A DNA stretch of 6,145 nucleotides from a virus. Lineage: Duplodnaviria > Heunggongvirae > Uroviricota > Caudoviricetes. Of this stretch, positions 1-6,145 are shown piece by piece (positions within the stretch are counted from its first letter, which is position 1; every line of letters begins with the position of its first letter). The stretch lies in IMG/VR virus record IMGVR_UViG_2703718819_000022, positions 1-6,145 of that record, one strand, 5' to 3'. Under the pieces are notes generated by a model, which was not told the origin of the DNA, did not search any database, and saw only the letters and a list, made by a program, of their open reading frames with translations. Both the position numbers and the translations under genes were made by a program.

Positions 1-405
1 ATGGATCAGGTCGTTGTTTTTCAAAAGATGTTTGAGCAAGTGAGAAAAGAGCAAAACTTCTCCTGGTTTTATTCAGAATTAAAACATCACCGTATTGCAC
101 ATTACATTTATTATCTGGCTACGGATAACATCAGAATTATTACTCACGATGACACGGTTTTGTTATTAAGAGGAACCAGGAACCTGTTAAAAGTTAGTAC
201 GACCAAGAACCCTGCTAAAATAAAAGAGGCCGCATTGCTTCATATTTGCGGAAAATCTACATTTCGGGAATACTGTTCAACACTAGCAGGCGCGGGCGTT
301 TTCCGGTGGGTTACTGATGTTAATCATAACAAACGCAGTTACTACGCCATTGATAATACGCTTTTATATATTGAAGATGTAGAAAATAATAAACCATTAA
401 TCTAG
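1..405 (+). CDS. hypothetical protein (134 aa), AT-rich; possible accessory/cargo gene; may be 5-prime truncated at the window edge
   Basis: ORF starts with ATG at base 1 and ends at TAG 403-405. Composition is visibly AT-rich compared with the rest of the window. No family recognised from the translation. Confidence 0.45.
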   Translation: MDQVVVFQKMFEQVRKEQNFSWFYSELKHHRIAHYIYYLATDNIRIITHDDTVLLLRGTRNLLKVSTTKNPAKIKEAALLHICGKSTFREYCSTLAGAGVFRWVTDVNHNKRSYYAIDNTLLYIEDVENNKPLI

Positions 406-639
406 CTAAAGTTGGATGCTTAAGAAATGCTGTTATATATAACTAATTTCACTTAACGCATTGATTTAATTAAATAATTTGCACTACAAAAAATGCCATA
501 AATCGCAAAATGACTACACCAGTGACTACACCGTTCGGTGCACTGTATGAAACAACGTGGAACAAATAGACACAAGAAATATACAGGCGGGTCATCTTTC
601 CAGGGGGAAGCGCGCTAATTCATGAGGGGCGTTAATGTC

Positions 640-1020
640 GATATGGGGATCCCCACCTACCGGAATTTTTTTCCGGTTAACTGTTAATCAGGCTGGTGGG
701 TTTTACATACCCTTGATCACCGTAATGATGATCCAGATCTGCACCTTTCCACCAATGGTGGAAAAGCCCACAGCAGGCCGCCCAGCCTCCACCAATGGGG
801 TAAAAGCATCAACCGTAACGAAAGTCGTTATGGTTGCCACCGATACCCCAAATTTGGGTATCACGAGTAAGCCCCAAAATCTGGGTGTTACTCTTACTAC
901 CCAAACTACGGGTAGTTTCCGTAGTTTCATGGTCGAGTTGCAGATCTGCAACTCCCCCATTAACCACAGGCGAATTTCCGCCTTCGGTCATTCCTTAATC
1001 ATCTGCGTAATCATAATGAT
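640..1020. repeat. dense array of short dyad-symmetric sequences (palindromes/hairpins), function unknown
   Basis: Seen directly: GGGGATCCCC 645-654; CCGGAA-T5-TTCCGG 660-676; CCACCA-A-TGGTGG 749-761 with degenerate copy near 787-799; AACGA-AAG-TCGTT 817-829; CCCAAATTTGGG 847-858 with degenerate copy near 872-886; AAACTACGG-N7-CCGTAGTTT 903-927; perfect 20-bp palindrome GAGTTGCAGATCTGCAACTC 935-954; AATCAT-A-ATGATT 1009-1021. Confidence 0.6.
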
Positions 1021-1023
1021 TAT

Positions 1024-1115
1024 TCAGCAAGCGCAATTTTGCGCTTTGCTTAAAGTTCAGCGAGTTACCGCGCCGACTTCCTCAAATTGAGGTTTCCGAA
1101 AATATCAACGGGTTA
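1024..1115. repeat. repeat block A: motif Y (GCGCAATTTTGCG...TCAGCGAGTTACCGCGCC, 1031-1074) followed by motif X (GTTTCCGAAAATATCAACGGGTTA, 1092-1115)
   Basis: Direct sequence comparison with block B at 1205-1277: motif X matches at 23 of 24 positions, motif Y shares two conserved sub-blocks separated by a diverged 13-nt spacer. Order of X and Y is swapped between the two blocks. Confidence 0.7.
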
Positions 1116-1139
1116 ACGATAAACTGGCGAGTAATTAAA

Positions 1140-1156
1140 CTACGAAAATTTCGTAG
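1140..1156. repeat. perfect palindrome CTACGAAA-A-TTTCGTAG (8-bp arms, 1-nt centre) lying between the two X motifs
   Basis: Read directly from sequence; reverse complement is identical apart from the central base. Confidence 0.7.
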
Positions 1157-1204
1157 CTCTGACTATCTGAAAGATAATCGTTGTTCCGGCCTCAGCCGTT
1201 GGCT

Positions 1205-1277
1205 GTTCCCGAAAATATCAACGGGTTAGGACAGAGCGCAATTTTGCGTTATCGGGAATATCAGCAAGTTACCGCCG
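1205..1277. repeat. repeat block B: motif X (GTTCCCGAAAATATCAACGGGTTA, 1205-1228) followed by motif Y (AGCGCAATTTTGCG...TCAGCAAGTTACCGCCG, 1235-1277)
   Basis: See block A. The last few codons of the 93-aa minus-strand gene overlap the end of this block. Confidence 0.7.
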
Positions 1278-1550
1278 TAATCGCTCCGGCTTCTTCCACT
1301 GGTACGTTATTTTTGCTTTTTCCCTGTACGTCTGCACGCGGCGACGGTAGGCCAGCATTTCAAGAACGCGGATCCGTATGTCGCGCATATCCGCATCATT
1401 AAGCTGGATACCATCACGGCGCATCACCTCCGCAACAACACGCACATAATTTTCGGCTGTCACGCTGTCCGGCTGCGTGGCCTGTTCGTCAGCCTGCTGG
1501 CTGATTCCGGCAACGCGACGGATTAATCGCAGTAGTTCGGCTTCTGTCAT
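1269..1550 (-). CDS. hypothetical protein (93 aa) adjacent to cos; candidate packaging-associated or regulatory factor
   Basis: The track ORF 1269..1748 begins at a GTG. The in-frame ATG at 1550-1548 is preceded by a GGGGG Shine-Dalgarno about 4 nt upstream (GATGGGGGCACA-ATG). Translation from that ATG (MTEAELLRLIRRVAG...) looks like a helical protein. No family recognised. Confidence 0.55.
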   Translation of the reverse strand: MTEAELLRLIRRVAGISQQADEQATQPDSVTAENYVRVVAEVMRRDGIQLNDADMRDIRIRVLEMLAYRRRVQTYREKAKITYQWKKPERLRR

Positions 1551-1583
1551 TGTGCCCCCATCGTTCTGATAGTCTGGTGTCGT

Positions 1584-1654
1584 CGGGTCCTTCCTGGAAT
1601 TATGGCCCGTTACGGGGCGGCGACCTCGCGCGTTTTCACTATTTATGAAAATTT
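1584..1654 (+). other. lambda-type cos, copy 1: cosQ-like GTTACG followed by cosN GGGCGGCGACCT (1615-1626), then CGCGCGTTTTCACTATTTATGAAAATTTT
   Basis: Near-identity to the phage lambda left-end sequence as I recall it (GGGCGGCGACCTCGCGGGTTTTCGCTATTTATGAAAATTTTCCGG), including the 12-nt cohesive-end sequence. Forms an inverted repeat with 2110-2181. Confidence 0.8.
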
Positions 1655-1663
1655 TCCGGGATC

Positions 1664-1782
1664 CATGTCCGGTTTCTCTGCAAGTTAACCATATGAAAAA
1701 TATAAAAACATGCTTTCCATGAACCGGACATGCGCAAAAAACAGACACTAAAACCGGACATCGTACCAGTTAACCGGAAGTG
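1664..1782 (+). promoter_or_regulatory. cosB-like region: one CATGTCCGGTT site (1664-1674), an AT-rich spacer (about 1690-1710), then inverted sites AACCGGACATG (1722-1732), AACCGGACATC (1752-1762) and AACCGGAAGTG (1772-1782)
   Basis: Repeats read directly. Their orientation pattern and distances from cosN (about +50, +108, +138) match the R3 / I1 / R2 / R1 layout of lambda cosB as I recall it. No terminase gene follows. Confidence 0.6.
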
Positions 1783-1955
1783 TGCAAAAATCACACGCAT
1801 TGCTGCGCGTGATTAACAATTTATCGGCTTTACTGTTCTGTATAGGCTGGGTGGCGTCATGCCGTAGCCGTTCTCCGTGCCAGCATGGAATAATCCGTAG
1901 TTACAGAGCGGTAAAGTTAAAAATCACTTTCTGTTACGCCATCAAATACGCGATA

Positions 1956-2100
1956 CAACAACCATGTGTTTTTACAAAACCATTTGATATCATTGAATTT
2001 TTTCACATTAATGACATCAAAATACATCGTAAGGTTGTTGTATTTATTTTATTTTTACCTTACTTATCAATTAGATATACCAAACAATTAAACAACAACC
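1956..2100 (-). repeat. second putative terminase-binding repeat set next to cos copy 2: ACAACAACC 1956-1964, GGTTGTTGT 2033-2041, ACAACAACC 2092-2100, with an AT-rich tract between
   Basis: Short repeats read directly. Relative to cosN copy 2 they sit at about +45, +110 and +190 on the minus strand with one site inverted. The motif is short, so chance occurrence is possible. Confidence 0.3.
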
Positions 2101-2109
2101 ACCCCCTCA

Positions 2110-2181
2110 AAAAATCTCATAAATAGCGAAAAACCGCGAGGTCGCCGCCCCGTAACGGGTCCATATGCCGGAAAGGACCCG
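2110..2181 (-). other. lambda-type cos, copy 2 (inverted): cosN GGGCGGCGACCT is the reverse complement of 2139-2150, preceded on the minus strand by GTTACG
   Basis: Minus-strand reading CGGGTCCTTTCCGGCATATGGACCCGTTACGGGGCGGCGACCTCGCGGTTTTTCGCTATTTATGAGATTTTTT aligns at roughly 85 percent (by eye) with copy 1 at 1584-1654, and is even closer to the recalled lambda sequence in the CGCGG-TTTTCGCTATTTATGA part. Confidence 0.75.
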
Positions 2182-2182
2182 T

Positions 2183-2206
2183 AAAAAAAAGCCGGATTTC
2201 TCCGGC
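2183..2206 (-). terminator. intrinsic terminator ending the capsid operon
   Basis: Hairpin GCCGGA-TTTC-TCCGGC (2191-2206) followed on the minus strand by T8 (plus-strand A-run 2183-2190), starting 7 nt after the stop codon at 2213-2215. Confidence 0.8.
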
Positions 2207-2212
2207 CTTGTC

Positions 2213-2626
2213 TCAGATGGTTTTCAGTATGCGATCGATGTCGCCGTCATCGCCCTGGTTTCTGCCATCGTACGCCATGCCAGCTGATACGGCTTGCGGG
2301 CTGTGCATGTCCATAAAGTTTTCAAAGGCTGCGGTAAGCTCTGGTGCAACCTTTGGGCGCTCCTGCTCTATGGTCATGTTCAGGATTTCACGAGCATTAT
2401 CGACGCTAATACATGGCACGTTTGCCATTGCACGTAACAGCGGCTGATAGTCGTTATGTTCATGAAGCGCCATAATCGCATCAGCGCGCGGCTTGTCCTG
2501 TTCTTCCAGTTTGTTGAGTTGATATACGGCCTCGTAGGTTGATAAACCTCTGTCAGCCATTGCCCGCGCTTCTGCTTTAAATTTACTCGCCAGCGGTAGC
2601 GCCATGATGCTTTCATTCGTTGCCAT
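2213..2626 (-). CDS. hypothetical protein (137 aa), last gene of the capsid operon
   Basis: ATG at 2626-2624 preceded by AGGGGA about 5 nt upstream; 12-nt gap after the gpD-like stop; followed immediately by the terminator. No family recognised. Confidence 0.65.
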   Translation of the reverse strand: MATNESIMALPLASKFKAEARAMADRGLSTYEAVYQLNKLEEQDKPRADAIMALHEHNDYQPLLRAMANVPCISVDNAREILNMTIEQERPKVAPELTAAFENFMDMHSPQAVSAGMAYDGRNQGDDGDIDRILKTI

Positions 2627-2638
2627 CGTTTCCCCTGC

Positions 2639-2974
2639 TTATCGCGCCAGCGGCTGAACGGATACGCCAGAACCCGCAAAGGCGGCGCATTTTTTCGCGT
2701 CAGTGTCGGCGCTCTCAGGCCAGTTTACGGCGGCGATATTAAATATCCCCGTCTTGTAACACTGTGCTGATTTCTGCTTTGACGTGTCCACGGGGTACGA
2801 AGTCAGATAAACAGCCTTGCCAGATTCCTGACCATCCCACGGCTTAAACTCGCCATTGTCCGCCAGCATCAGCGGGGTAAATTCCTGAATAACGCCAGCA
2901 TCAGCGGCAAAATGTACCAGCGTCGTGGATACCTGCTGACTGCCTGCAAATAACTCAATGTATGGAGTGTCCAT
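2639..2974 (-). CDS. head decoration protein, phage lambda gpD-like (111 aa)
   Basis: By-eye alignment with recalled lambda gpD: TPLMLADNGEFKPWDG vs TPLMLDTSSRKLVAWDG, and CYKTGIFNIAAVNWPESADTDAKKCAAFAGSGVSV vs [42 protein letters not shown] Shine-Dalgarno 6 nt upstream of the ATG at 2974. Confidence 0.85.
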   Translation of the reverse strand: MDTPYIELFAGSQQVSTTLVHFAADAGVIQEFTPLMLADNGEFKPWDGQESGKAVYLTSYPVDTSKQKSAQCYKTGIFNIAAVNWPESADTDAKKCAAFAGSGVSVQPLAR

Positions 2975-2986
2975 AGAATCCCCCCG

Positions 2987-4042
2987 TTAACCAATTTTGA
3001 CGGTAACAAATTTGCGAATATCTGCCGGAACCGGCTGCGGTGCGCTGTGCGTCTGCACGTACTCAATCGCCGGATCGCCGTCCTCAATCCAGTTTTTCGG
3101 GTAAAACATGTTTTGCGTTGCGCCCGTTCTTACCGCTTCCTGTTCCATAATCGCACCATAGGCCACCAGCCCTTTATTGTTGGTGTTGCCCAGGACCAGC
3201 AAATCAGGCTCAAGGAAATATTTTTCTGTGCCGTCGCTGTCAGTGTATTTGCCGGAATAGACGATAAGGGCCAGATCACCAAGATAGCCCTTAAAGCTCA
3301 CCACTTCGCCCAGGTTTTTACATGCCAGCTCTGCGGCGGATTCTGAACCACGGGAAAGATCGTACAGCTCACGGAATTTTTTAAAGCTGCGTAACATGCG
3401 CCATACATCAACGCCCATAATCATGACGTTGGCGGGGCAACCTGCCTGATCTGCGTATAGCTCAATGTCATAGATTGGATCGTGTATGTCTTTATCCTGC
3501 TCGGACCATTTTTTACCGTCGGCCTGCTCTATGATGTTTTTTTCCGGTATCTTCCAGTCGATTTCATAGCGCTCTATGCCTTCGCCCTCAATGATGTTTT
3601 TTCCGGTCGTTACCGCATTTACCGCCAGCCATTCCACGCGCGCTTTAATGGCGTTTATCTGGCGGCGCATGTTGCCAGTAATCAGGCGCATACGGCGGTA
3701 GGTAGGGTCGTTAAGCTGTGCCGGATCTTCTCCAGCCATGCGCATTATTGTTTTTAATGGATCGATTTCGTGTTTTGGCTTCATGTAGCCAGGGCGAATA
3801 ATGCTGGTTTCGTACCCTTTATCGCGCTGAACCAGGCTACCAACCATAGGCGAACAAAACGCCGACATAGTGACTTCTTCAATATCCAGGTTATCTAACA
3901 TGATGTCCTGTGTGTTGAATGTCGCCACGTTCGGGAAAAACAGCGCGGTAAACAGCGGACTGAATTTAAATTCCGCAATATCCTCGCGATTCAGGTACGC
4001 AAAAAGCTGGTTAGTGTTAAGTGCTATTGCTTTTACTGTCAT
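2987..4042 (-). CDS. major capsid protein, phage lambda gpE-like (351 aa)
   Basis: Full-length by-eye alignment with recalled lambda gpE (341 aa): EFKFSPLF / KFKFDPLF; PGYMKPKHEIDP / PGYVKPKHEVNP; EDPAQLNDPTYRRMRLI / EDPQNLADPAYRRRRII; LRSFKKFRELYDLSRGSESAAELACKNLGEVVSFKGYLGDLALIVYSGKY / FRSFKAVKEKLDTRRGSNSELETAVKDLGKAVSYKGMYGDVAIVVYSGQY; YPKNWIEDGDPAIEY..SAP / YPKNWVTTGDPAREF..SAP. GGGGGTGA Shine-Dalgarno; start overlaps the upstream stop as TAATG. Confidence 0.92.
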   Translation of the reverse strand: MTVKAIALNTNQLFAYLNREDIAEFKFSPLFTALFFPNVATFNTQDIMLDNLDIEEVTMSAFCSPMVGSLVQRDKGYETSIIRPGYMKPKHEIDPLKTIMRMAGEDPAQLNDPTYRRMRLITGNMRRQINAIKARVEWLAVNAVTTGKNIIEGEGIERYEIDWKIPEKNIIEQADGKKWSEQDKDIHDPIYDIELYADQAGCPANVMIMGVDVWRMLRSFKKFRELYDLSRGSESAAELACKNLGEVVSFKGYLGDLALIVYSGKYTDSDGTEKYFLEPDLLVLGNTNNKGLVAYGAIMEQEAVRTGATQNMFYPKNWIEDGDPAIEYVQTHSAPQPVPADIRKFVTVKIG

Positions 4043-4248
4043 TATTCACCCCCGTGAACCTGATTCATACCCAGCGCCGCGCGTAAATAGGCGCGTACCT
4101 GCCAGCCTGTTGACGGCTCAACCATCGCCAGCGGATCAAGTCCTGCCGCAATGCCTGCTTTTACGTTCTGCTGGTGGCGTTCCTTGAGCGCCTTCACGAT
4201 GTCGGGGCTTATGTACACCGAAACACCGCCTTTTTTCTCTTCAGCCAT
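4042..4248 (-). CDS. hypothetical protein (68 aa), first gene of the capsid operon, translationally coupled to the capsid gene
   Basis: ATG at 4248-4246 with AAGAGGA Shine-Dalgarno about 10 nt upstream; stop TAA overlaps the gpE-like ATG (TAATG). No family recognised. Confidence 0.6.
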   Translation of the reverse strand: MAEEKKGGVSVYISPDIVKALKERHQQNVKAGIAAGLDPLAMVEPSTGWQVRAYLRAALGMNQVHGGE

Positions 4249-4283
4249 AGTAAGAAATTCCTCTTTGACTTAAAAAATCATAA

Positions 4284-4299
4284 CTGGATGTTCATCCAG
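4284..4299. promoter_or_regulatory. operator-like dyad CTGGATG-TT-CATCCAG overlapping the predicted transcription start of the capsid operon
   Basis: Perfect 7-bp inverted arms with 2-bp spacer, read directly. Geometry is CTG-N10-CAG, the LexA-box geometry, but the interior is not the AT-rich consensus. Confidence 0.45.
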
Positions 4300-4304
4300 A
4301 TCTG

Positions 4305-4332
4305 ATTATAATCATGATTGCATTTTATGCAA
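4305..4332 (-). promoter_or_regulatory. sigma70 promoter for the capsid operon: -35 TTGCAT (4332-4327), 16-bp spacer, -10 TATAAT (4310-4305)
   Basis: Near-consensus hexamers read on the minus strand, about 50 nt upstream of the 68-aa ORF start. The -35 sits inside a second dyad TTGCAT-TTT-ATGCAA (4318-4332). Confidence 0.65.
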
Positions 4333-4410
4333 TGATGTTGAGTTGTGTTGCAAATTATGAAATGATGATCCCGATCATGTGTGTCAGTGCACAAAAAAAA
4401 CCTCATATGC

Positions 4411-4453
4411 AAAAGCCCGATAAGATGCCTCCTGTACTTATCGGGCTTTTTTT
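4411..4453. terminator. intrinsic terminator hairpin GCCCGATAAG-N12-CTTATCGGGC with T7 on the plus strand and T4 (then T8) on the minus strand; probably bidirectional
   Basis: 10-bp perfect stem 4415-4424 / 4437-4446, T-run 4447-4453, flanking A-runs 4411-4414 and 4393-4400. Confidence 0.7.
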
Positions 4454-4459
4454 GGGTAC

Positions 4460-4481
4460 AAAAAAGCCGGATTACTCCGGC
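4460..4481 (-). terminator. intrinsic terminator for the ssb / 90-aa transcript
   Basis: Hairpin GCCGGA-TTAC-TCCGGC (4466-4481) followed on the minus strand by T6 (plus-strand A-run 4460-4465), 7 nt after the stop at 4488-4490. Confidence 0.75.
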
Positions 4482-4487
4482 TGTTGA

Positions 4488-4760
4488 TTAGCTGTCTGGG
4501 TAATTACGCCATATTTCATCGCTTACACCATCTATACCCATTTCAGCATAAGTGCGATCTACTGCCTTTCTCAGGTCTCCGAAGTTATCCGGCGGCTCCG
4601 GTGGCTTCTGTGCCTTCCTGGAACATTCCAGCCGTCGCATCGTAACCTGATGCCGTTCCTTGTCTGTCTCCACCAGCAGCATGACTTCACCCCATCGCGC
4701 CGATGCCCTCCGGTAAAAGCCTTTTGCCTCGAGTTCCTCCGCTATGCGGTCATGTACCAT
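4488..4760 (-). CDS. hypothetical protein (90 aa) downstream of ssb
   Basis: The track ORF 4488..4880 begins at a GTG inside ssb. The in-frame ATG at 4760-4758 lies just after the ssb stop (4771-4773) and is preceded by GAGGGGG about 6 nt upstream, so the shorter product MVHDRIAEELEAKG... is preferred. Confidence 0.55.
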   Translation of the reverse strand: MVHDRIAEELEAKGFYRRASARWGEVMLLVETDKERHQVTMRRLECSRKAQKPPEPPDNFGDLRKAVDRTYAEMGIDGVSDEIWRNYPDS

Positions 4761-4770
4761 CGTCACCCCC

Positions 4771-5181
4771 TCAGAACTGAATATCATCACCGTAGGGGTC
4801 ATCGTCTCCCGCTGGTGGCTGATTACCCTGTGTGCCTGTGGTTTTGCGTCTGTTCCCGCCAGGACGTGCCGCACGGGCACTGATTACGCTGTCTGCAATA
4901 ACCTGATAACCCTGCCGCGTTTCCCCGTTCTGTCCGGTCCACTGGCTGACCTGCATCGTGCCGGATACGCTGGCAACGTCGCCTTTTTGATGTTTAGCCA
5001 GGAAGTCGGCCTGCTTACCAAATGCGATGACCGATAGCCATAACGTCGCCTGCCCATCCTGCGCCTGACTACATGGCAACGATACCGCCATACGTGCCAG
5101 CGTCATTGGTGTGCCCTTGCTGGTCTGTTTTACCTGCGGGTCGTCCACCAGCCGCCCGTAAGCTGCTATCTGTGCTGTCAT
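4771..5181 (-). CDS. ssb: single-stranded DNA-binding protein (136 aa)
   Basis: OB-fold-like core alignable by eye with E. coli SSB (WLSVIAFGKQADFLAKHQKGDVASVSGTMQVSQWTGQNGETRQGYQVIADSV vs [51 protein letters not shown]). Gly/Pro-rich linker and acidic C-terminal tip DDDPYGDDIQF (compare DFDDDIPF). GGAGAGG Shine-Dalgarno. Confidence 0.85.
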   Translation of the reverse strand: MTAQIAAYGRLVDDPQVKQTSKGTPMTLARMAVSLPCSQAQDGQATLWLSVIAFGKQADFLAKHQKGDVASVSGTMQVSQWTGQNGETRQGYQVIADSVISARAARPGGNRRKTTGTQGNQPPAGDDDPYGDDIQF

Positions 5182-5457
5182 GATTCCACCTCTCCGGTTT
5201 TAACGTTGATGGTTGTTACCTGTTCCGCTTCGGCAATCTCCCGCTCTGTCAGCGTGGCAAAATTTGCCGCCGTCGTGGTCATGAATGCGCTTATCAGTTC
5301 GGGATGTGCTTTCGCGTATCCTTCCCCCCGCGTGGCGGTCTATCGTTCTGATTGCCACCTTTAAAGCGTGCTCTGTCATGTCTAACGCGCGATATTTCGG
5401 TTCTGTTCTGTCTCTGCGTTTTTTGAGTGATTTGTTAAATCTTCCTGATGTGTGCAT
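5178..5457 (-). pseudogene. small gene immediately upstream of ssb, apparently split between two reading frames at a C6/G6 homopolymer (5324-5329)
   Basis: Frame 1 (track ORF 5200..5457, ATG at 5457) gives a plausible N-terminus (MHTSGRFNKSLKKRRDRTEPKYRALDMTEHALKVAIRTIDRH) and then low-complexity sequence. A second frame, open from 5339 to a TGA at 5178-5180, gives protein-like sequence (GEGYAKAHPELISAFMTTTAANFATLTEREIAEAEQVTTINVKTGEVES) and ends in an ATGA overlap with the ssb start codon. The two frames meet at the homopolymer. Confidence 0.4.
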
Positions 5458-5505
5458 TTTTATTTTTACCCTCGTGTTTAAAAAGTTTTAGGTTGTGGTG
5501 CACCT

Positions 5506-5729
5506 CCTCTACCTCTCTACCTAATCATCTTTCATGTCAGTAATGGCGCGGCTTTCAGATGGGTAGAGGGCTTTCGTGGCCCTCTACCCATCCTCTACCC
5601 GCCCCTCACAAACGATCTTAATCATGGTAGAAGAGGTAGAGAGGTTTTATTAGCCTTCTACCTAGCCCTCTACCCACTTATCATGTTGAATAATATGCGT
5701 TTATTTCATTCAGGTAGATGGGGTAGAGG
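5506..5729. repeat. iteron array, putative replication origin: at least 11 copies of CCTCTACC / GGTAGAGG in alternating paired orientation, separated by AT-rich spacers
   Basis: Copies read directly at 5506-5513, 5514-5521, 5562-5569 (inv), 5581-5588, 5592-5599, 5626-5633 (inv, degenerate), 5635-5644 (inv), 5654-5662 (degenerate), 5667-5674, 5713-5720 (inv, degenerate), 5722-5729 (inv). Includes a perfect 14-bp-arm inverted repeat GATGGGTAGAGGGC-N7-GCCCTCTACCCATC at 5558-5592. Lies directly after the C-terminus of the gene at 5744..6145. Confidence 0.7.
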
Positions 5730-5743
5730 GCTTTTACAAAAAA

Positions 5744-6145
5744 TTATAAAAACGCGTCACAATCATCAGTTGTAATTGCGTTGGTCTGCGTTACTCCCTT
5801 AACTCTCCGCGTAATATATTCATGTCCGTAAACTTTTGCCGCTGGCTTCATGGCCTTGCTGAACTCAGCCACGTTTAGCGGTTTGCTCCTGCCTGCGTAT
5901 GCCATAAACGCCAGATAGACGCGGTAAAGGCTGTTTCTGGTCGTGTACTTCACTGAATCGCCACCGCCGCCCATCATCAGGCCGCGTGCTTCCTCCAGAA
6001 AATTCAGGAACTGGCAAAACTCAATAACCGGATCCGTCTGTTGCTTTATTGCCAGAGCTTCATCACCGTCGCGCTGTTCCAGTAATAAAGCCCGTGCCTT
6101 TTCAGGGTCGGCAAAATTAGCCAGCAAGCGACGGATAATTACGGG
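5744..6145 (-). CDS. C-terminal fragment of a larger protein running off the right edge; putative replication initiator (primase/Rep-like) by position next to the iteron origin
   Basis: The reading frame is open to the window edge: the track start at 6127 is a TTG and the codons upstream of it (PVIIRR) continue in frame to base 6145. Stop at 5744-5746 immediately flanks the iterons. Function is inferred from synteny only. Confidence 0.5.
   Translation of the reverse strand, partial: PVIIRRLLANFADPEKARALLLEQRDGDEALAIKQQTDPVIEFCQFLNFLEEARGLMMGGGGDSVKYTTRNSLYRVYLAFMAYAGRSKPLNVAEFSKAMKPAAKVYGHEYITRRVKGVTQTNAITTDDCDAFL

Follow-up and report, generated by a model that had tools for sequence, protein, structure and literature searches.

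The 6,145-nt window (the whole stretch of DNA that was analyzed) is the right end of an EcCICFT073-like PICI satellite of E. coli. The palindromic zone within it is the non-coding terminal "variable region" of the island, which extends from the last conserved open reading frame (93 aa) to the integrase arm. The zone is tentatively explained, with a probability of roughly 0.35, as a DNA-level architectural or boundary spacer flanking attP that would be bent by IHF and prone to hairpin or cruciform formation in a manner similar to BIME/REP elements. PICIs, a widespread kind of satellite, mobilize virulence and defence genes and are mapped one gene at a time. On such maps the 400–850-bp stretch beside attR is left blank, and no description of the region, its sequence or PICI palindromes was found in Rfam or in the literature searched.

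The order of elements in the window is the junction at ~428, the AT-rich integrase arm from 428 to ~640–700, the palindromic zone, and the 93-aa ORF on the minus strand. Within the zone, four 48-nt units are combined in a mosaic with a 121-nt conserved module, a 44-nt ant/rha fragment, and a Chi site. The features are as follows (+, plus strand; −, minus strand).

428–445: island/chromosome junction on the att core side; homology to other PICIs begins at 428
454–466 (−): perfect IHF 13-mer AATCAATGCGTTA by consensus match, in the integrase (P-type) arm beside the core
511–532 (+): two direct repeats TGACTACACC (GGTGTAGTCA on the minus strand), putative integrase arm-type sites
635–1090 (+): 151-aa ORF, a chance open frame and not a gene; frame broken in homologues, no family match
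644–687: distal, widely conserved arm end with the palindromes TGGGGATCCCCA (644–655), CCGGAATTTTTTTCCGG (660–676), and TTAACTGTTAA (677–687)
692–699 (+): Chi site GCTGGTGG, kept in almost every variant of the region
743–807 (+): 44-nt ant/rha fragment (743–786) and its decayed second copy (788–807)
810–836: hairpin CAACCGTAACGAAAGTCGTTATGGTTG with a conserved G·T (plus strand) or A·C (minus strand) position
837–958 (−): 121-nt conserved module M with four hairpins, including the palindrome at 935–954 and GATACCCCAAATTTGGGTATC at 842–862
969–982: dyad GGCGAATTTCCGCC (GGCGGAATTCCGCC in other islands)
995–1027: spacer element S1, an AATCAT/ATGATT/ATGATT triple, with the palindrome at 1009–1021
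1020–1067 (−): 48-nt unit 4, degenerate head TAACTCGCTGAACTT and dyad AAGCGCAAAATTGCGCTT
1068–1115 (−): 48-nt unit 3, head TAACCCGTTGATATT and dyad CCTCAATTTGAGG; perfect IHF 13-mer TATCAACGGGTTA at 1103–1115 (+)
1116–1180: spacer element S2, hairpins AACTACGAAAATTTCGTAG (1138–1156) and GACTATCTGAAAGATAATC (1161–1179)
1181–1228 (−): 48-nt unit 2, head and dyad CAGCCAACGGCTG; perfect IHF 13-mer at 1216–1228 (+)
1224–1271 (−): 48-nt unit 1, dyad CGCAAAATTGCG; begins at the TAA stop codon of the 93-aa gene
1269–1550 (−): conserved 93-aa ORF, phrog_1561, of unknown function; basic, three predicted helices

A DUF1398 gene (1–405) lies to the left of the junction in the window, versus tqsA, phoQ or clpS flanks elsewhere. 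The same order of flank, att arm, mosaic, and 93-aa gene is common to CFT073-type, capsid-forming, and ClpP-MCP-fusion PICIs and was found at four insertion sites (tqsA, phoQ, clpS, and a fourth). The mosaic region was detected in 1349–1561 of 5426 E. coli genomes, about a quarter of the complete ones, with a median of one place per genome, a maximum of six, and always at PICI ends. The scan of contigs for relatives in other species returned one Shigella locus only, and the sole plasmid matches in the plasmid/oriT comparison were misassembled or excised PICIs and the 44-nt ant fragment. The 93-aa ORF, like every other gene of the island, is on the minus strand. The 93-aa gene always precedes the mosaic and is a context gene outside the palindromic zone. 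In a circular record this gene is followed by 721 nt of non-coding DNA and then by int; in the excised circle the zone immediately precedes attP and int and shares their strand.

Positions 640–1020 had been described in a sequence-only reading as saturated with short perfect palindromes, and a shuffle test had been proposed. When this test was run, 14 perfect dyads (arms ≥5, loop ≤4, nested dyads counted) were obtained against 2.0 ± 1.7 in 1000 dinucleotide-preserving shuffles, none of which reached the observed count. With arms ≥6 there are 10 dyads, versus 0.57 in shuffles. The density is indeed far above that of the coding neighbours, which contain 1–4 dyads per 380 bp, and the other non-coding stretches of the island (1521–2090 and 5321–5700) contain 1–2 per 380 bp. 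The right edge of the proposed interval was placed too early: enrichment runs to ~1270, and the whole non-coding stretch gives 15 versus 3.1 ± 1.6, a count reached by 0 of 100 shuffles. Enrichment is a family trait, since 19 of 35 variants beat all of their shuffles; the EcCICFT073 variant is not significantly enriched (4 versus 2.5). Clustering of GATC/Dam sites over the window was not significant.

The four palindromes named in that reading, TGGGGATCCCCA, CCCAAATTTGGG (847–858), the 20-bp GAGTTGCAGATCTGCAACTC (935–954), and AATCAT-A-ATGATT (1009–1021), were each recovered in place. Additional palindromes appear at 746–764 (TTTCCACCAATGGTGGAAA, 19 nt), 816–830 (TAACGAAAGTCGTTA), and 903–918 (AAACTACGGGTAGTTT), and in seven of the eight window palindromes the symmetry holds to within 2 nt of the centre. 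The degenerate direct copies it had noted are also present, at 748–767 and 788–807 (40 bp apart) and at 846–862 and 873–889 (27 bp apart). The switch in composition that it had placed near 640 was reproduced as a rise in GC content from 0.345 (401–600) to 0.525 (601–800), and it is the boundary between the AT-rich integrase arm and the palindromic mosaic.

The arm was delimited by comparison with other islands. The direct repeats at 511–532 are kept in nearly all island variants. Variants L082 and L035 diverge from the window to the left of ~640, where the clpS-type L006 also departs from it. The mosaic from 700 to 1270 does not follow the att type and is shared by islands with diverged arm sequences, L006 among them. 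The P arm of a lambda-type attP carries integrase arm-type repeats together with IHF, Xis, and Fis sites. The stretch from 428 to ~640–700, the only part with the features of a tyrosine-integrase attP arm, resembles it in adjoining the core on the side away from int, in being AT-rich, in its IHF consensus match, and in direct repeats conserved with the integrase type. Unlike lambda-type arms, the mosaic reaches ~840 bp from the junction, far past known arms, and its modules are optional and shuffled. The earlier suggestion of att arm sites was broadly right in that the region borders the att arm and contains consensus IHF sites; the arm itself is confined to 428 to ~640–700. The dyads were also considered as Fis sites and rejected, since they span 12–14 bp by hand check and not the 15-bp Fis core.

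Each 48-nt unit consists of a head that fits the IHF consensus WATCAANNNNTTR and a GC-armed, A/T-centred dyad at a fixed 29–30 nt. The dyad centre is at one of three adjacent positions in 71 of 82 unique units. Perfect IHF 13-mers appear in 35 of the 82 heads, and the variable positions are the Ns of the consensus; the search pattern by which the units were picked prescribes part of the head and so accounts for some of its conservation, and the copies derive from one another by duplication and do not count as independent IHF matches. All three of the perfect IHF 13-mers in the window are located within 428–1270, versus 0.32 expected window-wide. A role for IHF is suggested by this match to the consensus. 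A point against this role is that the A/T centre of the unit is ~5 nt farther from WATCAA than is the A-tract in the lambda H' site.

The stem sequence of the dyad differs from copy to copy with pairing kept. The observed pairing is 0.87 versus 0.52 in a partner-permuted control, and stem positions 3–6 are Watson–Crick in 276 of 284 cells with 2–4 pair types per position. Overall, 97% of stem pairs are strictly Watson–Crick and ~1% are G·T (three G·T and one A·C in all). Stepwise compensation was observed in two series, GCGC..GCGC to GCTC..GCGC to GCTC..GAGC and GATACCC/GGGTATC to GATACCC/GGGGATC to GATCCCC/GGGGATC. The number of units ranges from 0 to 7 between islands, with none in the L064 type.

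Module M was found in at least three flank contexts and in 80 of the fetched loci at ~93% identity or more, and it is 97–99% identical between islands whose neighbouring gene is 86–92% identical. The fragment at 743–786 is 86–89% identical to ant/rha of SSU5-like phage-plasmids, encodes FPPMVEKPTAGRPA, and contains the palindrome at 746–764. Spacer element S1 appears in other islands in the co-varied form GGTCAT/ATGACC/GACCAT. Modules have been gained, lost, duplicated, and shuffled between islands.

For the architectural spacer, IHF would bend the zone at the unit heads and hairpins or cruciforms would form at the dyads beside attP. Its likely roles would be to shape or insulate the recombination region and to buffer transcription from the last island operon into attP-int in the circle, or into host genes when the island is integrated. 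Template-switch correction of the arms, in combination with selection, probably keeps the palindromes perfect. The dispensability of the units counts against this explanation, since the L064 type has none, and so does the EcCICFT073 variant, which is mobile without significant enrichment. The excess of G·U changes on the minus strand of module M counts against a DNA-level reading. If the array of units is functional, integration, excision or the control of read-through into int would gain a cis-acting layer, and the array would be a convenient system in which to tell selection on DNA hairpins apart from the "self-repair" of palindromes by template switching.

The discrete, "highly structured RNA" suggested in the sequence-only reading has little support: there is no Rfam match, the RNAalifold covariation term of module M, the most conserved module, is only −0.61, and there is no strand bias in G·U versus A·C mismatches. 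A broader RNA-level explanation is a possibility, if a somewhat doubtful one: the zone could be transcribed as the 3' trailer of the last operon and, once the island has been excised as a circle, as a leader into attP-int. Its stem-loops would then serve in exonuclease protection of the 3' end, in attenuation or a block of Rho-dependent termination, or in small-RNA processing, and module M could be a discrete non-coding RNA. Because unit 1 starts at the stop codon of the 93-aa gene and no terminator was predicted between that codon and att in the window, the region should be at least partly transcribed, which makes RNA-level roles possible. The first hairpin is 21–37 nt downstream of the stop codon, all genes are on the minus strand, and that strand folds better (−255.8 kcal/mol, z −14) than the plus strand (−228.8 kcal/mol, z −6.7). 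One-sided stem changes in module M are G·U on the minus strand in 24 cells versus A·C in 3, the consensus fold from RNAalifold is −44 kcal/mol, and some variants carry a canonical intrinsic terminator in the zone on the gene strand.

Several results oppose the RNA explanation. The Rfam 15 search of 400–1300 returned no family even at E ≤ 1, and the covariation term of module M comes with two compensated pairs. Wobble-type mismatches are without overall strand bias, since the one-mismatch hairpins of the whole region would be G·U in 15 cases on the minus strand and in 17 on the plus strand. The unit stems are nearly free of G·T pairs, the conserved position of the hairpin at 810–836 is A·C on the minus strand and would be G·U on the plus strand, and in many of the dyads the symmetry continues through what would be the loop. 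Module M lacks a conserved promoter upstream in its different contexts; the sigma-70 promoter scan gave one weak plus-strand match (702–729) and none toward int. No tRNA or tmRNA was detected in the region with ARAGORN. The near-strict Watson–Crick stems without strand bias slightly favour a DNA-level element over a structured RNA.

The zone may also be a neutral recombination scar or stuffer, functionless DNA derived from duplicated 3' ends of the 93-aa gene and scraps of phage genes, although this is somewhat doubtful. Replication template switching (quasi-palindrome correction) would make and perfect the palindromes, and the array length would drift or merely tune the genome size for a small capsid. 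The internal units copy the last ~10 nt of the 93-aa gene, GGCGCGGTAAC, the zone contains the 44-nt ant/rha gene fragment, and Chi sites promote recombination. Units vary from none to seven, and modules are present or absent between islands with a flanking gene that is 86–92% identical. Strict Watson–Crick stems with no strand bias, often perfect to the centre, are what template switching would be expected to leave, and this process has been documented to generate and preserve hairpins (PMC8794818). In the CFT073 variant there is hardly any enrichment, and yet the island has been demonstrated experimentally to be mobile (PMC6739421). Against neutrality, dyads are sparse in the other non-coding stretches of the island, the spacing between dyad and head is constant across strongly diverged unit types, in which the head is better conserved than the linker and stem, module M is more conserved than the neighbouring gene, and a size-limited satellite is expected to shed useless DNA. 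If the zone is neutral, it would be a clean natural example of palindromes that accumulate and stay perfect without selection, and annotation pipelines should skip the chance ORFs within it.

It is unlikely, though conceivable, that the 48-nt units and module M constitute a previously undescribed, satellite-specific class of cis-acting non-coding element that functions in the excised circle between the late operon and attP-int. Such an element would control integrase expression or intasome assembly there by IHF bending and hairpin or cruciform formation, or would yield a satellite non-coding RNA, and would evolve rapidly by Chi-stimulated shuffling of modules.

Very unlikely is an array of cis-acting sites for the 93-aa protein, which would bind the unit heads and form a centromere- or RDF-like nucleoprotein complex beside attP. 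Gene and array are always adjacent, and the protein, which is all-helical and basic, has a tail rich in Arg and Lys. Its occurrence is limited to satellite-like elements, and no homologue was detected by tblastn in 50,697 phage records. However, no DNA-binding fold or family was detected: the AlphaFold model (pLDDT 71) has three helices, and no informative match was returned by a PDB sequence search, by Pfam or by Foldseek of the model against the PDB. Some islands have the gene without units (L056, L064, and L020), the differing dyad sequences would be unreadable by a single sequence-specific binder, and TRF found no array of identical iterated sites in the region. The F sopC and P1 parS sites are repeat arrays just downstream of the gene for a binding protein, with an IHF site in parS. 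The units resemble them in a repeat length of ~43–48 bp, in a small inverted repeat within each repeat, in lying directly downstream of a small gene, and in the match to the IHF consensus. They differ in that the repeats are non-identical, the dyads differ, no ParA/ParB-like gene is present, and the element integrates. A partition site, which had also been suggested, is not supported, since identical iterated sites are absent and the satellite is one that integrates.

The ORF at 635–1090 is present as first described (151 aa), and the doubt then raised about its product was justified. Homologues that conserve the protein were sought and none was found, so the non-coding reading stands. Residues 1–41 and 52–151 are split into different frames in L002, L035, L045, L082, and L084, the longest open stretch elsewhere is ~56–115 aa, and indels between islands are not multiples of three (81 versus 35 nt). 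No ORF of the region matched a Pfam or PHROG family, and nothing is called at 635–1090 in the PGAP annotation of related RefSeq genomes. A real 151-aa protein is therefore hardly credible, despite an ATG preceded by GAGGGG, 151 open codons, and 15 residues that resemble an Ant/Rha motif.

The closest resemblance for the architectural spacer is to REP/BIME elements, and especially to BIME-1 (RIP/RIB), in which palindromic units flank an IHF site. Both consist of short imperfect palindromes with linker motifs, and matches to the IHF consensus are found among the palindromes of the zone as in BIME-1/RIP. Both are non-coding, located outside genes (3' of an operon or between converging genes), and variable in copy number between strains. 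REP/BIME elements bind IHF and gyrase, protect the 3' ends of mRNA, and attenuate transcription (PMC2817692, PMC3479197), which are roles like those suggested for the zone. The zone differs in that no REP consensus unit (~35 nt) was found in 400–1300 with ≤3 mismatches, the count in the window being at chance level. Its dyads are shorter (arms of 4–10 bp) and each is of a different sequence, and it is confined to att-proximal PICI ends rather than dispersed over the chromosome and is without a RAYT transposase.

Other identities were rejected. An integron attC array was dismissed because each unit has a single TAAC-containing head with no inverted partner and there are no cassette ORFs between units, whereas attC requires paired R'' (RYYYAAC) and R' (GTTRRRY) within the unit and an IntI integrase. 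A CRISPR array would have regular identical repeats with unique spacers, and these are absent. A P4-type crr, which is a second cluster of ori iterons for the alpha primase, was dismissed because the iteron CCTCTACC clusters only at 5500–5740 (L001 13524–13747), with none in the region. A lambda-type cos site was identified near the region and outside it, with cosN GGGCGGCGACCT at 1615–1626 and an inverted second copy within 2110–2181. This arrangement is like the cos1/cos2 and RppA system of EcCICFT073 (PMC6739421), which belongs to the same island family. The 93-aa gene lies between the zone and cos in the window, and the zone is outside cosQ, cosN, and cosB. The zone was also considered as the first-injected DNA end and rejected, since it is near the last-packaged end, and this only in the CFT073-type layout and not in capsid-forming PICIs. 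The palindromic zone is present as well in the capsid-forming PICIs, which use their own terminase.

Perfect inverted repeats with arms of at least 5 nt and centers of at most 4 nt were counted in sliding windows of 380 bp. The segment 640–1020 contains eight distinct dyads, or 14 hits with nested versions counted, compared with 1–4 hits per 380-bp coding window. A palindrome density above that of neighboring coding DNA had been noted in the sequence-only reading; every palindrome quoted there was found in its assigned place, and the degenerate direct copies that it described are present in the window. The mean for 1000 dinucleotide-preserving shuffles is 2.0 ± 1.7, and none of the 1000 reaches the observed count. 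With arms of at least 6 nt, 10 hits are observed in this segment compared with 0.57 in shuffles. The excess extends past 1020 to approximately 1270, and the entire non-coding stretch holds 15 dyads compared with 3.1 ± 1.6 in shuffles. Palindrome excess is a family trait, with 19 of 35 variants exceeding all 100 shuffles; in the CFT073 variant, the enrichment lacks significance (4 compared with 2.5 in shuffles).

The window represents the right end of a phage-inducible chromosomal island (PICI) of E. coli, a relative of the prototype EcCICFT073; the match to CFT073 covers 459–6145 at 91.6%. The island genes in the window are all on the minus strand.

Features of the island end
454–466: perfect match to the IHF consensus 13-mer, AT-rich arm
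511–532: two TGACTACACC repeats, AT-rich arm
1269–1550, minus: 93-aa ORF
1615–1626: lambda-type cosN GGGCGGCGACCT
2213–5181, minus: SSB, PerC, lambda E-like capsid protein, D-like decoration protein, 137-aa ORF
5500–5740: iterons CCTCTACC of the presumed origin
beyond 5744, minus: primase

Sequence shared with other islands begins at 428, and the genes to the left differ (a DUF1398 gene in the window; tqsA, phoQ, or clpS at the equivalent place in other genomes). From left to right, the sequence thus passes from the host flank through the att junction (428), the AT-rich arm, and the palindromic zone to the 93-aa gene. The arm sequence is common to nearly all variants up to approximately 640–700. 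Loci L082 and L035 differ from the window left of ~640, and the clpS-type locus L006 departs at the same point. The change in GC content from 0.35 to 0.53 near 600–640, noticed previously as a composition switch, is thus explained by the end of the arm. The earlier suggestion of att arm sites holds for the left edge, from 428 to ~700, and fails for the rest of the region. The DUF1398 gene in the left flank (1–427) is ydfO/ybcV-like, as is typical of lambdoid prophages, and its junction with the island was found in no complete E. coli genome of the collection. The satellite may be inserted within a prophage, for which a preprint on helper-embedded satellites offers a comparison (10.1101/2022.07.18.500453).

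A second, inverted copy of cosN lies within a 72-nt inverted repeat (1584–1655/2110–2181; 83% complementary), and the two sites are the cos1 and cos2 known from EcCICFT073 (PMC6739421). The interval between them is an AT-rich 454 bp without an ORF; in CFT073 it is occupied by rppA (144 aa). Only an inverted 22-aa C-terminal remnant of rppA (1846–1911) is left in the window, and a functional Rpp is thus apparently absent from the island. The 137-aa ORF (2213–2626, minus; phrog_1999) weakly matches the C-terminal portion of a PHROG of head maturation proteases (E 7e-10) and may encode a scaffold-like or protease-derived capsid-size factor. Approximately 11 iterons (CCTCTACC/GGTAGAGG, both orientations) lie immediately downstream of the primase gene (P4 family) and presumably constitute the replication origin.

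The same layout occurs in three PICI types: the CFT073 type, which has cos and capsid genes; PICIs that form capsids and encode a terminase of their own (O26 strain 11368); and islands carrying a ClpP–MCP fusion. No gene is annotated by RefSeq beneath the palindromic region in these relatives. Of 5426 complete E. coli genomes, 1349 (megablast) to 1561 (blastn) contain a match to the region. A 10.79-kb record resembling an excised circular island contains the 93-aa gene, 721 nt of non-coding DNA, and int on a single strand, and in the circle the region is therefore the spacer from the last late gene to attP–int. Entered as a non-mobilizable plasmid, this record (NZ_CP148328.1, 10,790 bp) represents an entire circular PICI with int, alpA, primase, the ClpP–MCP fusion, DUF1441, and the 93-aa gene. 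Its probable source is an excised satellite caught in assembly, and it is usable as an attP reference.

The zone was compared in 51 de-replicated versions: 44 came from 80 IMG/VR loci retrieved by means of their 93-aa gene, six from other retrieved loci, and one was that of the window. It is a mosaic whose modules are present, absent, duplicated, or reordered. The repeated 48-nt unit reads, on the minus strand, (GGCG)CGG-TAAC-NNN-YTGATATT-linker-(stem, A/T center, stem').

Modules of the mosaic
644–687: arm-proximal palindromes
692–699, plus: conserved Chi site
743–786: ant fragment
810–836: hairpin
837–958: module M, 121 nt, with the 20-bp palindrome
995–1027: spacer element S1, own hairpins
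1116–1180: spacer element S2, own hairpins
1020–1067, 1068–1115, 1181–1228, 1224–1271, minus: four units

The first unit starts at the stop codon (TAA) that ends the 93-aa gene, and internal units contain a copy of the last ~10 nt of this gene; the array therefore grew by duplication of the gene end with its downstream hairpin. Elsewhere, there are 0 to 7 units per island. Eighty of the retrieved loci contain module M, at ~93% identity or more and with at least three different flanking contexts. The 280-nt core around it is 97–99% identical where the adjoining 93-aa gene is just 86–92% identical, and it is missing from many other islands. In three IMG/VR loci (L027, L064, and L020), four phased GTGAC repeats (spacing ~11 bp) replace the units ~100–200 nt past the 93-aa gene. 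These loci also have an intrinsic terminator of canonical form, GACGTGRCCAACGTCATTTTTT, in the gene strand; both features are missing from the window variant.

The Chi sequence GCTGGTGG occurs six times in 6.1 kb, at 692–699, 4170–4177, and 4811–4818 on the plus strand and 3163–3170, 4670–4677, and 5145–5152 on the minus strand; the expectation from 200 shuffles is 0.17, with a maximum of 2. Several island variants have an extra Chi directly after the first unit. Such enrichment could shield rolling-circle or linear satellite DNA from RecBCD.

Palindromy is maintained in the family. The dyad center falls on one of three adjacent positions, 29–30 nt from TAAC, in 71 of 82 unique units. Stem positions 3–6 from the center are Watson–Crick in 276 of 284 cells, with two to four pair types per position (e.g., GC 41, CG 21, AT 4, TA 3), and stem pairing is 0.87 compared with 0.52 after partner permutation. 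Intermediate and completed compensation appears in orthologous stems (GCGC..GCGC, GCTC..GCGC, GCTC..GAGC), as in a second series (GATACCC/GGGTATC, GATACCC/GGGGATC, GATCCCC/GGGGATC). Between orthologues, CCTCAATTTGAGG is the counterpart of CCCCCATTGGGGG, and all three arms of S1 covary (AATCAT/ATGATT/ATGATT compared with GGTCAT/ATGACC/GACCAT).

Structured RNA and an array of protein-binding sites had both been proposed. A transcribed 3' trailer or int leader with protective or attenuating stem-loops is possible, if on the doubtful side. The region sits 3' of a co-directional gene with a negative terminator prediction in the window, the minus strand folds better (z of −14 compared with −6.7), and one-sided stem changes of module M are mostly minus-strand G·U (24 cells compared with 3). 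However, the RNAalifold covariation term for module M is just −0.61, of the 80 unique one-mismatch hairpins, 15 would read as G·U in the minus and 17 in the plus strand, G·T amounts to ~1% in unit stems, and a minus-strand A·C is conserved in hairpin 810–836. The Rfam search gave no match, and an Rfam family was rejected. In seven of the eight dyads in 640–1020, the symmetry reaches to 2 nt or less from the center, a tendency weaker family-wide (39% compared with 32% in shuffles). On the plus strand, the unit head is AATATCAR-NNNG-TTA; perfect IHF 13-mers (WATCAANNNNTTR) occur in 35 of 82 unit heads, with the variable positions on consensus Ns. The 6.1-kb window contains three, all within 428–1270, compared with 0.32 expected. 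On balance, a DNA-level element is slightly favored over RNA.

The preferred reading, with a probability of roughly 0.35, is an IHF-bent, hairpin- or cruciform-prone spacer beside attP acting like a BIME-1/RIP cluster. GC arms around an A/T center are the design from which cruciforms extrude most easily. IHF would bend the unit heads, as the consensus match suggests, the dyads would form hairpins or cruciforms, and the mosaic would serve as an architectural or boundary spacer. Template-switch correction probably contributes to stem perfection (PMC8794818). In its proposed working, the region most resembles REP/BIME clusters with IHF sites (PMC2817692, PMC3479197); however, it has no REP consensus and is not chromosomally dispersed, and so fails the tests that define them.

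A neutral recombination scar or stuffer shaped by template switching is about as probable as the RNA reading, if slightly less so. Its weightiest support is that the units are dispensable (0–7 copies) and that the CFT073 island is mobile though palindrome-poor, but the other non-coding stretches of the island are not rich in palindromes and the head-to-dyad spacing is conserved. That the region is a cis-site array for the 93-aa protein is improbable. The suggested partition site was discarded, as the region has no centromere-like repeat array. Centromere or CRISPR-like and attC arrays were rejected for the zone, as were a cos site, both cosN copies lying elsewhere, and P4 crr, the sole iteron cluster of the island being that at 5500–5740. 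No description of the region was found in two PICI papers (PMC6739421, 10.1101/2022.09.08.507074) or by a literature search with sequence strings. The region is a real, conserved yet plastic, unannotated non-coding element, a mosaic palindromic repeat type specific to PICI ends, with a proposed functional role. It does not overturn current understanding; it would be relevant to satellite biology and for testing whether selection or template switching is at work.

The ORF at 635–1090 (151 aa) is present as described, and the doubt raised about its product is upheld: a real protein is highly improbable, with no match in Pfam or PHROG and a frame that is broken in homologues, where residues 1–41 and 52–151 fall in separate frames, the longest open stretch in other islands is 56–115 aa, and the window and the O26 island differ by a segment of 81 versus 35 nt, a difference that is not a multiple of three. 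The 44-nt piece at 743–786, which encodes FPPMVEKPTAGRPA, shares 86–89% identity with the ant/rha gene of phage-plasmids of the SSU5-like kind and is a gene scrap rather than a gene. The palindrome in this piece, TTTCCACCAATGGTGGAAA, occurs in SSU5 too. In the ant gene SSU5_093 of Salmonella phage SSU5, a 23-bp perfect palindrome, CTTTTCCACCAATGGTGGAAAAG, lies inside the coding sequence, within the same 44 nt (~nt 401–444) that the PICI mosaic contains; chance is unlikely to produce so long a perfect palindrome in a coding region.

Follow-up and report, generated by a model that had tools for sequence, protein, structure and literature searches.

What does a phage satellite gain from two packaging sites that are placed face to face? 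The question is raised by a 6,145-nt stretch of DNA (hereafter the window; positions 1 to 6,145 of IMG/VR record IMGVR_UViG_2703718819_000022), in which a sequence-only reading had noticed two lambda-type cosN sites within inverted repeats. EcCICFT073 of Escherichia coli CFT073 is the model Gram-negative phage-inducible chromosomal island (PICI). Its pair of cos sites, named cos1 and cos2, is published and functional (Fillol-Salom et al. 2018, ISME J, PMC6092414; 2019, Mol Cell, PMC6739421), and the reason for the presence of two different cos sites in some PICIs has been asked in print (PMC6739421). As such a pair is already published, the basic finding is a rediscovery. New are the identification, by comparison, of the published “divergent” cos2 cosB and of this island's second cosB as native cosBs of two common phage lineages, the description of the island as an Rpp-less variant with two phage-type cosBs, and the occurrence of the inter-cos cassette in both orientations.

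Results

An island of the EcCICFT073 family

The window is part of a cos-type PICI of the EcCICFT073 family, an E. coli satellite of about 11 kb. Gram-negative cos PICIs are marked by an integrase, an AlpA-type regulator, a primase-replicase and an iteron origin, by a size of about 11 kb, by site-specific insertion and by the lack of lysis, tail and terminase genes. These features were all found here, the integrase, regulator and insertion in the closest islands and the rest in the window. Encoded on the minus strand of the window are a primase C-terminus, SSB, a PerC-type regulator, a 68-aa protein and two capsid proteins (a lambda gpE-type major capsid protein and a gpD-type decoration protein), and iterons (GGTAGAGG) lie at about 5500-5740. 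The genes for the 68-aa, major capsid and decoration proteins form an operon with a 137-aa gene as its last member, and the two cos sites lie at the end of this capsid-gene operon (Table 1). On the other side of the cos pair, the 93-aa gene had no tblastn match in 50,697 phage records, for which reason its capture together with copy 1 as one phage block was rejected as far as the gene is concerned.

E. coli STEC2018-607, the closest complete genome, carries two islands of ~11 kb, one at tRNA-Pro and one inside tqsA, both of which encode an integrase and a helix-turn-helix regulator; the same genes and insertion sites (tRNA-Pro or tqsA) were recorded for the closest complete islands, L001 and L006. 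The islands nearest to the window are 98.4% and 99.2% identical to it, and EcCICFT073 has the same arrangement at 91-97% identity across the window. The junction between window positions 1-427 and 428 onward occurs in no complete genome. An orphan cos had been read as the mark of a helper-dependent element, which is borne out by membership in the EcCICFT073 family, as the two cos sites of EcCICFT073 gave helper-dependent transfer (PMC6092414, PMC6739421). Induction, excision and high-frequency helper transfer are published, in the cited passages, for EcCICFT073 only (PMC6092414).

Table 1. Features of the two cos sites and their surroundings in the window (offsets with a plus sign are counted from cosN of the same copy)
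Feature	Position	Strand	Remarks
93-aa gene beside arm 1	1269-1550	-	island-specific; phrog_1561 (function unknown)
PhiR12-type cos-cosB homology	1583-1761	+	93.9% identity over 179 bp to five PhiR12 phage records; stops directly after R1
Arm 1	1584-1655	+	cosQ 1584-1594, cosN 1615-1626, I2-equivalent; equals published EcCICFT073 cos2
cosB1 R3-like	1664-1674	-	CATGTCCGGTT on the plus strand; +50; invariant in phage and island copies
cosB1 R2-like	1722-1732	+	AACCGGACATG; +108; inverted relative to R3
cosB1 R1-like	1752-1762	+	AACCGGACATC; +138
cosB1 degenerate fourth repeat	1772-1782		2 mismatches; +158
Terminator-like hairpin	1794-1811	-	conserved with the region just 3' of rppA in CFT073
rpp 3'-end remnants, head to head	1830-1911	- and +	minus strand 1830-1847, last 5 codons and stop; plus strand 1846-1911, last 22 codons with an internal stop
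terS-start stub ATG-GCG-TAA	1934-1942	-	where the phage 174-aa terS begins; gene absent
Second-lineage cos-cosB homology	1950-2181	-	91-95% identity over 232-238 bp to IMG/VR contigs L064, L067 and L103
cosB2 R1-like	1953-1963	-	GGTTGTTGTAT; +188; R3 orientation
cosB2 R2-like	2033-2043	+	+108; inverted relative to R3
IHF-consensus-like site	2065-2077	+	TATCAATTAGATA, 1 mismatch; +74; between cosB2 R3 and R2
cosB2 R3-like	2090-2100	-	GGTTGTTGTTT; +51
Arm 2	2110-2181	-	cosQ 2170-2181, cosN 2139-2150, I2; position of published EcCICFT073 cos1, but different cosB
Intrinsic terminator	2188-2209	-	ends the capsid-gene operon, immediately outside arm 2
137-aa gene beside arm 2	2213-2626	-	resembles the C-terminal part of a head maturation protease

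Two cos sites face to face

The large terminase of the helper reads the cosQ-cosN-I2 core of a lambda-type cos. The window has two such sites face to face, with the same cosQ-cosN-I2 core and each with its own cosB. A repeat search returned inverted arms of 72 nt that lie 454 nt apart and are 83% complementary (60/72 identical), so that the two inward-facing cosN sites had been located and described correctly in the sequence-only reading. A perfect 25-bp core centred on cosN (1606-1630) is common to both arms. The 22-mer GTTACGGGGCGGCGACCTCGCG occurs exactly twice in the window, at 1609-1630 on the plus strand and at 2135-2156 on the minus strand (0 expected from shuffles), and the 12-nt cohesive-end sequence GGGCGGCGACCT is exact in both copies.

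Each copy has cosQ before cosN and an I2-equivalent after it, with 82.9-85.9% identity to the cos records of phage 21 and lambda by BLAST; copy 2 is 85.5% identical to the lambda records. Against what we take to be the lambda cosQ-cosN-I2 sequence, the identity of each arm was 60/72. Terminase is predicted to cut both window sites to 12-nt cohesive ends, a function known for the CFT073 homologues from plasmid and island transfer.

Two cosBs from two phage lineages

A lambda-type cosB has the layout R3-I1-R2-R1 with R2 inverted (PMC9026076). The repeats that follow copy 1 had been likened to lambda R3, I1, R2 and R1, a likeness that holds for the spacing and inversion of R3 and R2 and breaks down further on. 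From cosN, the copy 1 repeats start at +50 (in the opposite orientation), +108, +138 and +158; for the R core motifs of lambda, the offsets are +53, +114 and +155. The third repeat of copy 1 has the orientation of R2, unlike lambda R1, and no match to the IHF consensus with at most one mismatch was found in copy 1, which therefore fits the lambda-type layout (R3, inverted R2 and R1 at about +50, +110 and +150, and an IHF site between R3 and R2) in part. The motif AACCGGACATG occurs three times with at most one mismatch, against 0.12 expected. Copy 2 has the lambda-type layout including the IHF-like site, and the lambda I1 region likewise has one mismatch to the IHF consensus, at +79. The repeat set of copy 2 (GGTTGTTGTAT at +51, +108 inverted and +188) was absent from the sequence-only reading.

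As in lambda, R2 and R3 run in opposite orientations in each of the window cosBs. Alignment of phage and island copies showed R3, R2 and R1 to be invariant within each cosB family, with variable sequence in the spacers, and the window R sequences, of the CATGTCCGGTT type and the GGTTGTTGT type, differ from lambda's CGTTTCC.

The two window cosBs reproduce almost exactly the non-coding cos regions of two different natural E. coli lambdoid lineages, one each, and the homology is cut off at or just before the start of the phage terS in both cases. In PhiR12-type phages, which match copy 1, the cos region is followed after 49 bp by Nu1, TerL, W and portal. The contigs that match copy 2 belong to a sister lineage and are pieces of viral contigs of 41-50 kb. 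In these, a TerS of 174 aa that begins MTYGEEMAFLL starts ~9 nt past the end of the copy 2 homology, and after it come TerL, W and portal with 95% identity to those of PhiR12; this TerS ORF follows cosB2 in about 60 viral contigs. Both TerS proteins belong to Pfam Phage_Nu1. Their final 80 or so residues are near-identical, and no alignment is possible over the first ~30, where the DNA-binding end lies. TerL, portal and the TerS C-terminus thus hardly differ between the two lineages, and their TerS DNA-binding domains are unrelated. Use of the pair by two terminase specificities, one of the options named in the sequence-only reading, is strongly supported by this comparison, as each cosB matches a lineage with a different TerS DNA-binding domain.

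The same modular difference separates the cosB-Nu1 pairs of lambda and phage 21, which share cosN and the large terminase and have alternative cosBs read by alternative TerS N-terminal domains. Unlike in lambda and phage 21, the cosBs of both specificities are here on one small satellite and in inverted orientation.

In collection-wide counts over 5426 complete E. coli genomes, cosB1 occurs together with the DNA-binding domain of its TerS (Nu1) in 1155 and cosB2 together with that of its own TerS in 245. The R3 motif of cosB1 was found in 51 metagenome contigs, comprising phage contexts (n = 32), islands (n = 14), mixed joins (n = 3) and uninformative contigs (n = 2); a scan of the genome contigs for the cosB1 motif gave no match. 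In the mixed contigs, the island 93-aa gene is joined to phage Nu1 and TerL over the shared cos region, and these may have arisen either by recombination or by chimeric assembly across the shared 179 bp.

Absence of terS and rpp

Pfam found no Nu1/TerS after either copy among the window ORFs, and no terS (Nu1) or Rpp homologue was found directly after a cosB by Pfam or by tblastn with five TerS/Rpp proteins. The earlier remark that there is no terminase gene, and no Nu1/TerS after copy 1, is confirmed by both searches, and TerS/Rpp is likewise lacking in the two closest complete islands. A cosB with no terS after it is what one expects of an orphan cos in a satellite. The sole tblastn match of the five proteins was the 22-codon remnant of the RppA C-terminus, which corresponds to RppA residues 123-144 (73% identity, E 9e-6).

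The rpp gene itself (RppA/B/C, 144-153 aa, with a TerS-like winged-helix domain) is not in the window, and in the alignment with CFT073 rppA is replaced. The Rpp-specific cosB (the R3 region of CFT073 cos1, GTGACACCACCACCAC) is absent, with GGGGGTGGTTGTTGTTT at that position in the window. The head-to-head arrangement of the rpp debris suggests that the cassette arose by fusion of the rpp-distal halves of two Rpp cassettes, of which one would have been CFT073-like (cosB1 beside an rpp 3' end) and the other like those of L079 and L090 (cosB2 beside an rpp 3' end). The rpp-less cassette was found in 14 of 5426 complete genomes and, rare and with rpp debris as it is, could be a recent decay product. 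A derivation of Rpp from the PhiR12-type TerS, with cosB1 as the Rpp target, was rejected, as only 9/31 residues are shared and the Rpp-dependent cos1 is the other arm (Fig. S1A, PMC6739421).

The spacer between the arms contains a 114-aa ORF (1782-2126) without a PHROG match. No Rfam match was found in 1500-2300 and no promoter in a scan of 1584-2181, and a gene or RNA in the spacer was ruled out on these three scans.

Orientation of the inter-cos segment

Locus L003 (strain S1-CAM-02-A) holds the same island at the same site with collinear flanks, and in it 1584-2181 is reversed. The I2 and cosB halves have travelled with the inner segment, the cosQ halves staying in place beside the flanks, and this places the crossover within the 25-bp core. 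Among complete genomes, cosB1 lies beside the 93-aa gene in 41 and beside the 137-aa gene in 31; for the rpp-less cassette, three genomes have the orientation of the window and 11 the reverse. Both orientations recur in metagenomes and viral contigs, in rpp-less and rppA cassettes alike. Between opposite orientations, the 536-bp inner segment is 99.3-99.6% identical and the flanks are mosaic, with 87-99% identity on the side of the 93-aa gene. Several loci have mosaic or homogenised arm haplotypes, a pattern indicative of general recombination or gene conversion in which the crossover points vary.

In O157-type islands the two orientations stand at 382:3, a ratio that includes about 351 matching copies at least 99% identical to the query. 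No recombinase gene was found in the window or in the closest islands. This lack and the ratio together indicate that inversion is real but rare and no programmed switch, and the orientation polymorphism looks like occasional recombination. The suggestion of an invertible segment is supported solely as an evolutionary polymorphism, with both orientations in existence but no recombinase and so uneven a ratio in O157-type islands. A second copy that is a fused remnant of a neighbouring prophage was rejected, as conservation of both arms was seen in all related islands examined, among them the O157-type arrangement of 382 genomes.

Recombinase-driven invertible segments are known in the G segment of Mu and the C segment of P1, with the Hin/Gin/Cin recombinases. 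The window resembles these in having a segment bounded by inverted repeats that is found in both orientations; it differs in that it has no recombinase gene, shows no sign of frequent flipping and has crossover points that vary.

Comparison with published islands

Each EcCICFT073 cos confers phage-mediated transfer on a plasmid, and deletion of both abolishes transfer of the island; cos1 is required for transfer by lambda and phi80, and deletion of cos2 raises lambda-mediated transfer (PMC6092414, PMC6739421). Packaging needs the helper TerS and TerL, the cosB of cos1 is recognised by RppA (c1503) of the island in a heterocomplex with the TerS of the helper, and the cited passages report that no phage cosB was found in either site (PMC6092414, PMC6739421). 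In the passages of PMC6092414, the helpers assayed were only lambda, phi80 and phage 4, none of which has a PhiR12-type TerS. In Fig. S1A of PMC6739421, cos2 is the arm beside the 93-aa gene, with CCGGACATG repeats and the same sequence as window copy 1, and cos1 is the arm beside the 137-aa gene, with a cosB that overlaps the promoter and 5' end of rppA. The analysis of Murialdo and Feiss was limited to the Rpp-specific R3 of cos1 (PMC9026076). No explanation of cos2 and no mention of orientation was found in the literature searched, and the cited passages of PMC6092414 and PMC6739421 mention neither relative cos orientation nor orientation polymorphism.

The window and EcCICFT073 belong to the same island family and have the same flanking genes and two inward-facing arms, and window copy 1 with cosB1 is 97% identical to the published cos2. 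The difference lies between the sites, where EcCICFT073 has the 144-aa rppA with its 5' region as the cos1 cosB, and where the window has rppA and its cosB replaced by the phage-type cosB2 and rpp debris. The islands of Nissle 1917 and O157:H7 have the same arms and flanking genes, and the cosB on the side of their 137-aa gene resembles window cosB2 over 2073-2181. They differ in encoding a 180-aa TerS of the Phage_Nu1 family between the arms, after the 137-aa-side cosB, and in their other cosB, on the side of the 93-aa gene. The Nissle cosB on that side recurs in phage contigs before TerS and TerL, where TerS presumably has a phage 21-type N-terminus. For the O157-type cosB beside the 93-aa gene, no phage counterpart was found; its only four matches among viral contigs were all islands. 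The head-to-head pair, which had been called unusual, is thus not so in this family, being published for EcCICFT073 and present in the Nissle 1917 and O157:H7 islands.

Across these islands, the arm beside the 93-aa gene tends to carry a helper-type cosB, and the arm beside the 137-aa gene tends to carry the cosB of the island's own TerS or Rpp. On this comparison the window is the variant in which both cosBs are of helper type and in which neither terS nor rpp is encoded.

Discussion

A probable cos cassette with two specificities

Judged by comparison, the feature is likely a dual-specificity cos cassette that is independent of Rpp, and either phage lineage could probably package the island. 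The TerS of a helper of either lineage would bind the matching cosB directly and nick the adjacent cosN. Packaging would then run inward, through the spacer and the other cos and on around the island concatemer. Termination in lambda depends on orientation, and since the other cos would be met in the wrong orientation it could not end packaging there. The end point would be a cos of the same orientation, reached once the head is full and after several island units. Inverted placement would be the stable way of carrying two cos sites, because between direct repeats, packaging that started and ended at different copies would delete or duplicate the interval in each packaging round. The arms would double as recombination targets, which would leave the inner cassette in both orientations and allow it to be swapped between islands.

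Three observations stand against dual specificity. The EcCICFT073 cos2, the equivalent of copy 1, was dispensable, and its deletion raised lambda-mediated transfer (PMC6092414); the rpp-less cassette is rare and contains rpp debris; also, the third R of copy 1 is opposite to lambda R1, and an IHF site was not found in copy 1. The published rise in lambda transfer agrees with a site that brings no benefit, or slight harm, when the helper does not match it.

A dual-specificity cassette would give a testable answer to the question of two cos sites, namely that one site (here both) copies the cosB of a natural helper lineage, and a second site of this kind would extend the helper range. Such an island would be packaged without the hijacking protein Rpp. 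Of complete E. coli genomes, roughly one in five (cosB1) and one in twenty (cosB2) contain the helpers that are mimicked. These results could help to predict which prophages mobilise such islands and their cargo, and to design PICI-based delivery vehicles for a chosen helper range.

Other explanations of the pair

It is rather unlikely that a single cos is at work and that the other is a leftover, not yet eroded, of a cassette which once had rpp or terS with its cognate cosB. The rpp 3' debris and the two-codon terS stub between the sites would agree with such decay, as would the rarity of the cassette and the report that one EcCICFT073 site is dispensable with the helpers tried and that its removal even helped. 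Both copies, however, keep an intact cosQ, I2, a cosN without any change and all three R elements, just as living phages have them, and the inner segment is more uniform across orientations than the flanks on the 93-aa side. The phage homology also ends exactly at the functional non-coding edges of the cos regions on both sides, which looks like function that was kept and not like random decay. Improbable too is a main role of the sites as decoys, in which helper terminase would be competed for or misdirected and interference achieved without Rpp, transfer of the island being secondary. In favour are that the sites mimic helper cos exactly, that Rpp, the known interference protein, is missing from the island, and that two inward-facing cuts would, as we infer, free a dead-end fragment. 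Against this, the published sites mediate transfer (PMC6092414); competition is a by-product of any shared cos and is compatible with dual specificity.

A programmed switch, with high-frequency phase variation of packaging direction or of gene expression, is the explanation we hold to be very improbable. Both orientations of the cosB1-bearing cassettes in complete genomes, metagenomes and viral contigs speak for it, as does the L003 crossover in the core that contains cosN. However, no invertase or recombinase gene lies beside the segment, which in the window has neither a gene nor a convincing promoter, the arm haplotypes are mosaic or homogenised as from general recombination and gene conversion, and the orientation ratio of O157-type islands, with its near-identical copies, led us to reject a fast phase-variation switch.

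Possible exchange of the cassette

The orientation polymorphism marks the module as a recombination cassette, which bears on the exchange of packaging specificity between satellites and phages. That helper terminase itself rearranges the module, through inversion or exchange of the cassette at the cos sites, is a doubtful proposal. Both cosN sites would be cut, the inner fragment would come free with identical 12-nt cohesive ends at its two sides, and this fragment would re-anneal either way round or be replaced by the equivalent of a co-resident island or phage. If so, PICIs would shuffle cosB, rpp and terS modules and thereby change their helper range. The crossover of L003 in the 25-bp core and an inner cassette more conserved than its flanks are compatible with terminase-driven rearrangement, as are the three contigs that join the 93-aa gene to phage Nu1/TerL across the cos region.

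Beyond E. coli, the cos-type SaPIs offer a parallel. As described in PMC6092414, on which the comparison is based, SaPIbov5 is a satellite without terminase that has the cos of its helper and is packaged by the helper terminase; SaPIs differ in being Gram-positive elements with an unrelated cos sequence. SaPIbov4 likewise has two putative cos sites (cited in PMC6092414).

Evidence for exchange of cos cassettes and their parts

The two islands of E. coli STEC2018-607 (L001 and L006; NZ_CP075697.1) differ in their integrases and in their insertion sites (tRNA-Pro and tqsA), and one of them is missing the SSB gene. Because both nevertheless carry an identical cos cassette without an rpp or terS gene, they provide evidence for movement of this cassette from one island backbone to another. 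Three island-like IMG/VR contigs (L144, L145, and L155) contain the cosB that the Nissle 1917 island also has, followed by a 194-aa TerS and, downstream in reverse orientation, the 93-aa gene. This arrangement is another cassette type within the EcCICFT073 island family.

The cosN variant GGGCGTCGACCT occurs with an unchanged cosB in L009, L014, and L025, while L075, L079, and L090 have GGGTCGGTGGAC or GGGTAGCCATAC in the position of cosN. In some islands and phages, one and the same cosB is thereby paired with a cosN that is either altered or replaced by a quite different sequence, which suggests that cosN and cosB are exchanged independently as well.

In the metagenome contigs L027, L038, and L040, the island-specific 93-aa gene is connected via cos-cosB1 to the phage genes Nu1, TerL, W, and portal, which are 95-99% identical to those of PhiR12. 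These contigs are either real island-phage recombinants, in which case they possibly represent cohesive-end joins, or assembly chimeras over the 179-bp stretch common to both.

Other features of the window

Locations of further features in the window
Feature	Position	Strand	Remarks
DUF1398 gene	1-405		Lies directly beside the junction on the tqsA side, at 428
Probable att core	about 507-543		
Repeat-rich stretch	540-1269		About 730 bp, between the probable att core and the 93-aa gene
Capsid-gene group	2213-4248	-	68-aa, major capsid, decoration, and 137-aa proteins
ORF between iterons and SSB	5200-5457	-	

The capsid gene set of the island is partial. Besides the 68-aa protein, it comprises a major capsid protein of the lambda gpE type (351 aa), a decoration protein of the gpD type (111 aa), and a 137-aa protein corresponding to the C-terminal part of a head maturation protease (phrog_53 match, E 7e-10); no portal, protease, or terminase is encoded by the island. 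In the published work, deletions of c1499 and c1500 did not relieve interference.

At the left end, the join of 1-427 to the sequence from 428 onward is absent from all 5426 complete E. coli genomes of the collection. The window may derive from a locus that is rearranged or in draft state; alternatively, it may have another element as its neighbour. The sequence of the probable att core recurs beside the integrase in L006. The adjacent repeat-rich stretch is common to many tqsA-inserted islands and contains several repeat families, GTTTCCGAAAATATCAACGGGTTA in three copies and AGCGCAATTTTGCG and TCCACCAATGGTGGAAAAGC in two copies each, with no convincing gene found within it.

In L001 and L006, the closest genomes, the annotation gives a frameshift for the ORF that lies between the iterons and SSB. 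CFT073, by contrast, carries an intact gene of 85 aa in this position.

Follow-up and report, generated by a model that had tools for sequence, protein, structure and literature searches.

Among the described relatives of the locus analysed here is the island EcCICFT073, which carries two cos sites that both work when cloned and whose joint deletion abolishes transfer (PMC6092414, PMC6739421). One of them, cos1, is stimulated when RppA, a protein of the island, is bound to the helper TerS (PMC6092414, PMC6739421); it lies directly upstream of rppA, on the capsid side, and cos2 is the site on the AACCGGACATG side (PMC6739421, supplementary Figure S1A). According to its describers, no phage cosB is identifiable in EcCICFT073 (PMC6092414, PMC6739421), and the island was stated to be without capsid morphogenesis genes (Fillol-Salom 2018 ISME J, PMC6092414). 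Deletion of the non-Rpp cos raised transfer by lambda (PMC6092414), so that carrying a second cos can be disadvantageous when the helper is non-cognate. The presence of two cos sites in the EcCICFT073 family is thus already published (PMC6092414, PMC6739421); the question why some islands have two different ones was left open by PMC6739421. A comparable strategy is known from the cos-type staphylococcal islands SaPIbov5 and SaPIbov4, which are described as carrying the cos of the helper and no TerS of their own, two putative cos sites being reported for SaPIbov4 (as cited in PMC6092414). Their sequences and hosts, however, are unrelated to those of the island considered here, and no description of two different inverted cosB specificities in them was found in the literature cited here.

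On the phage side, the lambda-like cosB follows the order R3-I1-R2-R1, in which R2 is oriented opposite to R3 and R1 (PMC9026076), and the cosQ of lambda is TTTACGGGTCCTTCC (PMC6092414). In phage N15, R3 was set at bp 48-59 (GAGGTTGTTGTT) by block mutations (Feiss et al. 2015, PLoS One, PMC4669245); scrambling of bp 48-53 caused an approximately 7-fold drop in phage yield and scrambling of bp 54-59 an approximately 100-fold drop (PMC4669245). The lambda-like prophages of the Monarch group have the N15 R sequence in a complex cosB with three R sites and an IHF site (PMC4669245).

Results

The analysed stretch of 6,145 bp, referred to below as the window, covers the right-hand part of a phage-inducible chromosomal island (PICI) of the EcCICFT073 family. 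Its identity is 98% to the STEC2018-607 island and 92% to the prototype in CFT073, and the capsid-like genes, ssb, perC and pri show 91-98% identity to the islands of CFT073 and STEC2018-607. The family backbone is present, with pri, ori iterons, ssb, perC, the capsid-like genes and two inverted cos sites; the integrase of this island lies beyond the window limits. Window positions 1-431 correspond with 100% identity to the chromosomal gene ycgX, which occurs in nearly all E. coli genomes. The possibility that the island sits inside a helper prophage (the left end encodes DUF1398) was ruled out, because this stretch is chromosomal ycgX. The junction between island and ycgX (window 1-459) was found in none of the 5426 complete genomes searched, and the integration site is thus absent from this collection. 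The elements around the cos pair are as follows.

1269-1550: ORF of 93 aa flanking the cos pair
1584-1655: left-hand copy of the 72-nt inverted repeat that surrounds cosN, and one of the breakpoints of the inversion described below
1615-1626, plus strand: cosN of copy 1, GGGCGGCGACCT, equivalent of the published cos2
2110-2181: right-hand copy of the 72-nt inverted repeat that surrounds cosN
2139-2150, minus strand: cosN of copy 2, GGGCGGCGACCT exactly, at the position of the published EcCICFT073 cos1 on the capsid-gene side (both assignments after supplementary Figure S1A of PMC6739421)
2170-2185, minus strand: cosQ-like sequence of copy 2, TTTACGGGTCCTTTCC, compared with the lambda cosQ
2188-2209, minus strand: intrinsic terminator-like hairpin closing the capsid-gene operon and abutting cosQ of copy 2
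2213-2626: ORF of 137 aa flanking the cos pair
2639-4042, minus strand: lambda gpE-family major capsid protein (PF03864) and gpD-family decoration protein (PF02924), by Pfam
further genes, minus strand: end of a D5/primase-type replication protein, SSB and a PerC-like regulator (ORF list and Pfam)

Repeats were also seen elsewhere in the window. Direct repeats GTTYCCGAAAATATCAACGGGTTA at 1092-1115, 1205-1228 and 1248-1271 (also at 454-466) hold perfect matches to the IHF consensus and lie within about 800 bp at the island end for which the islands of CFT073 and STEC2018-607 have no annotation; they may be arm elements of an attachment site. Dense direct and inverted repeats GGTAGAGG/CCTCTACC at 5480-5740, directly downstream of the replication gene, look like origin iterons.

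An earlier note on this DNA had placed three related sites at roughly +45, +110 and +190 of cos copy 2, with an A/T-rich tract between the first two, and had proposed that they form a second cosB unrelated in sequence to the AACCGGACATG boxes of copy 1. The layout was confirmed: the 9-mer GGTTGTTGT occurs exactly three times in the window, all within 146 bp and at bp 51-59, 110-118 and 188-196 of copy 2, and the tract between the two cos-proximal boxes (2000-2099) has a GC content of 23%, that of the region overall being 23-27%. Direct reading and alignment both confirmed that these boxes are unrelated to those of copy 1. Shuffled sequences lead one to expect 0.08 occurrences, and not one of the 200 shuffles had three; with one mismatch allowed, six matches were found in the window against 1.45 expected. 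The features beside copy 2, with the positions given for phage 21 in its annotated record, are the following.

2092-2100, minus strand: R3-type box GGTTGTTGT, cos bp 51-59 (phage 21: R3 at bp 50-65), within the extended invariant run GGTTGTTGTTT
2065-2077, plus strand: IHF-like site, equivalent of I1, TATCAATTAGATA, cos bp 74-86, between R3 and R2 (phage 21: I1 at bp 72-86)
2033-2041, plus strand: R2-type box GGTTGTTGT, cos bp 110-118, inverted relative to R3 and R1, within the invariant run ACAACAACCT (phage 21: R2 at bp 107-122)
1977-1989, minus strand: second conserved IHF-like sequence TATCAAATGGTTT, between R2 and R1, with one mismatch to the consensus
1955-1963, minus strand: R1-type box GGTTGTTGT, exact match, cos bp 188-196, oriented like R3 (phage 21: R1 at bp 150-165)

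The strands of the boxes (-, +, -) read forward, inverted, forward in cos orientation, as in the three-R rule with inverted R2. The order of the elements and the orientation pattern are those of lambda and phage 21, the positions of R3, I1 and R2 agree within 1-3 bp, and the spacer from cosN to R3 is nearly identical to that of lambda. Unlike in lambda and phage 21, the sequence of the R boxes is unrelated and R1 lies about 40 bp further out. The putative I1 site TATCAATTAGATA fits eight of the nine specified positions of WATCAANNNNTTR, and its TTGATAA core is invariant across loci. Matches to the IHF consensus are not above chance over the window (11 against 7.1 expected), and the IHF-like site at bp 74-86 is called on position and conservation only. 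The sequence TATCAAATGGTTT is partly invariant across the aligned loci, and an IHF role for it is putative. At the sequence level, the rest of copy 2 is likewise intact, with an exact cosN, the cosQ-like TTTACGGGTCCTTTCC, undisturbed cosN-R3 spacing and the correct order of elements; judged in this way, cosB (1955-2100), cosN (2139-2150) and cosQ (2170-2185) make up a full lambda-type cos on the minus strand that reads leftward.

A sensitive search found the copy-2 segment in 299 of the 5426 complete E. coli genomes, and in about 240 of these the match spans window 1935/1950-2110 with 81-99% identity. Lambdoid prophages share window 1935-2110 with 92-99% identity as their spacer between cosN and terS, and in all seven prophage loci fetched (L006-L011, L016) the segment lies between cosN and the start of a Nu1-family terS (Pfam PF07471), which is followed by terL. 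Altogether, terS with a cosB of the GGTTGTTGT kind is present in about 244 of the 5426 genomes, and in 57 genomes the segment belongs to a PICI. The conservation of the 9-mers in homologous loci had been set beforehand as a check, with a lack of conservation counting against a cosB, and the 9-mers are conserved: all E. coli homologues fetched have the three of them in the same order and orientation, the sole change being a G-to-A substitution in the R1 box of L009, so that R1 is conserved in nine of ten aligned loci. In the alignment of these ten loci (73-95% pairwise identity to the window; columns bp 40-199 compared), 26 of the 27 box columns and 57 of the 133 remaining columns are invariant, an unambiguous pattern (Fisher p=7e-8, a descriptive value, since the aligned loci are kin to one another). 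Ranked by length, the invariant runs begin with the three boxes, R3 first, and continue with the TTGATAA core of the IHF-like site in fourth place. The window cosB is 98.8% identical to the copy in prophage H62, and the part from R1 to cosN is 95-99% identical to prophage copies. Among phage records, matches stop near window 2104, except in one Enterobacter N15-like phage that matches window 2087-2180, R3 included; no E. coli phage record of the collection has the full three-box cosB, and N15 and the Enterobacter N15-like phage have R3 alone. Therefore, the support for the copy-2 cosB comes from prophages.

The comparison with the cosB and R sites of lambdoid phages, which had been suggested along with the proposal, matched the layout to that of phage 21, as described above, and the motif to R3 of N15. 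The left end of N15 reads GAGGTTGTTGTTTAAT at bp 48-63, and window GTGGTTGTTGTT at bp 49-60 is identical to N15 R3 in 11 of 12 positions with an offset of 1 bp, the critical GTTGTT (54-59) being present. The 9-mer GGTTGTTGT is thus contained in GAGGTTGTTGTT, and its distance from cosN agrees to within 1 bp. The TerS proteins of the prophage homologues point in the same direction. Their first approximately 50 residues (LLNKSDMASSIGISVQAFDKWGVPPVERRGREVFYDV) are nearly invariant, their C-terminal halves diverge, and overall identity is about 70% (six E. coli loci); the N-terminal domain is 80% identical to that of N15 gp1, and the stretch GISVQAFDKWGV is identical. The phages in which the homologous cosN-terS spacer occurs thus have a TerS with a recognition helix of the N15 type. 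The three-R-plus-IHF layout is also that of Monarch, with the IHF site being putative here. As the segment fits the description of Monarch, it can be regarded as a member of an already known cosB class, and this identity rests on the description in PMC4669245 and not on Monarch sequence. Unlike in Monarch and N15, no terS follows downstream in the window; R1 is succeeded by an rppA remnant, beyond which lies a second cosB in the opposite direction. A further difference of N15 is that it has only R3 and a remote rR2 inside gene 1.

The cosB that serves copy 1 belongs to another type, as the following features show.

1664-1782, plus strand: PhiR12-type cosB serving copy 1 (identity to PhiR12 phages)
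1664-1674: box CATGTCCGGTT, inverted, bp 50-60
1722-1732: box AACCGGACATG
1752-1761: box AACCGGACAT
1772-1782: degenerate fourth box

Window 1583-1761 is 93.9% identical to the stretch directly upstream of Nu1 in PhiR12 phages. The PhiR12 Nu1 (L013 1728-2237) and the TerS of L006 (1984-2463) are almost identical over their C-terminal approximately 100 residues, whereas their N-terminal domains are unrelated, as are their boxes (AACCGGACATG versus GGTTGTTGT). The difference reads as a clean swap of the DNA-binding domain together with its cosB. Since DNA-binding domain and box type were exchanged together, the two cos copies would carry recognition sets of two TerS classes, and the earlier proposal that their recognition sets differ thus holds on comparative grounds, with a PhiR12-type set at copy 1 and an N15/Monarch-type set at copy 2. 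A literature search on PhiR12 phages and on inverted or two cos sites in PICIs returned nothing relevant beyond the papers cited here.

Compared with EcCICFT073, the window has the same family background, two inverted cos sites and an identical cosN, and its copy 1 corresponds to cos2. The prototype differs at the capsid-side cos, where its rppA and Rpp-specific cosB are replaced in the window by the N15/Monarch-type cosB, and the statement in the EcCICFT073 papers that no phage cosB is identifiable does not extend to the window, in which both cosBs have phage counterparts. The rppA gene encodes 144 aa (L001 7084-7518; identified through R21/T22 and supplementary Figure S1), and blastn against the rppA of CFT073 and of L004 traced its remains in the window. 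The ORF list of the window contains no Rpp-like ORF, and of rppA only the following 3' remnants are left.

1830-1914: rppA remnants placed head-to-head, the last 20 nt on the minus strand (1849-1830) and the last 70 nt on the plus strand (1845-1914), with a 5-nt overlap

A colinear MAFFT alignment with CFT073 had given the impression that the GGTTGTTGT segment is simply replaced by rppA; this reading is misleading, as blastn shows inverted pieces. The arrangement suggests that the cassette consists of two cos2-type halves fused at the 3' ends of rppA and originating from two different islands, one looking like a CFT073-like half with the PhiR12-type cosB and the other like an L004-like half with the N15/Monarch-type cosB. 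L004-like islands carry rppA together with the GGTTGTTGT cosB at the other cos. The GGTTGTTGT cosB is present in at least three diverged PICI lineages, namely window-like, L004-like (about 82%) and L005-like (about 72%), which account for the 57 PICI-bearing genomes and in all of which the boxes and the IHF-like core are intact.

The rpp-less cassette with an identical junction was found in 11 of the 5426 genomes. The window and four of the junction genomes occupy four chromosomal sites, namely ycgX (window), tRNA-Pro/yejO (two genomes), rcnR/thiM and cspD/clpS, and differ in their integrase and replication modules, which suggests that the rpp-less form was still mobile after the loss of rppA. 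Moreover, the inter-cos segment of about 600 bp is inverted with respect to both flanks in eight of the 11 genomes (L018, L019, L020, L021, L022, L024, L025, L027) relative to the window and the three others (L002, L023, L026). What moves in this inversion are the cosB sides, the cosQ sides remaining attached to the backbone; the breakpoints map to the interior of the inverted cos arms, with the point of exchange in an identical 25-nt core, CCCGTTACGGGGCGGCGACCTCGCG.

The co-residence of the rpp-less variant with candidate helpers was estimated indirectly, from chimeric queries with subtraction of places-per-record counts and ignoring strain kinship, and the figures are suggestive at best. A PhiR12-type terS was present in seven of 11 variant genomes against a background of about 21% (nominal p ~0.003, kinship ignored). 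The Monarch-type terS was present in two of 11 against about 4.5%, which is not significant (binomial p ~0.09, kinship ignored).

Discussion

The homology to prophage cosBs, the geometry of the elements and the agreement of the motif with N15 R3 strongly support the view that copy 2 has a cosB of its own that differs from that of copy 1. We consider it likely that 1955-2100 is a complete, complex N15/Monarch-type cosB used with helpers of that type, that copy 1 is of the PhiR12 type, and that the island is consequently a dual mimic. Since rppA and the Rpp-specific cosB have been lost, the island probably depends on imitating two helper cosB types directly instead of redirecting TerS, and there are sound grounds to expect that one island could be packaged by two types of helper. 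We infer that TerS would bind, cosN would be cut and packaging would start at copy 2 along the following lines. A helper TerS with a winged-helix domain of the N15/Monarch type (LLNKSDMASSIGISVQAFDKWGV...) would bind the GGTTGTTGT boxes, and an IHF-induced bend in the A/T-rich spacer would turn both R3 and R2 towards a single TerS dimer. The bound TerS would position TerL, cosN at 2139-2150 would be nicked, and the replicating island would be packaged leftwards; a PhiR12-type helper would likewise start from 1615 and package rightwards. The two cos sites should act independently, because packaging from either one would reach the other as cosB, cosN, cosQ, an order unsuited to termination.

Several other explanations of the copy-2 segment have to be weighed against this mimicry of two helpers. 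The segment may be a true phage cosB by descent, acquired through cos recombination with a resident Monarch-type prophage or another PICI, and yet be an inert relic without a role in transfer, which would then depend on the other cos or on different routes. Its near-identity to prophage copies, above all to that of H62, indicates recent exchange, the head-to-head rppA remnants can be seen as scars of an illegitimate rearrangement, and co-residence with Monarch-type terS is not significantly enriched; the conservation of the boxes among PICIs could, moreover, reflect recent capture from prophages and not selection within the island. We nevertheless regard the relic as unlikely, because three or more diverged PICI lineages in 57 genomes keep the boxes and the IHF-like core, the rpp-less cassette has spread over several chromosomal sites and backbones, and neither cosQ, cosN nor the critical cosN-R3 spacing is disturbed. 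The sequence of R3 argues against another reading, namely that the segment is a PICI cosB of the Rpp-dependent kind (R3-PICI), recognised by an Rpp-TerS heterodimer that another island provides in trans: at bp 48-65, the place of the R3-PICI sequence of Murialdo and Feiss (2022), the window has GGTGGTTGTTGTTTAATT and CFT073 cos1 has GTGACACCACCACCACTT. It is true that the segment sits at the cos that holds the Rpp-specific cosB in EcCICFT073 and that several genomes have more than one related island. However, the window has R2, an I1-like site and R1, which Rpp-type cosBs are described as lacking (PMC9026076), and the matching proteins are full-length phage TerS and not Rpp. An Rpp-dependent cosB is therefore very improbable.

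An A/T-rich intergenic region with repeated boxes might also be an operator or promoter region, or encode a small RNA, for the neighbouring island genes instead of being a packaging signal. Nevertheless, a scan of 1500-2300 detected no sigma-70-like promoter (none against 1.8 expected), an Rfam scan of the region gave no match, and in prophages the segment always lies between cosN and terS, which makes such a role extremely improbable. That the 9-mers arose by chance in an A/T-rich spacer can practically be dismissed. Short repeats are common in DNA with 23-27% GC, but the shuffles never produced three copies, the order and orientation of the 9-mers are kept in homologues at 72-95% identity with the single L009 change, and they are identical to the mutationally defined N15 site; the conservation data refute this explanation.

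A broader reading of the family is conceivable, which we put forward tentatively and do not favour outright: the two inverted cos sites may bound an exchangeable and invertible packaging-specificity cassette, the cosBs of which are copied from helpers and swapped at cos, so that rpp-less islands are the dual mimics. The proposed states of the cassette would be the PhiR12 type, the N15/Monarch type, a CATGTCG type and the Rpp type with rpp or a full terS, and the swaps would proceed via cos recombination with resident prophages and other islands. Inversion could come about by homologous recombination or by terminase cutting of both cosN sites, in which case a fragment with two identical cohesive ends would be freed. 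Should the cassette reading be true, rpp-less islands would be pure dual cosB mimics hedging between helper types.

The cosB class defined by GGTTGTTGT is known from phages, where it represents the N15/Monarch specificity (PMC4669245); in the literature cited here, no description was found of island cosBs assigned to phage classes, of an rpp-less double mimic or of an invertible cassette. With both cosBs of the window now tied to concrete phage classes, N15/Monarch-type and PhiR12-type, and with a natural variant from which the whole Rpp hijacking system is gone, the open question of the two cos sites turns into a direct experiment, namely whether each cos serves its own helper class. The assignment also predicts the mobilising prophages: among complete E. 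coli genomes, about 21% carry a PhiR12-type terS and about 4.5% a Monarch-type one. It is relevant for forecasting how island-borne traits spread and for the design of cos-based delivery particles whose helper range can be chosen.

Further observations concern the exchange of parts at cos. In L005, L007 and L009 the GGTTGTTGT cosB is paired with a different cosN (GGGGGTCGGTGGAC in L007); since this occurs in both PICI and prophages, cosB and cosN assort independently. In L015 2380-3400 (JNEC-KY179), a full-length terS of 180 aa occupies the rpp slot with boxes of the GGTTGGTGT/ACACCAACC type, and boxes of the CATGTCG type accompany the other cos, which adds a third and a fourth cosB state to the family. 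Finally, the R3 region of CFT073 cos1 (L001 7560-7575; bp 48-65) contains ACCACCACCAC, a triplet repeat resembling the reverse complement of GGTGGTTGTTGT, which may hint that the Rpp specificity was derived from an N15/Monarch-like ancestor.

What the first reader, a model, noticed from the sequence alone, without database searches (positions are those of the whole stretch)
2183..4332. Stand-alone capsid operon (gpE-like capsid + gpD-like decoration) with no other head genes nearby
A self-contained transcription unit (consensus sigma70 promoter with operator dyads, four tightly packed genes, intrinsic terminator) encodes a lambda gpE-like major capsid protein and a gpD-like decoration protein plus two unknown small proteins. 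Upstream are ssb, an iteron origin and a replication gene; downstream is an orphan cos site. There is no portal, protease, scaffold, terminase or head-completion gene in the window, whereas in lambda these are contiguous with D and E. That is what a satellite-like element would look like if it made its own capsid shell while borrowing the rest of the virion from a helper, and I do not recognise this arrangement as a described satellite family.
Basis: partly seen in the sequence, partly recalled or inferred. Interest (0 to 1): 0.8.

Follow-up and report, generated by a model that had tools for sequence, protein, structure and literature searches.

The report
Capsid gene cassette of known PICI
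This is the capsid-gene cassette of an already described E. coli phage satellite (the EcCICFT073 type of phage-inducible chromosomal island); the arrangement is ordinary for that family, but what the cassette does is still unknown, and one of its two "unknown" genes turns out to be a lambda Nu3-type scaffold homologue.

Summary
On the minus strand, 2183-4332 contains four tightly packed genes between a promoter-like region and an intrinsic terminator: p68, a gpE-like capsid protein (Pfam 1e-48), a gpD-like decoration protein (1e-17) and p137. The claim that the arrangement is undescribed does not hold. The window is about 92% identical to the model satellite EcCICFT073, whose c1499 (capsid) and c1500 (decoration) genes and two cos sites were reported in 2018. 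The capsid protein closely matches crystal structure 3BQW, and a capsid gene is reported in 21 of 29 reference Gram-negative PICIs. The full cassette is in 597 of 5,426 complete E. coli genomes. Published work found no phenotype for c1499 or c1500 deletions, and islands with c1498-c1501 replaced by cargo are still transduced by phi80. My additions: p137 is a shortened Nu3/gp6-type scaffold (hhalign 96.6%); satellite capsid proteins form their own clade (at least 53% identical to each other, at most 46% to phage proteins) with reversed gene order; all four genes are under purifying selection; the marked islands in the 2018-2019 assays carried their markers inside this cassette. Best guess, at about 40%: a non-essential shell kit that adds satellite-made subunits to capsids built on helper portals. 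Verdict: already known; low to moderate interest.

The parts
4284..4363 (-). Promoter and operator region of the cassette. It has a -35-like TTGCAT at 4332-4327, a 16-nt spacer and a perfect -10 TATAAT at 4310-4305. Tandem dyads of the form ATTGCA-N5-TGCAAT lie at 4333-4317 (over the -35) and 4363-4347. A second dyad, CTGGATGAACATCCAG, lies at 4299-4284.
   Evidence: Sequence read. The region is conserved across islands whose capsid proteins are only 62% identical. The tandem dyads recur upstream of p68 homologues in E. coli and Edwardsiella islands, with one copy in Salmonella, and are absent from the p68-less islands scanned. The automated scan found no minus-strand promoter here because the -35 matches only 3 of 6.
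4042..4248 (-). p68, a 68-aa protein of unknown function and the first gene of the cassette. By locus-tag order it corresponds to CFT073 c1498. Its stop codon overlaps the capsid gene's start. It is a possible DNA-binding regulator of the upstream dyads, but that is a weak inference.
   Evidence: It matches phrog_3255, a family of unknown function, at 8e-37, and has no Pfam or NCBIfam hit. Homologues at 60-68% identity occur in Salmonella and Pluralibacter. The AlphaFold2 model has pLDDT 74 with a beta-hairpin and two helices. There is no fold match in the PDB or BFVD.
2987..4042 (-). Satellite major capsid protein, 351 aa, gpE/HK97 fold. It is the homologue of CFT073 c1499.
   Evidence: Pfam Phage_cap_E at 1.2e-48 and phrog_29 at 4e-106. 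It is 43% identical to lambda gpE along the whole length and at most 47.6% identical to any phage in INPHARED. It matches PDB 3BQW at 2e-228. dN/dS is 0.13-0.16. It belongs to a satellite-only clade.
2639..2974 (-). Satellite head-decoration protein, 111 aa, gpD/SHP family. It is the homologue of CFT073 c1500.
   Evidence: Pfam HDPD at 1e-17 and phrog_49 at 4e-27. It is 37% identical to lambda gpD over 76 aa. The closest solved structure is phage 21 SHP, 1TD0, at 6e-13. dN/dS is 0.03-0.10 among E. coli copies. It always lies directly downstream of the capsid gene in the satellite loci examined.
2213..2626 (-). p137, a shortened Nu3/gp6-type scaffold homologue with no protease domain. It has two 44-aa tandem repeats (residues 5-48 and 49-92) and a conserved C-terminal tail, FENFMDMHSP...DIDRILKTI. 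By locus-tag order it corresponds to CFT073 c1501.
   Evidence: It matches phrog_53 (head maturation protease) at profile positions 494-567 of 583, E 7e-10. BLASTP to phage 21 gp5/gp6 C-terminus gives 37% identity over 83 aa, E 2e-10 to 3e-11. An exhaustive profile search recovers gp6-like scaffolds, with P0135 at 3e-8. hhalign against Nu3/gp6 scaffolds, including lambda Nu3, gives 96.6% probability, E 5.8e-10. Natural 93-aa variants lack exactly one repeat. dN/dS is 0.18-0.43.
2181..2209 (-). Intrinsic terminator that ends the cassette.
   Evidence: Stem-loop AAGGCCGGAGAAATCCGGCTTT followed by a T run. A near-copy of it terminates the upstream perC gene at 4482-4456.
2110..2181 (-). cos site, minus orientation. 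cosN GGGCGGCGACCT lies at 2150-2139, with a cosQ-like flank on its right.
   Evidence: It is one arm of inverted repeat I1 (72 nt, 83% complementary). It aligns with the left ends of lambda and phage 21 through cosN and about 40 bp beyond, then diverges. Both cos sites of EcCICFT073 were shown to be functional (PMC6092414).
1584..1655 (+). cos site, plus orientation. cosN lies at 1615-1626. It is convergent with the other cos site, 454 nt away.
1656..2109 (.). Segment between the two cos sites. It is AT-rich filler (35.7% GC at 1801-2100) plus a 22-codon remnant of the rppA C-terminus at 1846-1911, inverted relative to CFT073. This island copy therefore has neither an Rpp nor a Nu1-like small terminase gene.
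   Evidence: tblastn with CFT073 RppA, composition profile and alignment to L002. In other islands this position holds rppA (CFT073) or a Nu1-like terS gene (L018-20, L022).
1269..1550 (-). p93, a conserved 93-aa protein of unknown function next to the plus-orientation cos site. It is not Rpp.
   Evidence: It matches phrog_1561 at 2e-55. It is present in the E. coli islands examined. RppA is 144 aa (PMC6739421).
4488..4760 (-). PerC-family regulator gene, separated from the cassette by two terminator-like hairpins at 4482-4465 and 4450-4411.
   Evidence: Pfam PerC at 1.6e-44; hairpins. It is absent from islands L018 and L020, which keep the same cassette promoter.
4771..5181 (-). Single-strand DNA-binding protein gene of the island.
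   Evidence: Pfam SSB at 4e-17.
5506..5729 (.). Replication-origin iterons: GGTAGAGG six times, on both strands.
   Evidence: Six matches against 0.09 expected by chance; see also repeats D20 and I2. PICI origins lie 3' of pri-rep (PMC6092414).
5744..6145 (-). C-terminal end of the island's primase/replicase gene (pri-rep). It runs off the window.
   Evidence: Pfam Pox_D5 at 2.8e-5. It is 100% identical to the C-terminus of 'DNA primase family protein' in L001.

Best explanation
Identity (shown, about 0.97). The region is the c1498-c1501 'capsid module' of a classical Gram-negative phage-inducible chromosomal island (PICI) of the EcCICFT073 type. Such islands are about 11 kb, are bounded by an integrase, and carry alpA, pri-rep with iterons, ssb and lambda-type cos sites.

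Status of the genes (shown). All four genes are intact, under purifying selection, and belong to an old satellite-specific lineage rather than to a recently captured or decaying phage head module.

Mechanism (inferred, about 0.4).
1. During helper induction the cassette is transcribed from its own operator-controlled promoter.
2. The satellite capsid protein, chaperoned by the Nu3-like scaffold p137, assembles on the helper's portal and protease complex. This gives shells made wholly or partly of satellite subunits.
3. Helper terminase fills these shells with island concatemers from the island's cos sites.
4. After expansion, the cognate decoration protein locks the lattice.
5. The helper supplies the head-completion proteins and the tail.

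The kit is accessory. With lambda or phi80 in the laboratory, helper capsids are enough, so its loss has no visible effect. Its benefit would appear with other helpers or under other conditions.
For: Identity:
- The window is 91-98% identical over more than 80% of its length to islands in 12 complete genomes, including CFT073.
- The neighbourhoods read int-alpA-icd-like-primase-ssb-perC-cassette-cos and are bounded by chromosomal genes.
- The literature names c1499 and c1500 as capsid and decoration genes.

The genes are functional:
- dN/dS against five E. coli copies is 0.13-0.16 for the capsid gene, 0.03-0.10 for the decoration gene and 0.18-0.43 for p137. No copy has an internal stop. The island's own ssb gives 0.08-0.30.
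- The full cassette is present in 597 of 5,426 complete genomes.

Old satellite lineage:
- Satellite capsid proteins from nine genera are monophyletic. They are 52.9-94.9% identical to each other and 38-45.6% identical to lambda, phage 21 or helper-prophage proteins.
- This holds even for islands embedded in a prophage whose E protein is 98% identical to lambda's.
- The gene order is always capsid then decoration, the reverse of phages.

Structural role:
- The capsid protein aligns with gpE end to end with only two gap positions, and its crystal structure exists (3BQW).
- p137 is a Nu3/gp6 scaffold homologue.
- A decoration protein is only useful on an expanded, DNA-filled shell, and it is the most constrained gene in the cassette.

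Regulation: the promoter and its dyads are conserved across lineages.
Against: - Deleting c1499 or c1500 did not restore lambda plaques and did not change transfer by the resident prophages. DNA packaged with a lambda helper was phage-sized (PMC6092414).
- Synthetic islands with all of c1498-c1501 replaced by cas9 or melA are still transduced by phi80 delta-cos (PMC10530653, PMC10460865). The cassette is therefore dispensable for transfer in helper capsids.
- I found no report of satellite capsid protein in particles.
- Many satellite lineages have the capsid and decoration genes but no p137 homologue, so a dedicated scaffold is not universal.
- At only 38-46% identity to helper capsid proteins, co-assembly into a mixed lattice is uncertain.
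- This particular island copy lacks Rpp and TerS, so its own packaging ability is unclear.
Confidence: 0.55

Rival explanations
1. Size-redirection kit. The alternative capsid protein (as with SaPIbov5 Ccm) and the shortened scaffold (as with SaPI1 CpmB) redirect assembly on the helper portal into smaller shells, for example T=4 shells holding about two island units. The cognate decoration protein stabilises them. This would favour island DNA and exclude the helper genome.
For: - The cassette combines a capsid homologue with a shortened Nu3-type scaffold that has 2 repeats, against 3 in phage 21 gp6.
- Satellites of other families do use a capsid homologue or an alternative scaffold to make small capsids (PMC6893505). 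PmCI172, another Gram-negative PICI with a capsid homologue, makes small capsids.
- The 2018 negative size result, and the 2019 work that cites it, relied on islands marked as c1501::tetA or with c1499 replaced by cat, so the cassette was disrupted.
Against: - With a lambda helper, only phage-sized DNA was found in particles.
- No 'PICI monomer' band appeared on induction of CFT073.
- Size-neutral and cargo-bearing islands transfer well in full-size capsids.
- Most satellite lineages lack the scaffold gene.
Confidence: 0.18
2. Interference device. The satellite capsid protein and/or the protease-less scaffold act as dominant-negative subunits. They poison helper procapsid assembly or maturation, for example if p137 competes with the helper's gpC/Nu3 for the capsid interior. 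This would add a second layer of interference beside Rpp.
For: - The C-terminal tail of p137 is homologous to the region shared by the helper protease and scaffold.
- Redundant interference layers are usual in SaPIs and can mask single deletions (PMC6893505).
- Deleting c1499 or c1500 left interference intact, as expected while RppA is present.
Against: - Expressing each gene located after the origin from a plasmid showed that only c1503 (rppA) reduced lambda plaques. Deleting rppA restored plaque formation and raised titres nearly to those on the island-free host (PMC6739421).
- A decoration protein under the strongest constraint in the cassette has no obvious role in poisoning.
Confidence: 0.1
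3. Back-up copy for the helper-embedded lifestyle, or a capture from helpers. The island carries capsid genes because relatives integrate into, and interrupt, the helper's own E or portal gene. The satellite copy would replace the interrupted function, or it may simply be a captured late gene.
For: - Relatives embedded in helper E genes (L015, L016, L009, L011) and in a portal gene (L017) were found.
- This was proposed in PMC10111431.
Against: - The satellite capsid protein is only 38-46% identical to the interrupted helper E and belongs to a separate clade, so it is not a recent capture.
- The window's island and many others are not embedded in a prophage.
- Excision restores the helper gene in any case.
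Confidence: 0.08
4. Non-functional remnant of an ancestral head module, or an ordinary rearranged prophage head region.
For: - No phenotype has been found in any published test.
- The region has been used as a neutral cargo site, the 'adaptable module'.
Against: - dN/dS is 0.03-0.43, and the reading frames are intact in all copies examined, across nine genera.
- The promoter is conserved.
- The cassette is in 11% of complete E. coli genomes.
- The surrounding genes are those of a satellite, not a prophage.
Confidence: 0.03

Closest known systems
EcCICFT073 (E. coli CFT073 PICI), genes c1498-c1501; Fillol-Salom et al. 2018 (PMC6092414) and 2019 (PMC6739421)
   Same: It has the same four-gene cassette in the same order. 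Protein identities to the window are 98.5% for p68, 95% for the capsid protein, 97% for the decoration protein and 93% for p137. It also has the same promoter, the same two lambda-type cos sites, and the same ssb, iterons and primase upstream.
   Different: - The window's island lacks rppA and keeps only a 22-codon remnant of it, in inverted orientation.
- Its chromosomal junction is different: ycgX, against phoQ in CFT073.
- It is closer to the two islands of STEC2018-607, at 97-99% identity.
SaPIbov5 Ccm (capsid-protein homologue of a cos-packaged staphylococcal satellite)
   Same: Both are cos-packaged satellites that encode a homologue of the helper's HK97-fold capsid protein but no portal or terminase (PMC6893505).
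   Different: - Ccm is experimentally shown to enter the shells and make small capsids. No such activity has been shown here, and with a lambda helper only phage-sized DNA was seen.
- This cassette also carries a decoration protein and a scaffold homologue.
SaPI1 CpmB (alternative internal scaffold)
   Same: Both are small, helical, satellite-encoded proteins that could act inside the procapsid. p137 is a shortened version of the helper-type scaffold.
   Different: CpmB is not described as a homologue of the phage scaffold in the papers read here, and it acts on the helper's capsid protein. p137 is a true Nu3/gp6 homologue encoded next to the satellite's own capsid gene. Its activity has not been tested.
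cf-PICIs (for example EcCIEDL933; Alqurainy et al., bioRxiv 10.1101/2022.09.08.507074)
   Same: They share the same int, alpA and rep backbone, and their satellite-encoded capsid proteins also form clades separate from those of phages.
   Different: cf-PICIs encode the full set (capsid protein, protease, portal, connectors, HNH, TerS and TerL) and demonstrably build their own small capsids. Here only the capsid protein, the decoration protein and a scaffold homologue are present.
Head genes of lambda and phage 21: C/Nu3-D-E, and 5/6-shp-7
   Same: All three structural products are homologous: gpE/gp7, gpD/SHP and the C-terminal part of Nu3/gp6.
   Different: - The gene order is capsid-decoration-scaffold instead of scaffold-decoration-capsid.
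- The scaffold is a free-standing gene without the protease it is nested in.
- There are no adjacent portal or terminase genes.
- Sequences have diverged to 37-46% identity.
PmCI172 (Pasteurella multocida PICI)
   Same: It is a Gram-negative PICI with a capsid-protein homologue and no other head genes.
   Different: PmCI172 makes small capsids with a Mu-like myovirus helper. The gene responsible has not been identified, and I did not test whether its capsid homologue is related to this one.

Membership tests
Classical Gram-negative PICI (EcCICFT073 type) | pri-rep replication gene followed by an iteron origin | tested here: met
   The primase C-terminus is at 5744-6145, and six GGTAGAGG iterons lie at 5506-5729.
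Classical Gram-negative PICI (EcCICFT073 type) | Integrase at one end and an alpA regulator, genes largely in one direction, size 10-20 kb | tested here: inconclusive
   These genes lie outside the 6.1-kb window. They are present in the 97-99% identical islands L001 and L021 (int, HTH/alpA-type regulator, about 11 kb, bounded by tRNA-Pro/yejO or by the split tqsA gene) and in CFT073.
Classical Gram-negative PICI (EcCICFT073 type) | Packaging module after the origin: helper-type cos site(s) plus an Rpp or TerS homologue | tested here: inconclusive
   There are two lambda-type cos sites. Only a 22-codon remnant of rppA is present, and there is no terS gene. The cos part is met; the Rpp/TerS part is not met in this copy.
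Classical Gram-negative PICI (EcCICFT073 type) | No complete set of phage structural or lysis genes | tested here: met
   Only the capsid protein, the decoration protein and a scaffold homologue are present. There is no portal, protease, TerL, tail or lysis gene in the window or in L001 and L021.
Classical Gram-negative PICI (EcCICFT073 type) | Induction, excision, replication and transfer depend on a helper phage | not testable with these tools
   This was shown experimentally for EcCICFT073 (PMC6092414), but not for this copy.
Capsid-forming PICI (cf-PICI) | [quoted passage not shown] | tested here: not met
   No Pfam or tblastn hit to a portal, S49 protease or TerL in the window or in islands L001, L002 and L021. 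The feature list is from the cf-PICI preprint.
Helper-embedded PICI (HE-PICI) | [quoted passage not shown] | tested here: not met
   The window's left flank is the core chromosomal gene ycgX. Relatives L009, L011 and L015-17 are embedded.
P4-like satellite | Sid external scaffold, Psu decoration protein, Delta activator and P2-type cos | tested here: not met
   No hit to such families. The cos site is lambda-type. Only the primase is of the P4/D5 class.
Lambda Nu3 / phage 21 gp6 scaffold family (for p137) | Repeat unit (..IMxL.EA.G.E..A..LA..PGMTV..A..LL) and C-terminal FxxFMxxHSPxAV tail | tested here: met
   BLASTP E 3e-11, profile search hit P0135 at 3e-8 and hhalign 96.6% probability. The alignment shows two repeats plus the tail.
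Lambda Nu3 / phage 21 gp6 scaffold family (for p137) | Nested in frame within the 3' part of the head protease gene; acts as the internal scaffold of the procapsid | tested here: not met
   p137 is a free-standing gene with no protease domain upstream. Scaffold activity itself cannot be tested with these tools.
Phage head-tail connector (NCBI's name for many p137 homologues) | Similarity to a connector or adaptor family | tested here: not met
   No hit in Pfam, NCBIfam or PDB sequence searches. The only family-level link is to the protease/scaffold C-terminus.
SaPIbov5 Ccm-type size redirection | The satellite capsid homologue enters the shells and produces small capsids | not testable with these tools
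   The published size assay for EcCICFT073 was negative. The islands moved into the lambda lysogen carried their markers inside the cassette.

The most novel reading that the evidence does not exclude
The cassette is a working 'shell kit'. With its natural helpers and an intact c1498-c1501, the island would build capsids, possibly smaller ones, from its own capsid protein, Nu3-like scaffold and decoration protein, on a stolen portal. That would make classical capsid-bearing PICIs a functional intermediate between satellites that only remodel helper capsids and cf-PICIs that steal only tails. The activity would have been missed because the marked islands used in the 2018 and 2019 capsid-size and transfer assays carried the marker inside c1501 or in place of c1499.
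Probability: 0.2. Interest if true: 0.7.

Novelty: already known. Interest (0 to 1): 0.3.

Why it matters
The arrangement itself is textbook for Gram-negative PICIs, so the finding as stated adds nothing new.

What remains interesting is a paradox. A capsid, decoration and scaffold set is present in about 11% of complete E. coli genomes. It has been conserved as a satellite-specific lineage across at least nine enterobacterial genera and is under clear purifying selection. Yet every laboratory test so far has found it dispensable.

Resolving this would show whether classical PICIs contribute their own subunits to virions. That in turn bears on:
- helper range;
- escape from capsid-sensing defence systems;
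- the evolutionary route to capsid-forming PICIs;
- the design of PICI-based delivery vehicles, which currently discard this region as a cargo site.

Identifying p137 as a Nu3-type scaffold, and noting where the markers sat in the published constructs, makes the question directly testable.

Tried and rejected
Searches and predictions that led nowhere:
1. A scan of one genome per species using patterns from the single capsid protein found nothing. The rescan with an alignment gave only four loci. The survey therefore rests on 20 or so loci plus BLAST counts, not on a census.
2. The AlphaFold2 model of p137 was too poor to use (pLDDT 46), so I ran no fold search on it.
3. I suspected from its sequence pattern that p68 is a ribbon-helix-helix protein. 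The model (pLDDT 74) has no significant match in the PDB or BFVD, so the idea is unconfirmed.
4. NCBIfam has no model for any of the four proteins.
5. Rfam and tRNA scans of the window found nothing.

Ideas I corrected or dropped:
6. I first labelled the 93-aa ORF beside cos as Rpp. That was wrong: RppA is 144 aa and is absent here apart from a remnant.
7. I first read window 428-1168 as tqsA coding sequence and the DUF1398 gene as a prophage gene. Window 444-1270 is in fact the island's own non-coding end, and the DUF1398 gene is the chromosomal gene ycgX.
8. PerC as the cassette's activator is not supported: islands without perC keep the same promoter.
9. The encapsulin or nanocompartment reading was dropped. 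3BQW appears in that literature only as a representative of the fold, and there is no cargo gene.

Full report
THE OBSERVATION

The finding's genes lie on the minus strand:
- p68, 4045-4248;
- a 351-aa capsid protein, 2990-4042;
- a 111-aa decoration protein, 2642-2974;
- p137, 2216-2626.

The stop codon of p68 overlaps the capsid gene's start, and the other two gaps are 12 nt each.

The capsid protein matches Pfam Phage_cap_E at 1.2e-48, and the decoration protein matches HDPD at 1e-17. BLASTP gives 43% identity to lambda gpE along the whole protein and 37% identity to gpD over 76 residues.

The unit ends at an intrinsic terminator at 2209-2188. It is insulated from the upstream perC gene by two hairpins, at 4482-4465 and 4450-4411.

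The promoter scan found nothing on the minus strand. By eye the promoter reads TTGCAT - 16 nt - TATAAT at 4332-4305, so the -10 is perfect but the -35 is weak.
- ATTGCA-N5-TGCAAT lies over the -35, with a second copy 30 bp upstream.
- CTGGATGAACATCCAG lies just downstream of the -10.

The first pair is conserved even in islands whose capsid protein is only 62% identical.

Upstream of the cassette are PerC, SSB, six GGTAGAGG iterons (0.09 expected by chance) and the C-terminus of a primase.

Downstream there are two cos sites, not one. They are convergent and 454 nt apart. Each carries lambda's exact cosN (GGGCGGCGACCT, at 1615-1626 on the plus strand and 2139-2150 on the minus strand), a cosQ-like flank and about 40 bp of lambda-like sequence. 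Beyond that they diverge from lambda's cosB.

WHAT THE ELEMENT IS

The window is 91-98% identical over more than 80% of its length to islands in 12 complete E. coli genomes, among them CFT073. The annotated neighbourhoods show an island of about 11 kb with this layout: integrase, HTH/alpA-type regulator, icd-like gene, DUF4222, primase, ssb, perC, the four-gene cassette, cos sites. It is bounded by ordinary chromosomal genes.

The CFT073 copy is the published model satellite EcCICFT073. Fillol-Salom et al. [quoted passage not shown] PMC10111431 notes that a capsid gene is present in 21 of 29 reference Gram-negative PICIs, and Dokland's review makes the same point.

The capsid protein has even been crystallised. 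PDB 3BQW, 'putative capsid protein of prophage', matches the window's protein at 2e-228.

The full cassette, at 80% coverage or more, is present in 597 of 5,426 complete E. coli genomes.

NEW DETAIL ON THE TWO 'UNKNOWN' PROTEINS

p137 hits the C-terminal end of the lambda-type head protease family (phrog_53, profile positions 494-567 of 583). In lambda-type phages that region is the nested scaffold Nu3. Further evidence:
- BLASTP to phage 21 gp5/gp6 gives 37% identity over 83 residues, E 2e-10 to 3e-11.
- An exhaustive HMMER search of 1.84 billion representative proteins found only 12 hits. Among them were gp6-type scaffolds with the same repeats and the same FxxFMxxHSP tail.
- A profile-to-profile comparison with Nu3/gp6 scaffolds, including lambda Nu3, gives 96.6% probability, E 5.8e-10.

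p137 consists of two 44-residue tandem repeats plus the tail. These are the 'Tri boxes' annotated in phage 21. Natural 93-aa variants lack exactly one repeat. A 141-aa homologue follows the decoration gene in a second E. coli island lineage.

So the window does contain a scaffold-type gene, but without the protease it is normally nested in. NCBI's label 'phage head-tail connector protein' for many p137 homologues found no support.

p68 remains unassigned. It matches phrog_3255 of unknown function. Its model has pLDDT 74, and there is no fold match. It co-occurs with the tandem dyads, which hints at a regulator. Because only two lineages can be compared, this is weak evidence.

EVOLUTIONARY STATUS

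I examined satellite loci from E. coli, Salmonella, Edwardsiella, Serratia, Kluyvera, Cedecea, Superficieibacter and Kosakonia, and included a capsid protein from Lelliottia in the tree.
- In every locus the capsid gene is followed directly by the decoration gene, the reverse of the phage order.
- The pair lies downstream of an int-alpA-primase/helicase backbone.
- No island contains a portal, protease or large terminase gene.

Satellite capsid proteins are 52.9-94.9% identical to one another but only 38-45.6% identical to lambda E, phage 21 gp7 or the E protein of a helper prophage. They form a single clade in a neighbour-joining tree (no bootstrap was run). No phage in INPHARED exceeds 47.6% identity. 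The separation holds even for islands embedded in a prophage whose E is 98% identical to lambda's.

Pairwise Nei-Gojobori dN/dS against five E. coli copies:

| gene | dN/dS |
|---|---|
| capsid protein | 0.13-0.16 |
| decoration protein | 0.03-0.10 |
| p137 | 0.18-0.43 |
| p68 (three informative comparisons, few substitutions) | 0.14-0.61 |
| island ssb, for comparison | 0.08-0.30 |

No copy has an internal stop. The cassette is therefore a maintained, satellite-specific module, not a recent capture or a decaying remnant.

WHAT EXPERIMENTS SAY, AND THEIR LIMITS

Published negative results:
- Deleting c1499 or c1500 did not restore lambda plaques and did not change transfer by the resident prophages.
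- DNA packaged with a lambda helper was phage-sized.
- Interference and packaging were explained instead by RppA (c1503), a 144-aa protein that redirects the helper's TerS.
- Synthetic islands in which c1498-c1501, exactly these four genes, were replaced by cas9 or melA are still transduced by phi80 delta-cos. The region is called the island's 'adaptable module'.

The cassette is therefore dispensable for transfer in helper capsids in the laboratory.

One caveat emerges from the papers themselves. [quoted passage not shown] The capsid-size and transfer assays that relied on these marked islands therefore used an island in which the scaffold homologue or the capsid gene was already disrupted. 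A later construct, c1504-c1507::cat, leaves the cassette intact, but I found no analysis of particle composition or size for it.

MOST LIKELY MECHANISM (INFERRED)

I commit to the following, at about 40%. The cassette is an accessory shell kit.
1. It is expressed from its own regulated promoter during helper induction.
2. The satellite capsid protein, with p137 acting as scaffold, assembles on the helper's portal and protease.
3. Helper terminase fills the shell from the island's cos sites.
4. The cognate decoration protein stabilises the expanded lattice.
5. The helper supplies everything else.

The argument rests on four points:
- a full-length, crystallisable HK97-fold protein;
- a true scaffold homologue encoded beside it;
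- the fact that a decoration protein is only useful on an expanded, filled shell, yet it is the most constrained gene in the cassette;
- long-term purifying selection.

Rivals:
- size redirection in the manner of Ccm or CpmB (0.18);
- dominant-negative interference (0.10), weakened because only c1503 blocked lambda when the genes after the origin were expressed singly;
- a back-up copy for the helper-embedded lifestyle (0.08), weakened because the satellite clade is old and distinct;
- a non-functional remnant (0.03), contradicted by the selection analysis.

THIS PARTICULAR COPY

The window is closest to two islands of strain STEC2018-607: 99.2% identical to the copy in tqsA and 97.3% to the copy at tRNA-Pro.

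Between its cos sites it has only a 22-codon, inverted remnant of rppA plus AT-rich filler. It therefore has neither an Rpp nor a Nu1-like TerS gene, unlike CFT073 and islands L018-20 and L022.

Its left end joins the island's non-coding terminus to the core gene ycgX. That junction is absent from all 5,426 complete genomes searched. I could not extend the source contig, so 'no head genes within 10 kb' rests on the near-identical relatives.

VERDICT

The arrangement is already known. Interest is low to moderate (0.3). What lifts it above routine is the unresolved function of a widespread, selected capsid cassette, together with two points that make the question testable: the scaffold identity of p137 and the position of the markers in the published constructs.

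Noticed in passing
window 1584-2181; compare L018 7743-9442 with L022 3236-4933: The segment between the two inverted cos sites occurs in both orientations in different genomes. The Nu1-like terS gene is co-oriented with the capsid genes in L018-20 but opposite to them in L022. In the window, the rppA remnant is inverted relative to CFT073. The cos-flanked segment therefore looks invertible, which would swap which cos site sits next to the packaging gene.
   Followed up: partly
window 1656-2109: This island variant, like L001 and L021, has lost rppA apart from 22 codons at 1846-1911 and carries no terS gene. The slot is filled with 35.7% GC DNA that has no convincing ORF. How such a copy could be packaged, if it can be at all, is unclear.
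   Followed up: partly
window 1-443: The left end is the core chromosomal gene ycgX (DUF1398; normally bluR-ycgX-ymgL-iraM-icd). It is joined at about 427/428 to the island terminus, which in strain STEC2018-607 abuts a split tqsA gene. No complete E. coli genome among the 5,426 searched spans this junction. It could be a new integration site, a rearrangement or an assembly chimera.
   Followed up: partly
L001 and L021 (NZ_CP075697.1): One strain, STEC2018-607, carries two nearly identical copies of this island, at tRNA-Pro/yejM and within tqsA. The window looks like a mosaic of the two. It follows the tqsA copy on the left, but it contains the ssb segment (4763-5189) that this copy lacks and that the tRNA-Pro copy has.
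   Followed up: partly
window 444-1270: The island's distal end is about 830 bp with no convincing ORF, yet it is conserved at 92-100% identity between islands. It is rich in repeats: a 24-nt unit GTTYCCGAAAATATCAACGGGTTA three times (1092, 1205, 1248), AGCGCAATTTTGCG twice, and several short palindromes. Its function is unknown. There is no Rfam hit.
   Followed up: no
window 4317-4363, and upstream of p68 homologues in L005, L012, L013 and L017: Tandem dyads of the form ATTGCA-N5-TGCAAT, 30 bp apart, overlap the -35 of the cassette promoter. They are conserved in E. coli and Edwardsiella islands, with one copy in the Salmonella island, all of which encode p68. They are absent from the p68-less islands scanned. 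This suggests a dedicated regulator, perhaps p68 itself.
   Followed up: partly
window 2216-2626; proteins P0090, P0092, P0094: Natural 93-aa variants of p137 lack exactly residues 21-64, which is one 44-residue repeat. The repeat number in this scaffold family therefore varies: one in these variants and in lambda Nu3, two in p137, three in phage 21 gp6.
   Followed up: yes
window 2216-2626: NCBI names many homologues of p137 'phage head-tail connector protein'. No Pfam, NCBIfam or PDB search supports that name. The only detectable relationship is to the Nu3/gp6 scaffold, so the name looks like a propagated mis-annotation.
   Followed up: yes
window 5200-5457: The 85-aa ORF between ssb and the iterons is annotated as a frameshifted pseudogene in the identical stretch of L001 and L021. 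It matches the CFT073 homologue in two pieces with different identities (90% and 46%), so it may be disrupted in this island.
   Followed up: no
L009, L011, L015, L016, L017: Relatives of this island are inserted inside the capsid gene E, or the portal gene, of lambda-like prophages, as in the published helper-embedded PICIs. Each still carries its own divergent capsid and decoration pair.
   Followed up: partly
window 2181-2206 and 4456-4481: The terminators after the cassette and after perC are 92% identical 26-nt copies (GTAMAAAAAAGCCGGATTWCTCCGGC). This suggests a duplicated terminator module flanking the cassette.
   Followed up: no

Follow-up and report, generated by a model that had tools for sequence, protein, structure and literature searches.

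The gene pair and the island that carries it

The stretch of DNA analyzed here (the window) is 6,145 nucleotides long, and its minus strand carries a gene for a lambda gpE-like major capsid protein (E; 2987..4042, minus strand; 351 aa) followed by a gene for a head decoration protein that resembles lambda gpD and the SHP of phage 21 (D; 2639..2974, minus strand; 111 aa). These positions, and the reading of E before D on the minus strand, agree between the list of open reading frames and the sequence-only reading that drew attention to the locus. E is a full-length match to the Pfam family Phage_cap_E (PF03864; E=1.2e-48, 166 bits, cut-off 22.9), with an alignment that spans profile positions 14-328 of 329, and belongs to PHROGs phrog_29 (major head protein, 3.6e-106). 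A capsid protein nearly identical to it has been crystallized (PDB 3BQW, ‘putative capsid protein of prophage’; E=2e-228), and E also matches the solved lambda gpE (7VI9; E=2e-80). D matches PF02924 (HDPD; E=1e-17, 64.7 bits, cut-off 29.1) and phrog_49 (head decoration, 4.2e-27), as well as the structures of phage 21 SHP (PDB 1TD0; E=6e-13) and lambda gpD (1e-9).

The pair is flanked by two small genes on the same strand. Upstream of E is a gene for a 68-aa protein (4042..4248, minus strand; phrog_3255, 8e-37), the stop codon of which overlaps the start of E (TAATG), and downstream of D is a gene for a 137-aa protein (2213..2626, minus strand; phrog_1999, 4e-64). A terminator-like hairpin with a T run lies directly 3′ of the 137-aa gene (2188..2209, minus strand) and likely ends the capsid transcription unit; in CFT073, c1501 is followed by the same hairpin. 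A second terminator-like hairpin (4465..4482, minus strand), which follows the gene for a PerC-family regulator (4488..4760, minus strand; PF06069, E=1.6e-44), forms the upstream boundary of the unit. We found no sigma-70-like promoter upstream of the capsid unit; the Rfam search returned no match, and NCBIfam has no family for any protein of the capsid module. Beyond PerC are a gene for a single-strand DNA-binding protein (SSB; 4771..5181, minus strand; PF00436, E=4e-17) and the 3′ end of a P4/D5-type primase gene (pri-rep; 5744..6145, minus strand; PF03288), which runs off the end of the window. Downstream of the capsid unit, there is an exact match to the lambda-type cosN, GGGCGGCGACCT, with lambda-like flanks (2139..2150, minus strand), and a second exact lambda cosN in inverted orientation (1615..1626, plus strand), with zero exact matches expected by chance. 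Each cos site lies within one copy of a 72-nt inverted repeat (1584-1655 and 2110-2181). The final gene ahead of the island end encodes a 93-aa conserved satellite protein (1269..1550, minus strand; phrog_1561).

The window covers the right-hand portion of a Gram-negative phage-inducible chromosomal island (PICI). PICIs are phage satellites that excise, replicate and are packaged via their own lambda-type cos with a lambdoid helper; those of Gram-negative bacteria are ∼10-20 kb long, with a backbone of int, alpA and pri-rep plus an ori, and with mostly unidirectional genes. The backbone order in the window is primase, SSB, PerC, capsid genes and cos, with primase, SSB and PerC on one strand, while int and alpA are outside the window; Int, AlpA and primase are all encoded by full-length relatives with 84-100% capsid identity, the contigs of which are 9-13 kb long. 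Over 81% of the window, the DNA matches that of the CFT073 island at 91.6% identity, and the encoded proteins are 95% (E), 97% (D) and 96% (primase) identical; STEC2018-607 is 98% identical to the window in DNA, with the same gene series. PICI-homologous DNA stops at ∼425-460 of the window, with a DUF1398 gene beyond. Portal, protease, terminase, lysis and tail genes are absent from the window, based on Pfam and PHROGs searches, and no match to portal, protease, large terminase, FI or FII lies inside the satellite loci of its relatives, where such matches are confined to adjacent helper prophages.

The counterparts of E and D in the CFT073 island, EcCICFT073, are c1499 and c1500, which have already been described as its capsid and decoration genes (ISME J 2018, PMC6092414). 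Thus, the capsid module is a lineage-specific satellite module that was known before, although the sequence-only reading had not recognized EcCICFT073 in it, and E and D almost certainly make up the core of such a module in a Gram-negative PICI of the EcCICFT073 family. No RppA or TerS-like gene was detected in the window or at three of the surveyed loci (L002, L019 and L021), while most relatives have one, and a tblastn search of the window with CFT073 RppA found nothing. An open reading frame at 1269-1748 was considered as an RppA homologue and rejected; it has no match in PDB even though RppC has been crystallized, and it corresponds to the conserved 93-aa downstream gene.

The 137-aa protein, which has the same length as its counterpart c1501 of CFT073, bears in its C-terminal half the repeat motif of the scaffold (Nu3) region of the lambdoid protease-scaffold protein gpC. 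This half matches phrog_53 (head maturation protease) at positions 494-567 of 583 (7e-10) and residues 416-493 of PhiR12 gpC (37% identity, E=1e-11 by BLASTP). The scaffold motif aligns to residues 351-397 of lambda gpC, within Nu3, but pairwise BLASTP against lambda gpC/Nu3 gave no significant match, and thus the link to lambda Nu3 goes via the gpC of the PhiR12/phage 21 type. The AlphaFold model of the protein is all-helical, with low confidence (mean pLDDT 47). The Nu3-like scaffold-motif gene accompanies E and D in one satellite subgroup; group 3 satellites keep E and D without it, and the 68-aa gene upstream of E is present in groups 1 and 2 and absent from group 3.

The junction between E and D is very short. 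In the window, 12 nt (2975..2986, minus strand) separate the two genes, such that the TAA stop of E is followed by the purine-rich Shine-Dalgarno sequence CGGGGGGATTCT and then by the ATG of D. The stop codon had been described as embedded in the ribosome-binding site of D; it is adjacent to that site rather than within it, one base 5′ of the G-run. The junction is 8-12 nt long in every satellite lineage, with the Shine-Dalgarno sequence immediately 3′ of the stop, and in sister lineages, which read TAA-GGGGGAGCA-ATG or TAA-GGAGTAAAC-ATG, the stop leads directly into the Shine-Dalgarno sequence. In phages, the spacers between D and E are 42-62 nt, or the genes overlap. The stop/Shine-Dalgarno arrangement suggests that translation of D is probably coupled to that of E.

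Gene order in satellites and in phages

To judge the order of the two genes, we surveyed pairs of E and D homologues in satellites, phages and prophages. E precedes D in every satellite module, 85 of 85 by tblastn and 84 of 84 in a survey with HMMs, while D precedes E in every phage module, comprising 94 intact modules by tblastn and 178 phage or prophage modules by HMM. The satellite modules (84-85) span 54-100% capsid identity and nine genera, and the phage modules fall into four clades, in which lambda-like and Nazgul/Chi-like modules dominate and Vibrio/Aeromonas-like modules are also found. Each scan retained 80 loci, many of them near-duplicates, and the distinct full-length satellite E proteins number 64. 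In the first scan of IMG/VR, most of the 80 retained loci were satellite-sized contigs of ∼10 kb with the PICI backbone. The capsid scan anchored on lambda gave only near-duplicates of lambda, and Vibrio/Aeromonas-like and Nazgul/Chi-like scans were therefore added. The scan of genome contigs with a single capsid protein found zero loci, and that with a capsid alignment found only four.

The two orders were also seen with independent gene calls and Pfam, as E then D in satellites of Salmonella, Edwardsiella and Serratia and as D then E in a phage homologue at 41% identity. Lambda itself has D at 5747-6079 and then E at 6135-7160, in line with the order that the sequence-only reading had given for it, and all of the annotated reference phages have portal, protease-scaffold, D and E. 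At least 10 contigs (eight from IMG/VR and two from Edwardsiella) carry both orders, with the satellite beside or within a lambdoid prophage. In this survey, the order E then D is confined to the satellites and was seen in none of the phage or prophage modules. The term ‘inversion’ that had been used for this order is imprecise, since E and D keep the same orientation; their order is swapped, but the DNA is not inverted.

The satellite proteins are well separated from those of phages. The nearest phage proteins are 43-48% identical for E and 35-41% for D; the E protein of the window is 43% identical to lambda E and 48% to PhiR12 E. None of 50,697 phage genomes encodes an E or D that is >60% identical. 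In neighbor-joining trees, built from distances and drawn without support values, the satellite E proteins form one clade, as do the satellite D proteins. Satellite groups diverge by up to 45-50% from one another with the order unchanged. Both genes are under purifying selection; the median dN/dS is 0.15 among 48 E sequences and 0.085 among 37 D sequences.

Two other origins of the order have to be weighed. If the pair had been captured from an unsampled phage lineage in which E naturally precedes D, then the order would be uninformative about satellites, and the composition of the phage sample, four clades that are mostly lambda-like and Nazgul/Chi-like, leaves some room for such a lineage. 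We consider this quite improbable, since E then D occurs in none of the 178 phage modules, none of the 396 phage records with a match to E exceeds 60% identity, and the order changes where satellites and phages diverge, at ∼50% identity. That the locus is instead a degraded lambdoid prophage, with its head genes shuffled and mostly deleted, could be argued from the homology to lambda E and D and from the lambda-type cosN, but this is already refuted and has next to no probability left: a complete satellite backbone is conserved in at least nine genera, E and D are intact under the selection noted above, the order is fixed across the satellite family, and EcCICFT073 has been mobilized experimentally as a PICI, with helper-dependent induction, replication and high-frequency transfer (PMC6092414).

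Simple rearrangements of a lambda-type module likewise do not yield the satellite order. Deletion from C/Nu3, D, E cannot produce E, D and the Nu3-like gene on geometric grounds; a single DNA inversion would flip the orientation, and all genes here read in one direction; permuting C/Nu3, D, E circularly yields D, E, C or E, C, D, but never E, D, C. The capsid-first order is very probably an ancestral and fixed trait of the satellite lineage, neither a recent rearrangement nor the product of prophage decay. The claim that the swapped order indicates an independently assembled module rather than a deleted lambda head region is supported. Context, order, divergence and geometry argue for a separate module, mainly through context and phylogeny, as gene order alone is weak evidence, but ‘independently assembled’ is inseparable from ancient capture followed by rearrangement.

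In this sample, the capsid-first order together with the 8-12 nt junction is a perfectly discriminating marker (84 satellite versus 178 phage modules), which separates the PICI capsid module from lambdoid prophages and prophage remnants. It should be useful for annotation because PICIs are routinely labelled ‘prophage’ or ‘viral contig’.

Expression and possible roles of the pair

We envisage the 68-aa gene, E, D and the c1501-like gene as a single unit that would be expressed between the two terminator-like hairpins. Since the 68-aa stop overlaps the start of E and the ribosome-binding site of D lies 8-12 nt after the stop of E, shell and cement protein are probably made together through translational coupling. 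We tentatively propose, as one possibility, that the satellite supplies its own shell protein, decoration trimer and, in a subgroup, a small Nu3-like protein, which may assemble on the portal of the helper. Satellite E and D would do so either by themselves or in a mixture with the gpE and gpD of the helper, the resulting particles would carry satellite DNA, and the shell role would be redundant with the helper proteins under laboratory conditions. A decoration protein binds only the assembled, expanded capsid lattice, and a real shell most simply explains why a cognate pair of E and D has long been kept under selection. That the pair is intact, coupled and selected over ∼45-50% protein divergence points to a structural role that single-gene knock-outs may have missed. 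This sharpens the question, raised in 2018, of the purpose of the capsid genes that most Gram-negative PICIs carry.

The published tests count against a structural role. Deletion of c1499 or c1500 left transfer by the resident CFT073 helper and interference with lambda unchanged, the authors reported no phenotype for c1499, and with lambda as helper the packaged DNA was all phage-sized (PMC6092414). We considered whether these null phenotypes could be an artefact of the ‘c1501::tetA’ marker and rejected this idea, as the two recombineering arms abut in the CFT073 sequence right after the c1501 stop, leaving c1501 intact.

One alternative is that the pair redirects capsid size, with satellite E, D and the Nu3-like protein forcing small capsids with natural helpers; such capsids would have room for one or two copies of the ∼11-kb island but not for the helper genome. 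The CpmB protein of SaPI1 competes with the helper scaffold, and the Nu3-like protein might be analogous to it. Moreover, the 137-aa protein resembles the C-terminus of the gpC scaffold of the PhiR12/phage 21 type, not that of lambda gpC, and hence lambda may be the wrong test helper. There are precedents, in that the capsid homologue Ccm of the satellite SaPIbov5 redirects capsid size (PMC6893505) and PmCI172, which carries a capsid homologue, makes small heads (PMC6092414). Nevertheless, the phage-sized DNA with lambda, the unchanged transfer with the resident helper and the retention of E and D by group 3 in the absence of the Nu3-like gene all count against size redirection, and we regard it as unlikely.

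A second alternative is that satellite E, with or without D, serves as a back-up copy that compensates for a helper head gene interrupted by the insertion of the satellite. This idea was proposed by the authors who described helper-embedded PICIs inside the helper E, B, C and A genes (PMC10111431), and in our survey we found satellites within the helper E gene (L068, L069, L089, L091 and L092) and within the portal gene (L033, L079-L085 and L263). However, most members, including those of CFT073 and STEC2018-607, reside at chromosomal sites away from any helper, satellites inserted in the portal gene have E and D but no portal gene, excision restores the helper gene, and satellite E is just ∼43% identical to the helper E that it interrupts. 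We find the back-up role improbable.

A non-structural role, in which the capsid homologue acts as an inhibitor or decoy that poisons capsid assembly of the helper or a competitor, or engages a capsid-sensing host defence, would accord with the fact that helper interference is common among satellites and that selection acts on E and D although transfer does not require them. Against this, a decoy needs no co-evolving cognate decoration protein, and when genes downstream of the EcCICFT073 ori were expressed singly, only c1503 (rppA) inhibited lambda, while its deletion fully restored plaques (PMC6739421). Such a role seems to us very improbable.

We return to the proposal that the satellite builds a shell of its own. 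In its strongest form, E, D and the Nu3-like protein would be a minimal shell-building kit that, given a suitable natural helper, makes a decorated capsid, possibly of smaller T number, on a stolen portal; we put this forward as a rather doubtful extension of the proposal. If it were true, the family would be an evolutionary intermediate, with PICIs that take entire capsids on one side of it and capsid-forming PICIs, which take tails alone, on the other. The null phenotypes would then be put down either to helper gpE and gpD doing the same job or to the helper that was chosen. Overall, the account that joins the identity of the element, its gene order, coupled expression and a shell role is the best explanation and a probable one.

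Comparison with known systems

The window resembles EcCICFT073 in its series of primase, SSB, PerC, 68-aa gene, E, D, 137-aa gene, cos and 93-aa gene, and EcCICFT073 also has two cos sites (PMC6739421). It differs in the absence of rppA (c1503) and the TerS-like gene, in place of which there is an AT-rich segment of ∼450 bp between the inverted cos repeats, and in its flank, which is a DUF1398 gene in the window and phoQ in CFT073. With lambda-type head modules, which consist of portal B, protease/scaffold C-Nu3, D and E (lambda, phage 21/PhiR12, phi80, N15, Chi-like and BcepNazgul-like), it shares homologous E (PF03864) and D (PF02924) proteins and the lambda-type cosN; unlike those modules, it has E before D, a 12-nt junction instead of 42-62 nt, and no portal, protease or terminase.

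Among other satellites, SaPIbov5 similarly encodes a diverged homologue of the helper major capsid protein, Ccm (PMC6893505). Ccm has demonstrated size redirection and interference and no decoration partner, whereas the E gene of the window is paired with D, and knock-outs of c1499 or c1500 have no known phenotype. The capsid-forming PICI (cf-PICI) EcCIEDL933 likewise combines an int/alpA/rep backbone with satellite-encoded capsid proteins, and cf-PICIs encode capsid, protease, portal, head-tail connectors, HNH and both terminase subunits (bioRxiv 10.1101/2022.09.08.507074). In contrast, the module in the window comprises shell, cement and scaffold-motif protein only, and the rest of the cf-PICI set is missing from the window and its full-length relatives, save for the TerS-like gene in some relatives. 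Finally, helper-embedded PICIs (11capE and relatives) belong to the same family and have the same order of E then D (PMC10111431), and several of the loci that we surveyed are helper-embedded PICIs within helper E or B; the island end in the window differs from these in that it adjoins the DUF1398 gene and not a split helper head gene.

The capsid and decoration genes and their junction

The window carries a lambda gpE-like major capsid gene (E, 2987..4042, minus strand; 351 aa in the ORF table) and a gpD-like decoration gene (D, 2639..2974, minus strand; 111 aa). E matches nearly the whole Pfam profile Phage_cap_E (PF03864, E=1.2e-48) and D matches HDPD, the family of lambda decoration protein D (PF02924, E=1e-17); both scores far exceed the curated cut-offs, and the PHROGs assignments are concordant with those of Pfam. 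The crystal structure of a protein almost identical to E is available (PDB 3BQW, 'putative capsid protein of prophage'; E=2e-228), and the best solved relative of D is phage 21 SHP (1TD0, 6e-13), with lambda gpD next. On the minus strand E is read first: its stop codon TAA is followed by CGGGGGGATTCT and then by the ATG of D. The annotated lambda record places D (5747-6079) before E (6135-7160), and thus the order in the window is, as the sequence-only reading had it, the reverse of that in lambda. Two details of that reading need correction. It placed the E stop codon inside the ribosome-binding site of D, but in the window the stop is one base upstream of the G-run Shine-Dalgarno sequence; it also spoke of an inversion, but the genes are swapped in order rather than inverted, because both keep the same orientation.

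The E-D junction is 8-12 nt in all satellite lineages, with a purine-rich Shine-Dalgarno sequence directly 3' of the stop codon, while phage D-E spacers are 42-62 nt, often with a hairpin and then a T run. GC-rich hairpins lie in the spacers of lambda (L003, 6080-6134), phage PhiR12 (L004, 6935-6991) and Vibrio phage K243 (L007, 3445-3506); in lambda and K243 the T run that follows makes a terminator- or attenuator-like element, which the satellite junction lacks. We also noted a 463-aa database protein (P0030), from a 56%-identical relative, whose single ORF holds PF03864 and then PF02924; this E-D read-through or fusion is independent confirmation that the capsid gene comes first.

Gene order and selection in satellites and phages

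We surveyed the order of the two genes across phages and prophages, as the sequence-only reading had suggested, and in the loci covered found E-D only in satellites. The satellite set of 84 loci consisted of the E. coli chromosomal loci of CFT073 and STEC2018-607, 80 IMG/VR contigs and one locus each from Kluyvera, Cedecea, Superficieibacter and Kosakonia; two loci with a truncated gene (L066 and L088) were left out of some counts. The phage set consisted of six annotated reference phages and 169 loci found by three scans that used lambda-like, Vibrio/Aeromonas-like and Nazgul/Chi-like capsid proteins as anchors. By tblastn, D lies immediately downstream of satellite-type E in 85/85 cases and upstream of phage-type E in all 94 intact genes. 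Iterated profile HMMs over all ORFs gave E then D in 84/84 satellites and D then E in 178/178 phages; the 13 capsid matches in this survey without a nearby D are all gene fragments, interrupted by a satellite insertion or truncated at the end of a contig. Among the 50,697 phage records of INPHARED, no capsid or decoration match exceeded 60% identity, and D precedes E in every record found in both match lists. Thus, in the INPHARED, tblastn and HMM counts alike, E-then-D is not a common order of ordinary lambdoid prophages. Independent gene calls with precomputed Pfam assignments place E then D behind an integrase, AlpA and primase backbone in Salmonella, Edwardsiella and Serratia satellites, and place a 41%-identical homologue in a phage module ordered terminase, W, portal, protease, D, E.

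Both orders occur on a single contig in eight IMG/VR and two Edwardsiella cases, in which an E-D satellite lies beside or inside a D-E lambdoid prophage. Satellites are inserted in the portal gene of the helper, the lambdoid phage that mobilises them, in L263 and L264 (Edwardsiella tarda), L033 and L079-L085, and in the helper capsid gene in L068, L069, L089, L091 and L092. Within the surveyed sample, the Edwardsiella case extends helper-embedded phage-inducible chromosomal islands (PICIs) beyond Escherichia. That the satellite pair serves such embedded elements as a back-up copy has, in our judgement, a low probability.

Among the satellite capsid proteins at least three groups can be distinguished, with 84-100%, about 62% and 54-56% identity to E of the window, and all these proteins are 41-48% identical to E of lambda and PhiR12; the decoration proteins group in parallel. 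In neighbour-joining trees, which are distance-based and carry no support values, satellite E and satellite D each form one clade, with lambda, PhiR12 and Aeromonas phage proteins as neighbours. Capture of the pair from an unsampled phage lineage seems improbable to us. With the window copy as reference, E has a median dN/dS of 0.15 over 48 distinct sequences and D one of 0.085 over 37; therefore, both genes are kept by purifying selection.

The capsid unit and the cos region

A 68-aa ORF upstream of E has TAATG at its end and so overlaps the E start codon, and a 137-aa gene downstream of D (2213-2626, minus strand) corresponds, by comparison with CFT073, to c1501. The C-terminal half of the 137-aa protein matches the PHROG 'head maturation protease' profile in the latter's C-terminal part and aligns with residues 416-493 of PhiR12 gpC (E=1e-11). 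This stretch is a repeated motif, of which the sole lambda copy lies at gpC residues 351-397, within the frame of the Nu3 scaffold; by these matches the half is linked to the phage scaffold region and is putatively Nu3-like. Natural 93-aa variants (P0090, P0092 and P0094) have an in-frame deletion of 44 residues (21-64) between two short 'RAMA' repeats and keep the Nu3-like half. The satellite module E, D, Nu3-like has the phage order C/Nu3, D, E in mirror image, and all its genes point the same way; neither deletion nor a single inversion nor circular permutation of C/Nu3, D, E can give this arrangement. The claim that the module is not a deleted lambda head region holds, and a decayed prophage is effectively excluded. 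Group 3 satellites are without the 68-aa and Nu3-like genes and keep only E-D of the module, so the pair is its conserved core.

Terminator-like hairpins follow both a PerC-family regulator gene (hairpin 4482-4465, minus strand) and the 137-aa gene (2209-2188, minus strand), which suggests one predicted transcription unit between them. The PerC-family gene (4488-4760, minus strand) lies just upstream of the capsid unit, inside the satellite; the title of a 2025 paper describes another PICI, EcCIMP1, as repressing the LEE pathogenicity island (PMC11773190). A Salmonella enterica satellite (L262) has a second integrase gene located between primase and capsid unit; its Nu1-like gene is followed by a hok/gef-type toxin gene (features at 5214-6194 and 9452-9604).

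The exact lambda cosN sequence occurs twice, in opposite orientations (1615-1626, plus strand; 2139-2150, minus strand), within 72-nt inverted repeats. Between these repeats lie 454 nt of AT-rich DNA without a convincing ORF. In L013, L016 and L017 the stretch 1584-2181, repeats included, is reversed against its flanks, and recombination between the repeats therefore appears to flip it. The window has no detectable rppA (c1503) or TerS/Nu1-like gene at 1550-2213, where one is present in nearly all relatives (compare L001, 10084-10518); L002, L015, L019 and L021 are alike in this. The sequence to the right of the window cosN closely resembles the start of lambda cosB, which may let unmodified helper terminase package this variant.

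Function and relation to EcCICFT073

The module has a clear identity, a fixed order and a tight junction, and is under purifying selection; we infer that E and D would be co-translated and work as a pair. A decoration protein can bind only once the lattice is assembled and expanded. Long-term keeping of a cognate E-D pair would be most simply explained if satellite E enters shells, alone or mixed with helper gpE, where the satellite D trimer would cement those containing satellite E, and portal, protease, terminase and tail would come from the helper. We advance this proposal tentatively, as possible but somewhat doubtful. Published experiments argue against any essential role for E-D: with c1499 or c1500 deleted, transfer by the resident helper and interference with lambda were both unaffected (PMC6092414). 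With lambda as helper the DNA that was packaged had the size of phage DNA (PMC6092414), and redirection of capsid size with other helpers, as by the SaPIbov5 capsid homologue Ccm, has low probability. When the genes downstream of the EcCICFT073 ori were each expressed singly, only c1503 (rppA) inhibited lambda, and deletion of c1503 fully restored plaques (PMC6739421); a decoy or inhibitor role for the pair is also unlikely. Silent breakage of the module by the tetA marker was ruled out, as the junction of the recombineering arms falls precisely behind the stop codon of c1501.

The window as a whole matches E. coli chromosomes, best STEC2018-607 (98% identity over 88% of the window), and CFT073 at 91.6% identity over 81%. 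The CFT073 counterpart, between roxA/pepT and phoQ, reads integrase, AlpA-type HTH, several small ORFs, P4-family primase, SSB, PerC, a hypothetical gene, major capsid, head decoration and three hypothetical genes; it is EcCICFT073, the prototype Gram-negative PICI, whose authors had already called the c1499 product a putative capsid protein and that of c1500 a head decoration protein (PMC6092414). The window is the right-hand part of such a satellite, from the primase 3' end to the island end near 425-460, where its likeness to other PICIs stops; a complete DUF1398 gene (1-405, plus strand; PF07166, also phrog_413) lies outside. Coverage of the window by complete E. coli genomes of the collection does not exceed 88%, and thus the exact island/DUF1398 junction is unrepresented there.

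The capsid and decoration genes and the capsid protein structure are already in the literature; among a restricted selection of open-access papers we found no explicit statement that capsid-first order separates the satellite clade from all phages. What the analysis adds is modest: this order as a marker, the data on selection and the Nu3-like third gene. Compared with EcCICFT073, the island in the window is without rppA or a TerS-like gene and has a different flank, differences that lie mainly outside the E-D finding; it is a further member of the known EcCICFT073 family.

Follow-up and report, generated by a model that had tools for sequence, protein, structure and literature searches.

The capsid genes of an Escherichia coli satellite of the PICI class are probably kept off by the host until its DNA is damaged. 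We infer this repression, and its relief in the SOS response, from the promoter of the capsid operon, where a palindrome lying over the predicted start (dyad 2) is very likely to be a LexA operator. The same promoter carries a second palindrome over its -35 hexamer and spacer (dyad 1) and an imperfect copy of it further upstream (O2), which together would form an operator pair bound by a regulator other than LexA. The picture as a whole, in which a LexA box and a second operator share the capsid promoter and the operon stays off until SOS induction, also seems likely.

The capsid module and its promoter

The window, that is, the whole 6,145-nt stretch of DNA that was analysed, is the right half of an E. 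coli PICI of the EcCICFT073/O-island 51 family, as its gene content and the RefSeq annotation of related islands indicate. Its first 431 bases are the chromosomal gene ycgX, which is found in nearly all E. coli. The copy of the island in STEC2018-607 (L001) is 98% identical to the window, and relatives in O157:H7 (O-island 51), JCM 5491 and AST85 are 85-91% identical. The full island comprises, in order, an integrase, an AlpA-type regulator, an Icd-like protein, a DUF4222 protein (RgdR), a primase/helicase, an iteron origin, an SSB, PerC (in some copies), the capsid module and a lambda-type cos, and it thus has the layout expected of a helper-dependent PICI (int, alpA, primase, ori iterons, SSB, capsid module, cos). 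As a member of the EcCICFT073/O-island 51 (CP-933C) family (Fillol-Salom et al. 2018, 2019; Flockhart et al. 2012), it shares with the others their gene order, insertion beside core genes, AlpA-type island and lambda-type cos, but the window copy has no TerS/Rpp-like gene between its two cos copies.

Every gene of the window lies on the minus strand. The features that bear on the capsid operon, listed in the direction of transcription, are as follows.

5181..4774, minus strand: SSB (Pfam/PHROG match)
4760..4491, minus strand: PerC (Pfam/PHROG match)
4411..4485, minus strand: two intrinsic-terminator hairpins ending the upstream PerC/SSB unit (scan match at 4482..4465 plus an inverted repeat)
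4343..4367: O2, an imperfect second copy of dyad 1, TTGCAAATTATGAAATGATG on the plus strand, centred near -57
4313..4337: dyad 1 (O1), core TTGCAT-TTT-ATGCAA at 4318-4332, extended form CATCATTGCATAAAATGCAATCATG on the operon strand, at about -39..-15
4327..4332, minus strand: -35 hexamer TTGCAT, also the upstream arm of dyad 1, matching TTGACA at 3/6 positions
4305..4310, minus strand: -10 hexamer TATAAT, a perfect consensus (read from the sequence)
4282..4301: dyad 2, predicted LexA (SOS) box, 20-mer ATCTGGATGAACATCCAGTT on the operon strand (from heterology index and conservation)
4249..4281, minus strand: 5' untranslated leader with a T-rich tract and the Shine-Dalgarno sequence GAGG at 4263..4260 (read from the sequence)
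4042..4248, minus strand: 68-aa protein, first gene of the capsid operon (phrog_3255, a family with no assigned function)
2987..4042, minus strand: major capsid protein of the lambda gpE family (Pfam Phage_cap_E, E 1e-48; annotation of RefSeq relatives)
2639..2974, minus strand: head decoration protein of the lambda gpD family (Pfam HDPD, E 1e-17)
2213..2626, minus strand: 137-aa protein, last gene of the operon (phrog_1999; phrog_53 positions 494-567 of 583)
2188..2209, minus strand: intrinsic terminator closing the capsid operon (terminator scan)

The 137-aa protein resembles the C-terminal (Nu3/scaffold-like) part of head maturation proteases. The Pfam and PHROG assignments for the four genes of the operon span 4248..4045, 4042..2990, 2974..2642 and 2626..2216. 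Upstream of the operon, the minus strand has runs of T after a 14-nt inverted repeat whose arms (4411-4424/4437-4450) match perfectly. Because two terminators close the unit in front of it, the capsid operon needs a promoter of its own, and the module is indeed laid out in this way, with the two upstream terminators, a promoter, four co-oriented genes and the terminator at 2188-2209. A preliminary description of this DNA, made from the sequence alone, had assigned the promoter to a capsid operon, and the assignment holds.

The predicted sigma-70 promoter of the satellite capsid module is the minus-strand sequence at 4332..4305, TTGCAT-16 nt-TATAAT. It had been described as near-consensus, which holds for the perfect -10 but is generous for a -35 that matches at only half of its positions; the promoter is absent from the output of the promoter scan because this -35 falls below the scan's 4/6 threshold. 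Of the six -10 positions, five show no variation among 50 distinct E. coli relatives and the sixth differs in one of the 50; Salmonella, Edwardsiella and other lineages have TATAAT or TAAAAT there. In the -35 hexamer TTGC is invariant among relatives and the last two bases are variable. The promoter occurs in 591 of 5426 complete E. coli genomes, including those with O157:H7 O-island 51 and uropathogenic CFT073. EcCICFT073 itself (locus L239), the prototype and an experimentally validated PICI, has the same module behind the same promoter with both dyads, its capsid and decoration genes being c1499 and c1500 (PMC6092414).

Transcription is predicted from the sequence to start at about 4298, some 7 nt after the -10. 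Both palindromes are exact and lie where the preliminary description had placed them, CTGGATG-TT-CATCCAG at 4284-4299 over the start site and TTGCAT-TTT-ATGCAA at 4318-4332 at the -35. Relative to the predicted start, dyad 2 spans about -1..+15 and the core of dyad 1 about -34..-20. The dyad 2 core begins 5 nt past the -10, and hence over the predicted start, while dyad 1 overlaps the -35 and the spacer. Each extends imperfectly beyond its core, dyad 2 to arms at 4276-4290/4293-4307 (87% complementarity) and dyad 1 to arms at 4313-4323/4327-4337 (91%).

A predicted LexA box over the start site

How closely does dyad 2 resemble the boxes of known SOS genes? Its 16-bp core, CTGGATGTTCATCCAG at 4284-4299, has the CTG-N10-CAG form and the dyad symmetry of an SOS-box core. 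This geometry had been pointed out in the preliminary description and is present, but as a spacing alone it is uninformative, with three matches in the window compared with 0.93 expected; it is the position-specific score that counts. For this score, each of 18 E. coli LexA boxes was verified in the K-12 MG1655 sequence upstream of the expected SOS gene. A symmetrised count matrix of these boxes gave the Berg-von Hippel/Lewis heterology index (HI), in which lower values are nearer to the LexA consensus; the values belong to our own 18-site matrix and are not comparable with the published HI scale. The 18 known K-12 boxes have an HI of 2.0-9.5, or of 2.2-11.4 in leave-one-out scoring. The HI of dyad 2 is 9.91, at the edge of the verified range and within the leave-one-out range of known boxes, so that scoring against a LexA matrix, the check that had been named for it, came out in favour of a LexA site.

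Dyad 2 is the sole 20-mer in the window with an HI below 14. In 105 kb of sampled K-12 sequence, all 18 positions with an HI of 9.91 or lower are known boxes, with no false positives, and a 3-Mb order-1 Markov simulation at the composition of the window yields about 0.004 such sites per 6145 nt.

The preliminary description had also noted that an AT-rich interior is missing. The interior of dyad 2 is indeed less AT-rich than that of most SOS boxes, but its CTGGAT arms recur in the ruvAB and cho boxes, both of which were verified in the K-12 sequence. Dyad 2 and the ruvAB box have identical arms (CTGGAT-N4-ATCCAG), and cho has CTGGAT...AACCAG; in each case G replaces the consensus T at position 4, and the scores are similarly intermediate to weak. 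When ruvAB and cho are dropped from the matrix, the score of dyad 2 is barely altered. The central four bases of the ruvAB box differ (ATCT, compared with GAAC here), as do the flanks, and ruvAB and cho are chromosomal repair genes, whereas dyad 2 belongs to the capsid operon of a mobile element.

The strongest argument for a LexA site, drawn from sequence comparison, is provided by the relatives of the island. The comparison covers promoters in front of homologous capsid operons, taken from E. coli entries in RefSeq, from IMG/VR and from public assemblies. Scanning the genome collection with the capsid protein alone gave no match and an alignment-based scan gave distant relatives only; the closer relatives were obtained via homologous-protein look-ups and IMG/VR. 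When 50 distinct E. coli variants are aligned by distance from the start codon, CTGGAT and CAG are found to be invariant, and the positions that vary inside dyad 2 are ones that LexA tolerates. Variation in the region is greatest just outside the core, the three bases directly upstream of it differing in 26, 8 and 14 of the 50 variants, and the extended outer symmetry is not kept. In one recurrent variant, CTGGATGAACATACAG, the palindrome is broken and the HI improves to 5.3, while the hairpin weakens from -6.3 to -0.9 kcal/mol. The boxes of other relatives have HI values of 5.90 (EcCICFT073), 7.84 (O157 OI-51), 7.51 (L003 type) and 7.70 (Salmonella). With a family range of 5.3-7.8 outside the window, the window copy is the weakest of the family. 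Its weakness is mostly due to a flanking base, its 20-mer starting with AT and that of EcCICFT073 with AA (HI 9.9 compared with 5.9); the stronger family copies start with AA or GA.

More diverged relatives have, at the capsid promoter, SOS boxes that differ from dyad 2 and are nevertheless canonical (CTGTATATAAATTCAG, CTGTTTTTTCATACAG and CTGGATGTTTATCCAG). In L240, whose capsid protein is 68% identical, the sequence CACTGTATATAAATTCAGTT (HI 6.2) is a textbook SOS box at the same 5-nt distance from TATAAT. In the Lelliottia lineage L036 (57% identical), CACTGTTTTTTCATACAGTT (HI 6.0) is aligned onto dyad 2 by MAFFT, and in L241 the box TGCTGGATGTTTATCCAGTT (HI 5.6) lies 14 nt further downstream. 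Seven sequence-distinct boxes were found at this promoter in E. coli, Salmonella, Lelliottia and other relatives, CTGTATATAAATTCAG among them. What the boxes of L240, L036 and L241 share with dyad 2 is only the bases that LexA reads, which argues against both an element-specific repressor and an RNA hairpin. Four lineages with the same operon layout (L021-23, L024-25, L038-39/L242 and L243) have no LexA-like box, their best HI being above 16, and neither does the type-B lineage (L004-7, L017), with a best HI of at least 14.9. LexA control is thus not universal in the family.

The preliminary description had left two readings of the start-site palindrome, a weak LexA site or the target of an element-encoded repressor, and between these the score, its uniqueness and the orthologous SOS boxes strongly favour LexA. 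It is improbable that dyad 2 is instead the operator of a repressor, encoded by the element or by a helper phage, that reads CTGGAT-N4-ATCCAG and resembles a LexA target only by coincidence. Such a protein would account for the perfect 7-bp palindromic arms, for the weaker symmetry reaching out to 15 nt and for an interior poorer in A and T than is usual, and the first gene product of the operon, from its modelled structure, could be a small DNA-binding protein. The orthologous boxes are nonetheless difficult to reconcile with it, since CTGTAT...TTCAG in L240 and CTGTTT...ATACAG in L036 have only LexA-critical bases in common with dyad 2. In addition, a naturally occurring variant gives up the palindrome for a closer match to the LexA consensus, and the outer symmetry is lost among the highly variable flanks.

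Still less probable is a role for dyad 2 as RNA, either as a 5'-terminal stem-loop that stabilises the mRNA or as a leader terminator or attenuator with a U-rich tract. The terminator scan does list 4299..4284 together with TTATGATTTT as terminator-like, and a 6-bp hairpin of -6.3 kcal/mol (z = -2.0) can form there. This hairpin is weak, however, and it falls to -0.9 kcal/mol in the ATACAG variant and to -2.4 kcal/mol in the Lelliottia box, with the LexA match kept or improved. No compensatory changes are seen among the relatives, and the T-rich 5' leader is kept in those without dyad 2, and in lineages without any hairpin. A search of the window against Rfam found no RNA family.

If dyad 2 is a LexA operator, the established architecture of SOS genes suggests how it would act. 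In an undamaged cell a LexA dimer lying on -1..+15 would block initiation or promoter escape. Once the SOS response is triggered, RecA-stimulated self-cleavage of LexA would free the capsid promoter. The SOS response is the usual inducer of lambdoid helper prophages too, and the satellite capsid proteins would thus be made in step with the helper. In published work, mitomycin C given without a helper phage induced neither EcCICFT073 nor alpA. This implies that SOS alone does not run the island, and it is a result that does not address the capsid promoter.

Dyad 1 and its upstream copy

The earlier proposal that dyad 1 is an operator is backed by its conservation across lineages. The core, in the form TTGC-N5-ATGCAAT, is kept in nine sequence-distinct lineages, including the satellites of E. 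coli, Salmonella and Edwardsiella. The right arm falls within the spacer, where the sequence is usually free to vary, and it is invariant across lineages; the left arm varies past TTGC (TTGCAT, TTGCAC, TTGCGC, TTGCTC, TTGCAA, TTGCGG and others). That the left arm doubles as the -35 hexamer accounts for it in part.

The second copy, O2, is absent from the preliminary description. It lies exactly 30 bp upstream of O1, at 4348-4362 within TTGCAAATTATGAAATGATG, which runs over 4348-4367, the two copies forming the direct repeat D1 with 85% identity, and it is recovered by a pattern match with one mismatch. Its block ATCATTTCATAATTTGCAAC is nearly invariant in the 50 distinct E. coli relatives, and O2 recurs in the Salmonella, Edwardsiella and L240 lineages at a distance of 30-32 bp. 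As judged by this conservation, dyad 1 together with O2 is a real and conserved operator. Given its position, the factor that binds it is more likely to be a repressor than an activator, and the combination of a site over the -35 and spacer with another that lies upstream by three helical turns suggests a small oligomeric protein that represses cooperatively. Candidate binders of dyad 1 are the 68-aa protein, host CytR, AlpA or a helper-phage protein.

Related sites were sought beyond the satellites. A phage-database search found both dyads, with the same 30-bp spacing, in the T1-like phage phiA2-1 (BLAST E 0.01), which shares no protein with the island in the 7 kb examined; these paired dyads, if not a coincidence, hint at a host factor. 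The other matches in the phage database were trivial leader matches. A pattern scan of IMG/VR with ATCATTGCA-N5-TGCAAT gave 118 matches, 103 of which are without PICI context or a second dyad and are chance-like, the rest being mostly PICIs.

Several other regulators were considered and set aside. By eye, the FNR motif TTGAT-N4-ATCAA has the wrong spacing for dyad 1, and the match to the IHF core is poor. The TTGC-N6-TTGC direct repeats of lambda CII are absent in this lineage. A 13/19 match to Fur over the -10 palindrome is not distinctive in AT-rich DNA. PerC does not fit as the binder of dyad 1, since the L003 island keeps dyad 1 and has no PerC gene.

What, then, might bind dyad 1 and O2? 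One possible answer, which we put forward tentatively, is that they form the autoregulatory operator of the 68-aa protein, which would be ribbon-helix-helix-like and would limit expression of its own capsid operon. All lineages in which this protein has an N-terminus of the GGV(S/T)(V/I)YISPDIV type carry TTGC-N5-ATGCAAT, and the operator is missing where the small protein is divergent (L038, L242, L243) or its gene absent (L004-7, L017). A pair of operators over a promoter, spaced by three helical turns, is what small dimeric repressors typically use. An AF2 model made from a small alignment (pLDDT 73) predicts an extended N-terminal segment followed by two helices, and a weak match to RHH_1 (E 0.36) was obtained for one homologue only. 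Against this, nothing significant was found for the 68-aa protein in Pfam, NCBIfam, PDB sequence and profile searches or by Foldseek with two AF2 models, the Foldseek search of the PDB giving no match with E below 1. The co-occurrence of operator and protein may merely reflect phylogeny, lineages without the gene still have TTGCA-type octamer repeats at the same promoter, and the T1-like phage has the paired dyads, yet the 7 kb of it that were examined encode no homologue.

It is unlikely, though worth weighing, that the binder is CytR, the host's nucleoside repressor, and that the capsid operon would be linked through it to cytidine/nucleoside pools. The published CytR half-site, whether as the octamer GTTGCATT or as the pentamer TTGCA, is repeated in inverted or direct orientation at variable distances (PMC3454398). 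Repeats of this kind are clustered at 4317-4354, as ATTGCATT (7/8), TATGCAAT (6/8) and GTTGCAAA (6/8), and the pair TTTGCAAC-N13-ATTGCATA resembles the SELEX class AYGTGCAAC-N10-13-GTTRCATT. The type-B relatives, which are without the small gene, carry the direct repeats ATTGCACT-N2-ATTGCACA-N2-GTTGCATT, ending in a perfect octamer. The half-sites of dyad 1, O2 and the type-B repeats match the octamer at 6-8 of its 8 positions, arrangement and spacing are flexible here as in CytR operators, and clusters of such octamers are rare, occurring in 6% of shuffles. The motif is weak and easily over-matched, however. The dyads are also everted (TTGCA-N5-TGCAA) compared with the canonical TGCAA-N2-3-TTGCA. 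Natural CytR operators lie between CRP sites and work with them, whereas the dyads here lie over the core promoter, with no conserved CRP sites on either side; the sole CRP-like site, at 4378-4393 (8/10 by eye), is not kept in the O157 or Salmonella relatives. The canonical arrangement beside CRP sites was not found at this promoter, where only the inner halves of O2 and O1 fit the N10-13 spacing.

A broader proposal, to which we likewise give only a small chance, is that the TGCAA/TTGCA octamer sites are targets of a master regulator of Gram-negative PICIs, supplied by the host (CytR, for example) or by a helper phage. It covers dyad 1 and O2, the direct repeats of the type-B lineage and a comparable cluster where the alpA-proximal operon begins. 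If it were true, the capsid operon would be a two-key lock, in which LexA reports SOS and the second factor reports helper presence or cell state, and the T1-like virulent phage with the paired dyads would use or mimic the same factor.

That both dyads arose by chance, or reflect only the structure of an AT-rich promoter and regulate nothing, is barely credible, for although the left arm of dyad 1 is the -35 hexamer and the CTG-N10-CAG spacing occurs three times in the window, dinucleotide shuffles lead one to expect 0.046 perfect dyads per 100 nt (arms of 7 nt or more, loops of 6 nt or less) and two are found here within 50 nt, the LexA score of dyad 2 is expected 0.004 times per window, and both elements are kept across genera while adjacent bases vary.

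Counterparts in other satellites

We predict that the LexA-boxed capsid promoter is the enterobacterial counterpart of the LexA-controlled operon I of the SaPIs, and given that precedent its existence is not surprising. The LexA motifs differ, being CTG-N10-CAG in Gammaproteobacteria, as here, and a Gram-positive motif for the SaPI. Control of SaPI operon I by LexA was shown experimentally (Ubeda et al. 2007, Mol Microbiol 65:41, as cited in PMC6092414). The two systems are alike in that a satellite of the PICI class has its capsid or packaging module on a separate promoter with a host LexA box, and by analogy the same SOS signal that induces the helper prophages would switch the module on here. 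They differ in what is controlled, namely cpm and terS genes in the SaPI, compared with satellite gpE-, gpD- and Nu3-like capsid proteins here, and in the second conserved operator pair of the window promoter.

For Gram-negative PICIs, the regulation described in the literature that we searched consists of AlpA and helper-dependent induction, alpA itself not being SOS-inducible. We found there no report of LexA control of these islands, nor of the regulation of their capsid operon. Since EcCICFT073 is tractable and has a better-scoring box (HI 5.9), the prediction is directly testable there.

Gram-negative PICIs are widespread. The dyad 1/O2 pair points to an additional regulator of their capsid operon. 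If the LexA reading is true, enterobacterial satellites would time the synthesis of their capsid proteins with the host SOS response, as the staphylococcal SaPIs do, and the same regulatory solution would be present in unrelated satellite lineages that use different LexA motifs.

Ends and replication region of the island

The window carries two lambda-type cos copies in inverted orientation, each consisting of GGGCGGCGACCT plus a cosB-like TTTATGAAAATTTT:

1613-1660, plus strand, lambda-type cos copy
2105-2160, minus strand, lambda-type cos copy, inverted relative to the first

The two are separated by an AT-rich segment of 480 nt in which no convincing open reading frame was found. An equivalent inverted pair encloses a Nu1/TerS-like gene in the O157:H7 island (L002) and in a further relative (L003), and a 144-aa gene, which is probably the Rpp gene, in the prototype PICI EcCICFT073. 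The gene between the cos copies appears to have been lost from the island in the window.

Two features were located in the replication region:

5181-5457, minus strand, two overlapping open reading frames of 85 aa and 34 aa, matching the N- and C-terminal halves of a single PHROG family, phrog_1231
5500-5740, array of GGTAGAGG / CCTCTACC repeats, directly downstream of the primase gene

As read from the sequence, the repeat array is a predicted iteron-type replication origin of the kind typical of PICIs. The gene between this origin and the SSB gene is frameshifted, since its two reading frames match opposite halves of phrog_1231, and it is likewise annotated as frameshifted in a near-identical RefSeq copy.

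At the junction between island and chromosome (650-1260) lies a non-coding stretch that is dense in perfect palindromes and has no match in Rfam:

659, perfect palindrome ACCGGAATTTTTTTCCGGT
748, perfect palindrome TCCACCAATGGTGGA
903, perfect palindrome AAACTACGGGTAGTTT
938, perfect palindrome TTGCAGATCTGCAA
1008, perfect palindrome TAATCATAATGATTA
1030, perfect palindrome AGCGCAATTTTGCGCT
1141, perfect palindrome TACGAAAATTTCGTA

The whole window contains 18 dyads whose arms are 7 nt or longer, compared with 2.85 in shuffled sequences.

Capsid modules in relatives

The satellite-type capsid module adjoins a complete lambda-like head module, comprising portal, S49 protease, gpD and gpE, in the Edwardsiella relatives (L024 / L025) and in a further relative (L243), so that two gpE/gpD pairs are present on one contig. 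The small first gene of the capsid module is missing from the type-B sister lineage (L004, L005, L006, L007 and L017), and no LexA-like box was found at its capsid-operon promoter. Where the window has dyad 1, the inverted repeat over the -35 element, this lineage has direct repeats (2-3 units, 10-bp period) that lie about 100-150 nt upstream of the capsid gene. One example, ATTGCACT-ct-ATTGCACA-tg-GTTGCATT, ends in the exact CytR octamer and also fits TTGC-N6-TTGC, the pattern of the lambda CII box.

Related sites in a phage and near alpA

The same paired dyads as dyad 1 (O1) and its imperfect upstream copy (O2), with the same spacing, occur in the T1-like, virulent Escherichia phage phiA2-1 (OR861626), for which no protein homology with the island was found in the 7 kb examined:

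3500-3590 of the phage sequence, long intergenic region containing ATCATTGCAAATTCTGCAAC and CATCATTGCATTAAATGCAAT at a spacing of 30 bp

In the full islands of STEC2018-607 (L001) and O157:H7 (L002), the integrase-alpA regulatory region contains further LexA-like boxes, scored by heterology index (HI; lower is better):

L001 18430-18449, TACTGGTTTTCTGTACAGCT, HI 9.3, ~30 nt upstream of the TATAAT preceding a 76-aa gene that itself lies upstream of alpA
L002 18621-18640, TAGTGTATAAAAAACCAGTA, HI 7.7, ~200 nt upstream of alpA

According to published data, alpA is not SOS-inducible. In L001, octamer-like motifs of the TGCAA type form a second cluster at the start of the same 76-aa gene (18310-18350), and ATTGCATC adjoins the -10 element of this gene. 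The cluster is possibly served by the same regulator as dyad 1.

Follow-up and report, generated by a model that had tools for sequence, protein, structure and literature searches.

Just upstream of the ssb gene in the DNA studied here, two reading frames overlap, each encoding one half of a plausible small protein, and the change of frame falls in a run of six identical bases. Does this locus hold two small genes, one gene that depends on a shift of frame for its expression, one gene that has been broken by mutation, or one intact gene that has been misread? We addressed this question in the window, the whole stretch of 6,145 nucleotides (positions 1 to 6,145 of the IMG/VR virus record IMGVR_UViG_2703718819_000022), which forms part of a phage-satellite island of E. 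coli and in which the genes around the split all lie on the minus strand.

Reading frames across the homopolymer

A preliminary description of this DNA had claimed that two frames, each with half of a small protein, switch at 5324-5329. We confirmed all of its coordinates and assign the features to the minus strand (Table 1). The run is the sole homopolymer of six or more bases within the split-gene interval. In the frame of the 85-residue ORF, codons 42-45 read CAC GCG GGG GGA, the six G being 5329-5324. The +1 frame is already open shortly before the run, and from 5324 it encodes EGYAKAHPELISAFMTTTAANFATLTEREIAEAEQVTTINVKTGEVES. The original frame runs on beyond the run into a tail of 41 residues, for which database protein comparison returned as relatives only other frameshifted copies, and it ends 4 nt ahead of the Shine-Dalgarno sequence of ssb and 18 nt before the ssb ATG.

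Table 1. Positions of the split gene, its parts and its neighbours in the window
Feature	Position	Strand	Basis and remarks
Primase/replicase gene, 3' end, D5-like C-terminal domain	5744..6145	-	Pfam Pox_D5, E 2.8e-5; 'DNA primase family protein' in relatives
Iteron field, GGTAGAGG / CCTCTACC, both orientations	5502..5736	.	between primase gene and split gene; putative PICI origin
Frame-0 ORF, 85 aa	5457..5200 (ATG 5457 to TAA 5202-5200)	-	sequence reading
N-terminal half, M1-G44, original frame	5326..5457	-	a basic, variable N-terminus followed by helix 1 of the predicted hairpin; alignments, AF2 model
G6 run (C6 on the plus strand)	5324..5329	-	includes the single inserted G; in relatives the tract is G5 or 5 nt with an interruption (codons GCN GGN GAA)
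Out-of-frame tail of the 85-aa product (GRIRESTS...NNHQR)	5200..5325	-	ends at TAA 5202-5200
C-terminal half, E45-S92 and TGA, +1 frame	5178..5324	-	bears most of the GxGYAKxHPELIxAFM motif and helix 2
Shine-Dalgarno-like GGAGAGG	5189..5195	-	7 nt upstream of the ssb ATG, within the 3' end of the ancestral gene; read from the sequence
ATGA stop/start overlap, ancestral gene/ssb	5178..5181	-	relatives show the same overlap
ssb, 136 aa, intact	4771..5181	-	Pfam SSB, E 4.2e-17; relatives annotated SSB

The stop of the downstream half had also been said to overlap the ssb start. This is the case: the TGA of the +1 frame (5180-5178) and the ATG of ssb (5181-5179) form an ATGA, which is kept in relatives. 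The Shine-Dalgarno sequence lies inside the upstream gene, and the same overlap was found in the islands L002, L004, L005 and L007 and in CFT073, as is expected of an ATGA-coupled pair. The arrangement fits translational coupling of the split gene to ssb, and to judge by the sequence the earlier suggestion of such coupling was correct.

Two halves of one conserved gene

When one G is removed from the run, a protein of 92 amino acids results, of which residues 12-92 match positions 3-83 of the 83-position profile phrog_1231 with an E value of 2.9e-51. The repaired protein is identical to a database protein that is recorded on 20 contigs in E. coli. In the nearest relatives from complete genomes the same DNA carries G5 and forms a single ORF of 279 nt, annotated as hypothetical protein. 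The intact gene normally encodes 83-92 amino acids in relatives, and every other family member examined is a single ORF. The preliminary description had proposed one gene split at the homopolymer and had asked for the tract length in homologues; these turned out to be one uninterrupted ORF with a different length, G5, and the proposal of one gene is borne out by this, by the 92-residue repair and by the phrog_1231 match. Members of phrog_1231 are full-length single ORFs, whereas the window copy as encoded has only residues 1-44 in frame; it is, as read here, a disrupted member of this family.

The family is large. A profile built from close homologues matched 656 representative clusters at E ≤ 1e-3, with the core IDxxFGxGYAKxHPELIAAFMxTAAxDF, and the conserved block IDxxFGxGYAKxHPELIAAFM spans the shift point. 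All core residues (I39, D40, G44, G46, A48, H51, P52, L54 and M59) are still encoded in the window, I39, D40 and G44 in the original frame and the rest in the +1 frame. The pattern of substitutions agrees with one continuous coding sequence: among 58 distinct homologues, taken from IMG/VR and from contigs of metagenomes, the variable columns favour the third codon positions of one common frame, with 15 vs. 6 and 6 upstream of the run and 22 vs. 7 and 5 downstream. This count was restricted to the core region; a first version had been confounded by mosaic ends.

The extra G in independent records

There is little chance that the extra G is a homopolymer error of sequencing or assembly and that the true genome carries G5 with an intact gene. 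Indels in homopolymers are a classic error of several platforms, and a noisy assembly of a relative, GCA_046507405.1 (L193), has G4 at this site, in addition to 29 gap openings over 3.3 kb and a primase gene in fragments; moreover, two Swiss assemblies from one project show G6 at 2-3 places each. However, no other gene in the window is broken, the genes for SSB, the PerC homologue, the capsid and the decoration protein all being intact, and the G6 allele occurs in at least 11 further records that stem from various projects and assemblers. The haplotype of the window was found in STEC2018-607 and S19-651 (both from Switzerland), in the second island of JNEC-KY203 (Japan), in three Logan assemblies of SRA runs, in one ENA metagenome contig and in two IMG/VR isolate-genome contigs. 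These copies are at least 99.2% identical to the window where they overlap its 968 nt comprising the primase 3' end, the origin and the gene, and across this region the only gap against the window is a single one in L001 (STEC2018-607). Gapless alignment to several independent G6 records (the MEGAHIT-style ENA contig, Logan, IMG/VR isolate contigs, and Swiss and Japanese RefSeq genomes) speaks against an error. Across the same 968 nt, identity to the window is 98.6% and 97.3% for the G5 sequences that come nearest.

JNEC-KY203 is of particular value here, as it contains two related islands, one with G5 and one with G6 in the same local context. The G5 copy, intact at L002 1604-1882, matches the window's 240-nt origin exactly and is identical over the 461-nt gene region except for one G. 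The G6 copy agrees with the window base for base along the 708 nt that lead to an IS1 insertion, as well as in the 90 nt surrounding the run; in this island (L006 6171-7191) the 5' end of the gene has been lost to the IS1 element. Since both tract lengths were resolved within one assembly, a systematic error that depends on the local sequence offers no explanation. As judged from these records, the extra G is a genuine, heritable insertion.

The frameshift itself is already known, as RefSeq annotates the same sequence as a frameshifted pseudogene. JFX52_RS04070 of STEC2018-607 (NZ_CP075697.1 810561-810840) is an identical 280-bp G6 sequence in the same position between primase/ori and ssb, and JFY28_RS02850 and AC0JZ7_RS16270 are its equivalents; the identical sequence is described by PGAP as 'hypothetical protein, frameshifted'. 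The gene itself does not differ from that of the window, and the island is 98.4% identical overall.

A 46-mer that can seed only across G6 matched three places in S19-651 (NZ_CP075852.1) and two in STEC2018-607 (NZ_CP075697.1), of which one each was located. The additional places were not found with a chimeric anchor query, with three alternative-background queries or in the 40-kb neighbourhood. They could be further copies of the island, the outcome of gene conversion or an artefact of one sequencing project. We also considered P0033 as a compensated double frameshift and discarded it; it comes from a very noisy assembly and is hence uninformative on selection.

Variation of the tract length

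In homologous hits from IMG/VR and metagenomes, the spacer between CCGCCACGC and AAGGATACGC has 5 nt in 116 of 118 cases, namely GGGGG (88 hits), CGGAG (12), TGGGG (7), CGGGG (5), GGGAG (3) and AGGGG (1); GGGGGG was found in 2. All 5-nt variants are synonymous and encode Ala-Gly-Glu, and therefore the homopolymer as such is not conserved. In about one quarter of the distinct homologue sequences the run is broken by synonymous substitutions.

When 5,426 complete E. coli genomes were queried with 44-47-mers, designed so that the seed must span the run, G5 was present in 440 genomes, G6 in 3, G4 in 1 and G7 in none. Off-length alleles thus make up about 1% (4 of 444 genomes), and about 99% of the copies are in frame. 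The G4 (-1) allele belongs to E. coli 2014C-3051 (L200 520-764) and lies in a different element, in which a RepA-type helicase is encoded upstream and ssb is missing downstream; this allele, too, is annotated as frameshifted. G6 was also found on at least two further upstream backgrounds, one with an HM670-type origin (L198) and one with an unrelated upstream region (L196 and L197, the latter contig being present in five samples), and the cluster of frameshifted products includes versions with other N-termini. The core gene is otherwise 100% identical in L196, L197 and L198. The identical core is present in G5 copies as well, which fits both recurrent slippage and the recombination of one G6 allele into other islands. 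Either the run is a modest hotspot of recurrent indels, or the G6 allele spreads by recombination.

Comparison with recoding and phase variation

The recurrence of indels leaves some room for a switch-like role of the run, either as a phase-variable tract or as a site of +1 ribosomal or transcriptional slippage that gives a reduced amount of full-length protein. We consider this very unlikely. Changes in length do recur across backgrounds, G6 being seen in three or more upstream contexts and G4 in a further one, and if tRNA-Gly slipped by +1 from one GGG onto the following one, exactly the wild-type sequence would result; the next codons in the original frame, GGA, AGG and AUA, are rare in E. 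coli. On the other hand, the run is short, not conserved and often interrupted by synonymous changes, off-length alleles are scarce, and the rest of the family consists of single ORFs. Downstream of the run no standout RNA structure was detected, the 96 nt from the run onward folding no better than shuffled sequences (z -0.32), and an Rfam search of the window gave no family match. That one of the G6 copies was also struck by IS1 fits a dispensable gene and not a regulated one.

The two known systems that come closest differ in the same respects. In prfB, which encodes RF2, the full-length product likewise needs a +1 shift at which the P-site tRNA re-pairs perfectly, and a G-rich, Shine-Dalgarno-like sequence lies nearby. 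However, prfB keeps its shift site and its split across species, and every member requires them, while here only a rare, derived allele is split; the split gene also has neither an in-frame stop at the shift site nor a conserved stimulator. A conserved slippery site with a two-frame layout, as in programmed frameshifting, was not found among the homologues (an in-frame 5-nt spacer in 116 of 118; G5 440 vs. G6 3). Contingency loci of Neisseria, Haemophilus and Campylobacter share with our locus a G or C homopolymer in a coding sequence, a switch of frame upon change of its length, and recurrent indels. Their tracts are usually at least 8 bases long, and on and off lengths are both common in populations. 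By contrast, the functional tract here has 5 nt, is often interrupted and is nearly always in frame, with G4, G5, G6 and G7 counted 1, 440, 3 and 0 times.

A weaker form of the idea is that the G6 allele is attenuated and not null. Slippage of tRNA-Gly by +1 on G GGG GGA AGG AUA at rare codons would then supply the wild-type 92-residue protein at a low level, and the recurrent changes between G5, G6 and G4 would act as a crude dial. If this were true, changes of the tract would tune a replication-module protein of PICI satellites, but we regard it as a long shot.

That the two ORFs are separate functional small genes which only resemble the halves of one is hardly credible: an in-frame ATG at 5282 does open a 34-residue ORF that ends at the ATGA overlap and is predicted by some gene callers, but this ATG is not preceded by a Shine-Dalgarno sequence, the tail of the 85-residue product has no relatives beyond other frameshifted copies, and the comparison with homologues, which run as single ORFs across the junction with the conserved motif spanning it, rules two genes out. 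In annotation, the split ORFs should be treated as a single disrupted gene and not as two small proteins.

Thus, we favour an ordinary inactivating mutation: one G was very probably inserted into the G5 run by replication slippage, leaving an inactivated pseudogene in a satellite island. The preliminary description had left three options for the locus, and our data support the recent inactivating frameshift among them. A sequencing indel is disfavoured by the same G6 haplotype in at least 11 other records and by G5 and G6 side by side in one genome, and slippage-prone expression control by a run that is not conserved and a G6 allele that is rare. For biology at large this is of little importance, as it adds just another pseudogene, frameshifted at a homopolymer, to those of mobile elements.

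Predicted structure and effect of the frameshift

The shift follows codon 44 (G44), inside the most conserved motif of the family. An AF2 model based on a deep alignment with remote relatives predicts a helical hairpin with helices at residues 20-43 and 52-82 and a turn at AGEGY, the block means of pLDDT being 86-98 across residues 21-70; a first model from a shallow alignment had been poor (pLDDT 63). The shift site would thus coincide with the turn between the two helices. According to the proposed mechanism, replication slippage would have added a single G to G5 and turned GCG GGG GAA into GCG GGG GGA A, and the G6 allele would produce no more than helix 1 and, after it, 41 nonsense residues. 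We infer from the sequence a loss of function, which may be incomplete.

The shifted frame happens to be open up to the TAA near the Shine-Dalgarno sequence of ssb. Since this stop lies just upstream, ribosomes would still arrive at the ssb start, so that expression of ssb is probably little affected and a polar effect is not expected. Such a lesion would be easy to tolerate, which would help to explain the persistence of the allele.

The satellite island and its relatives

By its gene content, the window is part of a Gram-negative phage-inducible island (PICI, a phage satellite) of the EcCICFT073 type. The genes follow in the order primase 3' end, iteron field, split gene, ssb, PerC homologue, 68-residue ORF, lambda-E-like capsid gene, lambda-D-like decoration gene and 137-residue ORF. 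Near-identical islands add upstream an integrase, an HTH regulator, Ash, Icd and a DUF4222 gene; with the integrase and the HTH regulator of the near-identical L001 island, the modules of the window have the gene order of a PICI, and the order in CFT073 is the same. It has been described that islands of the EcCICFT073 type consist of int, an alpA-type regulator, pri-rep, an iteron origin and a packaging/interference module with capsid and decoration homologues, that PerC is frequent in them, and that PICI origins are sets of iterons downstream of pri-rep (PMC6092414). The iteron field of the window looks like such an origin and is a putative one. Its iterons are 8-14 nt long and dense, with a periodic spacing of 73-87 nt, and a 100% identical origin is present in the G5 island of JNEC-KY203.

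The positional orthologue in EcCICFT073, the prototype of Gram-negative PICIs (strain CFT073, NC_004431.1 1384284-1384541, WP_001260558.1), lies between pri-rep/ori and ssb, is intact and encodes 85 amino acids. Protein identity with the split gene is 71%; its run is G5, its stop and the ssb start overlap in an ATGA as in the window, and synteny between the window-type islands and EcCICFT073 extends over DUF4222/RgdR, primase, iterons, the orthologue, ssb, PerC, the 68-residue ORF, capsid E and decoration D. In contrast to the window copy, the CFT073 gene is not disrupted, and it has a shorter N-terminus. Counted from c1499 and c1500, the tags of the capsid and decoration genes (PMC6092414), and from C1493, which is RgdR (PMC3378721), the orthologue is probably c1495. 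An identity of the split gene with RgdR (ECs1581 / C1493) was considered and rejected: RgdR is the 99-residue DUF4222 gene just upstream of the primase, with RGD at residues 20-22, while the split gene lies downstream, lacks an RGD motif and has no Pfam hit.

Function of the intact protein

The repaired protein gave no match in Pfam or NCBIfam, and in PHROGs it matched only its family of unknown function. A sequence search of the PDB with a 66-sequence profile returned nothing meaningful; Foldseek found no PDB match at E<6, and its BFVD matches were uncharacterised phage proteins only. A Pfam scan of longer remote relatives yielded only CHAT/Sel1 and T5orf172 matches, located elsewhere in two proteins. 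Likewise, the searchable papers report no function for c1495 or for the ssb-adjacent genes of EcCICFT073 and EcCIMP1.

Our best guess is that the intact protein is an accessory factor of the satellite replication module. The members of this large, uncharacterised family are helical hairpins by prediction, and the PICI member sits at the junction of the replication module, where it appears coupled to ssb. On account of this position the gene is a candidate for simple knockout experiments in EcCICFT073. The natural G6 and G4 alleles, including the genome with both a G5 and a G6 island, may serve as ready-made loss-of-function variants.

Further observations on the window and its relatives

Positions 1-431 of the window match the chromosome of S19-651 at ycgX (DUF1398) with 100% identity, which places the end of the island roughly at 431-650. 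The orientation and placement of the island relative to ycgX differ from those in S19-651, in which the two are separated by iraM, a fragment of icd and the integrase. Between ycgX and the 137-residue ORF (about 430-2200) the window contains short, weakly supported ORFs only, where relatives have one annotated hypothetical protein of 93 amino acids, and a segment of about 84 nt (about 1168-1252) does not align to the nearest islands. The 137-residue ORF itself (2213-2626, minus strand), which follows the decoration gene, matches phrog_1999 and more weakly (E 7e-10) the C-terminal ~75 residues of the head-maturation-protease family phrog_53; the sequence suggests a scaffold-like fragment without the protease domain.

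The ORF of the PerC homologue (4488-4880, minus strand) extends over 130 amino acids from a GTG inside ssb, with the Pfam match beginning at residue 41. PGAP calls this gene at 90 amino acids, with a start about 10 nt past the ssb stop, and the long form is probably not real.

Both ends of the split gene vary among islands. The 3' tail encodes TGEVES, TGEQTA, NVEVES or SAGE, and the N-terminus differs as well. One contig (L008 2922-3700, Logan SRR8715613) carries the window-type G6 allele up to about 20 nt short of the gene's end; from there it continues into another downstream module, which has two small ORFs, a small terminase and a different type of capsid in place of ssb. The two ends behave as if they were junctions of module recombination. 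Finally, P0135, a protein of 202 amino acids annotated as SSB, falls into the same 90% cluster as the intact 92-residue protein; it is presumably a fusion of a homologue of the split gene with ssb, brought about in some strains by an indel near the ATGA overlap.

Follow-up and report, generated by a model that had tools for sequence, protein, structure and literature searches.

The stretch of DNA analysed here (the window, 6,145 bases in full) reaches only from the 3' end of an initiator gene, pri-rep, to a group of late genes. The last 133 codons and the stop codon of pri-rep (5744-6145, minus strand) encode a Pox_D5 match and a C-terminal winged-helix origin-binding domain, and are followed by an array of short repeats at 5506-5729, to which no strand is assigned. 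The genes that continue leftward from 5744 are co-directional and comprise an 85-aa ORF, the genes for an SSB, PerC, a 68-aa ORF, a capsid protein and a decoration protein, and a 137-aa ORF. The first gene beyond the array (5200-5457, minus strand) matches phrog_1231, a PHROG family of unknown function, over residues 12-44 only, and its Shine-Dalgarno sequence and ATG account for a conserved block at 5458-5491. This gene appears to be frameshifted relative to its 85-aa homologue in EcCICFT073, and it is annotated as 'frameshifted' in L001 (strain JNEC-KY203); it also lacks the overlap with the start of ssb that is present in EcCICFT073. The ssb gene itself (4771-5181, minus strand; Pfam SSB, E 4.2e-17) occupies the same place in EcCICFT073 and represents a satellite-encoded SSB of the replication module. 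Further along the minus strand, homology identifies a lambda gpE-like capsid gene (2987-4042) and a gpD-like decoration gene (2639-2974), homologues of EcCICFT073 c1499 and c1500, and then the 137-aa ORF (2213-2626), which weakly resembles head maturation protease families in their C-terminal part and is possibly a scaffold. The cos/terminase-IHF region found in phage 21 and its lambdoid relatives has an 84-94% match at 2104-2186, which is probably the cos packaging site of the satellite. Phages PhiR12_1, PhiR12_2, PhiR12_2_star, PhiR12_4 and PhiR12_5 have a hypothetical gene to which a 179-bp segment of the window (1583-1761) is 94% identical. At the left edge lies a DUF1398 (ydfO/ycgX-like) gene (1-405, plus strand), and the left ~450 bases of the window are absent from EcCICFT073.

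By homology, the element in the window is an E. coli phage satellite, a PICI of the EcCICFT073 family. Positions 459-6145 are 91.6% identical in nucleotide sequence to EcCICFT073, and the gene order pri-rep, ori, hypothetical gene, ssb, perC, hypothetical gene, capsid and decoration is common to both. The PICI organisation (int, an alpA-type regulator, unidirectional genes, a size of ~10-15 kb and a dedicated att site) was seen in the relatives L002, L003 and L008. Those relatives that carry the window's type of origin are bounded by an integrase and lie at the cspD-clpS site, listed as a PICI site in the supplement of PMC6092414, whereas the CFT073 island lies at roxA-phoQ. The pri-rep-ori region was found in 564 of 5426 complete E. 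coli genomes (~10%), and ~96 of these, at 90% identity or more, form the allele group of the window. Two satellites with this replicon (L004 and L005) are inserted in lambdoid prophages, within the genes for the major capsid protein and the portal, and the embedding of a PICI in a helper prophage is an arrangement known from PMC10111431. In L003 and L173, the Pri-Rep/origin module is accompanied by a full head-and-packaging module (capsid, protease, portal, connectors, HNH, and small and large terminase), which is the layout of capsid-forming PICIs and means that the replication module is common to different satellite types. The L173 island is carried by a 32.6-kb circular 'plasmid' (pD17EC0246-3, CP088587.1), in which the chromosomal genes clcB, mlc and pntAB surround the integrated island. 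CP088587.1 is probably a misassigned contig and, its island being chromosomally flanked, it provides no evidence for autonomous replication.

Within the window the hexamer TCTACC/GGTAGA occurs 11 times, always inside 5508-5727. The 7-mer CTCTACC occurs eight times, all at 5507-5728, while shuffled sequences gave a mean of 0.24 copies and a maximum of 2, which rules out chance or low complexity as the source of the array. A search with the 8-mer CYYCTACC, allowing up to one mismatch, returned the same 11 sites with a span of exactly 5506-5729, so that the at least eleven clustered copies of the original prediction were recovered at a density far above the shuffled expectation. The iteron consensus is CCTCTACC(Y), with the core TCTACC invariant in 11/11 copies. 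Read along the plus strand, the iterons are ordered ++ - ++ -- ++ --, beginning with a plus-strand pair at 5506-5521 (5506-5513 and 5514-5521) and a single minus-strand iteron at 5562-5569. These are followed by a plus-strand pair at 5581-5599 (5581-5588 and 5592-5599), a minus-strand pair at 5626-5642 (5626-5633 and 5635-5642), a plus-strand pair at 5655-5674 (5655-5662 and 5667-5674), and finally a minus-strand pair adjoining the pri-rep stop at 5713-5729 (5713-5720 and 5722-5729). The alternating pairs that had been proposed are therefore seen for five pairs, but the iteron at 5562 is a singleton, whose missing partner looks like a sequence remnant (ATCT-GAA compared with ATCTACCTGAA). The perfect inverted repeat was overstated by one base, with the longest having arms of 13 bp (5560-5572 and 5664-5676) rather than 14 bp. 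A neighbouring palindrome has 11-bp arms separated by a 7-nt gap (5561-5571 and 5579-5589) and is formed by the singleton together with the iteron at 5581-5588.

The spacers had likewise been described as AT-rich, and this holds for the 38-bp spacer at 5675-5712, to which no strand is assigned (74% AT, window mean 52%), but not for the others, which are 54-62% AT, with one that is GC-rich (29% AT). The AT-rich spacer is located between opposed iteron pairs and is the proposed melting site; it lies off-centre in the array, with two iterons on one side and nine on the other. Fourteen bases separate the array from 5744-5746, where the minus-strand ORF that extends past the right edge has its stop codon, which places the array directly beyond the 3' end of that gene, as predicted. 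No DnaA box was found in 5400-5760 (up to one mismatch allowed) and no IHF consensus site in the iteron array, which is compatible with DnaA-independent initiation. The array gave no promoter, terminator or Rfam match, and its identity as an RNA gene, promoter or terminator was rejected on this basis. The single-strand fold of the array is strong (z = -8.9), a trivial consequence of the iterons being inverted. The array was also rejected as a packaging site since the cos-like match to phage 21 sits elsewhere, in the region described above.

The gene adjoining the array had been taken to be a replication gene. The 133 C-terminal residues encoded in the window score 24.9 bits against Pfam Pox_D5 (curated cutoff, 21.4), and L001, which is 100% identical to window positions 5400-6145 apart from an IS1 insertion, carries the full-length gene (L001 13121-14869). 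The product, a Pri-Rep of 582 aa, contains D5_N, DUF5906 (SF3 helicase) and Pox_D5 domains, so that the profile search of the full-length homologue upholds the assignment and places the neighbour in a replicative family, rather than in the non-replicative one that would have counted against an origin. WP_062850878.1 is an example of the full-length protein of this allele. As the window includes only the final 133 codons, an intact initiator is presumed for the window copy. Among solved structures, the winged-helix domain with which P4 alpha binds its origin (1KA8) is matched by residues 486-574 of Pri-Rep (E 5.5e-6), and the helicase core matches 7OLA (E 1.6e-14), the self-loading helicase PriRep5 of SaPI5 (PMC9371898). 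Pri-Rep scores exactly at the cutoff of NCBIfam TIGR01613, the P4-family primase C-terminal family, and its alignment to the PHROG "DNA primase" families covers the helicase and C-terminal halves only. Over its first ~135 residues, which differ among alleles, the protein matches a family of unknown function. As no primase domain could be recognised in the 582-aa protein with Pfam or PHROG, the annotation 'DNA primase family' is an inherited one, and host DnaG is the probable source of the primer.

In JNEC-KY203, the IS1 element (L001 12047-12814) is inserted at window positions 5438-5445 with an 8-bp duplication, AATCTTCC. It lies 61 bp from the first iteron, outside the array and within the 5' end of the downstream ORF. 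A Mu-like prophage is found at the integrase end of this island, with no integrase nearby. The IS1, the frameshifted downstream gene and the lack of a nearby integrase together indicate that this lineage may be decaying.

In Gram-negative PICIs, the origin is located immediately 3' of pri-rep and comprises two sets of iterons around an AT-rich region (PMC6092414, Fig. 2a legend). In that study, a plasmid carrying the pri-ori region of EcCICFT073 was maintained and the delta-pri and delta-ori versions were not, although for the ori deletion colony numbers were described as 'significantly reduced' rather than abolished, and delta-pri-rep in EcCICFT073 lowered transfer from 8e3 to 50, a ~100-fold drop (PMC6092414). 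The array in the window is homologous to the EcCICFT073 ori (L008 38997-39284), with the origin region being ~80% identical. When the window origin was aligned with those of five relatives, including EcCICFT073, the number, positions and orientations of the iterons were found to be conserved, and across the satellite loci compared there were 9-11 iterons per locus at conserved positions with an invariant TCTACC core. Like the window, EcCICFT073 has 11 iterons with this core at nearly the same positions and orientations and an AT-rich stretch between opposed pairs. The two differ in that one iteron is flipped (++-++--++-- in the window, ++-++---+-- in EcCICFT073) and in that the bases 5' of the core are CC in the window but T(G/A) in EcCICFT073, giving T(G/A)TCTACC. 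The window thus presents an array 14 bases from the stop of an ORF with a Pox_D5 domain, 11 iterons with the 38-bp, 74% AT spacer between a ++ and a -- pair, and an initiator and origin homologous to a tested replicon. On these grounds the array is assigned to a known kind of origin, as an allele of the EcCICFT073 type, and we consider it highly probable that it serves as the vegetative replication origin of an EcCICFT073-family PICI. The reading of the array as an origin in the original prediction is therefore supported, for the allele in the window by homology only.

The original prediction had compared the array to both satellite and plasmid origins, and the comparison stands for satellites (SaPI, P4 and PICI) but is loosely worded with respect to classical plasmids of the Rep type. 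The window array fits satellite origins rather than Rep-type plasmid origins because its iterons are short and inverted and there is no DnaA box. Classical iteron plasmids (P1 oriR, F, pSC101 and R6K) also have repeated initiator sites beside an AT-rich region and the initiator gene, but their iterons are direct, phased and ~17-22 bp long, they have DnaA boxes and their initiators are of the Rep_3/RepA type. The window, in contrast, has a core of 6-8 bp, an inverted arrangement and an SF3 helicase initiator. In SaPI origins, the winged helix binds iterons of 5-6 nt, present in 6-12 copies directly after rep, and opposed iterons lie on the two sides of an AT-rich region (PMC9371898). The window array shares the short iterons, the AT-rich region and the opposed iterons with SaPIs, and the SF3 core is homologous to that of 7OLA. 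The differences are the sequences of the iterons, the Gram-positive hosts of the SaPIs, a distant protein similarity and the off-centre position of the AT-rich region in the window.

Phage P4 is similar in having an SF3 helicase initiator with a homologous C-terminal winged helix (1KA8) and 8-bp repeats, oriented both ways, directly beyond the 3' end of the initiator gene. In P4 these repeats form crr, which starts 46 bp after the alpha stop and contains ten type-1 repeats of 8 bp in the two orientations; ori is separate, at a distance of 4.5 kb (NC_001609). The array in the window could then be a crr-like, cis-acting enhancer of replication, with synthesis starting at a second, distant iteron cluster as in P4, since it occupies the position of crr and P4 alpha and Pri-Rep have homologous winged helices. 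We regard this as very unlikely. P4 has separate ori and crr, but a single cluster was found in the window and in each of four complete related islands, so that a P4-like pair of ori and crr was rejected; the only TCTACC match beyond these clusters was one stray copy in CFT073. Moreover, a fragment with pri-rep and ori alone maintained a plasmid (PMC6092414), and so, despite the crr position of the array, the published plasmid test points to an origin role. The P4 type-1 repeats (TGTTCACC) also differ from the TCTACC-based iterons of the window, and P4 alpha (777 aa) has a DnaG-type primase domain (PMC2777425), in contrast to the 582-aa Pri-Rep, in which none was detectable.

Distant homologues of Pri-Rep in other genera (41-52% identity) have different iteron clusters right past their stop codons (L011 4270-4520, L010 3853-4150 and L012 3920-4150). 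The repeated sequences are TGTTCAT (11 copies) in Morganella, CAGTGCC in Aeromonas and, in Pectobacterium, GGTGAACA, which is the type-1 repeat of P4 (GGTGAACA/TGTTCACC). In the Pantoea and Erwinia homologues, the 400 nt next to the stop codon contained no obvious iterons.

The iterons of plasmid replicons also serve as control elements, and the genes on either side of the window array are co-directional, with neither a terminator nor a promoter predicted there. It could accordingly be mainly regulatory, with Pri-Rep or another island protein controlling read-through into ssb, perC and the capsid gene, or with copy number being set via origin pairing. We think there is little chance of this, since the homologous region has been tested as an origin (PMC6092414), opposed iterons around an AT-rich stretch are the layout of SaPI origins (PMC9371898), and a regulatory role would supplement origin function rather than supplant it. 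That the array is the decayed former origin of a defective, non-replicating island, for which the JNEC-KY203 copy with IS1 beside the array, a frameshifted neighbour and a Mu-like prophage at the integrase end could be cited, is scarcely credible, since none of the 11 iteron cores is damaged (in relatives, single copies are occasionally lost and 9-10 are present), the L001 Pri-Rep ORF is full length (582 aa) and the IS1 is outside the array.

Taking the array as the vegetative origin, a model for replication can be patterned on that of SaPI Rep (PMC9371898). Induction by a helper phage would lead to the production of the island's Pri-Rep, with its D5_N region, SF3 helicase and C-terminal winged helix. 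The winged helix would then bind the 11 TCTACC iterons, the nearest of which is 14 bases past the stop codon of the gene that encodes it, and the bound protomers may assemble on the opposed iteron pairs into self-loading hexameric helicase rings. We infer that these rings would melt the 38-bp AT-rich spacer at 5675-5712. The island SSB would probably coat the opened strands and the host replisome would complete initiation, with priming probably provided by host DnaG. The resulting copies of the island would be packaged via its cos site.

Since the flank of the iteron core differs between the window and EcCICFT073, it was compared with the winged helix of the cognate Pri-Rep across 13 loci, namely the window (5506-5729 for the array and 5747-6046 for the protein), L002-L005, L008, L009 and L043-L048. 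Five loci, the window among them, have a C-rich dinucleotide immediately 5' of TCTACC, CC being present in 6-8 of the 11 copies, whereas the other eight, EcCICFT073 included, have T(G/A) there in 8-10 of 10-11 copies. This flank type sorts perfectly with a segment of Pri-Rep that reads NVA[E/D]FSKAM in the five loci with CC and [N/S]VN[D/E]FGKAM in the eight with T(G/A), such that the diagnostic residues are A..S with the CC flank, numbered A543 and S546 in Pri-Rep, and N..G with the T(G/A) flank. From the alignment to 1KA8 and a low-confidence model, the segment is predicted to be the third helix of the winged helix. The model, a single-sequence structure prediction of the C-terminal fragment, had a pLDDT of 58 and was used for the order of secondary structure (H-H-H-beta-beta) only. 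In winged-helix domains, the third helix is usually the recognition helix. Pri-Rep is 90% identical to its EcCICFT073 counterpart with four differences in the C-terminal 100 residues, and three of these four fall in the predicted recognition helix. The pairing of flank and helix suggests co-evolution of initiator and origin with a shift in specificity. The association probably represents a single evolutionary event, and it is therefore a lead rather than a demonstration. A smaller possibility is that the CC and T(G/A) flanks, with the A/S and N/G residues, define orthogonal specificity groups among co-resident PICIs.

The alignment of six satellite origins also revealed a conserved non-iteron block, CTGAAAGCCGCGCCATTACTG (5538-5558, minus strand). 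This 21-nt block, altered only by a C/G change in L004 and L005, is the longest near-invariant non-coding stretch of the origin. It was found in every E. coli or Shigella satellite origin examined and in 14 satellite loci from IMG/VR, and was partly kept in the Aeromonas locus; most matches to a degenerate form of the pattern in IMG/VR were chance occurrences in coding DNA (e.g. L122). The same 24 nt are present in a group of lambdoid phages that encode an O-type initiator and a DnaB-like helicase. There the origin is within a gene, and the 24 nt occupy the middle of the origin, between two sets of four direct TGTGCGG iterons. This phage origin is represented by 61 phage records, of which 48 are Stx2a-converting phages, and Klebsiella phage versions of the block retain the core CCGCGCCATT. 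P1-like plasmid prophages also have a 26/29 match, which lies in their oriR with the GATC heptamers on one side and the RepA iterons on the other. Copies of the block outside the window include L072 4149-4172, L171 2501-2529 and L012 3954-3969. The block occurs in 1137 of 5426 complete E. coli genomes, and the 40 places sampled were all (40/40) in satellite, O-type phage or P1-like contexts. A literature search for the sequence returned no match. We tentatively raise the possibility, which we hold to be rather doubtful, that the block is a sequence-specific cis element of origins with three unrelated initiators (the SF3 Pri-Rep of PICIs, the O protein of lambdoid phages including the Stx2a phages, and the RepA of P1-like plasmid prophages), acting via a host factor, a replisome step or cross-talk between satellite and helper. 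In P1 oriR, the GC-rich stretch is reportedly a length-critical spacer of variable sequence, and this would weigh against a sequence-specific function in that origin.

Origins of the EcCICFT073 type have been on record, with experimental tests, since 2018 (PMC6092414) and are thus already known. Since the window carries an origin of this type in a close relative of the model element, the interest of the array itself is low, and as far as could be checked only the allele-specific iteron flank and the shared block go beyond published work. In practical terms, the array allows the window to be annotated as a PICI of the EcCICFT073 family whose origin looks intact. The CC and T(G/A) alleles would provide a natural pair for studying how initiators tell their own origin from that of a neighbour, and the presence of the same block in Stx-phage and P1-like origins hints at a shared, host-dependent step of initiation.
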